NCBI RefSeq assembly: GCF_963921235.1
Contig: NC_086097.1
Span: 148,244,001-148,308,000 of the forward strand
Direction of reading: 5' to 3'
Source of the DNA: Mobula hypostoma
Lineage: Eukaryota
Length of the DNA: 64,000 bases
Below, in pieces: positions 1 through 64,000 of the stretch. The notes beneath the pieces are model-generated. The model did no database searches, was not told the DNA's origin, and saw only the letters and a program-made list of their open reading frames with translations. The position numbers and the translations under genes are program-made. Numbering within the stretch: the first letter of the stretch is position 1; the number at the start of each line of letters is the position of its first letter.

Positions 1-136
1 CAAGCTTTGTACTCTCAAAATTTCAATTTTGAATGCCTCTCATTTACCAGGTACAGCTTTGCCAGAAATCAGCCTGTCCCAATCTACACTTGCCAGTCCC
101 TTTCTGATGCCATCAAAATTGGACATTCTCCAATTT
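1..136 (-). mobile_element. CR1 LINE ORF2 fragment; continues at 4553 after the Rex-like insertion
   Basis: The reverse complement closely matches the CR1 copy at ~27940-28060. Joining ctccaattt (to 136) with agaatctcaacc (from 4553) restores the sequence that is uninterrupted near 27930-27950. Confidence 0.8.
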
Positions 137-174
137 CAAAGTTCAAAGTAAGCTTATTATCAATGTACGTATGT

Positions 175-560
175 TTCAAAGGTTTCAATGGTACACTTAA
201 TGTCAGAGAAATGTATACAATATACATCCTGAAATGCTTTTTCTTTGCAACCATCTACGAAAAAAGAGGAGTGCCTCCAAAGAATGAATAACAGTTAAAT
301 GTTAGAACCCCAAAGCCCCCCCAGCCCCCCCTCCTGTGCATAAGCAGCAGCAAGCAACGATCCCCCTCCCCCACCAGTAAAAAAAAGCATCAGCACCCAC
401 CACCGAGCATTCAAGCCTGCAGCAAAGCAACTGCAAAGGCACAGACTTGCAGTACCCCAAAGACTACTTGTTCACCCAGTATGCAACATACCACAAGCTC
501 TCTCCCTAATGAGGGAAAAAGAGGTGTCTCCATTTTAATACTAACAATGTACTCCAACAA
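175..560 (-). repeat. Unclassified retroposon 3' fragment inserted in the Rex-like 3' UTR
   Basis: Begins with a second ttcaaagg tail-like motif. The segment is absent from the homologous 3' UTR at ~22500-22540. Confidence 0.4.
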
Positions 561-833
561 TCAATACTGACATTCATTTTCTTATGGGCATGTTCAATAA
601 ATCTATAGAATAATAACCATAACAGAATCAATGAAAGACTGCACCAACTCGGGTGTTCAACCAATGTGCAAAACAAAACAAAATATGCAAATACAAAAAT
701 AAATAAATAATAATAAATAAATGAGCAATAAATATCGAGCACATGAGATGAAGAGTTCTTAAAAGTGAGTCCATTGGTTGTGGAAACATTTCAGTTTCGG
801 GTCAAATGAAGTTATGTGAAGTTATCCCCTTTG

Positions 834-2563
834 TCAAGTCAAGTCAAGTTTATTGTCATTTTAGCTATATACATATACATAACGTGTAACAAAACAATGT
901 ATATAGAAATGAGACGACGTTTCTTCAAACCAGGGTGTGAAGCACAGTCGTACACATAACATGCAAAAACTTATGAAGGTAAGGGTAAGATCTACAGATG
1001 ATTCACACATAAATAACAAACTAAAGTGCATTAATTTTAAATATTGAAAGATAAGCAACAAATTAATAAGTGACACTTTGAATACAATGTGGCGGGGAGT
1101 TCAGAGGCCTACTGGCCTGGGGAGAGACACTGTTTCTCATCCAGACCATTCTTGTTTTTCTGCATTGTAGTCGCCTGTCTGATGGCAGAAAGTCAAAGAG
1201 GATGCTGGATGGATGGATGGGATCCTTAATAATACTGGTGTTCGTCCACCGTTGACGTCGATGAGGACCTCGACACCATTATGATGTGCGAGACTAGCGC
1301 GTGATTTGGATTTAAGTGAGGGAGAGTTGCGCAGCATCAGCCTCACTCTCTCTTCCCAATTCCCATCTGGATCCAGTGGCAAGACAGAGTTGAGACGTCT
1401 GGAGATAGGACTAGGTGCAGTGGATGACCAGGACGTCTTCTGTGTCTTGTCCTGCTCTACACGTTCCACGACGCTTGCAGAGACCGCCTTCTTGACCGTT
1501 GGACCTTCCATTGATCTCGTCCGCTCAATCCGCCGTAGTCTGTCTTCACATGCTGGGATAGACAACTCCCTATCTCACCGAAGATTTGAGACCCGTTGGC
1601 TACCCTCAACTGGTTTAGCCGGCTTGTCGAAGCCATTGCCCAGGGTGTGGCCGCTGTCGCATGCAAACAACTACGGGGAGCCACAGGTGAGAGCTGAGTG
1701 CCAGGTGGGGACCAAAGGTGGACTAACCACCTTGAAAAGAACACGACATGTTCCCCCACCAGAGGTGCTATCCCTCCCTGACACCCCATACACCCCTTAA
1801 AACTAAGGGCCCTGCAATGCAGCGCTCCTGGTACATGTCCCCGATGGATGGTAGGGAGACCTCTATGATCTTTTCAGCTGTTTTCACCGTAGGGACTTCT
1901 GGTCCAATGCTTGACTGCTTCCATACCAGAATGCTCTCGATGGTGCTCCTGTAAAACACAGTTAAGATGTGGGGTGGGAGCCTGGATTGCCTCAATCGTC
2001 TCAGGAAGTGGAGATGCTGCTATGCTTTCTTGTTCAGGGAGGTGATGTTAAGGAACCAGGTGAGGTCGTCTGTGATGTGAACTCCCAGGAACTTGGTGCA
2101 CGTAACTCTCTTTATGGAGGAGCCATGTATTCGCAGAGGTGGATGGATTGTCTGCTCCTTCCTGAAGTCCACAATGATTTCCTTTGTCTTCTCCATGTTC
2201 AGGCTTAGGTTGTTTTTCCCACATCAATCCACTAGTCGCTCCACTTCCTCTCTATACCCTGTCTCATCATTGTTCTTGATGAGGCCAAACACTGTTATGC
2301 CATCTGCAAACTTGATGACACGGTTTGAGCTGAATTCTGCAACACCGTCATATGTCAGCAGTGAGAACAGCAGCCGGATGAGCACAGAGCCCTGAGGAGA
2401 GCGCCAGTGCTCAGCGTAATGGGATGAGAGACATTGCTGCCCACACTGACTGACTGTGGCCTTACTGTTGAGAAGTCCAGTATCCAATTTCAGAGCCAAG
2501 TTTTGAGACCCAGTGAGGACAGTTTCCACACCAGTTTCTGGGGTATGATGGCCTTGAATGCTG
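834..2563 (-). mobile_element. Second Rex1/Babar-like LINE nested in the first
   Basis: (tcaag)n tail at 834-848. RT motifs in ORF 2224..2529 (PQGSVL...LFSLLTYD...IKFADGITVFGLI). The host sequence gttatcccctttg|gttcaag is rejoined across it. Confidence 0.75.
1237..1797 (-). mobile_element. Short non-coding retroposon, RTE-derived-like (copy 1)
   Basis: Interrupts the Rex-like sequence and is flanked by an imperfect 7-bp TSD, taatact/taaaact. Homologous over most of its length to 49209-49737. Confidence 0.65.
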
Positions 2564-3103
2564 GTTCAAGAGTGGGATAGTTGAGGGGTAGTAACTGTTC
2601 GTGAACCTGGTGCTGTGAAGCTTCTGTACCTTCTTCCTGATGGCAGCAACGAGAAGCAAGCATGTTTTGGGTGCTGGTGGTTCCTGATGATGGATGCTGC
2701 TTTCTTGCAACAGCATTTCACGTAGGTGTGTTCAATGGTGGGGAGAGCTTTACCTGTGATGGACTGGGCCATATCCATTACACTCTGTAGGATTTGTCAT
2801 TCAAGGGTATTGGTTTTTCCATACCAGTCTGTGCTGAAGCCAGACAATATATTCTCCATTATAGGAGTTGTCAAAGTTTTAGATGTCATGATGAATCTTC
2901 GTAAACTCCTAAGGACAAGAGGTGTTGTCATGCTTTCTCCATAATTGCTCTTAAGTGCTGGGTCCAGGACAGGTCCTCTGAAATAATAACACCAAGGAAT
3001 TTGAAGTTGCTAACCCTCTCCACCTCTGACTCTCTGATGTGAACTAGCTCGTGGGCCTCTGGTTTCCTTCTCCTGGTCTATAATCAGCTTCTTGGTCTTG
3101 CTA

Positions 3104-3750
3104 AGAAAACTACTTACTGAGAAAACTAAAGAAATTTGGCCTGTCCCCTAAAATCCTCACTAATTTTTATAGATGCACCATATTTCATATGCATTCTTCT
3201 AGGGTGCATCACAACCTGGTATGGAAGTTGTCCTGTCCAAGACCAAAAGAAGCTGCAGAAGATCATGAACACGGCACAGCACATCACACAAACCAATCTT
3301 AAGATCTTGGACTCATTTTACACCGCACGCTGTCAGAGCAGTGCTGCCAGGATAATCAAGGACACGACCCACCCAGCCAACACACTTTTCGTCCCTCTTC
3401 CCTCCGGGAGAAGGTTCAGGAGCTTGAAGACTCGTACGGCCAGATTTGGGAACAGCTTCTTTCTGACTGTGATAAGACTGCTGAACGGATCCTGACCCGG
3501 ATCTGAGCCATACCCTCCAAATATCTGGACCTGCCTCTCGGTTTTTTTGCACTACCTTACTTTCCATTTTTCTATTTTCTATTTATGATTTATAATTTAA
3601 ATTTTTAATATTTACTAATTTTTACTGTTTTTAATATTTTTAATATTTAATATTCGTAATCCAGGGAGTGGGAAGCGCAGAATCAAATATCGCTGTGATG
3701 ATTGTACTTTTTAGTATCAATTGTTTTGGCGACAATAAAGTATAAAGTAT
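3104..3750 (+). mobile_element. Rex1/Babar-like LINE 3' end
   Basis: ORF 3136..3495 (GCITTWYGSC...LQKIMNTAQHI...AARIIKDTTHPANTLFVPLPSGRRFRS), followed by aataaa and an (aaagtat)n tail. Confidence 0.8.
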
Positions 3751-5060
3751 AACAGTAAGAGGTTGTTATGTTTGTGGAGGAGATGTTGTTGCCAATCCAA
3801 ATTGACCGGATTCTGCAAGTGAGGAAATCGAGGATCCGATTGCACAAGGAGGTACTTGGGCCAAGGACCAGGAGCTAATTGATTAGTTTTGAAGGGTTGA
3901 TAGTACTGAATGCTGAGCTGTAGTCGATAAAAAGCATCCTAGTGTACTTTCATCTTTGATGTACAGATGTTCCAGGGTTGAGTGAAGAGCCAGTGAGATG
4001 GCTGTTGCTTCAGTAGGCAAAATGGAGCAGATCAAATTCACTCCTCAGGCAGGAGTTGATATGTTTCATCACCAACCTCTCAAAACACTCCATCACAGTG
4101 GATGTAAGTGCTTCTGGACGATAGTCATTGAAATAGGTCACCATGTTCTTTTTGGGCACCGGTATAATTGAAGCCTGCTTGAAACAGATGGGTATCTCAA
4201 ACTGGTGAAGCGAGAGGTTAAAGATCTCAGTGAACACTCCAGCCAGTTGATCAGCACAAGTTTTTAGTACTTGGCCAGATACCCTATCTGGACCGGATGC
4301 CTTTCGGGGTTCACCGTCCTGAAGGCTGCTCACACTTCAACCTCAGAGACTGAAATCATAAGGTCATCAGAGACTGTGGGTGTTCATGATGGTTCTTCCA
4401 TGCTTTGACAGTCAAATTGTCTATAGAAGGCATTATGCTCATCTGGATGCGAAGCCAGATATGTTGTGTACGCCATTTGATTTAATTTCATAATAGGTGA
4501 TAGCATTCAAGCCCTGTCATCACTGTCAAGCATCCTTTATTGTTTCAAGTTTAGAATCTCAACCCCAGGACTAGTCCTATCCTTTTCCATAATTATCTTG
4601 AAACTAATGGCATTATGATCACTAGATGCAAAGTGTTCCCCTACACAAACTATTGTCTCTTGCCCTGTCTGATTCCCTAATAGGAGATCAAGTATTGCAC
4701 AATCTCTCATGGGGACTTCGATGTGCTGACTAAGCTAACTTTCCTGAATGCATTGGACAAACGTTGTCCCATCTAGTCCTTTAACATTATGGGTGTCGCA
4801 GCTGATATGTAAAAATCACCTACTATCACAACCTTATGTATCTTGAAACAGTCTGCGATCTCCTTACAAATTTGTTCCTCTAAATCCCACAGACTGTTGG
4901 GTGGACCCATTAATATGGTCACACCTTTCTTATTCCTCAGTTCCACCCATAAAGCCTCACTAGACAAGTTCCCTAACCTAGCCTGATTGAGTAATGCTGT
5001 GATATTTTCCCTGATGAGCAATGCAACTCAGATCATTATTCCAATCATGTTCAACCCTTT

Positions 5061-5549
5061 ACACAAAATAATCTGCAGATGCTGTTGTCAAAGGAACACT
5101 CACAATGCGCTGGAGGAGCTCAGCAGGTCAGTCAGGTCTACCTAGACGGTATATGAAGTGTTGCTCCTCCAACTGCCATGATGAGGCTAAAGTCAGGTTG
5201 GAGGAGCAACACCTCATATACCGTCTAGGTAGTTTCCAGCCCCTTGGTATGAACATAGAATTCTCGAACTTCCGGTAATTCCCTCCCCCTCCCTTCCTCT
5301 ATCCCTATTTCACATCACCTCCCTCATAGGTCCGCCTCCTTCTACTACTTCACATTGTTCTCCTGCCAATCACCTTCCTGCTTCCCTTCCCCCACCCCTT
5401 TGTCTTTAATGTTTTTTTCAACTACCAGCATTCTTCAAACTCTCCCCAAAGTTCTTCCTTCAGTCCTGACGAAGGGTTTCGGCCCGAAACGTTGACTAAT
5501 CTTTTCAACTGATGCTGACTGACCTGCTGAGTTCCTCCAGCGCATTGTG
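5061..5549. mobile_element. Rearranged Penelope-like element (GIY-YIG C-terminus, pseudo-LTR, inverted segments)
   Basis: 15-bp TSD with 1 mismatch, catgttcaacccttt (5046-5060) / catattcaacccttt (5550-5564). Encodes RLEEQHLIYRLGSFQPLGMNIEFSNF. Hammerhead motif at 5461-5498. Confidence 0.8.
5461..5498 (+). ncRNA. Minimal type I hammerhead ribozyme motif (Penelope-associated)
   Basis: cagtc-CTGACGA-agggtttcggccc-GAAA-cgtt-gacta: conserved core boxes, stem II ggg/ccc, stem I agtc/gact, GUU cleavage triplet. Confidence 0.7.
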
Positions 5550-6836
5550 CATATTCAACCCTTTGCTTCCTGATTTTCTCTAAGGTCTTAAAAGCATCTG
5601 TTTTCACAACCACTCCACTATCTGTTTTGGCACTCTGGCTCCCATCCCCTTGGTTGAAACTACCCACACCCCCATCCATGGCATACTAGCAAACCATCCC
5701 GCATGGATATTAGTCCCCCTGCAATTTAGGTGCAAACTGTCTCTTCTGTACATGTCCTACCTTCCCTGGAAGACAGCCCAATGATCCAAAAATCAGAAGC
5801 TCTCCCTCCTACAACAGCTCTAAATTAGACTTCTTATTATACTTCAAATAACACTTCCATTTACCTGACCACTATTCACTTTAAAACTTATTTTCTATAA
5901 AATGAATGACATTTTTGATGTGGAGCAACTCTTGTTATTTTAGTCATGAAGTCAATAGGTAAAGGGAGAAACATAAAACTTAATGATCACACAATGTTCA
6001 GAGTCTGGACTAACCTGTTTCAACATTATAGCCATCCGTGGACATTGTCTTCCCTCTGTACAAAACCAATTATTATTGTTAATTGTTGCAGCCTTAAAGC
6101 AGAGGAGAACTGTCCTTTCCTGTGTATGGTAATAGATCATCTCATTCATCTAATCCCTGACAGCACCGTGAGTTTCACATTCCTAAGGAGTGAGCCAAAC
6201 CCAATAACCAATGATGAAGTCATGTTCAACCTCCTTATGGCCAATGAATAACCAATCTGTCTGAATGCTTCCTGTTCCATAGCTTAGCCTTAAATCCTCA
6301 TGAGAGGCGATTTACGTACAGCAATTCACTGGTCTAGATTGCACTGGATGCAGGCCACACCTGAACTTGCTGCCTCTGCTGCCTACCCACTCAGTGTGCA
6401 AGCACTAACTTGACCTGAATATCAAAGGATGACTGATCTGACTATCTGTGCACGACAGGCATGACGTGAGGCAGTGGGAGCGACACACTATGACCAGTCC
6501 TCAGGCATAAGACCTTGAGGCCTGCTCCCTAGAATACCCTGATGCCCACTGACAGCCATTTATGAGCTGCTTAATAAATTTAAATAATTAAAATGTAATT
6601 GAAGCTGTTTGCAAATAATTAAAAGCATGAAAATAAAGTACAGAAAGTATCTAATAGTTTTCAAAAGTCTAGTGATCTATTCAAACTAAGTAACATCGTG
6701 AATCTCACATTAGCAAACTCTGGCACTGACATAAAACTGGGGACACTAGGAAATCTGCAGATGCTGGAAATTCAAGCAACACACCCAAAATGCTGGTGGA
6801 ACGCAGCAGGCCAGGCAGCATATATTGGAAGAGGTA

Positions 6837-6874
6837 CAGTCGACATTTCGGGCCAAGACCCTTCGTCAGGACTA
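6837..6874 (-). ncRNA. Minimal hammerhead ribozyme motif
   Basis: The reverse complement reads tagtc-CTGACGA-agggtcttggccc-GAAA-tgtc-gactg. Confidence 0.65.
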
Positions 6875-7199
6875 ACTGAAAGAAGAGATAGTAAGAGATT
6901 TGAAAGTGGGAGGGGGAGGGGTAGACCCGAAATGATAGGAGAAGACAGGAGGGGGAGGGATGGAGCCAAGAGCCGGACAGATGATTGGCAAAAGGGATAC
7001 CAGTCTGGAGAAGGGAGAGGATCATGGGACGGGAAGCCTAGGGAGAAAGAAAGGGGGAGGGGAGCCCAGAGGAAGATAAAGAGCAGGCAAGGAGTTATAG
7101 TGAGAGGGACAGAGGGAGAAAAAATAGAGAGAGAAAAAAGGGGAAAAATAATAATAATAAATAAATAAATAAATAGGGGTAAGAAGGGGAGGAGGGGCA

Positions 7200-7526
7200 T
7201 TAACAGAAGTTAGAGAAGTCAATGTTCATGCCATCAGGTTGGCGGCTACCCAGATGGAATATAAGGTGTTGTTCCTCCAACCTGAGTGTGGCTTCATCTT
7301 GACAGTAGAGGAGGCCATGGATAGACATATCAGAATGGGAATGGAACGTGGAATTAAAATGTGTGGCCACTGGGAGAACCTGCTTTCTCTGGCGGACAGA
7401 GCGTAGGTGTTCAGCGAAACGGTCTCCCAGCCTGCATTGGGTCTCGCCAATATATAGAAGGCCGCACTGGGAGCACCGGACGCAGTATATCACCCCAGCT
7501 GACTCACAGGTGAAGTGTCGCCTCAC
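7200..7526 (-). pseudogene. GIY-YIG endonuclease domain of a Penelope-like element
   Basis: FTCESAGVIYCVRCSQCGLLYIGETQCRLGDRFAEHLRSV...VATHFN...RLEEQHLIFHLG: VIY/YIG motifs with the CxxC of PLE endonucleases. Confidence 0.9.
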
Positions 7527-7981
7527 CTGTAAGGACTGTCTGGGGCCCTGAATGGTAGTAAGGGAGGAAGTGTAAGGGCATGTGTAGCATTTGTTCCGCT
7601 TACAAGGATAAGTGCCTGGAGGGAGATCGGTGGGAAGGGATGGGGGGATGAATGGATAAGGGAGTCGCGTAGGGAGCGATTCCTGCGGAAAGCAGAAGTG
7701 GGGGGGGGGGAGGGAAAGATGTGTTTGGTGGTGGGATCCCGTCGGATGTGGCGGAAATTACGGAGAATTATATATTGGACCCGAAGGCTGGTGGGGTGGT
7801 AGGTGAAGACAAGGGGAACCCTATCCTTAGTGGGGTGGTGGGAGGAGGGGGTGAGAGCCTTGTATCTCTTTTGCCAATCAACTTTTCAGCTCTGAGCTCC
7901 ATGCCTCCCCCTCCTGTCTTCTCCTATCATTTCGGATCTCACCCTCCCACTTTCAAATCTCTTACTATCTCTCCTTTCAGT

Positions 7982-8019
7982 TAGTCCTGACGAAGAGTCT
8001 CGGCCCGAAACGTCGACTG
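7982..8019 (+). ncRNA. Minimal hammerhead ribozyme motif
   Basis: tagtc-CTGACGA-agagtctcggccc-GAAA-cgtc-gactg, with a GUC triplet. Confidence 0.65.
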
Positions 8020-8500
8020 TACCTCTTCCAATAGATGCTGCCTGGCATAAAACTAGGGAGCCAGGTGTGAAGTGCCACCCAACCTGTAGCTCAGTGCTGA
8101 GTCCAGGTGACATTTCAACTCCAGATGCATCAGCAGCACAAGGGGAGCTTATCTTAAAATCATCTCCTCTGAGTTTGTATCAAGGACAGGATATGATGTG
8201 GCCTCTAATTTGACTAAGATTACCACATTAAAAGGTGGCTAATGTGCTCCTGGACGATTTTTTCTAGAATAAATCTGTGTACTCACTGAGTTTTTGATTC
8301 AGACATTATTCATTGTCACAGTTGAAATTGACTATAAAATGTAATGGGGCCAGAAACATTTCTTCAAAGCCACAAACCATGGTCTCAGATTGGTCTTGAA
8401 CATTTAAATTATGATACAAACTCAAGCAGCACTTGCATTACTATCTTTAGAAAAGAATTGTACATAAAGCACTCTTTCTGGTCCCAGGACTTTACAGCCA

Positions 8501-8758
8501 ATGGACACACACAAAATGCTAGAGGAACTCAGCAGGCCAGGGAGCATCTGTGGAAAAGAGTACAGTCGACGTTTTGGGCCGAGACCCTTCACCAGGATTC
8601 TGACTCCTCATCTTTCCTTTCTCCAGTCCTGATGAAGGGTCTCGGCCGGAAACATCGACTGTACTTTTTTCCAAAGATTCTGCCTGGCCTACTGAGTCCC
8701 TTCAGCACTTTGTCTGTGTTGCTTGGATTTCCAGCATCTGCAGATTTCCGCTAGTTTG
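8501..8758. mobile_element. Fold-back Penelope pseudo-LTR mini-element
   Basis: Inverted arms at ~8506-8597 and ~8627-8720, each with a hammerhead-like motif. Flanked by ttacagcca at 8492-8500 and 8759-8767. Confidence 0.75.
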
Positions 8759-10022
8759 TTACAGCCACGAGAATTCTTTTGAAGTATATCCAGCAGGTAC
8801 ATTCTGCAATAGGCCAAATGGCCTCCATCATTTGTAAACAATCTTGTCAACTGGTGTTGGAATCAAAAGAGTTAAGAGTTTTTTTTATCTTGCTTGCTTT
8901 TGAACTGAAGGCTGATTTTAGCACCCATAAACTGTTTGTGATGCTTGCTCACTGGCTAATTGGCTTTGACAGTTAGTGCAGTCAGCAGCTGAATGGTGTC
9001 AGGAGGAATTAGATGGGTGTGATAGACCGCCAAGAGCAAATTAGTTTGTCACTTCCCTGTGAAGTGCTTTCAGCTTGGGGAACTACTTTGTAGTAAACTG
9101 AATGAGAGAGCAATAAAGAAAGTGCAAGTGACAGAAAACAGAAGAACACAGAAGCAGCGGGAATAAACCATTCAACCCCTCCTCCTTCTGCTAGCTCATG
9201 GCTCATTTCTCCCTCCACTTCATTTACTGTCTTTAACATAGCATCTCTGATATTTCTTCACATTACAAAAGCAGTTGTATTCTGTTAAAAGAATTATTCT
9301 GTTGAAAGAGTAAGCCTTTCAGCATCACAGGCAAGGGGAATGATCTCTACCCTCATTTATGTGGCAAAGAAAAGTGCTAATCAAGTTCTCTACTTTTAAA
9401 GTGAGATCAAAACTAGGAGAAATCAGAAAGTGGGGGCCAGATTGTGAGTGTGGAATAAGGTAGATAAAGTTGGTAAACTGCAGGCACAGGTTAATGTGCG
9501 GGGGTATAAAATATGGAGTCTGGCTCAAAATGTATCCAGGAAAGACAGGAAAGTGCAGAATATTCAATTATACAGCTGAAGAAGTATCTGCGGATTCAGA
9601 GATTTCTAATCCATTTGAATTAAGGAACCATAGAATTGCCACTAGATAACACAATATAGAGCACCAGATTGTTGGAAGGGTATTGTGAAGAAAATCTGGA
9701 CAAAAATTGCAGAAAAATAAGAAAAGCTATTTTTGCCCCACTTCAGTGCTCCAAAACTACTTGTTTCTCCTTCAGAAATAACTGTGTGATGGATCAGAAA
9801 CAAACTTAAGACGATATTTTACATCCAGGAAGAGGCACCAAAACACACACTGCACTCAATCTCAGTTTGGTGCAGCTGCCAACACTGGCCAAGCATTAGA
9901 GGCATGCATTGGTGCTTAAAGGTACCCCCTGCATGGTTGTCACACAACTACAACACACATTATGGAAACCATAGAGGACGGATGCAGCAGAGAGGGGGAG
10001 GCAACTCAGATTTACACAAAAA

Positions 10023-10358
10023 GAAATTAAAATTGAGTTTATTGTATGCACAGGTGGAATTAAAATTTCACTTGTCGCTGCATAACAGGAACATCATTTA
10101 AGTAGCATTCACAAGAAAAATATAAACTAAACATAAATTATACACGTTTTTTCAAGAAAGAGCACATATAAAAACAAAAATAAAAGTAAAATCCGTTTTA
10201 GCACGACATGGTCGTCATCTTGCTAAACTGTAGTCATTGGGGTTATTCCAGTTGATTCAAGAACTGAATGGTTGAAAGGAGGTAGCTGTTCTTGAACCTG
10301 GTAGAGTGAGACTTCAGGCTTCTGTACCTCCTGCCTACTGGTAGCTGTGAAGGCGGCA
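10023..10358 (-). mobile_element. Rex1/Babar-like LINE 3' end
   Basis: tttattg tail motif and the gttcttgaacctgg...cttctgtacctcctgcc block, both shared with the other Rex-like copies. Confidence 0.6.
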
Positions 10359-10359
10359 T

Positions 10360-11562
10360 GGGTCATAGGAGTACTCATTCACATCTACAAAACAAGGACA
10401 CACGTCAGAATGCTGGTTCTAGATTTCAGTTCGGCATTCAACGCTGTCACCCACAGACCTTGCTGAACAGTCCTACTCCTCGGTCTAAATACATCACCAT
10501 GCAACTGGGTGTTGGACGTCCTAACCAACAAACCTCAGATAGTCAGGATGCATAAATGCTCCTCCCTCCCTCCCCATCATCCTCAATATAGGTGCCCCCT
10601 AGGGCTGTGTGCTGAGCCCACTGCTGTATACTCTGCTCATTCATGACTACATGGCCAAAAACTCAATTAATCATAATGTTAAGTTTGCCGATGATATGAC
10701 CGTAGTTAAGCTCATCACCAACAATGAAGAGACAGCCTATAGAGAGAAAGTGGAAGAGCTTGAGGCCTGGTGAGAGGCAAATATCCTCTTTCATAATGTC
10801 AACAAGACAAAGGAGATGGTTATCAACTTCAGGAGAACTTGCACTATTCACACATGCTTCACCCCCCCCCCCCCGACCCCTTTCAAACTCCTGGAAGTAC
10901 ACATTATACATAATTAAGAAAACTCACAAGTGTCTCTGCTTTCTGAAGAGGCTGAAGAAAGCTGGACTACGTACACGTATACTCACGACCTTCTGCAGAG
11001 AGCCTCCTAACATGCTGCATCACTGCAGAGTATGGAAATTGCACTGTTGTGGATAGGAAGACTCTACAATGGGTAGTCAAAATTGCCCAGTGCATCTCTG
11101 GCACCACCCTCTCTGCCATCAAAGACATATATACAGAAAGGTGCCAGAAAAGGGTCAGCAATATCATGATAGATACCACCCACCCTATTTATGGACTGTT
11201 TGCCGCACTCCCATTAAGGAGGAGGCTATGTAGCATCCATGCCAGGACCATCAGGACTCAAAAAACAGGTATTTTCCCCAAGCAGTAAGGCAGATCAACA
11301 CCTCCACCCACTAACCCACCCCTCCACTCCCTCCACCACCACCATTTTATCATTTCCTGTCAAAATTACCTCATGTACAGGCACTGCTTACGGACATACA
11401 ATCAATCTATGTACATAAATTATCTTATGCATTTGTATTTGTTGTGTTTTTTTATTATTGTACTATTTATCTTATTATTTTTGTGCTGCATTGGAAATGA
11501 AGTAACAATTATTTTGTTCTCCTTTACACTTGTGTACCAGAAATGATATTAAACAATCTTGA
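10360..11562 (+). mobile_element. Rex1/Babar-like LINE RT and 3' end
   Basis: Decayed motifs DFSSAFN, GAP.GCVLSPLLYTL and KFADD. ORF 11049..11288 (LQWVVKIAQCISG...DTTHP). attaaacaatcttga tail. Confidence 0.75.
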
Positions 11563-12087
11563 AAACCATGCTTGGAGTGAGAACATGTGCCAGGGGCCAT
11601 GAGGCTAAGTGGACCCAATGTAAGATTTGAAAGAAAGTGCCTCAAGCTGTCTTCTCCATCAGAACCAATCTATGCACATTTCAAAGGAATTCCAGAGTAC
11701 GTTAAGGTGAGCTGCATCTGACTAAAAGGACTACTCTGTCAAATAGAATCCTTTATTCAGGCACATAAACTGTTAATCATGTAAACTGTTAGATGACTCA
11801 CATCCAGCCCTAACCCTCTCAATCACATTCCCAATCTCACTTCAGTCTTAACATTCCACCCATTTCACTGTCCACCCCCATCCCTACACCCTGGAGTTGC
11901 CAACCGAAAAGGAAGGCATGGGAGGGAGATAATTCAGGAGGGAGCTATGCTTCAGTAAGTTCCACCTCATCAGCAAAGGGGCGTAAGAAACACAAACATC
12001 CTTATGAGCAGAAGCTATGTGAAAACTGCCTAGTGTGTCCATGAACAATATTTCATTGTGGTTAGATTTTGACAATTTTGACTGGTG

Positions 12088-12240
12088 CAGGTTGACCTTC
12101 ACTAATCCAGCACCATTGGGACCTGAGGAGTGCCGGATTAGTGAAAATGCCGAATTACAGAAGGATCACATTAAGCATAATCAGTGTCGGATTATCGAAG
12201 GTACCGGATCACAGGTAGTCGGATTAGTGAAGGTCGACTG
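12088..12240. mobile_element. MITE, Tc1/mariner (Tigger/pogo-like)
   Basis: Terminal inverted repeats caggttgaccttcactaatcc / ggattagtgaaggtcgactg. TA follows the right end. Internal cggatta sub-repeats. Confidence 0.65.
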
Positions 12241-12599
12241 TAGTACAATTCTTCAATACACAGGGCCCTGTGGTTTCACCATGAGAGTGTTTTGGGTGCA
12301 GTTTATATGGCAGCTGTTCTGATTTGCCTCTCAGGGCTTGAAGAGAGCATCTCCAATACTGCCCCTCTTCTCCTCGCTGGTTTCCTGGTATCCTTCCCTT
12401 ATGATCTAGAGCTGAAGGGAAGATTGATGGGAGCAAAGGAGTAGGAAGAGAAAGATGAAGATGATGACGACTGACAAAGTGCATCTTTGTGTCTGACATC
12501 CTGCAGCATCACTTCAGTAACTGGCACATAAGTGGAGCAGATTAGAGCGAAGTATATGTTATCGAACAGGTATGAGCAGTTTGCAGTTGCACAAGGTGC

Positions 12600-14495
12600 A
12601 TTGAATTGAATTTATTTCTTACATCCTTCACATACACGAGGAGTAAAAATCTTTATGTTAAGTGTGCAATCATAGAAATTTATAATAATTTATAATAAAT
12701 AGTACAATCAATGTAACATAGTATGTACTTAAATCAGCGTGAGTTAATCAGTCTGATGGCCTGGTGGAAGAAGCTGTCCCGGAGTCTGTTGGCCCTGGCT
12801 TTTATGCTGCGGTACCATTTCCCGGATGGTAGCAGTTGGAATAGATTGTGGTTGAGGTGACTTGGGTGCCCAATGATCCTACGGACCCTTTATACACACC
12901 TGTCTTTGTAAATGTCCTGAATCATGGGAAATTCACAACTACAGATGCGCTGGGCTGTCTACACCACTCTCTGCAGGATCCTGCGATTAATGGAGGTACA
13001 GTTCCCATACCAGGCAGTGATGCAGCCAGTCAGGATGCTCTCAATTGTGCCCCTGTAGAAAGTTCTTGGGATTGGGGGCCCATACCAAGCTTCCTCAACT
13101 ATCTGAGGTGAAAGAGGCACTGTTGTGACTTTTTCAGCACACAGCTGCTATGTACAGACACGTGAGGTCCTCGATGATATGGATGCCAAGGAACTTGAAG
13201 CTGTTTACCCTCTCAACCCCAGATGCATTGATGTCAATAGGGGTTATCCCATCTCCATTCCTCCTGTAATCCACAGCCAGCTCCTTTGTGTTTGTGACAT
13301 TGAGGGAGAGGTTGTTTTCTTGACACCACTGAGTCAGAAAGATGACTTCTTCCCTGTAGGCCACCTCGTTATTGTTTGAGATAAGGGCAATCAACGTAGT
13401 GTCATCGGCAAATTTAATTAGCAGATTAGAGCTGTGGGTGGTGACACACTCCTGGGTATACAGGGAGTAAAGGAAGGGACAGTACACAGCCCTGAGGGAC
13501 TCCTGTGTTGAGAGTCAGAAGGTTGGAGGTGAGGGAGCCCACTCTTCCCACCTGCCGGTGATCTGACAGGAAGTCCAGGATCCAGCTGCTCAAGGCATGG
13601 TCAAGGCCGAGGTCTCTGAGCTTCTTGTCAAGCCTGGATGGAACTATGGTGTTGATTGCTGAACTGTAGTCCAAGAACAGCATTCTCACATAAGCATCCT
13701 TCTTCTTCAGATGTGTAAAGACGGTATGTAGAGCAGTGGCTATTGTGTCATCTGTCGATCGGTTGTGTCGGTAGGCGAATTATAGGGGGTCTAGTGTGGA
13801 TGGTAGCATGTTGTAGATATAGTCCTTGACCAGCCTCTCAAAGCATTTGCTTATTATTGAGGTGAGTGCGACAGGATACCAATCGTTCAGGCATGTTGCC
13901 TCGGTCTTTTTTGGTACAGGGACAATGGTGGATAATTTGAAGCAAGAGGGCAGTCTACACTGGAAGAGGGAGAGATTAAAAATGTCAGTAAACACACCTG
14001 CCGGTTGTACCGAGCACATCCTGAGCATTCGCCCTGGGATGCCATCCGGTCCTGCAGCCTTGTGACTGTCCACTCATTGGAAACATCTGCCTACCTCAGC
14101 TCAGAGATGACTAAGTTGCAGGTTGAAACCGGTTTTCCCTCGGAGGCTCAGAGTTAGCAATAGTGAACTGAGCGTAAAAGCGATTGAGCTCATCTGGGTG
14201 AGAGGCCGTGATGTTGGCAGCACCACAACATTTGGCTTTGGTATGCAGCCCTCGCCACAAGTCACGTGTGCTATTCGTTGTGAAACCTGACTCAATCTCG
14301 TCCCTGTATTGTTGTTTTGTAGCCTTGATAGCTTTGCGCAGATCATAGCTGTTTTTCTTGAGCTCCTGCTGATTGCCGGCAATGTAAGCTCTGTGTCGTG
14401 CAGTAAGTGCTGCTTGCATCGAACTATTGATCTGGTTCAGGAAGACCCTGAGGAAGACTCTGGGGGACAACATCTGGGGTAGCATGTAGCTGGAA
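12600..14495 (-). mobile_element. Rex1/Babar-like LINE, 5'-truncated
   Basis: ORFs 13780..14073 ([11 protein letters not shown]...NDWYPVALT), 13426..13689 (RMLFLDYSSA...GVPQGCVLS) and 13134..13487 (KFADDTT...FKFLGIHI). (attga)n tail at 12600. Confidence 0.85.
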
Positions 14496-14959
14496 TTCAT
14501 TGATTGTCCTATTTGCTGTCCCTCAGGGAACTAAAATGAAGTCAATAATCGGGATTATTTCCTCACAATGTGCGCGTGGACATGCAACAGGGTGGTTAGT
14601 GAATTCTGATTTTTTTTTTCCATTCCACATGATCATAATCAGAGTCAGATTTATTAGTACTGTTTTATATAATCTGAAATTTGTTGCTCATTTGGTTCAC
14701 CAATTTACATGTAGATTAACATGATACGTAGTTATTAAATATCCCACTATTTTGAGATATCATGTGCCCTGGATTACCTTTAATATTGGAAGGGCCAATA
14801 TACACTCCCTCCAATATCTTCTGCCCCTTGTTCTTCCTTAGTTCTATCCACTATGTCTAGTAATTTTCTGACCTATTATGGGCTGATCTGCTGTGTTTTC
14901 TATTTTGTTATTTCTTATAAAACTTAACCATTTTGGAGTATTTAATTCGGTAAAATTAT

Positions 14960-15210
14960 TGCATTTTATCAGGAAGACTGAGTACATCATTGAATCTATT
15001 ACCTTGACTGATGTGACAGAGCTCAAAATAGAGTAACTGTTTTGGGAGCCTGATGTTGTCTGTGTGAATGGTGTGGCCAGCCCAACAGAGCCAAGTGACT
15101 ATCATTCGGGGCTTGAGTTCTGCAACTGAGTTCTTGAGCTCATGTTGGTTCAATAATCCTTCCACTGATTTTTGCAGAGACAGCATTAGTATCTTCTGTA
15201 GGGTGTCCAT
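14960..15210 (-). mobile_element. RTE LINE C-terminal fragment
   Basis: ORF 14956..15210 LCWAGH...RLPKQLLYFEL matches the RTE LRWAGH..RLPKQLLYGEL motif. Confidence 0.65.
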
Positions 15211-15767
15211 GTTACTGCTCTGATGCCTGACCGACTGAGTTTTGCCAGCATTTTCTATTTTTGTATTGTATTTCCAATGTCTGCAGTTTCTTTGATTTTC
15301 ATTTGAAGAGAATTTTAGTATGGAATGGAATAATTGTTAGCAAATACAGTATACCCATTTCTACCCTTATGATTAAAGAAACTCTTGATAAAGCAAAGCC
15401 TTGAATAATGTTGAACTGGTATATTGCTCTACAATGATGTACTAGTGATGTAATCATTGACCTACCACATCATCTGACATCTTTTATCGTTTGAGCTATA
15501 ACTCCTCTCATTACCCATTGACCTAATTTACTCTGACTTCCTATAACACTGCTGGTCAAATGCTGCTTTGCCGCTTTCATGTCAAGAACAGTGACTGTCA
15601 ACTCACATCAGGAATTCCAATTTTTAGTCTCCAATGTACAGGAGCCAATACTGAATTCAACAATTCAAGGAAACTCACTTTCTCTATTTGAAAGAATTGA
15701 ATAAGAATTGAGCAGCTCTCTTGTGCGGTTAGCCATCCGTAACATTAATTACAGATGGCTAACATTA

Positions 15768-15937
15768 AGGGAGTTAGATATGGCCCTTGTGGCTACGGGG
15801 GTCAGGGGGTATGGAGGGAAGGCTGGGGCAGGGTTCTGAGTTGGATGATCCGCCATGATCATAATAAATGGCGGTGCAGGCTCGAAGGGCCGAATGGCCT
15901 ACTCCTGCACCTATTTTCTATGTTTCTATGTTTCTAT
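15768..15937 (+). mobile_element. CR1 3' end
   Basis: ggctcgaagggccgaatggcctactcctgc hairpin region and a (tttctatg)n tail. Confidence 0.75.
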
Positions 15938-16110
15938 TCAATTTTCTCTCTCCACAAATGCCGCTTGGTCTGACAGACATTTCCAGCATTCTCTTTCTGG
16001 TTTTAGTTCTCTGTCTTGCATTTCACCACTTCTACATGTTCCCTTGATTTTTTCCCTCTCACTGCCCTTCATAAACAGTATAACCCCACACAACATTATG
16101 GTTAGGTTTG

Positions 16111-16804
16111 TGTTAGGGTTGAGGTTCAATCTGACACAGTGTTTGGTGACTGCCCAAGTGCAGAGGGAGAGACACAGTACCTGGATGAATGCTCACTGAA
16201 TTTTAATGAGATCTGTACAGAACCAAAGGAAAATAATAAACGCTCGTCCAACTGAGCCTCTAACAAAAACCCTCAAACTAAAATCTAATGTCGTCGCTAT
16301 GGCTTGAAAGCAGTAATTTAATACTAATTAATTGTCGCTCCCTTATAGCAACAGTCTAAATTGTACTTCTTTCTCAGAACGCTGACTAAGGTAAGCAGGG
16401 AACTTTGCCATTGCTATGCTTCAGTCAAGACTCAACAAAACTGAAATGAAAAGGAAGTTAAGTACAACCACAAATAAACTCTAATTGGCCGGAATGTGCA
16501 TTCTCACAAGTGTGATTGCCGACCAGCTGCAGTGAGCGTGCCAAGACTCCACGGCAGAGTCCGTAGTTGTGACACAATCTTAAATAAAGTTATGGCCCAA
16601 ATAGATAGAGAAAGTCTCAGTTTAATAACCAGTTCAAATGTACAGCTGTGCATGTGCACAGTCAAGTCAATCTTAATTATATACTCATGGCCTTTTGACA
16701 CAGGAACACTGGTAGACCGCCAACATATCAGAACATTACAAAACACGAAGGCAATTAACTTTGGTTCAATATTTTTTGGACAAAAAAGGGAAGGTTATTT
16801 TACA
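16111..16804. mobile_element. Possible solo LTR
   Basis: Bounded by TG...CA with near-matching 4-nt flanks (tttg/tgtg). No second copy in the window, so support is weak. Confidence 0.25.
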
Positions 16805-17246
16805 TGTGAAATGATTTCAGAATGTTGAGAATTTAGTGTCAGATATTAGTTTACAGCTATATGAGTCATAAAGAGATCAACCATCAAGTCATGGAATGTC
16901 AAGATGATACAGGCTGTAAGTGACACTGCATCATCTTGTGTATATCAAATGCTAGCATCAAGCATTTTGACATCAGGGATGCCAAGATGGAGGATGATCA
17001 CATTCCAAGCATGAAAATAGCTCAAAGTTGATATACAACATGATTCGCAAATAATCATGGCAAAAGGCAATAGCAAGAACCACGTTTCTGGTGCTGTGAG
17101 GCAGAGGCCCTACTAACTGACCCACTATGCTGCTCCGAAGCTGTGCTACACTGCTACCATTGTGGCAATAGAAATTTACATAGCACTCTGCCTCTGGTCT
17201 AACCAATATTTTATAAAATTATACCATAAGCTCTCTGCTCTAACAG

Positions 17247-18030
17247 CATTGGACATCAATTTTTTTTCGAAAGCATTGCTTCCTCAGAAATTAATTTGTT
17301 TATGATTGACCACTTGAAGCTGACAAAAATATAATTTCAGACTACTTGCATCATGTAGGAGGTTGGAGAAACAAGAAATTAACTTTTATTGAATATAATG
17401 TGTTTAATTACATAACGATTGTGATGCTTTGCAATAGTTCAACTTAGCTAAAAGTGTTTTGTTGATGATTTTCATTTGTACTCATTGTCTGAGGCTTCTC
17501 ACTTAAGTGTCCAACAATAATCAGCCATCAATTGATGGATTCCAGTTGCCCTGATACCGTTTCTCCATGACTGCAATATCCTGGTGAAACCTCTCTCCAT
17601 GCTCATCACTGACAGCACCAAGATTTGCAGAGAAGCTGTCTAAATGGGAAAGCAGAAAATGAATCTAGTGACATGTTGCACTTCACAGTTTTGTATGCTT
17701 GAAGCATGTTGTCAACCAGCTGTTTAGTGTTCTATATTTGCCAAGAAAATTTACAACATCCTTGAATGCCTTCCATGCAACTTTCTCCGGTGTCACTAGT
17801 TCTTCCAATTGCCTGTCATTGATGAACTGTTTGACTTGTGGACCAACAAATATGCCTTCCTTAATCTTGGCATCAGTAACTCTGACTTGAATTTTGAATT
17901 GAAATAATAAATATAGGCAATTTTAAAAACTGGTGCATGATAGGAAAATTTCATGGTGATTTTCATGATCAGCAACCCAAAATCCATAAGGCACACTCAA
18001 AAGTATCCAGGAAGCAAAATCTTGTACTAC
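17247..18030 (-). mobile_element. Chapaev3-like (CMC) DNA transposon, internally deleted
   Basis: Minus strand 17448-17885 encodes, with frameshifts, DAKIKEGIFVGPQV...KVAWKAFKDVV...NMSL.IHFLLSHLDSFSANLGAVSDEHGERFHQDIAVMEKRYQGNWNPS..MADYCWTL. Confidence 0.8.
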
Positions 18031-18986
18031 ATCTAATGAAGGGAAGTATCCTTTATGCCTTCTTAATCCATGCTATTGAGATTAGCTGTCAGTCACAAAT
18101 GGAATCTGTTACTGATATTGCTCATGAAATCCATAAAGAAGCCATCAAATTTGAATAATTGTTAAGGGAAAGTGGATGGTTGCAAGAAGTGATTCTTTAT
18201 CTGAAGGTGAATTCCAGTCTGTCAAGTACCACAATGTCAGACTTGCTAATTCAAATATTGTAGATGCCCAAAGGCCATGGATTAACTTTAGTGTTGATTT
18301 GTTTACTTTGGTGACGATTTATTTGCTATTGTCAATGTCCACAATGCATCACTTGTTGCGGAAGTTGCTAGTTCTATGCTTGCGAAAGCTGCCATCCTAA
18401 AATTTCATTGGGCATATTTGCAGTACTGTACTTGAATTGCATACAGTGAGCAGAGATAATACACTGCAGTCAATGGTGATAAATTAAGGAAGTATACAAC
18501 CTATTTAGGTTTCACCTGCAGGATAATCATGTCTCCCTGGCCAATGGTGGTGTGGTTATTTATCCAAAACTAAAGAAAGTTATCAGCACTGCTCCTGGTA
18601 AAGTAATTCATGGTAACAAAATGTTGGTTGTATTTTATAAACATTACATTTACCAACAGGGATACTGCCAGTTGCAATAATTTTTGCAAAACCAATTTAT
18701 AACACACATGCCTTCAATAAGTATTCCAGGAGAAGACAATCAGTATCCAAATGAGTCTAACAAAGTCAGGAAAGATGGTGTGAAAAATGCAAAGATGTAT
18801 TTGATATTCAGGCTTATGACATTAACATGTGTGTACACAGGTCTAATGCAACACAATAAATCAGACAAATAGAAAACTCCATGCTTCAAGTGATTGCTGC
18901 AACATGATCATGATCTCAGTATTGCATGGTCTGTAAAGCATTGCACAACAGCTCCTACCGTTGTTAAATCTTTCTTTTGGTTATAC

Positions 18987-19253
18987 TGTTGTGTAGTTAA
19001 GATTTCAGTAATACCTGAGTAATCTTGTGTGTGTAAGTATATATATATATATATATATAAAATTTGATCAAGCATTCTTGTTAGTTTAAATAATTCACTA
19101 TGGGTTATATGTAAAAATGTGTGAATTGCATATGTCATCATGCTACCACATGATATCTGTGCATCTCGCATAAACACAAAGTTAGACTTACATTTCACAC
19201 CCCTATTTCTTCCTTTGAATTATTTTAATGTTTTGAAGTTGCAAAACTTAACA
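18987..19253 (+). repeat. 5' LTR
   Basis: tgttgtgta...caaaacttaaca, a direct repeat of 21692-21945. Contains (TA)n at ~19038-19058. Confidence 0.9.
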
Positions 19254-19517
19254 GTGGTGATGAGGTCTTTTTAAACGAACCTGAGGCAGCTCCCTACCTG
19301 TTGAAGCACAGCAAGACACTTGAACTAAAAGAAAGTGCAGTGAGGAATGATGAGTAAAAAACAGTGCAGCATGTGCAGAGATAGTTCAGTTAAAAAAAAC
19401 AGAACAGCATATACATAAGGGAAGACCTGATCATGTAAAAATAAGCTGGAAAACAACAATTCACAGCTTCGTAAACAGTGAATACCGGATAATAATATTC
19501 ATTTTAAAAAATCACAA

Positions 19518-20761
19518 ATGGCTGGCTACATAAGAATGATTGATGAATTTGATTACAGAATGGATAACTGGCTCATGTATACTGAGATAATTCAACAGTA
19601 TTTTGAAGCAAATGAAATAGTCAATGAGAAACAAATACCAATTTCGCTGAGTACATTGGGTTTAGAGATGTATAGATTGCTTCAAAGTTTGACTGCTCCA
19701 ACCGAACCATCAGAAATGAGCTTTGCTGATATTGTGAAAGTAACACAGGAATATTTAGAACTGAAGCCATTGTTGATTGTGGAACACCTTTGGCTTCATA
19801 GGCAGAATCAAAAAGAAGGTGAGTTCAATTCAGCGTCTGTGGCTGAATTGAAGAGATTGTCTGAGCTTTGTCAGTTTGGTAATGGGCTTAATGAAGCACT
19901 GAGAGATTGTTTAGTTTGTGAAATCTTAAATGAAAGCCCTCAAAAATGGCTCCTAATTAAAGCACAACTTACATTTAAAAATAGAGCAGCTGAAATAGCT
20001 TTATTAATGGAAACAGCAGACACAGAATAACTGAGTTACCATTAGGAATGAAGGCGATTGTGAACAAAATTGCAACGTCTAAACAGAAAACGACTTGGTT
20101 GGACAAATTGTGTTACCATTGTAGCAGGGGTTCACATACACCAGACCAATGCAGGCTTAAAGGTGAATCTTGAAGAAAATGCAATAAAGTCGGACATATG
20201 CAAAGAGCATGTTGGGCAGACGAAAATAAATGGTCTGCACAGGGAAGAGAAAAAGCTAACAAGTCCAGTTGCAACTTCAAAGAGAGCACTGATCTGCACA
20301 CTGTTGATGAAAAATCTGATAATGCTGAGAGTGACACAGGACTGTGTAGCCTTGAGATTTACAATATGAAAGCTAATAATAGACAAGCAATATGGCTTAT
20401 ACCTGAAATAAAACAGCAAATTAGTTATAATGGAATTGGACACTGGTTTGGCTGTTACAGTCATTCCATAAAACAAGTTTGAACAGCATTTCAAAGATAC
20501 TGAACTGAAACCTGCGGATATTCTATTAAGAACTTATATCAGAGAAAAGAAAACTTTTGTAGGCATGACATTTGTGAAGGTCAAGTACAATAACCAACAG
20601 GCCACATTGAGCTTGTAAATGGTTAAAACCAGGCGGATAGCATTGTGGGAGTATGGCTGGTTGAGACAACTACAACCTGATTGGAGATCCATCCACCATT
20701 TCCATGCCATATTTCCTATAATAAAGTCAACTGAAAGTGAAAAATACTGGATGATGCCACA
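19518..20761 (+). pseudogene. Gypsy gag (capsid, two CCHC zinc knuckles) and aspartic protease, decayed
   Basis: ORF 19518..20030 (W..Y.E...QYFEAN...Q.EGE....VAELKRLSELCQFG..LNEALRD.LVC). CYHCSRGSHTPDQC at 20111-20152, *RKCNKVGHMQRAC at 20171-20212, MELDTGLAVTVIP at 20430. Confidence 0.85.
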
Positions 20762-20811
20762 ATTATGTCCATGCTGTAGACATGAACTGCTCCCTAACAG
20801 AGTACAAATGG

Positions 20812-21374
20812 GTGTTGGTGCCAGCTTTTGAGCCTCTGGTGGGAAAGCGTATTGGACTAAGGAAGGACCATGCTGCTCAGACAAATCGTGAAAGTGACGA
20901 AAGCAGTGGTCTGACTACAGCAGTCTTTGTAGTCACATATCTGAGAAAGCTTCTGATATGTTAATCAGGCAATTACTTGCAAAATGTGGCTTGGTTTTAA
21001 GTTGGAAAAGAGTTCAAGGAGGTTCAGTAAAGATGCAACCATTCAGCTTTTGTGAGTAAAAAGAACCAGAATCTACTCTGTGTGCATTAAGGTTATTGCA
21101 TGAACTTCAAGTGCGAGACAAAAAGCTGCTTCTATTAGTAGATGCAAAGACCAAAGCCCAGCTGGCTGAATGGAAGGCAAAAAGAAAGGAGTCAATGGAG
21201 ATATGAAAATAGAGGATTTGTCAGATGATATTGTGGATGAGGAAACCAAAAAGAGAGATCAAATTATAAAGGGAGCAACAGAAGGATTAATAAGGGAATA
21301 CTCCAGTGAACTAAATTCAGCTTCCCAAGATCAAAATGCACAAACTAGGAGAAGAAAAAGGAAGGAAAAGAAAG
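20812..21374 (+). pseudogene. RBM25: Processed (intronless) RBM25 fragment including the RRM domain
   Basis: Reads VLVPAFEPLVGKRIGLRKDH...TTAVFV / ISEKASDMLIRQLLAKCGLVLSWKRVQGGSVKMQPFSFCE*KEPESTLCALRLLHELQVRDKKLLLLVDAKTKAQLAEWKAK / KKGVNG...DEETKKRDQIIKGATEGLIREYSSELN...RRRKRKEKK. This matches vertebrate RBM25 as I recall it. Frameshifts at ~20935 and ~21183; stop at 21057-21059. Confidence 0.92.
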
Positions 21375-21691
21375 GTGTTCAGAGCTGTCAGAGCCACTTC
21401 TTGCAGTCTCAGAGTCAACTCCTACAACCACCACAGAGGAGGCCCCTGAACCTGATACTGTATTCACAGCCACAAGTCTCACCTGCCAAGCAGAGTGACC
21501 TCCATTGTAAGAAGGAAGAGTATGAAGTCCTCCACAGGGATTAGATCTTTAGGCCTGATTGGGATAATTTAGATTTTACTATGCTGTGGATGTCTGTATA
21601 GTAGTAGCTGTATTATATAGTATAATGCGTATATAATTGAGATGCATTCTCTATCGAGCTGGAGTTTATAGCAACTGTAAACAGGGAGGAG

Positions 21692-21945
21692 TGTTGTGTA
21701 TTTAGTATTTCCATAATATTTGAGTAATCTTGTATGTATGTCATTTGATTAAGCATTATTGTTCATTTAAATAATTCATTACAGGTTACATGTAAAAAGA
21801 CGACAATTGCATAAGTCATCACATTGCCACATTACACTACCACATGATACTTTCACTTAAAGTAAATACGAGAGTAGACTCACATTTCAGACTGCCATGT
21901 CGTCCTTTGAATTAGTTTCACGTTTTGAAGTTACAAAACATAACA
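21692..21945 (+). repeat. 3' LTR
   Basis: tgttgtgta...caaaacataaca, immediately after the polypurine tract. Confidence 0.9.
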
Positions 21946-22464
21946 GATGCTGTATTATGTTATTGATATTTTATGTTAATATACTTCCTGACATGCCTGG
22001 CGCGCCCAGTGTCTTGGGTGTGGTGTGGCAATAAAGTTCTTTTTGTTTTGCCCTGTGCTCAGCAACCAATTTGTATTACTAATCACAGGCACATGGGTCA
22101 AAATATCACCTCAGTTCATCACCACATGCAAGGCTCTCAGATTCCTTCCTGTAGGATGAGTACTTCTGCAATTAAAGCATTATGAAAACTAGCCTATACC
22201 TGAATGAAGTAATACTAAATGAAAAATTGTAATTGGGGGTAATCTTGAATCAGAGATCATACCTACCTGTTGGTAATGAGTTGCCCAAGAAATCTGGAAA
22301 GCTGGGTAGGAGAAAAGCAAAACTGTTGTAGTTGGGCAGCAAACAAAGTGGCTGCTGAAGTTCTGTAAATTGCATATTTGCTTATTTTTATACATGTTTT
22401 GTTTTGAACCAGTAACATGGATTCCACAAAATTTCACTCTCCAGGATGGGATACATTTTCAGTA

Positions 22465-23350
22465 TCTCAAAGTTCAGAGTTCAAGGTAATTTTTATTATC
22501 AAAGTATATACAGTATATGTCACCATATACAGCTCTGAGATTCATATTCTTGTGGGCATACTCAATAAATCTACAGAACAAAAATAACCATAATCGAATC
22601 AATGAAGGACTGCCCAACTAGGGCATGCAGCCAGAGAGCAGAAGACAACAAACTGTGCAAATGAAAAAGGAAGAAACAATAATATAAATAAATATTGAGA
22701 ACATGAGATGAAGAGTCCTTGAAAGTGAGGCCATTGATTGTGGGAATATTTCAATGACGGGATAACTGAAGTTGAGTGAAGTTATTCCCCCTGGTTCAAA
22801 AGCCTGATTGTTGAGGGGTAATATCAGTTCCCAATCCTAATGGTGTGGATCCTGAGGCTCCTTCCTTATGGCAGCAGTAAGAAGAGAGCTTGGCCCAGAT
22901 GGTGGGGTACTTGATGATGGATGCTGCTTTTCTGTGGCAGTGCTCCATGTAGATGTTCTCAGTGGTGGGGAGGGCTTTACTTGTGATTCACTACTTTTTG
23001 CGGACTTTTACTTTCAAGGGCATTGGTGTTTCCATACTAGATTGTAGTACAACTAGTCAATGTACTCTTTGCTACACATCTATAAAACTTTATCAAGGTT
23101 TTAGGTGACATGTCAAATTTTTGCAAACTTTTAAGAAAGTAGAGGTACAGCTGTGCTTTCTTCATAATGGTATTTATGTGCTGAACCAGTGACAGATCCT
23201 CTGAAATGATAACACCAAAGAATTTAAAGTTGCTGACCTTCTCCACCTCTGATCCCTGATGAGGAATGGCTCATGGACCTCTGGTTTCCTCCCCTTGAAG
23301 TCAATAATCAGCTCCTTGGTCTTGCTGGCATTGAGTGAGAGTTGTTGTTA
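22465..23350 (-). mobile_element. Rex1/Babar-like LINE 3' part
   Basis: ORF 23037..23246 (EKVSNFKFFGVIISEDLS...KKAQ..LYFLK.L.KF). The 3' UTR is homologous to 137-833. Confidence 0.75.
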
Positions 23351-23944
23351 TGTTGCGATGCCTATAAAATGAGACAAGGCGAAAGAACGCATAATGGGTT
23401 AAATCAGAGACAGGTTGTATAAGTTTGCAGGCTGTTAATACATCCCTGAGAAATGAAAATGGAGGTGTTTAAATTGTGAAAATGGTTCAGTATGGTAAAT
23501 ACAAAGACAATTCCTCTGGAGAAAAAAAAATCAAATAGTTAGAGTTGAGCCATTTTATAGAATGACATATTACAGATGGAAACCAGATGGCCCACTGTGC
23601 CTGTTTAGCTCTTTGAAAGAGTTATCCAATTAGACTCAGTTCCCCTGCGGTTTTTGTGTTGCCCTGCAAATTTTCCACCTTCAAGTATTTATCCAATTGC
23701 CTTTTTGAAAGCTGTTACTGAATCTGCTGCCACCATCCTTTCAGCCAATGTTTTCAAAATAATAACAAGGTGTGTAAAAGCTACTCCTTGCCACCTCTGC
23801 TCCTTTTGTCAATCACCATAAATCTATGTTTTCTCATTACTAAATACTGTCCTTCTGAAAACTGCTTCTCCATGTTAATGCTTTCTAAGCCATGACCCAA
23901 CCTCCCCCCCCACTATAAAACATCACAATTTTAAACACTCCTAG

Positions 23945-24230
23945 ATAACCTGGACTATTTCACACATTTCAGGGGTCACTTCTCAGTGAAGGCAAGCAAT
24001 GATGATGAAATTCACCAGCATAGCCTTTGGTGGATTGAATAGGAGAGCATTTGAAGATCAACAGCTCAGACCAGGCATAAAACCAACTGCCTGCTGGGTA
24101 GTAGTGTTCGCTGCCCTCAAGAGTGATTCTGAGACCTGGACCTTACCTTTCATGGCAGACAGTATTAGGTATTGAAAAGATAACCTTAATGCTGCCTCTG
24201 TAAAATCCTCTAAATTCACTGGAACAACAC
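23945..24230 (+). mobile_element. RTE LINE fragment, decayed
   Basis: Remnants of the RTE C-terminal region (S.KA..DDEI..., AFG.L..R.FED, SETWT). Confidence 0.5.
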
Positions 24231-24914
24231 AAAAAAAGGAGCTTAATCATCTCTTAATGCTATATTATCTCATTCTGTCTGAAAAAACTCCTTTCTCTCA
24301 CTCACCACCCTCTCCCACCTAGCTTTATTGTAACATGAACTGTTTCTCTTTCCACAGATGCTGCCTGAGCTGTTGAGTTTTTTCAGCATTTTCTGTTTCC
24401 TTAGCAAATGAAGCAGCTGATGTAGCTTCCTTGTGGAAAGATTTTGTCAATGTACAAGGAATAGGCTGATAGCCATTAACATTCATATTAGAACAATGCT
24501 AAAAAATAACACTCTTCAATAAGGGAAAGCCTAACATCTTTAACCATCACAGAGACCTCCTTATAAACATCCTGGGAAAGTCACTGATCAAAAAATCAAG
24601 TGAACCAACCACATTACTACACTAAGCAAGAGCAAGTCAAAAGCAATGGAGACTCAGCTCCTGATAACTGAAGCCATTACACCATCTACAAAGCATAAGC
24701 TTACAGTCTATGCCATGTACAAAATGACTTCCCTGCCTCCTCTTCAAAGTCCCAAACTCCACCATCAGGACAGAAATGGTCAGCAAAAGAATGGGAAGAC
24801 TACCAGTCACAGGTTCCTCTCTGTGACCATCCTGACCTGATCATCACCAGTTCTATATCTGTACAAAGAATGTTCTTAGATTGCAACAGATCAAACAGCT
24901 GCTTCACTATTACT

Positions 24915-25508
24915 TTTTTAATTGCCGTATGGTATGTTGGCCTTCATTAGTTGGGGGATTGATTTCAAGAGCTGGGAGGTAATGTTGCAGGTCTATAAAA
25001 CTCTGGTTAGATTGCTCTTGGAGTATTGTGTTCAGTTTTGGTCGCCTCATTATAGGAAGGATGTGGAAGCTTAAGAGAAGGTGCAAATGCGATTTACCAG
25101 GATTAGAGAGCATGTCTTATGAGCTAGGGCTTTTCACTTTGGAGCAAAGGAGAATGAGAAGTGACTTGATAGACATATACATAAGATGATAAGGGGCCCA
25201 AACAGAGTGGACAACTAACCCCTATTTTCCCAGGGCAGCATTAGCTAATATAAAAAGACATATTTTTGAAGAGATTGGAGGAGAGTAAAAGGGGATGTTT
25301 AGGCCTTTTACACAGAGTGGTAAGTGTATGATATGCATTGTTAGGGGTGATATTAGGGGTAGATACATGAGGGACACTTAAGGAGTTCTTAGGTAGGCAC
25401 ATAGATGAAAGAGAAATGGAAAATTATGTGGGAGAGAAGTGTTAGATTTATCTTGGAGTTGGTTAAAAGGTCAGGGCAACATCATGGGCCAAAGTCTATG
25501 TTCTATGT
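24915..25508 (+). mobile_element. CR1 LINE 3' end
   Basis: LEYCVQFWSPHYRKDV-like block and a tctatgttctatg tail. Confidence 0.75.
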
Positions 25509-26967
25509 GAAGCAAATCTAAAACAAATCTCCTGCACAGGACTACTGTCTTGATCTCAAGAAATTAAAATATTGATGAAGCTTTTCATACCAATGGTCTG
25601 ACCTCATAATAGTACTTCTAATGATTTTTCAAAAAAAAATGCAATATTTTCATATTTGTCTCTGTTGTTTGCTGACAAAAAAACAAATGATAACTTCTCC
25701 TATACGAAATGCTTAAAATAGCTTTAATAGCATTAGCCACTGAGACAGGTGTCAGCATCACAGAAAGCATAATTAATCTTGCAATTTGCATTTATTTATT
25801 GCAATAAAAGATTTGTTGATTAAGCAGTGGAAAATGTATAAGTCAATGAAACAAACTTTTAGGAGCAACGTCCAATTTACTGCCACTATTATCTGGAGTA
25901 AGAGACCATGGAAAATTAATTTCTGCTCTAAGATTTTGAGATTATCTATAGGATGGCCACTCACAGTGTGATAGCTATTCTGTGGAGAACACTGAGCCAC
26001 ATGCTGTAGTTTGCTCAAGACCACATGATGAAATAAGGAGTAGGGAGAAATCCCTCTCAGGGTATAACGTGATATAGTCATCACTGTCCCCTGCTGGTTA
26101 ACTGCTGCCATTACTGGTGTGTGGTACCTTATCTATAAAGAGAGCAGGAAGTCTATATCACAAGGTGTTTGCTCAATGCGCCTGTACCTAGATGGTATTA
26201 TATGCAAATCGTAAGATATGAAGGAGAGGCTGGAGAAAACAATGACTGTATGTAATATCATGAAGGAACAGATAAATATTAGATCTGAGTCATGACTATT
26301 GATTGATCGGTGGTTGCGGGTGGTGGGTGATGCATTGCTCAGTTGGTTAGACAGCGGAAGGATGTAGCAGTTGAATCATAATGCATACAATGATCTCTAT
26401 CATGTGTTGAGCTTAATAAACTTGCTGTGGCCCTGCATTCAGATCTGCTTTTAGGCTGGATCACGCGAGCATCTTCTCTCACTTACCACCGTTCGCCTGT
26501 CCCCAGTAGATAGTTGGCATCCATCTCTGCATGAAACTGCTGGTTCTCATATTATATCATGTGTCTTTACTACCTCTCACAGTGACGTCCAATAGCAGCC
26601 GTTGTGCACCTCTATTGAAAAACTGTGGGCTGGGGCTCCAACCAGTGAAAATCTAACATGTACCTTCACCAGCTACGGATGAAGTTTGATTCCCTGCTGA
26701 TGTGCTCATACAAACTAGTTAGTGCCAGATAAATACTGAAATAATAAGAATCAAGCAGCATGAACTTTTAACTGTGTGAATACAGGATGCGTAGGTGAGC
26801 TACCATGTACTTTGAACCCTATTCAATTCTTCGGCTGCTCTGGTTTGGTATTGCTCTCAGTGCTATGTGGGGTTAGTAATACCAAACCAAGATAAAAGTC
26901 TACAAAAAAAACATTTTTATTTGAGAGCATTTTTATTTTTTTATTGTCTGCATCTTACTGCCACTCC

Positions 26968-27158
26968 TCTGTCTCTCTCTCTCTCCCTCCTTCTCTCTCT
27001 CTCCCTCACACACTCTCTCTCTCCCTCACTCTCTCTCTCTCCCTCACACACTCTCTCTCTCTCCCTCACTCTCTCTCTCTCCCTCACACACGCTCTCTCT
27101 CCCTCACTCTCTCTCCCCCCTCACTCTCTCTCTCTCCCTCACACCCTCTCTCTCTCCC

Positions 27159-27208
<50 letters not shown>

Positions 27209-27227
27209 ACTCACTCTTTCTCTCACA
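26968..27227. repeat. Compound (CT)n/(CTCA) microsatellite
   Basis: About 260 bp of ctctctctccctcacacact-type units. Confidence 0.95.
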
Positions 27228-27710
27228 TTCAGTCACAAAATGCTTGAAATCAGAGAGAAATCATTCATGGAAATTCTCATCATTTAAAGAGACAAATCAG
27301 TGCATTGTGACTGTCTATATCCTGAAGCAGTTACCCAATTACTCATCTCCTGTGCACTTTCCTTACAGCCCTACAATATCTATATACCTAGTTCCCTTTA
27401 CTTCCACAGATTATTCAGGGAGTTTGTTCATTTTGTTTGCATTTACATTTTCTTCAACTTATGGTCTGTAGCCAGCCTGAGACTCCTCTCAGTCTCTATA
27501 TATGTATTGCGTCAAGATTCTTCATTATTTTGAATATTTTCAAAGCATCGCCTTATTTTCTCTCTTTCAAGGATACCTAACTCAGTTTTTGGTCTCCCCA
27601 AATAACTGAAGCACTCCTCCCTAGTATCATTTATGTAAAATTCTCTGAGGTTTTGTGATATCCATTCTAATGTCTACTTCCCATAAATTGACACAATACT
27701 CCCATGCTGT

Positions 27711-30043
27711 AAAAGGATTGGCTAGGAAAGGGTTTGTATAAAGTGTCCAGGAATGTTTCTTTAATCAATACATATACAAGTCCAACTAGAGAGAGTGCAA
27801 TACTAGATCTCCTATTAGGAAATGAGACTGGGCAGCTGACAAAAGTTTGTGCAAGGGACCACTTTGCATCCAGTGATCATAGTGCCATGAGTTTCTAGGT
27901 AATTATGGAAAATGGTAGTCTGCTCCTCGGGTTGAGATTCTAAATTGGAGAAAGGTCAATTTTGATGGTATCAGAAAGGATCTAGCGAATGTGGATTGGG
28001 ACTGGTTGTTTTTCGCAAAGGTGTACTTAATAAGTTGGGAGTCCTTCAAAAGTGAAATTTTGAGAGTACAGAGCTTGTATGTTCTTGTGAGAATAAAAGG
28101 CAAGGATAACAGGGTTAGGGAACCTTCGTTTTTGGTGATATTGAGGCCCTGGTTAAAAAAAAGGAGGCACATAGTAAGTGTAGGCAGGTAGGAACAGATG
28201 AGGTATTTGAGGAGTATAAAACATGCAGGAGAACACAAGAAGGAAATTAGGAGGACTAAAAGAAGACATGAGGTTGCTCTTACAAACAATGTGAAGGAGA
28301 ATCTTAAGGGATTCTACAGATATATTAAGAGCAAAAGGGTAGCAAGGGACAAAATTGGCCCTGTATAAGATGAAAGGGACAAACTATGTGTGGAGTCTAA
28401 GTAACAGGGCAGATCTTAAGTGGATATTTTTTGCATCTACATTTACTTGTGAGATGGGCAGTGAGTCTGTAGATGTAAGGCTCTACAGCTGTGAGATCAT
28501 GGACCCTCTACAAATTACGGAGCAGGAGGTGTTTGCTATCTTGAGGCGAATTGGGATGGATAAATATCCTGGGCTTGACAATGTGCTCCCTCAGACCCTG
28601 TGGGGAGGCAAGTGTAGCAACTGCAGGGGTCCTTGCATCCTTAGCCACGGGTGTGGTGCTGGAGGATTGGAGGATAGCTAATGTTGTTTCATTGTTTAAA
28701 AAAGGCTCTGAGAATAAGCCATGAAAATTCTAGGCCAGTGAACCTGACATCAGTAGTGGGAAAGTTATTGGAAGGTATTCAAAGAGACTGAATATAGAAG
28801 TATTTGGATAGACAAGGACTGATTAGAAATAGTCAGCATGGTTTTGTGCACAGTAAGTCACAATCTTATAGAGTTTTTCAAGGAAATTACCAGGAAAGTT
28901 AATGAACTGATTACCAGGCAGTGGATGTTATCTACATGGACTTTAGCAAGGCCTTTGACAAGGTCCCACATGGGAGGTTGGTCAAAAAGTTTCAGTTACG
29001 TGGCATTCAAGCTGAGGTAGTAAATTGGATTAGGTAGTGGCTTCATGGAAGAAACCAAAGATAGGTTGTAGATGCCTGCCTTTCTGACCGAAGGCCTGTG
29101 GCTAGTAGAGTGCCGTAGGAATTGGTACTGGGTCTATTGTTGTTTGTCATCTATTCAATGATCTGGATGATAATGTGCTAAACTGGATCAGCAAAGTTGT
29201 GGATGACACAAAGACTGGGGGTGCAGTGGACAATGGGGAAGATGATTAAGGCTTGCAGCAGATCTGGACGAGCTAGAAAAATAGGTAGAAAAATGACATA
29301 TGGAATTTAAAGGAGACAATTGTGAGGTGTTGCACTTTGGGAGGTCTTAGATGGTGAGAGGTAGGGCCGTGAAGAGTGTGGTCGAACAGAACATCTGAGA
29401 ATAATTCCTTGAAAATGGCATCACAGGTAGTTAGGGTTGTAAAGAAAATTTTTTCCACAGTACAGGAGTTGGAATGTTATGTTGAAATTGTTTAAGACAT
29501 TGGTGATGCCTAATTTGGAGTATTGTGTCCAGTTTTGGTCATCCCCCTTCAGGAATGAGGGAAATAAGAGTGAAAGAGGGTAGAGAAAATTTTTAAGACA
29601 TTGACAGAACTTGAGGATCTGAGTTATAGGGAAGGGTTGAATAGGTTAGGACATTATTCGCCAGAACATAGAAGATAGAGGAGAGACTTAATACAGATAA
29701 ACAAAATTATGAGGGGTATAGATCAGGTAAATGCCAGCGTGCTTTTTTTCACTGAGGTTAGGTGAGACTAGAACTAGAGGTCATGGCTTACGGGCGAAAA
29801 GTGTAAAGTTTAAGGTGAACATGAGGGGAAATTTCTTCACTCAGAGGGTGGGAAGAGTGTGGAACGAGCTGCGGTGGAAGCAGTGGATGTGGATTAATTT
29901 CAACATTTAAGAGAAGTATGGATAGGTACATGGATGGGAAGGGTAGAGAAGGCTATGGCCTGGGTGCAGGTCGATGAGACTAGGCTGATTAATAGTTTGG
30001 CATGGACTACATGGGCTGAATGTGCTGCAGTGTTCTATGACTC
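27711..30043 (+). mobile_element. CR1 LINE ORF2, 5'-truncated and decayed
   Basis: Decayed motifs DWRIANVV.LFKKG, RPVNLTSVVGKLLE, YMDFSKAFDKVPH and LEYCVQFWSP, and a CR1 3' tail. Confidence 0.85.
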
Positions 30044-30079
30044 TGGGTGTGTCTGTAAAATTAGCAATATCTTGCACCT

Positions 30080-30359
30080 CACATCAAAGTTGCTGGTGAA
30101 CGCAGCAGGCCAGGCAGCTTCTCTAGGAAGAGGTACAGTCGACATTTCAGGCCGAGACCCTTCGTCAGGACTAACTGAAGGAAGAGTTAGAAATCTCTTA
30201 CTAACTCTTCCTTCAGTTAGTCCTGACAAAGGGTCTCGGCCTGAAACGTCGACTGTACCTCTTCCTAGAGATGCTGCCTGGCCTGCTGCATTCACCAGCA
30301 ACTTTGATGTGTGTTGCTTGAATTTCCAATATTTGCAGAATTCTTGTTGTTTGTGTTTT
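30080..30359. mobile_element. Fold-back (palindromic) Penelope pseudo-LTR mini-element
   Basis: 111-bp inverted arms at 30080-30190 and 30201-30311 with a 10-nt spacer. 14-bp TSD with 1 mismatch, aatatcttgcacct (30066-30079) / aatattttgcacct (30360-30373). Same family as 6744-8045. Confidence 0.85.
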
Positions 30360-31019
30360 AATATTTTGCACCTTATTGTTTACCTGGACTGAACTTTATA
30401 TGTAGCTGCTGGACTTTATTTTGCACTCTGTAGTGTTTTGTCTTGTACTATCTCAGAGCACGGTGTAATGGTTTGATCTACTGTATATGAACAGCATGCA
30501 AGACTAACTTTTCACTGTACTTTAGTACATGTGGTAGTAATAACCAATTCAATTCCAGATACAATTACAATATCTAAAGTTTTAAATGTATCAGTAACCA
30601 TCTTCATTCTTATCTACACTCCAAACCTGAGTGAGAAAAGAAGTCACAAAGGTATATGTGTCAGGTGATTATTATAAATACAACCTATTTGCTTAAATGA
30701 CTGGAGTTAATATTTCTACAGGAAATATGTATAGGAAGGCTGTTGACTTCCATTTTAAAAAGCATAATATGTTATCCCAGTGGCAGGAATAGTAGATTAT
30801 TGATTGAAATGTCAGTTCACAACAGTGCAAGCTGGAGTCTGCCTGCAAAACTCCAAGGAAGCTTTTATTTTCTCTGAGGAAGCATCAATTTTTAATACTT
30901 GCTACTGATTGTTAGTTTTGTTCACCGCCAATCTGTCCTGGCCCTCTTGCATAACATGATGTTCTTTGCTCCGGCACTGGAGACCCAGGATAGAATCTGA
31001 CTACAGTACCTGGTTTTTA

Positions 31020-31300
31020 AAGCTGCTACCTCACAGCCCGGGGATCCATGTTTGATGCTGACCCTGGCTGTTGTCTGTGCAAAGTTTGCAAGTCCTCTAT
31101 GTGTCTGCCTGAGTTTCTGCTGAATACTCTGCTTTCCTTCCGCATCTCAATGATAGGCTGGTAGGTCAACTTGGCCATTGTGATCCCTTTAGTGTATCAG
31201 AAGGGAGTTATGGGAGTGAGGGGGAAATACATTACAGGGGTACAGGGAGAGAAATAAGAGATAAATAGAGTCTAGTTGGATTTTTTTCCCTGAATACTCA
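31020..31300 (+). mobile_element. tRNA-derived SINE with V-domain (HE1/V-SINE-like), decayed
   Basis: gctgctacctcacagc...gtttgat head, then gtctgtgcaaagtttgcaagtcctctatgtgtctgcctgagtttc...gctttccttccgca, resembling the V-SINE core. Confidence 0.65.
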
Positions 31301-32811
31301 CATGGGATGATTTTTATGTCTCATGTCTCATTTTCAGTGTAAGAAACTAAGGTAAGATTTCTTTCCTGCTTCTCTCCACTTGGCGCTGACTGACTGACAC
31401 ATTTCTATTGAAGCTGGTAAATCTTTGTTGTCCCATGCAAATGATTCTATATCAAAATTTTTAAAAAGTGAAATGCTGGAAATATACAGCACGGTAGCTA
31501 GCTCTAGTGAAAAGAGACAGAGATAATGTTTTAAGTAATGACTTACAATGGTGTCAAATTTCCAGATGTCAGAGATTACATGACTTTGTGAGGATTCTGA
31601 TGTGAATGACCAGAAGGGTAAACTCTTGAACTGGGGTAACTATCCTGAAATTGGCTGATTGTTTCTCTCAGGTATATATGAGAATTGAAGTTAAATTCAG
31701 CAGCCGTTTTAATATCTAACCTGAGATCAGTCAGCTCAACAGAGACCCAATATCAGCCCTGGGTTCACTTTGCTTAAACTTAGCCATTTACTTATATGTG
31801 GGGCTTTTCTTTATCAAACATTAGAATTTTGTATATTAGAATATGCAAACCTTACATTAGATTTAGAATTTGGTATACTTATTCAGCTATTTCTGCAAGA
31901 CTTTTATGTATAAATTTGTCTCTTTACCTGAAATCAAGAGAATGGAAGATGTTTTTTTTCTCTCTCCCCTTCCAGCTAAGTGGAGTAAGATTTGTGAAAC
32001 AAAATGCAGAGGCTCAGAAAACTAGGTTGTAAGCTGTCAATTTGATGTGCTCGTTCGAGGGCCCAGGGTTGGTCTGACAGACATCAACCTTCCTTTAGTT
32101 ATCTAAGGAAGCTCATCTATATTTAAGATTATATTTTTCTCCCTACACGAAAGTTCCAAAATAAATTCCAAATTTTTTTATTAAATCATGAAAATTAACA
32201 TATTCCTTTCAAGTTATCACTTTCATCTATTTCTAGACTGGATGTTGCTTCAATTAATTTTTAAAAATTATTTGGATCCCCTCCCCCCATTTTATCCTAA
32301 TAGAAAGAAGCATTAAAGCAATGAAAAGCTGATACTCGAAAAATGTGCCACCCTGATTGTTCCATTCTTTCAGCTTAAGACTTGAAATTGTCGTTTTTGA
32401 ATCACTTAATTTCTGACTCCCCTACTCCTTACAGTGGCTCATCCCCCTCTACTCCCTGGAGAAATGGTCCACTACTTTAAAGCTCTGAGATGCTTGGATA
32501 ATGCAGCTGTAAGCAAGTTATTAAACTGGAATTGGAGGGAACAACTATCGAATGATTAATGGGTCTGCATTTTATATCATAAGGTTTTTTTTATCCTCCA
32601 TCAACTTATTCCCTTTTTTTGTATTCCATTATCCCTTCCTTTAAAAAAAACACTTCTACCCATTATTTTTGATGGATTTGAACTTTAATTGCTGTTTGTG
32701 GCTTTCCAGAATCCTATGTTGTTTCTCCATGTTGCACAGTTCAATTCTAATTGTTATGTACAACAGGAGTGATACTTCTTAATACTTCTTTAATTAGGAT
32801 CATGAAGTGAG

Positions 32812-32812
<1 letters not shown>

Positions 32813-32853
<41 letters not shown>
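32813..32853. repeat. (CA)n microsatellite
   Basis: About 20 CA units. Confidence 0.95.
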
Positions 32854-32856
<3 letters not shown>

Positions 32857-33699
32857 CACAGGGAGTTAAGTACAGCAGTGAATGCACATTGTGTTTTATG
32901 GGGTGCTGTCTTTTTGACTCCAATTTTGGCTTCTGTTTTCCTCCCAATGGATGTAAAAGATTCCCAAGCCACTACTTAAAGAGCAACAAAGTTCTTTCCA
33001 ATGCCCGAGGCAAAATTCATCCCTATAGCAAAGCCTATAAAAATTATCATTATTTTCATATTGCAGTTTATTTCTTCTTGCTGTTGGCAAATTGGCAGTT
33101 GAGACTATTATAACAGTGATTTCAAAGAATATATTGGCTGCAAAATAATATCCTGCAACTAGTTAAGTTGCCATATAAATGTAGGTAATTTTCTCTTACA
33201 TAATATGCACATTGTCTCCCTGTTCTGACCTCAAAATTACTATAAACATTTTTTTTCACAAATCAAATCTGATAAAAAGAAACTATGTAAAATACACCAC
33301 CTTGGATTCTTTTCTGCAATAGTTGTATAAATTGTTATTAACCTACTTCCTTTAATGTTTGTCCGAGAACAGCACTAAGTATGTCTTCCCTTAGATGTTG
33401 ATTCCCTGCCGATAGATGTGATGTAGATTTTTAGTCAACAGCCGCATAAATACCTTGTTGAGGACAAGATTTACTCTAGGAATAAATGGGGAGATAGATA
33501 ACTTTATGCTTTTTGCATCATGATGTTTCATCAGCTTATTCTTCTGAATCGAGAGGTGACTATTTCCATTGGTGCATAGATTGTTTCTCAACCATGATAA
33601 TGGAGGTCATTCTGGCTATGCTGGCTTTTTATTATTTTTGTCACCTTGATGATGATTGAGCTTCAAAACTTGGTTTATATCTGTTCCGGAACAGGCTAG

Positions 33700-34196
33700 T
33701 CTGTCCATGATCTCCTCTAATGCCACATTGAGGCCACACTCAGGTTGGAGGATTAACACCTTATGTTCCGTCTGGGTAGCCTCCAACATGATAACATGAA
33801 CATTAATTTCTTGAACCCCACTTCACCATTCCCCATTCTCATTCCTCTCTCTCACCTTATCTTTGTACCTGCCCATCACCTACTCCCTCTGGTACTCCTC
33901 CCCCTTTCCTTTCCTCCATGGCCTTCTCTCCTCTCCTATCAGATTCACCCTTCTCCTGCTCTTTATCTCTTTCACCAAATAGCTTCCCAGTTCTTTACTT
34001 CATCCCCACCCCACTCCCGGTTTCAGCGATCACCCACAACCTTGTGCTTCTTTCTCCCCTATTCCCACATTCTTACTCTGACTTCTCATTTCTTATTTCC
34101 AGTCCTGATGAAGGGTCTTAGCCCGAAACATTGACTGTTTACTCTTTTCCATAAATGCTGCCTAGCATGCTGAGATCCTCTAGCATTTTGTGTGTA
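33700..34196 (+). mobile_element. Penelope-like element 3' end (GIY-YIG C-terminus and pseudo-LTR)
   Basis: EATLRLED.HLMFRLGSLQHDNMNINF, a pyrimidine-rich tract, and a hammerhead motif at 34100-34137. Confidence 0.75.
34100..34137 (+). ncRNA. Minimal hammerhead ribozyme motif
   Basis: cagtc-CTGATGA-agggtcttagccc-GAAA-catt-gactg, with a perfect stem I. Confidence 0.6.
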
Positions 34197-36642
34197 CTAC
34201 ACCTCTAATTGTGCAGTGTTCTTTGAACACCCTGTTGTAAAATCAGTTGGGATCATGTTCTCAGATAGTTGAATGTAGTTTGAAGCTGTAACTTTCTGAC
34301 ACAAGTGATAGTGCTAAAATTGAACAAGGCAGCCACACTGCAGCAAATGTATTCCTTGGTTACGAACCACTGTGAAACTTCTGAGGACTTTGTCAATTCT
34401 TCTTGTACTTGTTTTCTTGCAATTTCTCTTGATATCTTTCTCATTCTCCAATCGTTCTCTTTGTTCAGTTCGTGACTGCAATTTTTTCACATATCTTTAG
34501 AAACAGACTTATTGCCACTGACGTATATTGTCTGATGAGCAGTTTTCATGAAGGGTCTCAGCCCAAGGTGTCGACTGTTGATTACCATCAATTGCTGTTG
34601 TCTGACCGGCTGAGTTCCTCCAGCATTTTGTATGTGTTACTCAGGGTTTCCAGCAACTTTGGAACTTCTTGTGCCTCTGATGAGAAATCCGTTGCTTCGC
34701 AGCAGTAGTACAACACAGAAACATAAATTACAAGCATAAACAAATAGTGCCGGAAAAGGAATAATGAGCTAGTGTTCATGGATTCGCGATCCATTCAGAA
34801 ATCTGATGGTGCAGGAAAAGAAGCTTTTCCCAAATAATTGAGTGTATCAGTCATTTCTTCTCTGGAGACTCAGGATAACAACTTCTTCTCCATCATTCTG
34901 TCCTTCTTCCTTCTATCTGTAGGTTTTTAAAATCCAACTTTAGTGTCACCTATTTATTATCTTTAAATCATACCCTGATTAATGATAACACTTGAAGTCC
35001 TTTGAATCCAATCTTTACAGTCATCTTGAGGACTTCTGCAAATTAAAAATTGTATGCCTTACAATTGACCAAAATCATCTCAATTTTAGGCTCTCCTGAG
35101 CAGTTCATTCTGACCACCCTCTCCCAGATAAAACAAAACCCTAACTTGTCTCTGGTGTTCACATACTGTATCAGTTGCGATGATGTCAGTGACACATTAA
35201 ACTCTGCAATCACACATAACTCAATGAGGATATACTGATCCAGGGTATGATCCTCTTATTTACAAGCCTTATTAGACAGAAACTTCAATAATAATATGCC
35301 CCTCCCCAAAATAATTTGCTTTAACTTACAGGCACACAACATGACTTAGAAACTGACAATTGTGGTTCAAGTCTCTGGTAGTGAGTAAAATAAAAATCTC
35401 ATGGTATCCAAATTGCATTTAGAAATGTTTAACTATTTATTCACTGAAAATATTTGGTGGAGGAGATGTGGGGAAACAATTAACATATTGAGTTTTTTTA
35501 AGTACAAATATAAGGACATTTTTTATTGAAAAATAAATGTTATTTTATCTCCTATTTACTGGGCAGAAATCCGAGAAGTGACTTTAGAAACATGCTTGTG
35601 ATCCACTTTAACCATATAGATAGGATTTCAGTTTAAATCTAAAATTCACGATAGGAGACAGATTAGCGTTCTTTCAACATTGTGCTAAACTGTCAGTCTA
35701 GGTTATGCAGAGTAAACCTCAGAATGTGAATTTTTAACTCTTTCACCAGACAATCAATTCACGTTTTGTTGGAGTTTATTGGCTGTCTACCTGGGCCATA
35801 ATTTATTAACCATATTTTCTAAAACAGTTGTGCACAAGATTTGGAGGGATTCAAGCAAATGCTTTGTAACAGCGTCTTTACCTTCCCAGTTCCCAGGAGG
35901 TTCCTGCACTCCATTTTTCATCATCAGGGTCAATTATGTAAATGAGTGGCTTGTCAGCAACTTCACTGATGATATCATCAGTCTCTACCAGACCTAAACT
36001 TGTAAAATAAATCCACTCAATCAGAGGTTCTAACCAGAGAAAGGAGATAAATTCATTTCTTTCATTCTTCAGCTTGATAAAAAAGACCATTCAATCACAA
36101 TGTGTCCTCTCTCCACGAATAATTTCTGTATTTCAACAGAATCTCACAGGAATTCAAAGCAGTTTCAGAGCTTGTGTAGATTTAGGTGTGTAATGCTCAA
36201 TTTATTGAAATTTCCTGACAACAACACCGTACCTGGTACAGGAAAAGAGGAGTCAATGAAAAAGCTGTTAATCATGCCAGAATTAAAGAGCTGTACCAAA
36301 CAAGTAAACTTTGTTTAACTTCGATGTCACAACACATGAACATGAGACCACGTGGGGCTAGGTAACTAAGTCAGAATGGCTCACTCATTTTCTCACTTCT
36401 GAGTGTGTTATATCAAACAATGGCACAGAGTTTCCTGGAATGACCCTGCAGAGAAATAACACTTACTAATATTCTGATTGTATCACAGGAGTTTATGTTC
36501 AAATTTCTTCTGAACTACATTAGTTTACACTAACTTAAAAGATAGTACTGTAAACAGTAGCAAACAAGTGGAAGCTAGTATTAGCAATCAGCGCCTGAGG
36601 AAATATTGTAACATTCTCCTTTTGTTTTTAACCTCTTTATTG

Positions 36643-36990
36643 AACATAGAACATGGAACAGTACTACACAGTACAAGTCCTTTGGCCCACAATGTTGTTT
36701 TGACCTTTTAACCTACTCTAAGATCAATCTAACTCTTCTCTCCCACACAGCCACCTCCATTTTCTTCCATCCATGTGCCTATCAAAGAATCTCTTAAATG
36801 TTCCTCATGTAGCAACATTCTACTACCACCCCTAACAGAGCATTCCATGCACCCACCACTCTGTGTTAAAACCTACCATTGACATCTCCCCATACATTCC
36901 TCCATTCACTTTGAAATTATGTCCCCTCATATTAGCCACTTCCACCCTGAGAAAAAATCTCTGGCTGTCCACTTGATCTATGTCTCTTAT
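36643..36990 (-). mobile_element. CR1 3' end
   Basis: (aacatag)n tail in reverse and RGHNFKVNGG in ORF 36832..37104. Confidence 0.7.
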
Positions 36991-37422
36991 TTTAGGAGAA
37001 TGGGCAAAGAAGTGGTAGATGAAATATGGTGTAGAGAAGTGTGTGTTCATGCACTTTGGTAGAAGGAATAAAGGCAGAGAGTATTTACTAAATAGTGAGA
37101 ACATTCAGAAAACAGAGGTGCAAAGAGAATTGGAAGCCATCATATAGGCTTCCCTAAAGGATGATTTGCAGGTTAAGTCAGTGGCAAGGAAGGCAAATGC
37201 AATGTTAACATTCATTTTGAATATAAAAGCAAGGATGTAATGCTGAGGCTTTATAAGGCTTTAGTGAATTCACACCTGGGGTAATGTCAACAGTTGTGGG
37301 TCCCTTATCTAAGTAAAGATGTATTTCCATTGGTGTGAGTTCAAAGTACGTTCATGAGAATGATTTAGAAAATGGAAGGATTAATTCATGAGGAAGGTTT
37401 GATTGCTCTAGGCCTGCACTCC

Positions 37423-39135
37423 ATAAGACCATAAGACATAGGAGCAGAATTAAACCATTTGGCCTATCAAGTCTGCTTCACCATTCAATCATGTTTGATC
37501 CTCTTTCCCTTCCTCAGTCCTACTCCCCAGCCTTCTCCCCATAAGCTTTGATGCCATGTCCCAGTAAGAACCTATCAAGCTCTGCCTTAAGTACACCCAA
37601 TGACCTGGCCTCCACAGCTGCAAGTGGCATCAAATTCCACAGATTCACCACCCTCTGGCAAAACGAATTTCTCTGTATCTCTGTTTTAAATGGACACAGC
37701 TTTATCTTGAGGCTGTGCCCTCTTGTCCTAGACTCTTCCATCATGGGAAACATCCTTTCCACATCTGTTTTGTCTAGGTCTTTCAACATTCAAAAGATTT
37801 CAATGAGATTCCCCGCCCCCCAATCCTTCTAAATTCCAGTGAATACAGACCCAGAGCTATCAAACATTCCTCGTATCATAACTTTTTTATCTCTGGAATC
37901 ATCTTTGCGAACCACCTCTGAAATCTCCCCAATACCAGCACATCTTTTCTTAGATAAGGAGCCCAAAACTGTTCACAATACTTAAGATGAGGCCTTACGG
38001 GTCCTTATAAAGCCTCAACATCACATCCTTGCTCTTGTATTCTAGACTTCTTGAAATGAATTCTAACATTGCATTTGCCTTCCTCACCACCTACTCTTCC
38101 TGCAAGTTAACCTATAAGTAGTTCTGCACAAGCACTCCCAAGCCCCTTTGCATCTCAGATTTTTGGATTTTCTCCCTGTTTAGAAAATAGTTCACACATT
38201 TATTTCTACTACCAAATTGCATGATCTTGCACCTTCCAACATTGTATTTCATTTGCCACTTTCTTGCCCATTCTCCTAATCTGTCTAAGCCCTTCTGCAG
38301 CCTTCCTGTTTCCTCAACACTACCTGCCCATCTACCAATCTTCGTATCATCTGCAAACTTGACAATAAATCCATCAATTCCACCATCTAAATTATTGATA
38401 TACAGCATAAAAAGAAGCTGTCCCTGCGTCAGCCCCAGCGGATCACCACTAGTCACTGGCAGCCAACCAGAAAAGGATCTGTTTATTCCCACTCACTGCC
38501 TCCTACCAATCAGTCAATGCTCTAACCATGCCAGTAACTTTCCTGTAATACCATGGGCTCTTCACTTTGTAAGCTGCCTCACATGTGACAGCTTGTCAAA
38601 GGCCTTCTGAAAGTCCAATAATACAACACCACTGCTTCCCCTTTATCTATCCTACTTGTAATCTCCTCAAAGAATTCCAACAGTTTCGTCAAGCAAGATT
38701 TTCCCTTAAGGAAACCATGCTGACCTTGTCCTGGGTTGTCCTGTGTTAGCAAGTACTCCATAACCTCATCCTTAACAATTGACTCCAACATCTTCCCAAC
38801 CACTGGGGCCAGGCTAACTGGTCTATAATTTCTCTTCTGCTGCCTCCCTCCTTTCTTTCAGAGAGGAGTGACAATTGCAATTTTCCAGTCCTCTGGCACC
38901 ATGCCAGAGTCCAATGATTTTTGAAAGCTGCCTCCACAATTTCTACCACTACCTCTTTCAGAACCCTAGGGTGCTTATGTACCCTTAGGTCTTTCAGCTT
39001 TTTGAGCACCTTCTCCCTCGTAATAGTAACTGTACTCACTTCACTTCCATCACACCCTTCAGCATCTGACACACTGCTAGTGTCTTCCACAGTGAAGACA
39101 GATACAAAATACTCATTTAGTTCATCTGCCATCTA
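37423..39135 (-). mobile_element. CR1 LINE RT and 3' end, nested
   Basis: ORFs 38579..38803 (QHGFLKGKSCLTKLLEFFE), 38112..38492 (KFADDTKIG) and 37520..37789. (cataagac)n tail. Confidence 0.85.
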
Positions 39136-39384
39136 CTTGTCCCGTTATTAATTTTCTGACCTCGCTGGAGTCAGAAGAATGATGGTGGATCTCATTGAAA
39201 CCTATCGAATATTGAATGGCCTAGAAAGAGCAGACGTAGTTAGGATGTTTCCTATAATAGGGGAGTCTATGATCAGAGAACACTCCTTCAGAATAGAAGG
39301 ACGTCCTTTTAGAATAGAGATTAGGAGGAATTTCCTTCACCAGAGGGTAGTGTATACTGTATGTGGAATTCATTGCCACAGATG

Positions 39385-42300
39385 CCCCTGGTCAGGGATA
39401 CTATTACAGCTACAGAAAGGGTGGGTAATGTAGCAGGATCCTCTTTTGAGTCAATATGGGTGGAAGTCAGGAACAGGAAGGGAGCAGTTACTCTACTGGG
39501 GGTATTCTATAGGCCCCCTGGTAGCAGCAGAGATACAGAGGAGCAGATTGGGAGGCAGATTTTGGAAAGGTGCAAAAATAACAGGGTTGTTATCATGGGT
39601 GACTTTAACTTCCCTAATATTGATTGGCACCTGATTAGTTCCAAGGGTTTAGATGGGGCAGGGTTTGTTAAGTGTGTCCAGGACGGATTCCTGTCACAGT
39701 ATGTGGACAGGCCGACCAGGGGGAATGCCATACTAGATCTTGTACTAGGTAATGAACCGGGTCAGGTCACAGATCTCTCAGTGGGTGAGCATCTGGGGGA
39801 CAGTGACCACCGCTCCCTGGCCTTTAGCATTATCATGGAAAAGGATAGAATCAGAGAGGACAGGAAAATTTTTAATTGGGGAAGGGCAACTTATGAGGCT
39901 ATAAGGCTAGAACTTGCGGGTGTCAATTGGGATGATGTTTTTGCAGGGAAATGTACTATGGACATATGGTCGATGTTTAGAGATCTCTTGCGGGATGTAA
40001 GGGATAAATTTGTCCCGGTGAGGAAGATAAAGAATGGTAGGGTGAAGGAACCATGGGTGACAAGTGAGGTGGAAAATTTAGTCAGGTGGAAGAAGGCAGC
40101 GTACATGAGGTTTAGGAAGCAAGGATCAGATGGCTCTGTTGAGGAATATAGGGAAGCAAGAAAGGAGCTTAAGAAGGGGCTGAGAAGAGCAAGAAGGCGG
40201 CATGAGAAGGCCTTGGCGAGTAGGATAAAGGAAAACCCCAAGGCATTCTTCAATTATGTGAAGAAAAAAAGGATGACAGGAGTGAAGGTAGGACCGATTA
40301 GAGATAAAGGTGGGAAGATGTTCCTGGAGGCTGTGGAAGTGAGCGAGGTCCTCAATGAATACTTCTCTTCGGTATTCACCAATGAGAGGGAACTTGATGA
40401 TGGTGAGGACAATATGAGTGAGGTTGATGTTCTGGAGCATGTTGATATTAAGGGAGAGGAGGTGTTGGAGTTGTTAAAATACATTAGGACAGATAAGTCC
40501 CCGGGGCCTGACGGAATATTCCCCAGGCTGCTCCATGAGGCGAGAGAAGAGATTGCTGAGCCTTTGGCTAGGATCTTTATGGCCTCGTTGTCCACGGGAA
40601 TGGTACCGGAGGATTGGAGGGAGGCGAATGTTGTTCCCTTGTTCAAAAAAGGTAGTAGGGATAGTCTGGGTAATTATAGACCACTGAGCCTTACGTCTGT
40701 GGTGGGAAAGCTGTTGGAAAAGATTCTTAGAGATAGGATCTATAGGCATTTAGAGAATCATGATCTGATCAGGGACAGTCAGCATGTCTTTGTGGAGGGC
40801 AGATCGTGTCTAACAAGCCTGATAGAGTTCTTTGAGAGGTGACCAGGCATATGGATGAGGGTAGTGCAGTGGATGTGATCTATATGGATTTTAGTAAGGC
40901 AATTGACAAGGTTCCACATGGTAGGCTCATTCAGAAAGTTAGAAGGCATGGGATCCATGGAAGTTTGGCCAGGTGGATTCAGAATTGGCTTGCCTGCAGA
41001 AGGCAGAGGGTGGTGGTGGAGGGACTACATTCAGATTAGAGGATTGTGACTAGTGGTGTCCCACAAGGATCTGTTCTGGGACCTCTACTTTTCGTGATTT
41101 TTATTAACGACCTGGATGTTGGGGTAGAAGAGTGGGTTGGCAAGTTTGCAGACGACACAAAGGTTGGTGGTGTTGTAGATAGTGTAGAGGATTGTCAAAG
41201 ATTGCAGAGAGACATTGATAGGATGTAGAAGTGGGCTGAGAAGTGGCAGATGGATTTCAACCCGGAGAAGTGTGAGGTGGTACACTTTGGAAGGACAAAC
41301 TCCAAGGCAGAGTACAAAGTAAATGGCAGGATACTTGGTAGTGTGGAGGAGCAGAGGGATCTCGGGGTACATGTCCACAGATCCCTGAAAGTTGCCTCAC
41401 AGGTGGATAGGGTAGTGAAGAAAGCTTATGGGGGGTGTTACGTACCCCGTAACTGGGTTGCCAAACCAGCAGAAATGGATCACTCAGTTGGAGTCTGGAG
41501 TACTAGAACTAAGAAAGTTTTATTAAAGAAACAAGTAACACAGTAATCGAAAGGATAATAAATGCAACAATTCAACAATGATAACCACACATGTGCACAG
41601 AATTAAGATAACAGCATCAATCAAGCTCTATCGTTGTCTAGGGGTAAATGACCAATTTCAAAATGACTCAAAGTTCAGGTCGCAGTAATCGTTGCCATGG
41701 CGATGGACAAGGTGGGGGAAGAGAGACGGAGAGAACAACTCATCATTCAGCACAGCTTCACTCACAGACCAGCGGGATGGCTCACAACCAGCTTTTGGGC
41801 AGGTCCTTGGTGATGTCACCTGAGGTCACCGACTGTGACCCCTCCTCCAGATGCGGTCGATCCTCTGCAGTGAACCCGGCACCCAGGCAAGGGCGGACAC
41901 ACACCGGGTTCCCGCTGATCGTACCTTTCCACCCTTGTCGTTGTCTGGGACTTCTCACCCACTCGTGAGAAGCGCACCGCTTCCAGGGTCTCGTTACCTC
42001 GGGTGGCGTGTGTGTCTGTCTTAGCGAACCTGTCCCTTTTTATCCCCCTGCTGGGGTATCGCCTGTCCATCACTTCAAACAGTTCAGGGTTCAAAGGGGG
42101 GAGCCGCTCCAGACAGCTCTTCCTCCCACATCCCTTCATTACACATCTCCAGACGCTGCTCCATTGTTCCTTATCTCTCCTTCCCCTGAGGGCAGGTGGC
42201 AGACCAACTGCTGATGCCACCGATGCTAGCCCAGGCCAGCAAACATCTTAATTTTATGTGTATTCTCGTAACAGGGGTTAGCTTTCCTAAGTCGAGGGAT

Positions 42301-42883
42301 ACAGTTTTAGAGTCGCGATGTAATGATGCAGCTCTATAAAACTCTGGTTAGGCCACACTTGGAGTACTGTGTCCAGTTCTGGTCACCTCACTATAGGAAG
42401 GATGTGGAAGCATTGAAAAGGGTACAGAGGAGATTTACCAGGATGCTGCCTGGTTTAGAAAGTATGCATTATGATCAGAGATTAAGGGAGCTAGGGCTTT
42501 ACTCTTTGGAGAGAAGGAGGATGAGAGGAGACATGATAGAGGTGTACAAGATAATAAGAGGAATAGGTAGAGTGGACAGCCAGCGCTTCTTCCCCAGGGC
42601 ACCACTGCTCATTACAAGAGGACATGGCTTTAAGGTAAGGGGTGGGTAGTTCAAGGGGAATATTAGAGGAAGGTTTTTTACTCAGAGAGTGGTTGGTGCG
42701 TGGAAAGCACTGTCTGAGTCAGTGGTGGAGGCAGATACACTAGTGAAGTTTAAGAGACAACTAGACAGGTATATGGAGGAATCTAAGGTGGGGGCTTATA
42801 TGGGAGGCAGGGTTTGAGGGTTGGTACAACATTGTGGGCCGAAGGGCCTGTACTGTGCTGTACTATTCTATGTTCTATGTTCT
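39385..42883 (+). mobile_element. Relatively young CR1 LINE, 5'-truncated
   Basis: Long open ORF2 segment to 40842 (YRPP, MGDFNFPNIDW, LDLVL, SDH, NYRPLSLTSVVGK), then [22 protein letters not shown] and FADDTK with a few lesions. (ttctatg)n tail. TSD agatg at 39380-39384 and 42884-42888. Confidence 0.9.
41436..42273 (-). mobile_element. Solo LTR (838 bp) inserted in CR1 ORF2
   Basis: TGTTACG...CGTAACA termini and a 4-bp TSD gggg. It interrupts the CR1 KKAYG..AF coding sequence. AATAAA on the minus strand at ~41519-41524. Confidence 0.85.
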
Positions 42884-43064
42884 AGATGACTGTGAATGCC
42901 TAGTCACTGAGTATATTTAAAGTGGAGGTCTGGGTTCTTGATTAGTAAGCGTGTCAAAGCTTATGGAGTGAAGGTAGGAGAGTGGGTGTTCAGAGGTTTA
43001 ATAAATCAGCCATAATAGAATGCCAGAACAATCTCTTCTCCTATGTCTTATGGTCTTATCATCT

Positions 43065-44870
43065 TGTACATATCCATCAAGTCATCTTCCTTCACTCCAA
43101 AGGAAAAAGAAACGCTCGCTTGCTCAACTTATCCTCATAAGACAAGCTTTCTAATCCAGACAGGAACCTAGTAAATCTTCCCTGAATCCTTTCTAGAACT
43201 TTCCACATCCTCCCTCTAATGAGGCAAACAGAACTGAAGACAATATTTCAATTGTGGACTAACTAGAGTTTTATAAAGCTGAAACATTACCTTGGGGCTT
43301 TTGAACTCAATCCCAGACTGCTGAAGGCCAACACACCATATGCCTTCTTTACCATCCGATCAACTTGCATGGCAAATTTGAACAATCTGTGGATGTAGAC
43401 CACTAGATCGCTTTGTTCCTCCACACTACTAAGAATCCTGCCATTAATCTTGTATTCTGCCTTCAAATGCAACTTTTCGAAGTGTATCACTTCACACTTT
43501 TCTGTAATGAGCTCCATCTGCCACTTCTCAGCACAGTTCTGCATTCTATCAATGTCTCATTGCAACCTATGGCAACCTTCTACACTACCCACCACACCAA
43601 CAACTCTGCAAACTTATCAACCCACACTTCCACTTCTTCATCAGTCATTTATAAAAATCACAATAAACAGGGATCCCAGAACAGATCCCTGCAGAATACG
43701 AATGGTCACCGACCTCCAGGCAGAATATATTCCATCTACTACCACCCTTTGCCTTTTGCAGGCAAGCCAATTTTGAAATCACATAACCAAGTTTCCTTAA
43801 ATTCCATGTCTCCTGACTTTCTGAGTGAGCCTACCAATGGGAACCTTGTCAAACACCTTACTAAAATCCACATTCACTGCTCTACTTTCCGTCAATTTGT
43901 TTTGTCATTTCCTCAGAGAATTCAATCAGATTCATGAGGCATGACCAGCACCTCATAAAGCCATGCTGACTATCGCTCATAAGACTGTGCCTCTCCAAAT
44001 GCTTGTAAATCCTGTATCTAAAATCCTTTCCAATACTTTCCCACCACTGAACACAAGACCTATTGGCCTATAATTCCCAGTATTATCCATATTCCCTTTC
44101 CTGCCATCTTTCAATCCAGTGGCCAGTGATCATTGTCAAAGATGCAGCAATCTCTTCCCTTACTTCCCTTAGTAACCTGGGGTGTATCCAGTCTAGCTCC
44201 AGGAACTTAACTGTTCTAATATTTTTCACAAGTTCCAGCACATCTTCTTACTTAAAATCAACATTTTATAGCATATCAAACTGACTTACATTGTCCTCAC
44301 AACTGGAGAAATCTGAAGCAAAGTATTCGTTAAGGACCTCCTCTACTTCCTCCAATTCCAGGCATACATTTCCTCTTCTATCCCTAATTGGTCCTACCCT
44401 CTCTCTAATTATCCTTCTGTTCTACACACACGTGTAGAATGCCTTGGGGTTTCCTTAATCCTACAGACCAAGGACTTCTCATGCTCCTTTTTGTTCTCCT
44501 ACGTCTACTCTTCAGCTTCTTCTGAGCTATTCTGTAAGTGAGGAAGGTAGCTGTCTGATCCTTGCTTGTTAAACGTTAAACATGCTTCCTCTTGAATAGA
44601 TGTTCCATCTGTCTTGTCAACCATGGTTCCTTCATCCTACCATCCTTTCCCTGCTTCAATGGGACAAACCTATCTAAAATCCCATGCAAGTGCTCCATGA
44701 ACAACTTCCACATTTCCTCAAGGGCCAATCTACACTCCCAAGTCCTGCCTGATAGCATTATAATTCTCCTTCTCCCAATTAAATAGTTTCCTATACATTC
44801 TGCTCCAATTGCTGTTCAAGGATATATTCAAGTTCAGGGAGTTTTGGTCACTGTTTCTGAAGTGGTCATC
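43065..44870 (-). mobile_element. CR1 LINE ORF2, decayed
   Basis: ORFs 43287..43544 (AEKWQME...KCEVIHF) and 44576..44758 (DGRMKEPWLT). Confidence 0.8.
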
Positions 44871-45209
44871 CAATATCATGAAATTCAAGCCATGAGTTAT
44901 GCACAGTAAAAACCTTGGCATAGAACTTCCATGCGAATGCAATTTCAAACTGGGTGAACATTGCAGAATTATTTTGCTTGTACCGATTAACACTTTTTTG
45001 AGAAAAGTGTTGGGGGCAATGCTCTATTTGACAGTAGCTTTTGCCAAAAGGTATTCTGTTACAGATCCACAGCTTTTAAAAATCTGGAGTTTCAGTGAAA
45101 CTATTTTCAGATGCAATGACCCCATGGAAAGTGCCTGGAACAGAACCAGCCATTTACATGGTCTTTTTTAACCCAGAGCCTTGTAGCAGTATAGCACAGA
45201 AATAGGCTC

Positions 45210-47100
45210 TTTGGTTGTTGTGAGGTACTTGGGCTTTCAGAAGGTATTTTTCTAAGAGGCCAAACAAGAGATTATTAAATAAAATAAGAATACACGTTAT
45301 TGGAGAGGACACACTGGAATGGATTGAAGACTACTAATAGACAGAAAAAAGAGAATTAGAATAAAAGGGCCATTTTAAGTTTGGGATTGTAACATCATAG
45401 AGTCATAAAGGAATATGTCATGAGAACAGGCCCTCTACCCAACTTGTCCATGCTTGCTGTGGCTCCACTTGTCTGTATTTGGCACATATCCCTCTAAACG
45501 CGTGATGTCCATGTGTCTTTTCAATGTTGTCATTGTACCTTCCTCAATCACTTTCTCTGTCAGCATATTCCACATATGCTTGAAGAAGTTGTCCCTCTGC
45601 TTCCTTTTAAATCTTTTGCATCTTACCTTAAACCTATGCCCTCTAGTATAATAGCTTGGCTACAACGCAGTGTAGTGGGACATCAACTATTCACGATCAA
45701 TGTCAATGATTTGGATCATGGATCAAGGGTGTCTATCAAGACTAACTGTCATTATGGGCAAGGACAATAGAGCTGAGTTTTGTTGTGGTAAACATGAGAA
45801 CATCAACTTTGGTAGGGAAAATAAAAAAGGCAGAGATCTTATTAAATGGTTTGAAGGACCTGTGTGCTCTTGTCCATGAATCACTGATATGCAGTACAGC
45901 AAACAATTAGGAAGGCAAATAGAATTCACCTTTATTGTAAAAGGATTTGAATAAAAAGATAAAAACACCTTACCTCAGCTAAAAGAGTCCTGGAGAGACC
46001 ATATCTGGATGATAGTGTACAGATCTAGTTTCTCTACCTTGAGGTAGAAGGAGTGCATGAAAACTCATCAGATTGATTCCGGGAATGGTGGCTTATCAGA
46101 CAGAGAGATTCAACAGACTCAGTCTATAACCTTTTCAGTTGGAAGAATCAGAGGTGATCTCACAGAAACATACAAATTTCTCACAATGTTTGGCAGGATA
46201 TATGCAGAAGCACAGAACCATAGAGACATACAGCATGGTTCCCTGTAGACCTCTCACTCCTTACCTTAAACTTATTGCCAGTGGTGTTAGGCATTTCTGC
46301 ATGGGTAAAAGTTTCCTACTCTTCACCTACCTGTGCCTCTCATAATATTGTATACCTCAGTCACATTCTGCCCTCAGCCTCCTCTGCTTCAAGAAAAACA
46401 AACCCAACATATCCAGCCTCTTGTCATAACTGAAACATTCCATCCCAGACAGCATCCTTATGGATCTCCTCTGCAATCGTGTTTTCCTATAGTGTGGAGG
46501 CTAGAAATGTACACACTAATTTAGTTGTGATGAAGCTGATGTTTTATAATGTTACTGCAAGATCCCCCTGCTTTTATACACTGCAGCCTGGGGAATGAAA
46601 ATAAACTTCCTGTATTCCTCCTTCACCACCCTGTGTAGCTTGGCTGCCCTCTTCAGAGATCTTTGAACTTGTATACTGAAGTCCCTTTGTTCAGTCCTCT
46701 ATGAATATATATACCACTCATGAGACATGTTCTACCTTTATTAGATCTCCCAGAATTCATCACCTCATGTATATTAGGATTACATTTTATCTGCCATTGC
46801 TTTGCCAAGCTTATCAGCTGATCAATATTGTTGAAAGGTACCTTCCCACCAACAATAACACTAGTTTTGGTGTTGTCAAGCAAAGTATCTGTTCCCCTTA
46901 ATGGGTACATGGAGCTGATCATTACAGTCTCATAATAAGGGGTTGACTATCCAGGACAGAGATGGGAAGGAAGTTCTTCATCCAAAGAAAATCTTTAGTA
47001 TTCTCTTCCCAATAAGGTTCTGAATGCTCAATCACTGACTATATCCAAAATGGAGATTGATAGATTGCTAAGTTTTGCAGAATCAAGGGAAAGTCATGAT
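45210..47100. mobile_element. Cluster of old CR1 fragments on both strands
   Basis: Remnants such as RIRGDLTETYKFL (+, ~46140) and AKQWQIKCNP..HEVM..GRSNK (-, ORF 46653..46922), plus CR1-type 3' ends at ~45395 and ~46215. Confidence 0.6.
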
Positions 47101-48995
47101 TAATTAAAATATCAGATGTGGTCTTACAGACTGGTAGAGCAGATGAGAGATGCAATCCCATGGACAAAACCTATGGCCAGTTAGGATACCTCAATGTAGT
47201 AATGACCCTGCAAGATGACAACTATCAGAAAGTCAATCCAGATTTCTTTCTATATCGTCTGAGAACCACTTGGCAATCAAACACCATTTCTGAGGAGGAA
47301 ACCCAGAATGGGGTTTATCTAGAAATAGATTTGTCTGTTTGAAACAAACTCTACGTTTCTTCAATGTCATTTTTCTTTGGCAGGGACTTTATGGAAGCAT
47401 TAAAACTTGAGTGATTCTAAGTCTATATTTAGATCTATAATTGTACAGATTGTTATGCCAAATGGTTTGCATTGTTAGTGGTTTGGCTCCCATTTCAAAA
47501 ACATTCATGCTCTTATTTAATGATCAATTGAATTGATGATCATTTACAACAGATGGATAAATATTCCACTGAACCAAAATCGTTAGATACCCTTCTGACC
47601 TCACTGAGTATCCATGTTAGTTTGCATTGCAATCCATATCGCTTTCAAATTAGTATATTTGACTGCATGCTTTATTAAGCATCCGCCTTAATGAGGTCTT
47701 TTTAAGATTTGTAACTGGGACAAACTACTTGCCATGAAGGCATTTAGCTTCAGAGATTAATCCAAAATTCGGTCAGCTTGAAATGTTAAGGGATCATGGT
47801 CAACGAGAAATAAAATTCCTGGTCTTCCAAGGTTTCATAATAATGAAAACTGGACTCTAAAAAAAGATTTTTGTTTCTGAATAAGCTTTTGTGGCGTTGT
47901 CTGGTTGAACACTGAAATGGAAGCTTCAATCTGCTACTGATGAAAGAGAAAGTCTTCATCCACTTTCAGCTTTCTGAAAATCATTACTGGCCGCAATATA
48001 GCTGCATTGTAATGATGGCAGGAATTGATTTTAGCATACTGAATCAAGACTGCCCTGCATTAATGCTATGATTTAAACATCCTTGCTAGTGAGTGTTTTC
48101 AGGATATGCATGTAGAAAGAAATGGTTGCTCTTAGTTGATATGGATCTTTCCAGGATAACAACCTACCTTGCAGCACATAAAGAAAGTTGTTATCATTGG
48201 GGAAGACTGGCATAATGTTTCCCTTGGTTGATTTGCTCTTTTGCAGTATGGCTCTTCATTTTCATTTGCTTCCTCATTCTGTAGCTTCTCCTGGTGGCGT
48301 GGTTGTAGTATGTCTTCAATCTATTGCTCCTGCACTTTTGCCTGCTTTTTTTCCCCTTTATTCAAACTTGTCAGACAATGGCTGAACTCATCAGGTAATC
48401 AAAAATGTGTGGTGTACAACAAAGAGTTATGCCATGGCTTCTAAATTCCATAGACCTCCAGCACACAGGATAATCTCGTTCCGACCAGTGCACTCTGGTG
48501 ACATTAAGTTCATGGTGATATCAAGATTGTGATTGCATTATTCTTCAGCTGGAATATTTGGAACTCTGGAGGTGTATTTGAGTTGGAGCTAGCAATTTCT
48601 CCACAATCTATTTTTCAGGACAGTATGGCTCTAAGAAGGTAACTGGCAAGTGTGATTCTCTAAGAGTGAATGAGTGAGTTGAAGGAACTGATTAAAGATC
48701 CTCTGATGCTTTATCATTAAGTGCAGATGGAGAGCATGTAACTAATGAGCATGCTGAGACTGGGAACTCAAATGGTCAAGTGGTTGCTCTCCATGGGTGG
48801 CTGTGTACTGAGGAAGCTGTAATGGAAGCAGCAGCCCTTGGTTGATCTGTTTGCTTCTGAAGGAGAAACAAGCGAGGTCTGGTTTTGGAGTGATAGAGAT
48901 TTTCAATGACTCACTCTGTGTAACAGTGATACATGGCATACGCTAGCAGCTGCATGCAGGAACAGGCCTGGGGCTAGGAAGATGAGAGTGATAGT

Positions 48996-49767
48996 TTTTA
49001 TGTTTTGAAACTCCAGAAATGAATCAAAAGAAAAACATGGGAGCCCAGGGATACACGTGTACTCAGCTTTACTTCAGTGAGGCCCGCAAATACAAAGTTT
49101 GCATGACGTGGTGGTTTAAGTTGCATACTGCCGACATTTAACCTTTAGTGAATTATGTAAACTAGAATGCTTAATCAAACAATATATTTACAATATTACT
49201 CAAATATTGGTGGTTGTGGTTGTCTGTTGTGTCTGACAATGACAGGAGACGTGTGAGGGACAGTCGTTAAGGTGGAAAAGCCATTGCACTGGGGAAGTTC
49301 CGTTCTCTCCACTTCAGAAGTCCGGCTCCAGTGGTATTAACAAGCGTCAGAAACTGGGGTCTTCCTTGGTTGCAGTGGATGACCATGACGTCTTCTGTGC
49401 CTTGTCTTGCCCTTTGCTCTCCACAGAGCATTGCAGTACCGCCTTCCAGACATTGGATCTCACTGCAGATCTCATTTTCCCAGTCTGCCGGAGCTGACTT
49501 CACATGCTAGGGAAATCTCACTGTGCTTTAAGGCTGCCGGCTACCTTCACCTGGTTTAGCCCGCCTGCTGAACCGGTGTACTGGATATAGTCATTATTGC
49601 ACGCGAACAGTTACTTGGAGTCACAGGTGAGAGGTGAGTGCCCAGTGGGGACCAAAGGAGAGTGAGCTGCCCCAGAATAGTCATGACAAGCCCCTTCACC
49701 AGAGCCGCTACCCCTTCCTAAATGCCCTACACACCCAAAATATTACTAAAATATTATATACACTACA
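48996..49767 (-). mobile_element. Solo LTR related to the 18987-21945 Gypsy element, interrupted by a retroposon
   Basis: aatgcttaatcaaa...attactcaaatatt...tacactaca and ttatgttttgaaactcca match the reverse complement of both LTR ends. Confidence 0.7.
49209..49737 (-). mobile_element. Short non-coding retroposon, RTE-derived-like (copy 2)
   Basis: Perfect 7-bp TSD aaatatt (49202-49208 and 49738-49744). Shares gcagtggatgacca.gacgtcttctgtg, ctggtttagcc and cacaggtgagag.tgagtgcc..gtggggaccaaagg with 1237-1797. Confidence 0.7.
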
Positions 49768-51420
49768 AGGTGAGCTTGATTTTGATTCTGGTGAAGTGGA
49801 GAAGGATGTATGTGTTTGAAATCTGATGAGCTCATCGGTGTGACTGAAAATTATCTTGTGAAAGTATAATCCATATGGACAATAGTCTGCTTATATGCAG
49901 AGATAACATCTATAAAGCCTAGATTTGGTGTTGGTTTCTGAACCCTTGCATGTCTCCTGTGGCATAGTCCCCAGGAAGATCTATACAAGTGGGCGCTGCT
50001 AGTCATTTCATTGCACCAACATAGTTAGGGATACAAGAAAGTGTCAGTCTTGCAACTGAGGATTGTGCAGAGTAAGCAAGCAGTCAGCATGCACGGAATT
50101 TTGCAGTAGTATGATTATGAATACAGCTTTAGTGTGATCTGTGCTCTTAATAATACATTTGAATCTCCATTCTTATACAAAGTTGGCTCTTCTGTGAGTA
50201 GAAAGTGACCAATGAGGTTGAAAATCTCTCCTATGATTGTTGCTGCATCACTATTGATGTCATTTGGTTGTGATTGATGATGCTACTAAACACTATATTT
50301 GTGCCCAAAATTGAGCATACAATGTCTGTGAGAGCATAAAGACACACTAAAAAAGGTGCACAACATTGTTTCATTCTGTGGTTATGCACTTTCAAATCAC
50401 CCAACACTTTCCTTTGACATTTAGAAGCATACAGTATTTCTAGTCCTTCTTGTATGTATTTTTCCATGTGAACAGGCAGAGAAGGAGTGGACATTTACTG
50501 ACAATGCCCACTTCTATAAAGCATACTCATGATCTTATACAGACCTCCCTGGAAATCTTGAAGCCAAGGAATGTCTATCTGTGGCTCTGGGGTTTCTGCA
50601 TGCCTCCCATCATAAAGAGCATTCCCCCTGCAGGCACCATTTTTCACCACCTGTACAGATCTTTTGGATTCCCCTGAAGCATTCTGTTGCCTTTACTCAA
50701 CCATTCATTCAGTATCAATTTATTCAGTAACATTTTCCCCAGTAAGCGGAAGAGTGTTTCTTATACTCAGGTATATTTTGTGAGGAGTCAGATTCATTGG
50801 TCAAATCTGCTATGCTGCAACTGAGAATTAAAAAAATATTATATTGCTTCAATATATTGGTGCCACTCAAAAACTGACAATAGTAATTTCAATGTGGTAG
50901 TCCAAAGGCAAGTCTGTGATCCTCACATCCTAATGCGATTTATGGAAGTTACATAAAGAAGTTATTTTTCTTTATGTAAATTTAATGAACCATCTAAGAA
51001 TGCCCACTCCCACAACCCCACGCCCACCACCTCTCATGATGGAATTAACACCAAGAAATGGCATGGAGCATATTGCAGGCTGCGATTTTAATAAATCTTT
51101 TAAATTGTTTTCTTGTCCATCATCTTAACTCAATCTTAAATGACTAAAAATTATCTTTAAAAAATCTATACAGAATGATATGCAGTTTATATTGGATAGG
51201 TCATTTCATAATAATTCACAAATAATTCAAGTGCTTTTAAAACTGTAGCAAAAAAAGAAAAAAATTTGCAAGCCTCCTCCATTAGAGGAGACTGGAACAA
51301 TTAGTTGAAACTTGTAATGGTAATTAATTTGATTTGGAGAGTGGCCAGTTTGTGTGTGGGTTTTCTTCTCTATACTGTTTTTTTAAAAACTCACATAAAG
51401 AGGCAGAGTAACTCTATTTA

Positions 51421-51705
51421 TAACCATATAACCACATAACAATTACAGCACGAAAACAGGCCATCTTGGCCCTTCAAGACGGTGCCGAACTCTTACTCTC
51501 ACCTAGTCCCACTGACCTGCACTCAGCCCATAACCCTCCATTCCTTTCCTGTCCATATAGCTATCCAATTTAACTTTAAATGACAACATCGAACCTGCCT
51601 CAACCACTTCTGCTGGAAGCTTGTTCCACACAGCCACCACTCTCTGAGCAAAGAAGTTCCCCCTCATGTTACCCCTAAACTTTTACCCTTTAACTCTCAA
51701 CTCAT
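51421..51705 (-). mobile_element. CR1 3' end
   Basis: (taaccata)n tail and a CR1 3' block similar to 29800-29900. Confidence 0.75.
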
Positions 51706-54700
51706 ATTTATCTTGATTAATATCGTTGCCTGCTTTTATAAATGGTACTGTAAGTTAGAAGCTAGAGAAATGCAATTAATGAAATTTTAATTATTTTAAT
51801 ATGCATTATAATGATAGAAATAATCATCTGATTCTAAGAGTATGAATATGGAAGTGATGTAAATATTGACAATGCTTCTTCATGAAGCTCAGCTGTGTTA
51901 GAGCTGTGCAGTTTCAGTGGATGAACCTAGCTATCTGAATGGTGTGATTTCAAAGGAATACAAATGATTTTTCAATATTTTTGCATCCTGATCACTTGAT
52001 ATTTTCCAATAAATTTCGGGGGTTGAGTTTATTGAGGTGCCTCACACATTTTGGACCTCAAATAGATCCTGTCAGTATTATTTTTCTGTATTATGGATCT
52101 CTGTAGCTTTGTTCATTTTTTTGCTGTGGATTGCTTCCTTTCTGCTAATCCAAATGTCCTTCTCTGAAGCCTTCCTACAGTTACTGTGTTCAACCAAAGT
52201 CATATCAGTCTAGACAAACAGTTCTGTCATTTAAATCTTAAGTCTGGGAGCCCATTCAGCACATTGTTGTGATGCTTTGCAAGATCAATCCAAACTATTT
52301 TTTTTGCTTAATTACAGCCATATTTCAACCCCTCAATGCAGTTAATCAGATAAAGAAGATTAAAATGTATTACGCAGTGAATGGGGGTGATGTATATATT
52401 TTGTGTAGAGAAATTACTTTCTTTATGAGCATCATTGGATTACAGCTCCTATGTTTATGGAAGACCTGATGTGAGATTTCCCCTTAATTTTTCTGGAAAC
52501 ACCGCACAAATTTAAACTTGAGAAATTTGAGGCAGATATTTGTCCAAATCAGTAGGGAATTGCCTCATTAGTTCAAGCACTTCAATGAGTGTGTATTGAG
52601 AGTGAAATTACTGAACTTATGGACAAGTTTTTAGTAATCAGTCTGTAAATGATCTTCACTGCTGGACTCCACGTGCGACCTAGCAGCACAATGCAAATCA
52701 ATCATTGGGAAGCTAAGCAATGGGCTTTGTGCCAGGATAGACCTGATGTAAGATATGCATACCTCTTCATTTGAATAGAGATTTTACAGTCTCAAGGCAT
52801 AAAGGACAGAATAATCTAATTTTATCTTTTAAGATATTTACATTTTAAAAAGATTTTTATATATGTTGCATCGCTTTCAATAATTTGAAATTGATCTTCT
52901 AAAGATTTTATTATATTATATATTTTTAAATATATTTTAATAGTGGCTTTTGAAGTGCTTCTGTGCGCCAGAACCTTTCTGCACCTTCCTCTCTTCCACC
53001 CTTGGTTTAAACTTTCAGAATTTCTCTTCCCTTACTGCCATGCAGAATGGCTATCTAAGGCACAATGCTGATAAGTAAAAGCACTGGTGGCTGAAGTCAA
53101 TGCACTTACCGTAAAATTTACTTATGTCTCTAGCTGTAGTCCTCACCAAAAATGCAACTCCAGTCAACCCCCCCCCCACAAAAACCTTCAAAGAGAATTG
53201 CTCCAGAGGATGGAGGTCAGAGTGTTCATCTTCCAGCTGAAAGTTAGTTAATTTCTTATGACCCACTGAGCATTGATACCTACTTGGCATACTTTCATTT
53301 GTTTTCACATGATGTATGAAGTAATGAAATACCTAAATTTCTTTGTAATTCATGTTTGCTTGCAGTTTGAAATCAAAATTGGAGGGAAAAAAATCAGCAT
53401 CGGCAGCACTAACACAGGAATGATTCTTCACTCTCGAGACTTGTGTGTATGTATTTGTTAAAACAGCTTGTGTACATTCACTAAATAAGAATATCCCCCT
53501 AATGTGTTAGAGTACTGATTCCTAAGTTAAATTCCCAGACTGGCTTTTAGTGAAGCAGCCCACCGCTTGATCCATTTGATATTTAACTGAAGGAAGACAT
53601 GAGGCACACTCCCCAGGCAGCTGCTTCCTGCTTCAACCAGCTATTAGAAATGTTAAAAATTCATTAGTCCTCAATCTGTGCAGAACTCTAGGGAGAGACA
53701 AAACATGCCTAAGAGCTTTTTTTCTCTCCTTCTTCTGAATGTATGATGGAATATTTTAATGGTAAAATAATGCACCTGCTTTAATGTTTTTTGAGAAAAG
53801 TTAATGACCATCAATATTACCATTGTGATCTCTTGCTTTTTCCCCCCTCTCTTGTGTGGTTAAGTTAATGCTTTGAATTTGCATCAGGGAAGAAGTATTT
53901 AAGAAATGTTTTTAATTAGTGGCAGACTAAAATTGACCAACTCGTTGAAGTCCATTTAGTTTTCTATTCTTCAATACACCAATGTCAGGAGCAACAACTT
54001 GCATCTCTAAAGTGCTTTCAGTATAGAACCTACCATGAAGTGTTTAGGACAGAAGGTAATGAAAAACTTAACAGGCTTGAAGGAGATTTCACTGAGCCAT
54101 AGCGGAAGAGTTAGGAGAGATGACTGAAAGTTTGATCAAATAATGTGTTTTTGACAAAAATAAACAGTCAAAACCCCAAAACTCAGGGCTTAGGCTCAAA
54201 ACTTTGACTAATTATTCCTTTCCATACATGCTACCTGACCTGCTGAGTTCCTCCAGCAGTTTTGTATGCGTTACTCTGGATTTCCAGTATCTGTACAATC
54301 TCATATTTGTGTGTATGACAATTTTTTTTAATGATGACAATGGACGTGATGGGACAGGAGACTTACTTGTTAAGGATTACACTGGCTACACTGCCAGTTA
54401 TGGGATAGAGAAGGAGTACAAAATAGAGGGCTGAAACAATCAAAATAAAATGCAAGGCATGCAGGAATTTATAAAACAGACTGAGGATTGTAAATATATT
54501 TGGTAGAACTAAGAGTCAATATGTCTTAGTGAGGACAGAAATGATGGATGATTAGGTGGAAGGATGAGAGCCCATAAAATTGGAGATATTGGAAGAAGCT
54601 TTTACCTTGGGGATGAATTCCAATACAATAACATTTCTGGTCCCTTTTTATATCTGTGCCAATCTGTGAATCATCGCTCTTCCAGTATTTAAGTACCCCA

Positions 54701-56309
54701 CAACCCACAGACACTCTTCTCTATTACTGGATAATTTCCCAGTACTTTTCACAAAAGTTATTAGTTTCACTATTCTTTTGAGAAGATCATAACAAGATGG
54801 TTCTTAAAAAGACTCCCCATCCCTAGCCCTTTAGACTAAATTACATCAAGTCCATATCCTCCTACCAAACTGAAAATATTTTTTTCCGAAATGCATTACC
54901 AATACCTCTACAATTTTGAACAAGTCTGTTGAATCTCCTCTTAAACTTCCAACTGAGTAGTCCAGTGTATTTAATTTCTCCTTTGGTCATTCAGGCGTAA
55001 TAGAGTCAAACCTTCACAACATCATACAGTTTCTAGTTTCTAGGGGAGTTTTGATTTTAGCCAGGATATTCTTGTTGCTATGACCAGTCTGGAGGCTGAT
55101 TTTTAAGGAATATATTTTGGGAGAGAAATGATAAGGAGTCACGAATAGCAAATCTGAACCATTGATAAATATGTAAGGAGAGATGCGATGATAATAAGAA
55201 AGAACCATTTACAAAGTTGGTAAACATGGTGCTATGAAGTGCTGGCAGAATTATCTAAGACTGAAAGGGATACTAATGTTGATGATCAAAATTGGGAATG
55301 AGGTGAGAGATATCATGGGGAGTTAATCATAGGAGCATGGGAATGTTAAGAACAACATGGACCAGTAAAATGCCAAAGAAATTCACTCAGATCAGGTTGA
55401 GTGGCAAAATCGCTGAATGGCATTGATCAGAAAGAAAGGAGAAGTGATGTTAACTTTGATTTGTGTGTCATATATTCTAGGAACCAGGCTCTATTAACAT
55501 TAGTTAACTGGATTGAACTCTATTATGATATTTTCTGTGGCTAAATGACCTGAAAACAGATGAATTAGGTTCTCATGTACTGCAGTGCAGTCTGTGCTAT
55601 GTTTATTGAATAATATTAGCAGTTGGAACTTAGAAATGAAAGGAAAGGGTTCAGGTTCAATTGAAATGTGATATATGTTAAAAAAACAGTACAACCTGCA
55701 CATGCCATTGTGAATCCCATTCAGCCAAATTCAAATCTCTGGCCACTTTATCAGATTAAAATTGTTATTGCTTTCAAGTCATGTAGACTGGGAAGAAAAT
55801 TGATTCTGTATAAAAATTAATGGTCAGGAGAACAGATAACATTGAGATTTAATATGTATATTACATTGGATGGAATAGATGAACAGCAAAAAGATGTATA
55901 GTGGAAATAATAATTAACAATCAGAATCATGGAGACCTGTGTATTGTTAAGCAATAGCTTAGGTTTGTTATACTGAATGCTCTGTGTCCATGCTGCAGGT
56001 TCTACTTTATGGTATATAAATAATAAAGAAAGTATTTGCATCTTGAGAATGTATTGGATCTTCAAGATCTCCACTACGCTGCTACACAAAGAAGGTGTAT
56101 AAACACTGATGCTTTAGCTCTGATGTTAAAGATTAAGGATTTATTGTGCTCAATAAAATGGAGGTATAGATGCTGGTTTAATGCTTCACCATAACCACTG
56201 CACATGCTCTTGCCAGTAATAAATATTCTGAAAAGAAATTAGGTAGTTTTTAAAGTGGACGTAACAGCAAAAAAGCCCTACGAAATAGAACTTACTGTAA
56301 CCCATTATC

Positions 56310-56900
56310 CAGGCCATGATCGCTTCCTGCTATTACCATTGGGCAGGAAGAACAGAAGCCCTAGGTCCCACACCAACAGGTTCTGGAACAATTATTATCC
56401 GGCAACCATCAGACTCCTGAACAGATATGGATAACTTCACTCACAATGCTGAACAGAATCTATGACCTACAGATTCACCTTTAAGGTCTCTTTATAACAC
56501 ATGTTCTCAGTATTGTTTTTACACATTTTGTCTTCTTTTGCACATTGGTTGTTTGTCAGCCTTCATTTACTCAAATTCAGATCCAGATTTAGATTAATTT
56601 ATTTGTCACATATTCATTGAAACACACAGTGCAAAGCTTCTCTTTTGTATGGTACTTATCTTCATAGACAGAAAGTATCCCAAATTTGATCATTCTGGAT
56701 TTGCTATGGCTCGGTAGTAATTCCTACAGTTATATAATGACTGTAAATTATATAACACAGTTGCAATTATGTGTATAGTTTTTTTTATAAATTCCATCAC
56801 ATTTTTTTACATTTCCTGTAAAGGCTTGCAAGAAAATGAATCTCATCAGTATATGGTAACATGCATGTACTTTGATAATACATTTACTTTGAACTTTGAA
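56310..56900 (+). mobile_element. Rex1/Babar-like 3' end
   Basis: HPGH...LLPLGRKNRS.RSHTNRF remnant and an (actttga)n tail. Confidence 0.6.
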
Positions 56901-57297
56901 CTAATTGTTATTTGCCACGTAAGGGTCAGATGTCAGTTTCACCCATTATGTCAAAGCAGAAATTACCAAGAATTTCTTATGTTTGTTCAATTGGCCTCTT
57001 GCCAAAGTTTTAGGAGGAGATAATCATTTATCCTATAGGATCTTAAATCCTCAATATTTTGGTAACACATTACAAGATACAACTCTTTTGTGTTGGGGTC
57101 AATAGCTATCAAAGTCAGGACAAAAGCTTTATCATGTTTTATGGACCCAAAATGTACATGGTCTAAAATCCCAGATAATGCAGCACATACTAGTGTCAGT
57201 AACCTGCACTATTATTTCTCCCAACAAATAAGTAAATTTATTAGATGGGCTTCCAAATCTGTTATTTCTATTAGGCTTCAGTCAGAGGATTTCCATG

Positions 57298-57842
57298 CAA
57301 ATGTGGGCTCCTTATTTTAGAAAGGATATACTGACGTTGGAGAGGGTTCAGAGAAGATTCACAAGAATGATTCCAGGAATGAAAGGGTTACCGTATGAGG
57401 AACATCTGGCAGCCCTTGGACTGTATTCCCTGGAGTTCAGGAGAATGAGGGGGGATCTCATAGAAACATTCCAAATGTTAAAAAACCTGAACAGATTAGA
57501 TATGGCAAAGTTATTTCCCATGGTAGGGGAGTCTAGGACAAGAGGGCATGACTTCAGGATTGAAGGATGTCCATTTAGAACAGAGATTGCGAGAAATTAC
57601 TTTAGTCAGAGGGTGGAAAATCTGTGGAATTTGATGCCACAAGAGGATATGGAGGCCAAGTCATTGGGTCCATTCAATGCAGAGATAGATAGGTTCTTGA
57701 TTAACTAAGGCATCAAAGGGTATGGGGAGAAGGCAGGGAAGTGGGGATGATTGGTAGAATTGGATCAGCTCATGATTGAATGACAGAGCAGACTCGATGA
57801 GCCAAATGGCGTACTTCTGCTCCTATATCTTCTGGTCTTATA
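57298..57842 (+). mobile_element. CR1 3' end
   Basis: ORF 57295..57708 (WAPYFRKDILTLERVQRRFTRMIPG...RGDLIETF) and a CR1 tail. Confidence 0.85.
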
Positions 57843-58044
57843 ATTTCGTGGAATAGCAGTCCAGCAATACTAGGATATCAGAAACCTGATCTCGACTGAT
57901 GACTCAGCCTTTTTACTCACACAACCTGTAAGGTTCCTTCTGTAGATAATGTTCCAGAATCCTTTGCATATGGAACTATGAATCTTAAATTAAAGATGAA
58001 TTGTTGAATGTGGTACTTCAGTGGTACATCTCAAACCTTGTGGA

Positions 58045-58650
58045 AAACCTGTCACTCAATGTCAACAAAACCAAAGAGCTAATTACTTGAGTACAGGAGG
58101 AAGGAACCAGGGTCCATGAACTAGTCCTCATTAGGAGATCAGAGATGGAGAGGGTCAGAAACTTCAAATTCCTCTGTGTTATCATATCAGAGAATCCTGG
58201 GGCCAGCAGTACCTTTACTTTCTTTGAAGTTTACACTGATTCAGCATATCATCTAAAACTTTGTCAAACTTCTATGGTTACAGTGGTTGCATCGCTGCCT
58301 GGAATGGAAACGTCAATGCCCAGCAATGAAAAAGCCTACAGAAGGCGGTGGGTGCAGCCCAGTCAATAACAGGAAAAGCCTTTCACACCATTGTGCACAC
58401 CTACAAGGAGTGCTGCTGCAAGAAAGCAGCATCCATCATCAAAGATGCCCACCATCTAGGCCATGGTTTCTTCTCACCGCTGCTGTTGGGAAGGAGGTAC
58501 AGGAGCCTTAGGTCCCACACCACCACATTCAGTTACTATTCTTCAGCCATTAGGCTTCTGAACCAGCATGGTAACATCACTCACCTCAACACTGAACTGA
58601 TTCTACGACCCATGGACTCAATTTCAAGGGCTCTACAACTCATGTACTCA
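58045..58650 (+). mobile_element. Rex1/Babar-like 3' part
   Basis: ERVRNFKFL and CCKKAASIIKDAHH motifs. Confidence 0.7.
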
Positions 58651-58894
58651 GTATGTATGAACGTTGAAAACCTTGGGATTTTAATCCTTGACGTGAGAAG
58701 AAACATCACTCGAAGAGCTATGAATCTATGGAATTTTCCTGTCTAGGAAATTTTGAATGCATCATTTGTTCAGAATATTCAGTGAGGCTGTTCACCTTGG
58801 ATAACAACAGAATATAACTTTCACTCCAGAGTGAATCTAAGGTCCTTCCTTCCTTCCTTGTGCCCTTAACTCCTGGTGGACAACCCCAGAAGAT

Positions 58895-59200
58895 TCACAG
58901 TTGAAGTGTTGCCTCACCAAGAAGGTCTATTTGGAGCCCTGAATGGAGCTGAGGGAGGAGGTGAATGGGCAAGTGTAGCACTTAGGCTTCTTGCAGGGCT
59001 AAGTGCCTGGATGGAATTAGTAGAGAGGAATAAATGGACAAGAGAATCACAGAACAATCCCTGTGGAAAACAGAAAGAGAGATAAAGATGTGTTTAGTAG
59101 TAGGATCCCTTTGGAAATGGTGGAAGTTGCAGAGAATAATGTGCTGGATGTGAATGCTCATAGGGTGGTAGTTAAGGACAAGAGGAAGGGTTCACTATTT
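58895..59200 (-). mobile_element. Penelope-like fragment
   Basis: Similar to 7505-7830, the region just upstream of the GIY-YIG. Confidence 0.6.
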
Positions 59201-60377
59201 GGTGGTGGGAAGATTATGATCTTATGATCTTATTATCTTCTTCCTGAGAGATCTGGTTGGTCCTGGAACTAATGCTGCATCTGCATCATTACACCCCACC
59301 CCTGCATTCTGTACTGAAGTGTCATCCCAGTTCTTGCGCTTTAATGTCCAGTGTGGGACTTAAAAAAAAATTAACCTTCCAACTGCAAGAACTACTATCG
59401 AGCCATAGCAAATCCAAAGTGATCGAATTTGGGATGTTTTCTGTCTATGACGATTAGTACCATACAACATGAAGCGTTCAACCATCCAGTGAGTTAACTT
59501 GAAACATTATTTCCGACACTGCTGGTGTTCAGAGTCATTAGAATGTTCCTCTGACTGTGCAAGAATGTTACTGCAGTCCTCAGAGGGTAAATACAATATC
59601 CAATCTGAGACTGATATTTGCAGAATCCTCAGCTAATTACTTTTTAACTACCAAAACTACAGTTACTGCTGCGTAGGGAAAACAAGGCACAATAGCGACA
59701 ACTTGGAATGTGTTACTGCCCTGCAGAGGGCTGAGCCATAATTAGAAAATGTCTGCAGGATATTCCCAGTGAATGTCCCTCATTACATATTTGTGTTTAA
59801 CCAGGAAATGATATTAAGTCACCAGAGTGTCTGAGGATTGATTTATATAATTTGAAGCTGCACTTTTTTTAACTATAATAATTTTTTTAGACTGGATAGC
59901 CATGTTTGACGTGTGCAGCTTCCAGTCAAAATAACATCAGCCCATTAATGAGAATGCCCAAAACTTGTCACTTATTCCTGTGTTTTTCAGGAACTTTCAT
60001 GGATACTATCCTTGAAAGGAAGTGGTGCTCCAACAATGTCACTTTTGAACCAGATGAAAATATGTGTGAATAGCGCAGCTTACATAGGTAGGTCACCTTC
60101 CTTCATTTCACATATGGGCATACACTTTGCTTTCACTAATCATCTGGTACTTCCTTGACGTTGCATCTTTTTAATCGCATCTGCTTATTCGTGGATCCAC
60201 AGTTCATTGATTAAATTAGGTCAGTTAAAACTTTTACTACAGGTCACTTTAATACCAGTCATTTTTAATGAAGTCAAAGGGTTAAGGATCATTTTTGCCA
60301 TTTCCTATTCCCCAATGAATCGTCAAAAATAAACACAAGTAATTACCACCATGATATAAATGATAACAATAAGAGCT

Positions 60378-60500
60378 GTAGATGCCCTCTAATCCTTGCA
60401 GCATTCTGGTAAACGCCTTCTGCACCCTCTCCACAGACTCCACCTCCTTCCTGTAATGAGGTGAGCAGAATTGAAGGCAATGGTCCAGAAGCGGCCTAGG
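60378..60500 (-). mobile_element. CR1 fragment
   Basis: LDHCLQFCSPHYRKEVESVERVQKAFTRML in ORF 60282..60521. Confidence 0.7.
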
Positions 60501-62134
60501 AGGAGATTCATGAAGCCGCAACTTTGGAAATTCTTTTCAAATTACGCCTCTGGCATTAATCTTCCAACCAGTGGACCTCAAATAAACCTCTTGTTAACCT
60601 TTTCTGTTCCAACGAGGATATTTTCAGATCATGTGGATGGTGTCCTTCGGCCACACTCACACTCAAGTTTGTCTCCTGGAAAGGAGAAATGTTCCAGGAG
60701 TGCAAAATTGGACTGTGTGCCTCATCAGCAGAAAAATATTTTCACTTACCTTTCAGCCAAATAGAATATTTCAATGTAGTGTTTAGATTCTGGGAAAAGG
60801 CTGCATTTTGGCAAGCTCCCGCACTACTGCCCAGAGATTTAATGGAAGGAACTGACATTAAATAAATAAGTTTGAAACAGCTAACAGATCAAACAGCAGA
60901 GACATAAAAGGATATTTAATGTTTCAGGTAGAAATCCTGTGATCAGAAATGGGAGATGGAACAGATTAAATATATTTATTAAAGAATGGAAGTAGAAGAG
61001 ATAGAGAACAGAAAACGACAATGGTGAGTGATTAGATGGAGGACAGAAGTTGATTCTTTAAAGTGGTGTTCTTTTAGCAGGATTAATTATATGTTCAATC
61101 TATGGGGCTGCTGCCGCCGCTATTGGATACAGTTTAGCATTTAGCAGTGAAGATTGATTTAAAGAAAAAAAGCAAATCAGCAGATTCATCGCAAATGGTT
61201 TTGAATCGATGCATGTTGAAGGCACACAAGTGCCTGTGCTTAACTTCAGATGGGCAAATGGCACCGTCTTGCAATACAGCAAGGAATGTGCAGTGTGCAC
61301 TAGATAATGCACATGTACCAGATCAAATTACCAATATGTATTGCTGAATATCATTGACCTTGAATTTAAACCTGTTTCGTTTGAAAAGCAAACAAGATTG
61401 AATCAGTGCTGATTCTGCTTTTATGAACTGCAATGGTTATTCAGTCTTACTAAATCACCCTCATTTTAAGAGTGGCATTGTCAATCTGAAACATAAATGG
61501 CACATTCTTGCTTACGTTTTATAGGTGAAATAGACGCAATGAGGAGAAATTCCAATGATCAACATTCTGCTTCTGTTAGACCTGTTTCTGAATCAGGCAG
61601 GTTCTAGGGTTGTATATGGAGGCTGCCGACAAAGATTATTCGGTCCTTTGTATCTACAAATAAAAAATCGATGGATTGCTTTACTAACCCCCTTCTTTTC
61701 CTGCCCTCCCCTATTTCAGCATGAGCGGCCAATGTAATGGTCATGAACTTTAAATGTACTTAAACACAAAAAATTATGTGGCCCGGAGAGCAAGAAGTCA
61801 GGCTAGATATCTACCATTTCATTGTATGTGGTTTTAAAAGTATTTGTATATAATCAAAATTACCCAGGGTCATTATTAACAGCCATTGATTGAATGGTAG
61901 AATGAAAGCAAGTTTGTAGAAATGGAAACAGTAATAGAAGAATTATTTAAGTCAGCACTCTTATGCCGACCACAAAGTTCAGACCAGCAGATCCAAGGTA
62001 TCAGTTTTCACTTCCATTACTCCTCCCACACACATTGCAAAGTTACTAGACAAAATATAGAAGCTGTTGTTAAGGTCTGGCGTTATTTAAATATCCTATA
62101 CAATGAAACTTCTCCATCAAGTCTGTACTGAAAT

Positions 62135-62355
62135 AATATCAGAAAATCCTGGAAACTGACAGCAAGGGAGACAATAGTTGTGCAGAGAGAAATTGCTAAT
62201 ATTTTCAGGTTGATAAATTGTCATCAGAATATTGATCTGAAGCCTGTTCCTCTCTCCACAGATGCTACTGACCAGCTGAGGTTTTTCACCAAAAAAAAAC
62301 AGCAGATTATGTAATCTGCTTTTATTACAGATGTTCAGCATCTGCAGCTTTTTTA
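62135..62355. mobile_element. Old fold-back Penelope-terminus remnant
   Basis: Degenerate inverted pair of cagatgct...ctgag-type tail motifs, shared with the better-preserved Penelope mini-elements. Confidence 0.4.
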
Positions 62356-62849
62356 AAAAAAACATTTGAATTTAATTTGAACTTCACTGGAACAGTATAA
62401 ATGACAAAAAAGGGAGGTAAGGTGTGGATAGGAGAAGTAACGCAGCAAGTGAAAAAGAGTTGAGGGTCATGAATAATTTGTCGAATCTTGTATCAATGGC
62501 AGGTGAATGAGGCACAACAGGCTGGATAAGTACGAGCCTGCGATGTGTCAAACCAATGAAATGCTTGGAGAAATGTGCCAATGTGAGATGGGAGGCGTGA
62601 CGCAACATGTGGCATTGCCAGGCAAGTATTTTGGTGCTACATGTCAGTGTTGAGAAGCTCCTAAATCATCTGGACCCAGTATGACCCAGCCAATTAGGGT
62701 GCAGAGAAGAGCATCAAATATTGTCTGACATCCTTTAACACTATGAAATTAGAAAATCAGGAAATGAGCAATTGACAATCCGATACTTTTCTGAGTATAT
62801 CAAGGTTGATATAGTGAATTGATTTAGTTTGAAAACACTATGTCAGGTT

Positions 62850-63350
62850 TCTAGTTATCATATATTAACCTGCAAGGTGTAGGGACGCTCATCATGTACG
62901 TCAGCCATGTGCTAATAGAACAGGGGTCCATGGCAGAAAAAAGGCTGGCAACCCCTATAATAGAATGGAAACTACTTATATTCATTATGTTGAGAGCTGC
63001 CAAATGGACCTTTGTTTTCTGCATTTGTAGGAAACCCACCAGGTAGCAGAATTAAGTGTTGTCTCTATTTATCCCTTTCTGTTTTGCTTCATTCAATGGG
63101 GAAGAGAATGAAATACGTTGTACACCTGAAGGGATCAGCGGTGATCCTTTTGGAATAGTGAGCTGAGTGGAGTCACAAAGGTAACAGATGTTCCCTGAAA
63201 GTACCCATTTTCAAAGAAATACAAGGTGATGACAGTTCTGAATGAGAAAGACAACAGCATTGTGGTGAAAATGGGTTGCCAGACCTCAGCCTGTACCAGG
63301 GGTACATCATCGCCTTTCTCCAGCATCTCATAATAATCTCCAGTGGGATG
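62850..63350 (-). pseudogene. PIF/Harbinger-like transposase relic
   Basis: QPIFTT...TVITLYFFENGYFQGTS followed by GFLQMQ...FHSI, in the order of the Harbinger/HARBI1 motifs AL.FFA.GSFQ, AGFP.V and KGFHS.N. Highly degenerate. Confidence 0.45.
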
Positions 63351-64000
63351 AAAATAAATTGAGATGATGGCTAGTAAATAAAAATGTTCTTGAATGTTAT
63401 CTGCGGTTAGGAAACTGGCATAACCCAATATGTCTTTATTTTTTAAGAAATTTCCAAAGTAGCCCATTCCATCTTGTTCCTAACCTTTAGCAATGGCGAG
63501 ATGTCCAGTTACATACTTATGTTCTCAAAGCAAAATGCTAGTGTTTGCAGAGCTCACTCAGCGGGACAACAGATGACCTGTCACACTCTAAAGAGTCCAC
63601 TGTTACAAACTGAAATAAAGCAAGCAAAGGCACCTGCTCAGCTCCGTGAGAAGGTGCAGAAGAGGTTCACTAGGTTACTGAATGGATAACAGGGCGTGTG
63701 CTATCAGGAGCAGTTGCACTAGGGTTGTTTTCTTTGTAGTGTTGGAGGCTAATGACGAGAGGCCTATTAAAACATTTGAAATTGAAGCATTTAATTGTTT
63801 TAAGGGGGAAACGTTCCCCATCAGCACTTTTCAGGCAATGCAAGTGCATCCCACCACTCTCCCACCCCTGCACATAAAACATACACCCTGCTCTCCCTCT
63901 TCTTCTCCGCATGTACTACCCTATCTTCCCTTTCATCAAGTGGCTGAGCATGTTGACCCTAAGGCCACCACTCCTGGAAATGTGTTTTTTTTTCAATACA

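What the first reader, a model, noticed from the sequence alone, without database searches (positions are those of the whole stretch)
18987..21945. Gypsy LTR retrotransposon that captured a spliced host RBM25 mRNA fragment in place of RT/RNaseH/integrase
Seen in sequence: LTR, PBS, gag (2 CCHC), protease, a ~560-nt non-TE insert, a probable pol C-terminal tail, PPT and LTR. The insert (20812-21374) translates, with two 1-nt frameshifts and one stop, to the RRM region of the splicing factor RBM25. It is co-oriented with the element and has no introns. Established: vertebrate RBM25 is a multi-exon gene, and LTR elements and retroviruses can transduce cellular mRNA by template switching. Inference: a co-packaged RBM25 mRNA was copied during reverse transcription, giving a non-autonomous chimera that kept all cis signals and could have been mobilised in trans. 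This copy is now decayed.
Basis: partly seen in the sequence, partly recalled or inferred. Interest (0 to 1): 0.9.

Follow-up and report, generated by a model that had tools for sequence, protein, structure and literature searches.

The report
Retrotransposon family carrying spliced RBM25 piece
This is one dead copy of a jumping-gene family in a cartilaginous fish that long ago swapped its copying enzymes for a spliced piece of the host's RBM25 messenger RNA and then spread that piece to more than 1,500 places: a known kind of accident at an unusually large scale.

Summary
Confirmed and extended. 18987-21945 is a decayed Ty3/Gypsy element whose RT, RNase H and most of integrase are replaced by spliced RBM25 mRNA. 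I located the host gene in the same genome. The cargo is longer than reported (20755-21373): it crosses five host exon-exon joins with no intron, and includes an exon tail and a rarely annotated 48-nt exon. Both junctions sit on words shared by the host mRNA and the pol-bearing parent family (7 and 9 nt; random-point P about 6e-4 and 2e-4 or less), with no poly(A): the double template-switch signature of LTR-mediated retroposition (Tan 2016). It is a family, not a single event: 1,517 genomic matches to a cargo 24-mer (control 0), 30 of 30 fetched loci chimeric, a star tree, and nested cargo deletions. Decay is neutral. The fusion is in frame with gag-protease, and all 19 host-versus-family differences are synonymous. 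Host drift probably explains that; it was not polarised with an outgroup. The scan reported this family before on other DNA (e1-7790852). Verdict: a new member of a known kind, notable for copy number.

The parts
18982..18986 (.). 5' half of a probable decayed 5-bp target-site duplication
   Evidence: 3 of 5 bases match 21946-21950; 10 of 15 over three copies; weak on its own
18987..19253 (+). 5' LTR (267 nt, with a TA microsatellite)
   Evidence: direct repeat of 21692-21945, 79.7% identical
19255..19265 (+). primer-binding site, CpG-decayed, complementary to tRNA-Ser(GCT)
19518..20220 (+). gag with two degraded CCHC knuckles, broken
   Evidence: aligns to P0121; zf-CCHC weak
20380..20761 (+). 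aspartic protease (catalytic D at 20439) and linker up to the point where the parent family runs on into RT; broken
20755..20761 (+). 5' switch point: 7-nt word shared by the parent element and the host exon tail
20755..20764 (+). last 10 nt of host RBM25 exon 'E3' (exon labels are mine, after recalled human numbering)
20765..20811 (+). 48-nt in-frame alternative RBM25 exon 'EA' (36 of 47 bases identical; one stop, one deletion)
   Evidence: host exon with AG/GT ends at about C1:99832586-99832633
20812..20981 (+). RBM25 exon 'E4' (149 of 170 identical)
20982..21039 (+). RBM25 exon 'E5' (51 of 58)
21040..21199 (+). RBM25 exon 'E6' (145 of 160); E4-E6 hold the RRM
21200..21342 (+). 5' part of RBM25 exon 'E7' (124 of 144)
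21343..21373 (+). remnants of exons 'E10' and 'E11' left by internal deletions (net 450 nt lost)
   Evidence: comparison with longer copies L022, L027, L009; purine-rich, so breakpoints are approximate
21365..21373 (+). 3' switch point: 9-nt word shared by host exon 'E11' and the parent's integrase tail (one mismatch in this copy)
21374..21682 (+). C-terminal tail of pol (after the integrase core) and 3' untranslated region
   Evidence: parent-type loci L075-L085 carry the integrase tail directly upstream of this sequence
21683..21691 (+). polypurine tract
   Evidence: seen in 23 of 30 copies
21692..21945 (+). 3' LTR (254 nt)
21946..21950 (.). 3' half of the probable target-site duplication

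Best explanation
A pol-bearing Ty3/Gypsy family (short LTRs, tRNA-Ser primer, gag-PR-RT-RH-IN in one frame) packaged a spliced RBM25 mRNA by chance. During minus-strand synthesis RT left the element's RNA at a 9-nt word in the integrase tail, copied about 1.07 kb of RBM25 mRNA (head of exon E11 back to the tail of E3), and returned to the element's RNA at a 7-nt word just before RT. The product kept both LTRs, PBS and PPT but lost RT, RH and the integrase core. Helper elements of the same family then mobilised it in trans to at least 1,500 sites in one old burst, during which the cargo shrank through successive internal deletions. The window copy is the commonest short type among those sampled, and has decayed neutrally since. 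The cargo was most likely a passenger. Shown: structure, splicing, junction words, parent family, copy number, star tree, neutral decay, nested deletions. Inferred: co-packaging, RT as the switching enzyme, mobilisation in trans, passenger status.
For: Five exon-exon joins are adjacent in the window. 21 of 25 loci fetched with the parent-type pattern run on into RT homology at the junction; RT is Ty3-like, and RH precedes the integrase zinc finger in L056. 9 of 11 parent-type 3' loci carry the integrase tail up to the shared 9-mer. Random switch points give a shared word of 7 or more with P 6.2e-4, and of 9 or more with P 4e-5 (1.75e-4 in a purine-rich local null). 1,517 matches to a cargo 24-mer at up to 3 mismatches, one being the host gene; control 0. 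227 chimera-type against 392 parent-type exact junction 21-mers. 30 of 30 fetched loci have element sequence on both sides of the cargo. The 5' junction lies at the same place in the copies that retain it. Star tree, end branches median 0.085. Copy-specific changes: 993 nonsynonymous, 375 synonymous, 66 stops, against 972, 386 and 75 expected without selection. Chimeric and parent-type gag-PR are equally old (0.131 and 0.123 from their group centres) and differ strongly at 1 of 723 sites, so there is little sign of a long separate history of the chimera. Tan et al. 2016 (PMC5131818) describe the same anatomy.
Against: The parent loci were found with patterns that already held the shared words, so parents lacking them could not appear; L075, found by the other pattern, supports the 3' word independently. 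The 30 loci are the best matches to the window copy, so they favour the short type and low divergence. The 1,517 matches were not inspected one by one. The target-site duplication rests on three copies. The 5' junction is in frame, and 19 of 19 fixed differences from the host gene are synonymous, which a selected fusion would also give. Recombination with helper RNA could have hidden a long chimera branch in gag-PR.
Confidence: 0.86

Rival explanations
1. Same origin, but the cargo was useful. The chimera made a Gag-protease-RBM25(RRM) fusion, or used host-like RNA to blunt small-RNA silencing, and selection kept the RBM25 frame while the family spread.
For: The 5' junction is in frame: both partners read A-T over the shared word. 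Modal spacings between gag, knuckle, protease and junction anchors are multiples of three once two misplaced anchors are corrected by hand. 0 of 19 fixed differences change an amino acid. The commonest deletion keeps the frame (13 of 27 scored copies), and all sampled deletion types spare the RRM. Chimera-type junctions are 227 of 619 exact hits. Purifying selection on captured ORFs is reported for crocodilian ERVs (PMC4299795, sections 10 and 15 read). The camouflage idea comes from maize (10.1101/777037, search listing and start of the abstract only).
Against: An in-frame join occurs one time in three by chance. About 22 differences in 130 synonymous sites (0.17; the 19 plus three CpG-masked sites read by eye) is near the neutral decay of the copies (0.12-0.13 per copy), so host drift under host selection can explain it. 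Amino-acid-changing variants are shared among copies in exon EA (19 of 30 and 12 of 30) and in E7. Intermediate deletion types mostly shift the frame. Sparing of the RRM is biased by the query. No stop-free, indel-free cargo in 30 of 30 copies.
Confidence: 0.1
2. The chimera arose at the DNA level: an earlier LINE-made RBM25 retrocopy, or a cDNA used in break repair, recombined with an integrated Gypsy copy at the short shared words. The product was then amplified as an LTR element.
For: Microhomology-mediated DNA repair leaves the same junctions, and LINEs are abundant here (PMC-free preprint 10.64898/2026.10.27.761883, passage read).
Against: No poly(A) or separate duplication. The cargo is an internal piece cut at both ends and co-oriented. 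It needs two rare steps. Earlier notes report other mRNAs captured by Gypsy elements in this genome (unchecked), as recurrent co-packaging predicts.
Confidence: 0.04
3. The many copies came from segmental duplication or assembly artefact, not retrotransposition.
For: The window copy and L002, 1.1 Mb away, share an indel, two stops and a starred branch.
Against: Copies lie on many contigs and both strands (759 and 758), are about 85% alike, have different sequence outside the LTRs where read, and form a star tree.
Confidence: 0.01

Closest known systems
LTR-mediated retrocopies of animals (Tan et al. 2016, Genome Res 26:1663, PMC5131818; passages and section 5 read)
   Same: Internal ORFs replaced by a partial mRNA, microsimilarity at both switch points (median 6 bp there; 7 and 9 here), both LTRs kept, no poly(A), further rounds as a non-autonomous element.
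   Different: Their cases are young; in section 5, 18 insertion sites were found for nine Drosophila retrocopies. This one is old (LTRs 20% apart), has at least 1,500 copies and shows nested cargo deletions.
Crocodilian ERV gene captures: nectin3 in CrocERV31, KIT-ligand in CrocERV29 (PMC4299795; abstract, sections 10 and 15 read)
   Same: Ancient capture of a host mRNA by an LTR element of a non-mammalian vertebrate, amplified afterwards, with deletion derivatives.
   Different: Retroviral rather than Gypsy; env replaced or nothing lost; six insertions for nectin3; whole ORFs under purifying selection. Here pol is lost and the copies decay neutrally.
Maize Bs1 and human HERV-K/FAM8A1 (only as summarised in Tan 2016)
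   Same: Non-autonomous LTR element with transduced host mRNA pieces.
   Different: Other hosts and element classes; their copy numbers were not checked here.
Mag clades of Ty3/Gypsy (LTR end motifs in PMC3601003, passages read)
   Same: Short LTRs. By eye the ends fit the Mag A 5' motif fully and its 3' motif at 11 of 12, and the Mag C 3' motif fully and its 5' motif at 7 of 8. Two CCHC knuckles and a tRNA-Ser primer are recalled as Mag-like.
   Different: No RT tree was built; clade membership is a lead only.

Membership tests
LTR-mediated retrocopy (Tan 2016) | Intronless copy of a multi-exon host mRNA | tested here: met
   five exon joins adjacent in the window
LTR-mediated retrocopy (Tan 2016) | Internal element ORFs replaced, not interrupted | tested here: met
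   parent continues into RT at the 5' junction and carries the integrase tail at the 3' junction
LTR-mediated retrocopy (Tan 2016) | Microsimilarity at the switch points beyond chance | tested here: met
   7 and 9 nt; null P 6e-4 and 2e-4 or less; parents were ascertained by patterns holding the words
LTR-mediated retrocopy (Tan 2016) | Both LTRs present | tested here: met
LTR-mediated retrocopy (Tan 2016) | No poly(A) tail or LINE-type duplication around the cargo | tested here: met
   longest A run 5; junctions fully explained by parent and host sequence
LTR-mediated retrocopy (Tan 2016) | Further rounds as a non-autonomous element | tested here: met
   1,517 matches, shared junctions, 19 shared differences from the host gene
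LTR-mediated retrocopy (Tan 2016) | Co-transcription with the flanking element | not tested
   no reads were laid
Ty3/Gypsy (parent family) | pol order PR-RT-RH-IN | tested here: met
   PR then RT; RH end then integrase zinc finger in L056, read by eye
Ty3/Gypsy (parent family) | RT closest to Ty3-type RT | tested here: met
   Ty3 RT structures E 1.5e-12 and 7e-12, foamy-type E 2e-5; Pfam RVT_1 over the cut-off for L057
Ty3/Gypsy (parent family) | PBS, PPT, TG..CA ends | tested here: met
Ty3/Gypsy (parent family) | 4-6 bp target-site duplication | tested here: inconclusive
   10 of 15 bases in 3 copies; 8 of the 11 stretches examined had an end missing or misplaced
Mag clade | RT groups with Mag references in a tree | not tested
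   no reference RTs at hand
Mag clade | Short LTRs with Mag end motifs | tested here: met
   254-267 nt; motifs compared by eye with Table 3 of PMC3601003
LINE-mediated processed pseudogene | 3' poly(A), 5' truncation only, own target-site duplication | tested here: not met
   cut at both ends, no poly(A)
Functional retrogene / selected capture | Intact frame or purifying selection on the copies | tested here: not met
   copy-specific changes neutral; 0 of 30 sampled cargos free of stops and indels
Functional retrogene / selected capture | Purifying selection on the element's branch before the burst | tested here: inconclusive
   19 of 19 fixed differences synonymous but not polarised; indirect test finds no long element branch

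The most novel reading that the evidence does not exclude
The capture was not a passive accident. Carrying in-frame RNA of an essential splicing regulator helped a pol-less Gypsy element spread, either through a Gag-protease-RRM fusion or by making small-RNA silencing costly to the host. It reached over a third of the family's junctions, and the same strategy recurred with other housekeeping mRNAs (SUDS3, USP35; earlier notes, unchecked). This would be a vertebrate case of gene-capture camouflage on the scale of thousands of copies.
Probability: 0.1. Interest if true: 0.82.

Novelty: new member of a known kind. Interest (0 to 1): 0.48.

Why it matters
It is a clean vertebrate example of LTR-mediated gene capture with the parent element, the host gene and both switch points all readable in one genome. 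Its copy number is far above the published cases I read. More than 1,500 RBM25-like pieces can mislead gene annotation, gene-family counts and read mapping in these fishes. The copies also record an mRNA isoform of that time, with a 48-nt exon found in only 1 of 121 proteins fetched. With the host gene as an internal clock, the family makes one question testable: does captured host RNA help a transposon spread in an animal germline?

Tried and rejected
P0121 as query retrieved another Gypsy family: 0 of 12 loci aligned to the element at the match; one held a separate fragment. The parent was then found by junction patterns. My early idea that the cargo began and ended at exon boundaries (trans-splicing or circular RNA) was dropped once the exon tail and the alternative exon were found. 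PDB search with the short ORF found nothing. A search for annotated proteins spanning the cargo-tail junction scored none of 3 candidates. The metagenome scan gave one locus, no use as an outgroup. Sequencing-run search: no RNA holder listed; 23 rows of 8 coded organisms hold host exon words, none laid, so no evidence is drawn. No reads were laid, so outgroup alleles, exon inclusion and expression stay open. The attempt to refine LTR ends gave meaningless alignments and was ignored. Two anchors were off by 2 and 1 bases; frames were corrected by hand. Trees did not settle (bootstrap correlation 0.85 and 0.64), so only the star shape and the L001/L002 pair are used. Rows dropped: 3 of 30 chimeric and 2 of 25 pattern loci; 3 of 30. 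No absolute age is given, for lack of a tested rate. Literature: RBM25+retrotransposon+shark 0 papers; RBM25+pseudogenes+stingray 0; RBM25+retrocopy 1, off topic by its listing; the manta and devil ray genome preprint has no 'RBM25' in its main text, and its supplements could not be seen; searches listed nothing on this family. Repbase, Dfam and subscription journals were not searchable.

Full report
Setting. The window is G000:C1:148244001-148308000 of a 3.48-Gb assembly. The host is a cartilaginous fish by the best RBM25 hit (shark, 86%); the label 'ray' comes from earlier scan notes and was not tested.

The element. 18987-19253 and 21692-21945 are direct repeats with TG..CA ends, 79.7% identical, K2P 0.24. 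Three other copies give 0.25-0.26, two of them with imprecise ends. The 5' LTR is followed by a CpG-decayed site complementary to a tRNA-Ser(GCT) gene of this genome, and a polypurine tract precedes the 3' LTR in 23 of 30 copies. Gag, two knuckles and a protease align to a gag-PR-RT protein (E 8e-36). The 5-bp flanks match at 3 of 5 here and at 10 of 15 over the three copies with both ends placed (P 0.0015).

The cargo. A Pfam PWI search led to the host RBM25 gene on the same contig at about 99.8 Mb. Exon labels are mine, after recalled human numbering; exons 1-2 were not fetched. The window holds the tail of E3, a 48-nt in-frame alternative exon, E4, E5, E6 and most of E7, joined base to base at all five exon boundaries, 87.5% identical to the host. 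The cargo thus starts at 20755, not 20812. At all six residues where host and shark differ, most copies follow the host (22-28 of 30), so the capture postdates the split from that shark's lineage.

A family. The insert gave 2,882 first-look candidates; the 40 scored were 84-89% identical apart from the window itself. All 30 fetched loci have element sequence on both sides. A CpG-free cargo 24-mer matches 1,517 places at up to 3 mismatches, control 0, one being the host gene; 28 of the 30 sampled copies would be caught by it. About 1,500-3,000 copies is my estimate. The longest copies (L022, L027, L009) continue through E9 and E10 into the head of E11, about 1.07 kb of mRNA. Shorter types form a nested series: host-like long, long with a 2-nt change in E7, an E7-to-E10 deletion, and the short type of the window (net 450 nt lost; exactly so in 13 of 27 scored copies). 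The sample favours the short type, because the window was the query.

The junctions. A 21-mer ending at the 5' junction has 227 exact chimera-type and 392 parent-type hits. Of 25 loci fetched with the parent-type pattern, 21 run on into RT homology, 3 are interrupted and 1 is another RBM25 chimera. The RT is Ty3-like, and RH precedes integrase. Parent and host exon share 7 nt at the switch. At the 3' end, 9 of 11 parent-type loci carry the integrase tail up to a 9-nt word shared with E11. Random switch points give P 6.2e-4 and 4e-5, or 1.75e-4 with a purine-rich null. Caveat: the patterns contained these words; L075, found by the other pattern, supports the 3' word. There is no poly(A).

Selection. 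The window copy against the host gives dN 0.097 and dS 0.296, which looks like constraint. Copy-specific changes are neutral, however (993:375:66 observed, 972:386:75 expected), the tree is a star, and none of 30 cargos is free of stops and indels. The low ratio comes from 19 differences shared by the family, all synonymous. These lie either on the host's branch or on the element's branch before the burst. An outgroup would tell, and none was obtained. Indirectly, chimeric and parent-type gag-protease are equally old (0.131, 0.123) and nearly indistinguishable (1 of 723 sites), and the host's synonymous distance (about 0.17) is near the copies' neutral decay. Host drift is therefore the simpler reading. 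For the rival: the 5' join is in frame (a one-in-three chance), and the commonest deletion keeps the frame. Against it: amino-acid changes shared among copies in the alternative exon and E7, and frame-shifting intermediate deletions.

Mechanism. Shown: structure, splicing, shared words, parent family, amplification, neutral decay. Inferred from the model of Tan et al. 2016 (PMC5131818; passages and section 5 read): co-packaging of RBM25 mRNA, two RT template switches, mobilisation by helper elements. Confidence 0.86. A helpful cargo gets 0.10, a DNA-level origin 0.04, segmental duplication 0.01.

Comparison and novelty. Six of the seven defining features I list for LTR-mediated retrocopies were tested and met; transcription was not tested. 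The parent is Ty3/Gypsy. Mag affinity rests on LTR length and end motifs (PMC3601003, passages) and on recall. The nearest vertebrate parallels are the crocodilian ERV captures (PMC4299795, abstract and two sections), with few copies and selected ORFs. My searches found no paper on this family; repeat databases, subscription journals and preprint supplements were out of reach. The scan noted the same family at another locus (e1-7790852) and other captures in this genome (unchecked, not counted as support). This report adds the host gene, both junctions resolved against the parent, the extra exon, the copy count, the deletion series and the selection test.

Verdict. Interest 0.48. The boldest reading not excluded, that the cargo helped the element spread, has probability about 0.1 and would merit 0.82.

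Noticed in passing
G000:C1 about 99832586-99832633, minus strand (L038): A 48-nt in-frame alternative exon of host RBM25. 14 of 14 residues are identical in the shark protein model P0001, and it occurs in 1 of 121 fetched proteins. The copies show it was spliced in when the mRNA was captured.
   Followed up: partly
L056:2720-2810 (element orientation) and L078: Parent-type deletion derivatives in which the integrase zinc-finger region joins the same 3' tail site as the RBM25 chimera; possibly a hot spot for switching back.
   Followed up: partly
L007, about 2056-2241 in element orientation: An RBM25 chimera that rejoins the parent's integrase about 190 nt further upstream than the others, suggesting later recombination with helper RNA.
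   Followed up: partly
L024: Two RBM25 cargos in tandem within one locus.
   Followed up: no
window 20681-21280 against L002 (1.1 Mb away, same strand): The two copies share an indel and two stops and are 88-93% alike here, against 74-87% elsewhere, although they are different deletion types; perhaps an ectopic conversion tract.
   Followed up: partly
window 49134-49208, minus strand: Short fragment of the same family's LTR.
   Followed up: no
window 39325-40842 (+) and 7200-7757 (-): A 505-aa LINE-type endonuclease/RT frame and a GIY-YIG-like frame, named by eye from recall.
   Followed up: no
host RBM25 between 'E7' and 'E9' (L036): A motif search found no counterpart of the short proline-rich exon recalled from human RBM25, and the long copies join E7 directly to E9.
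   Followed up: partly
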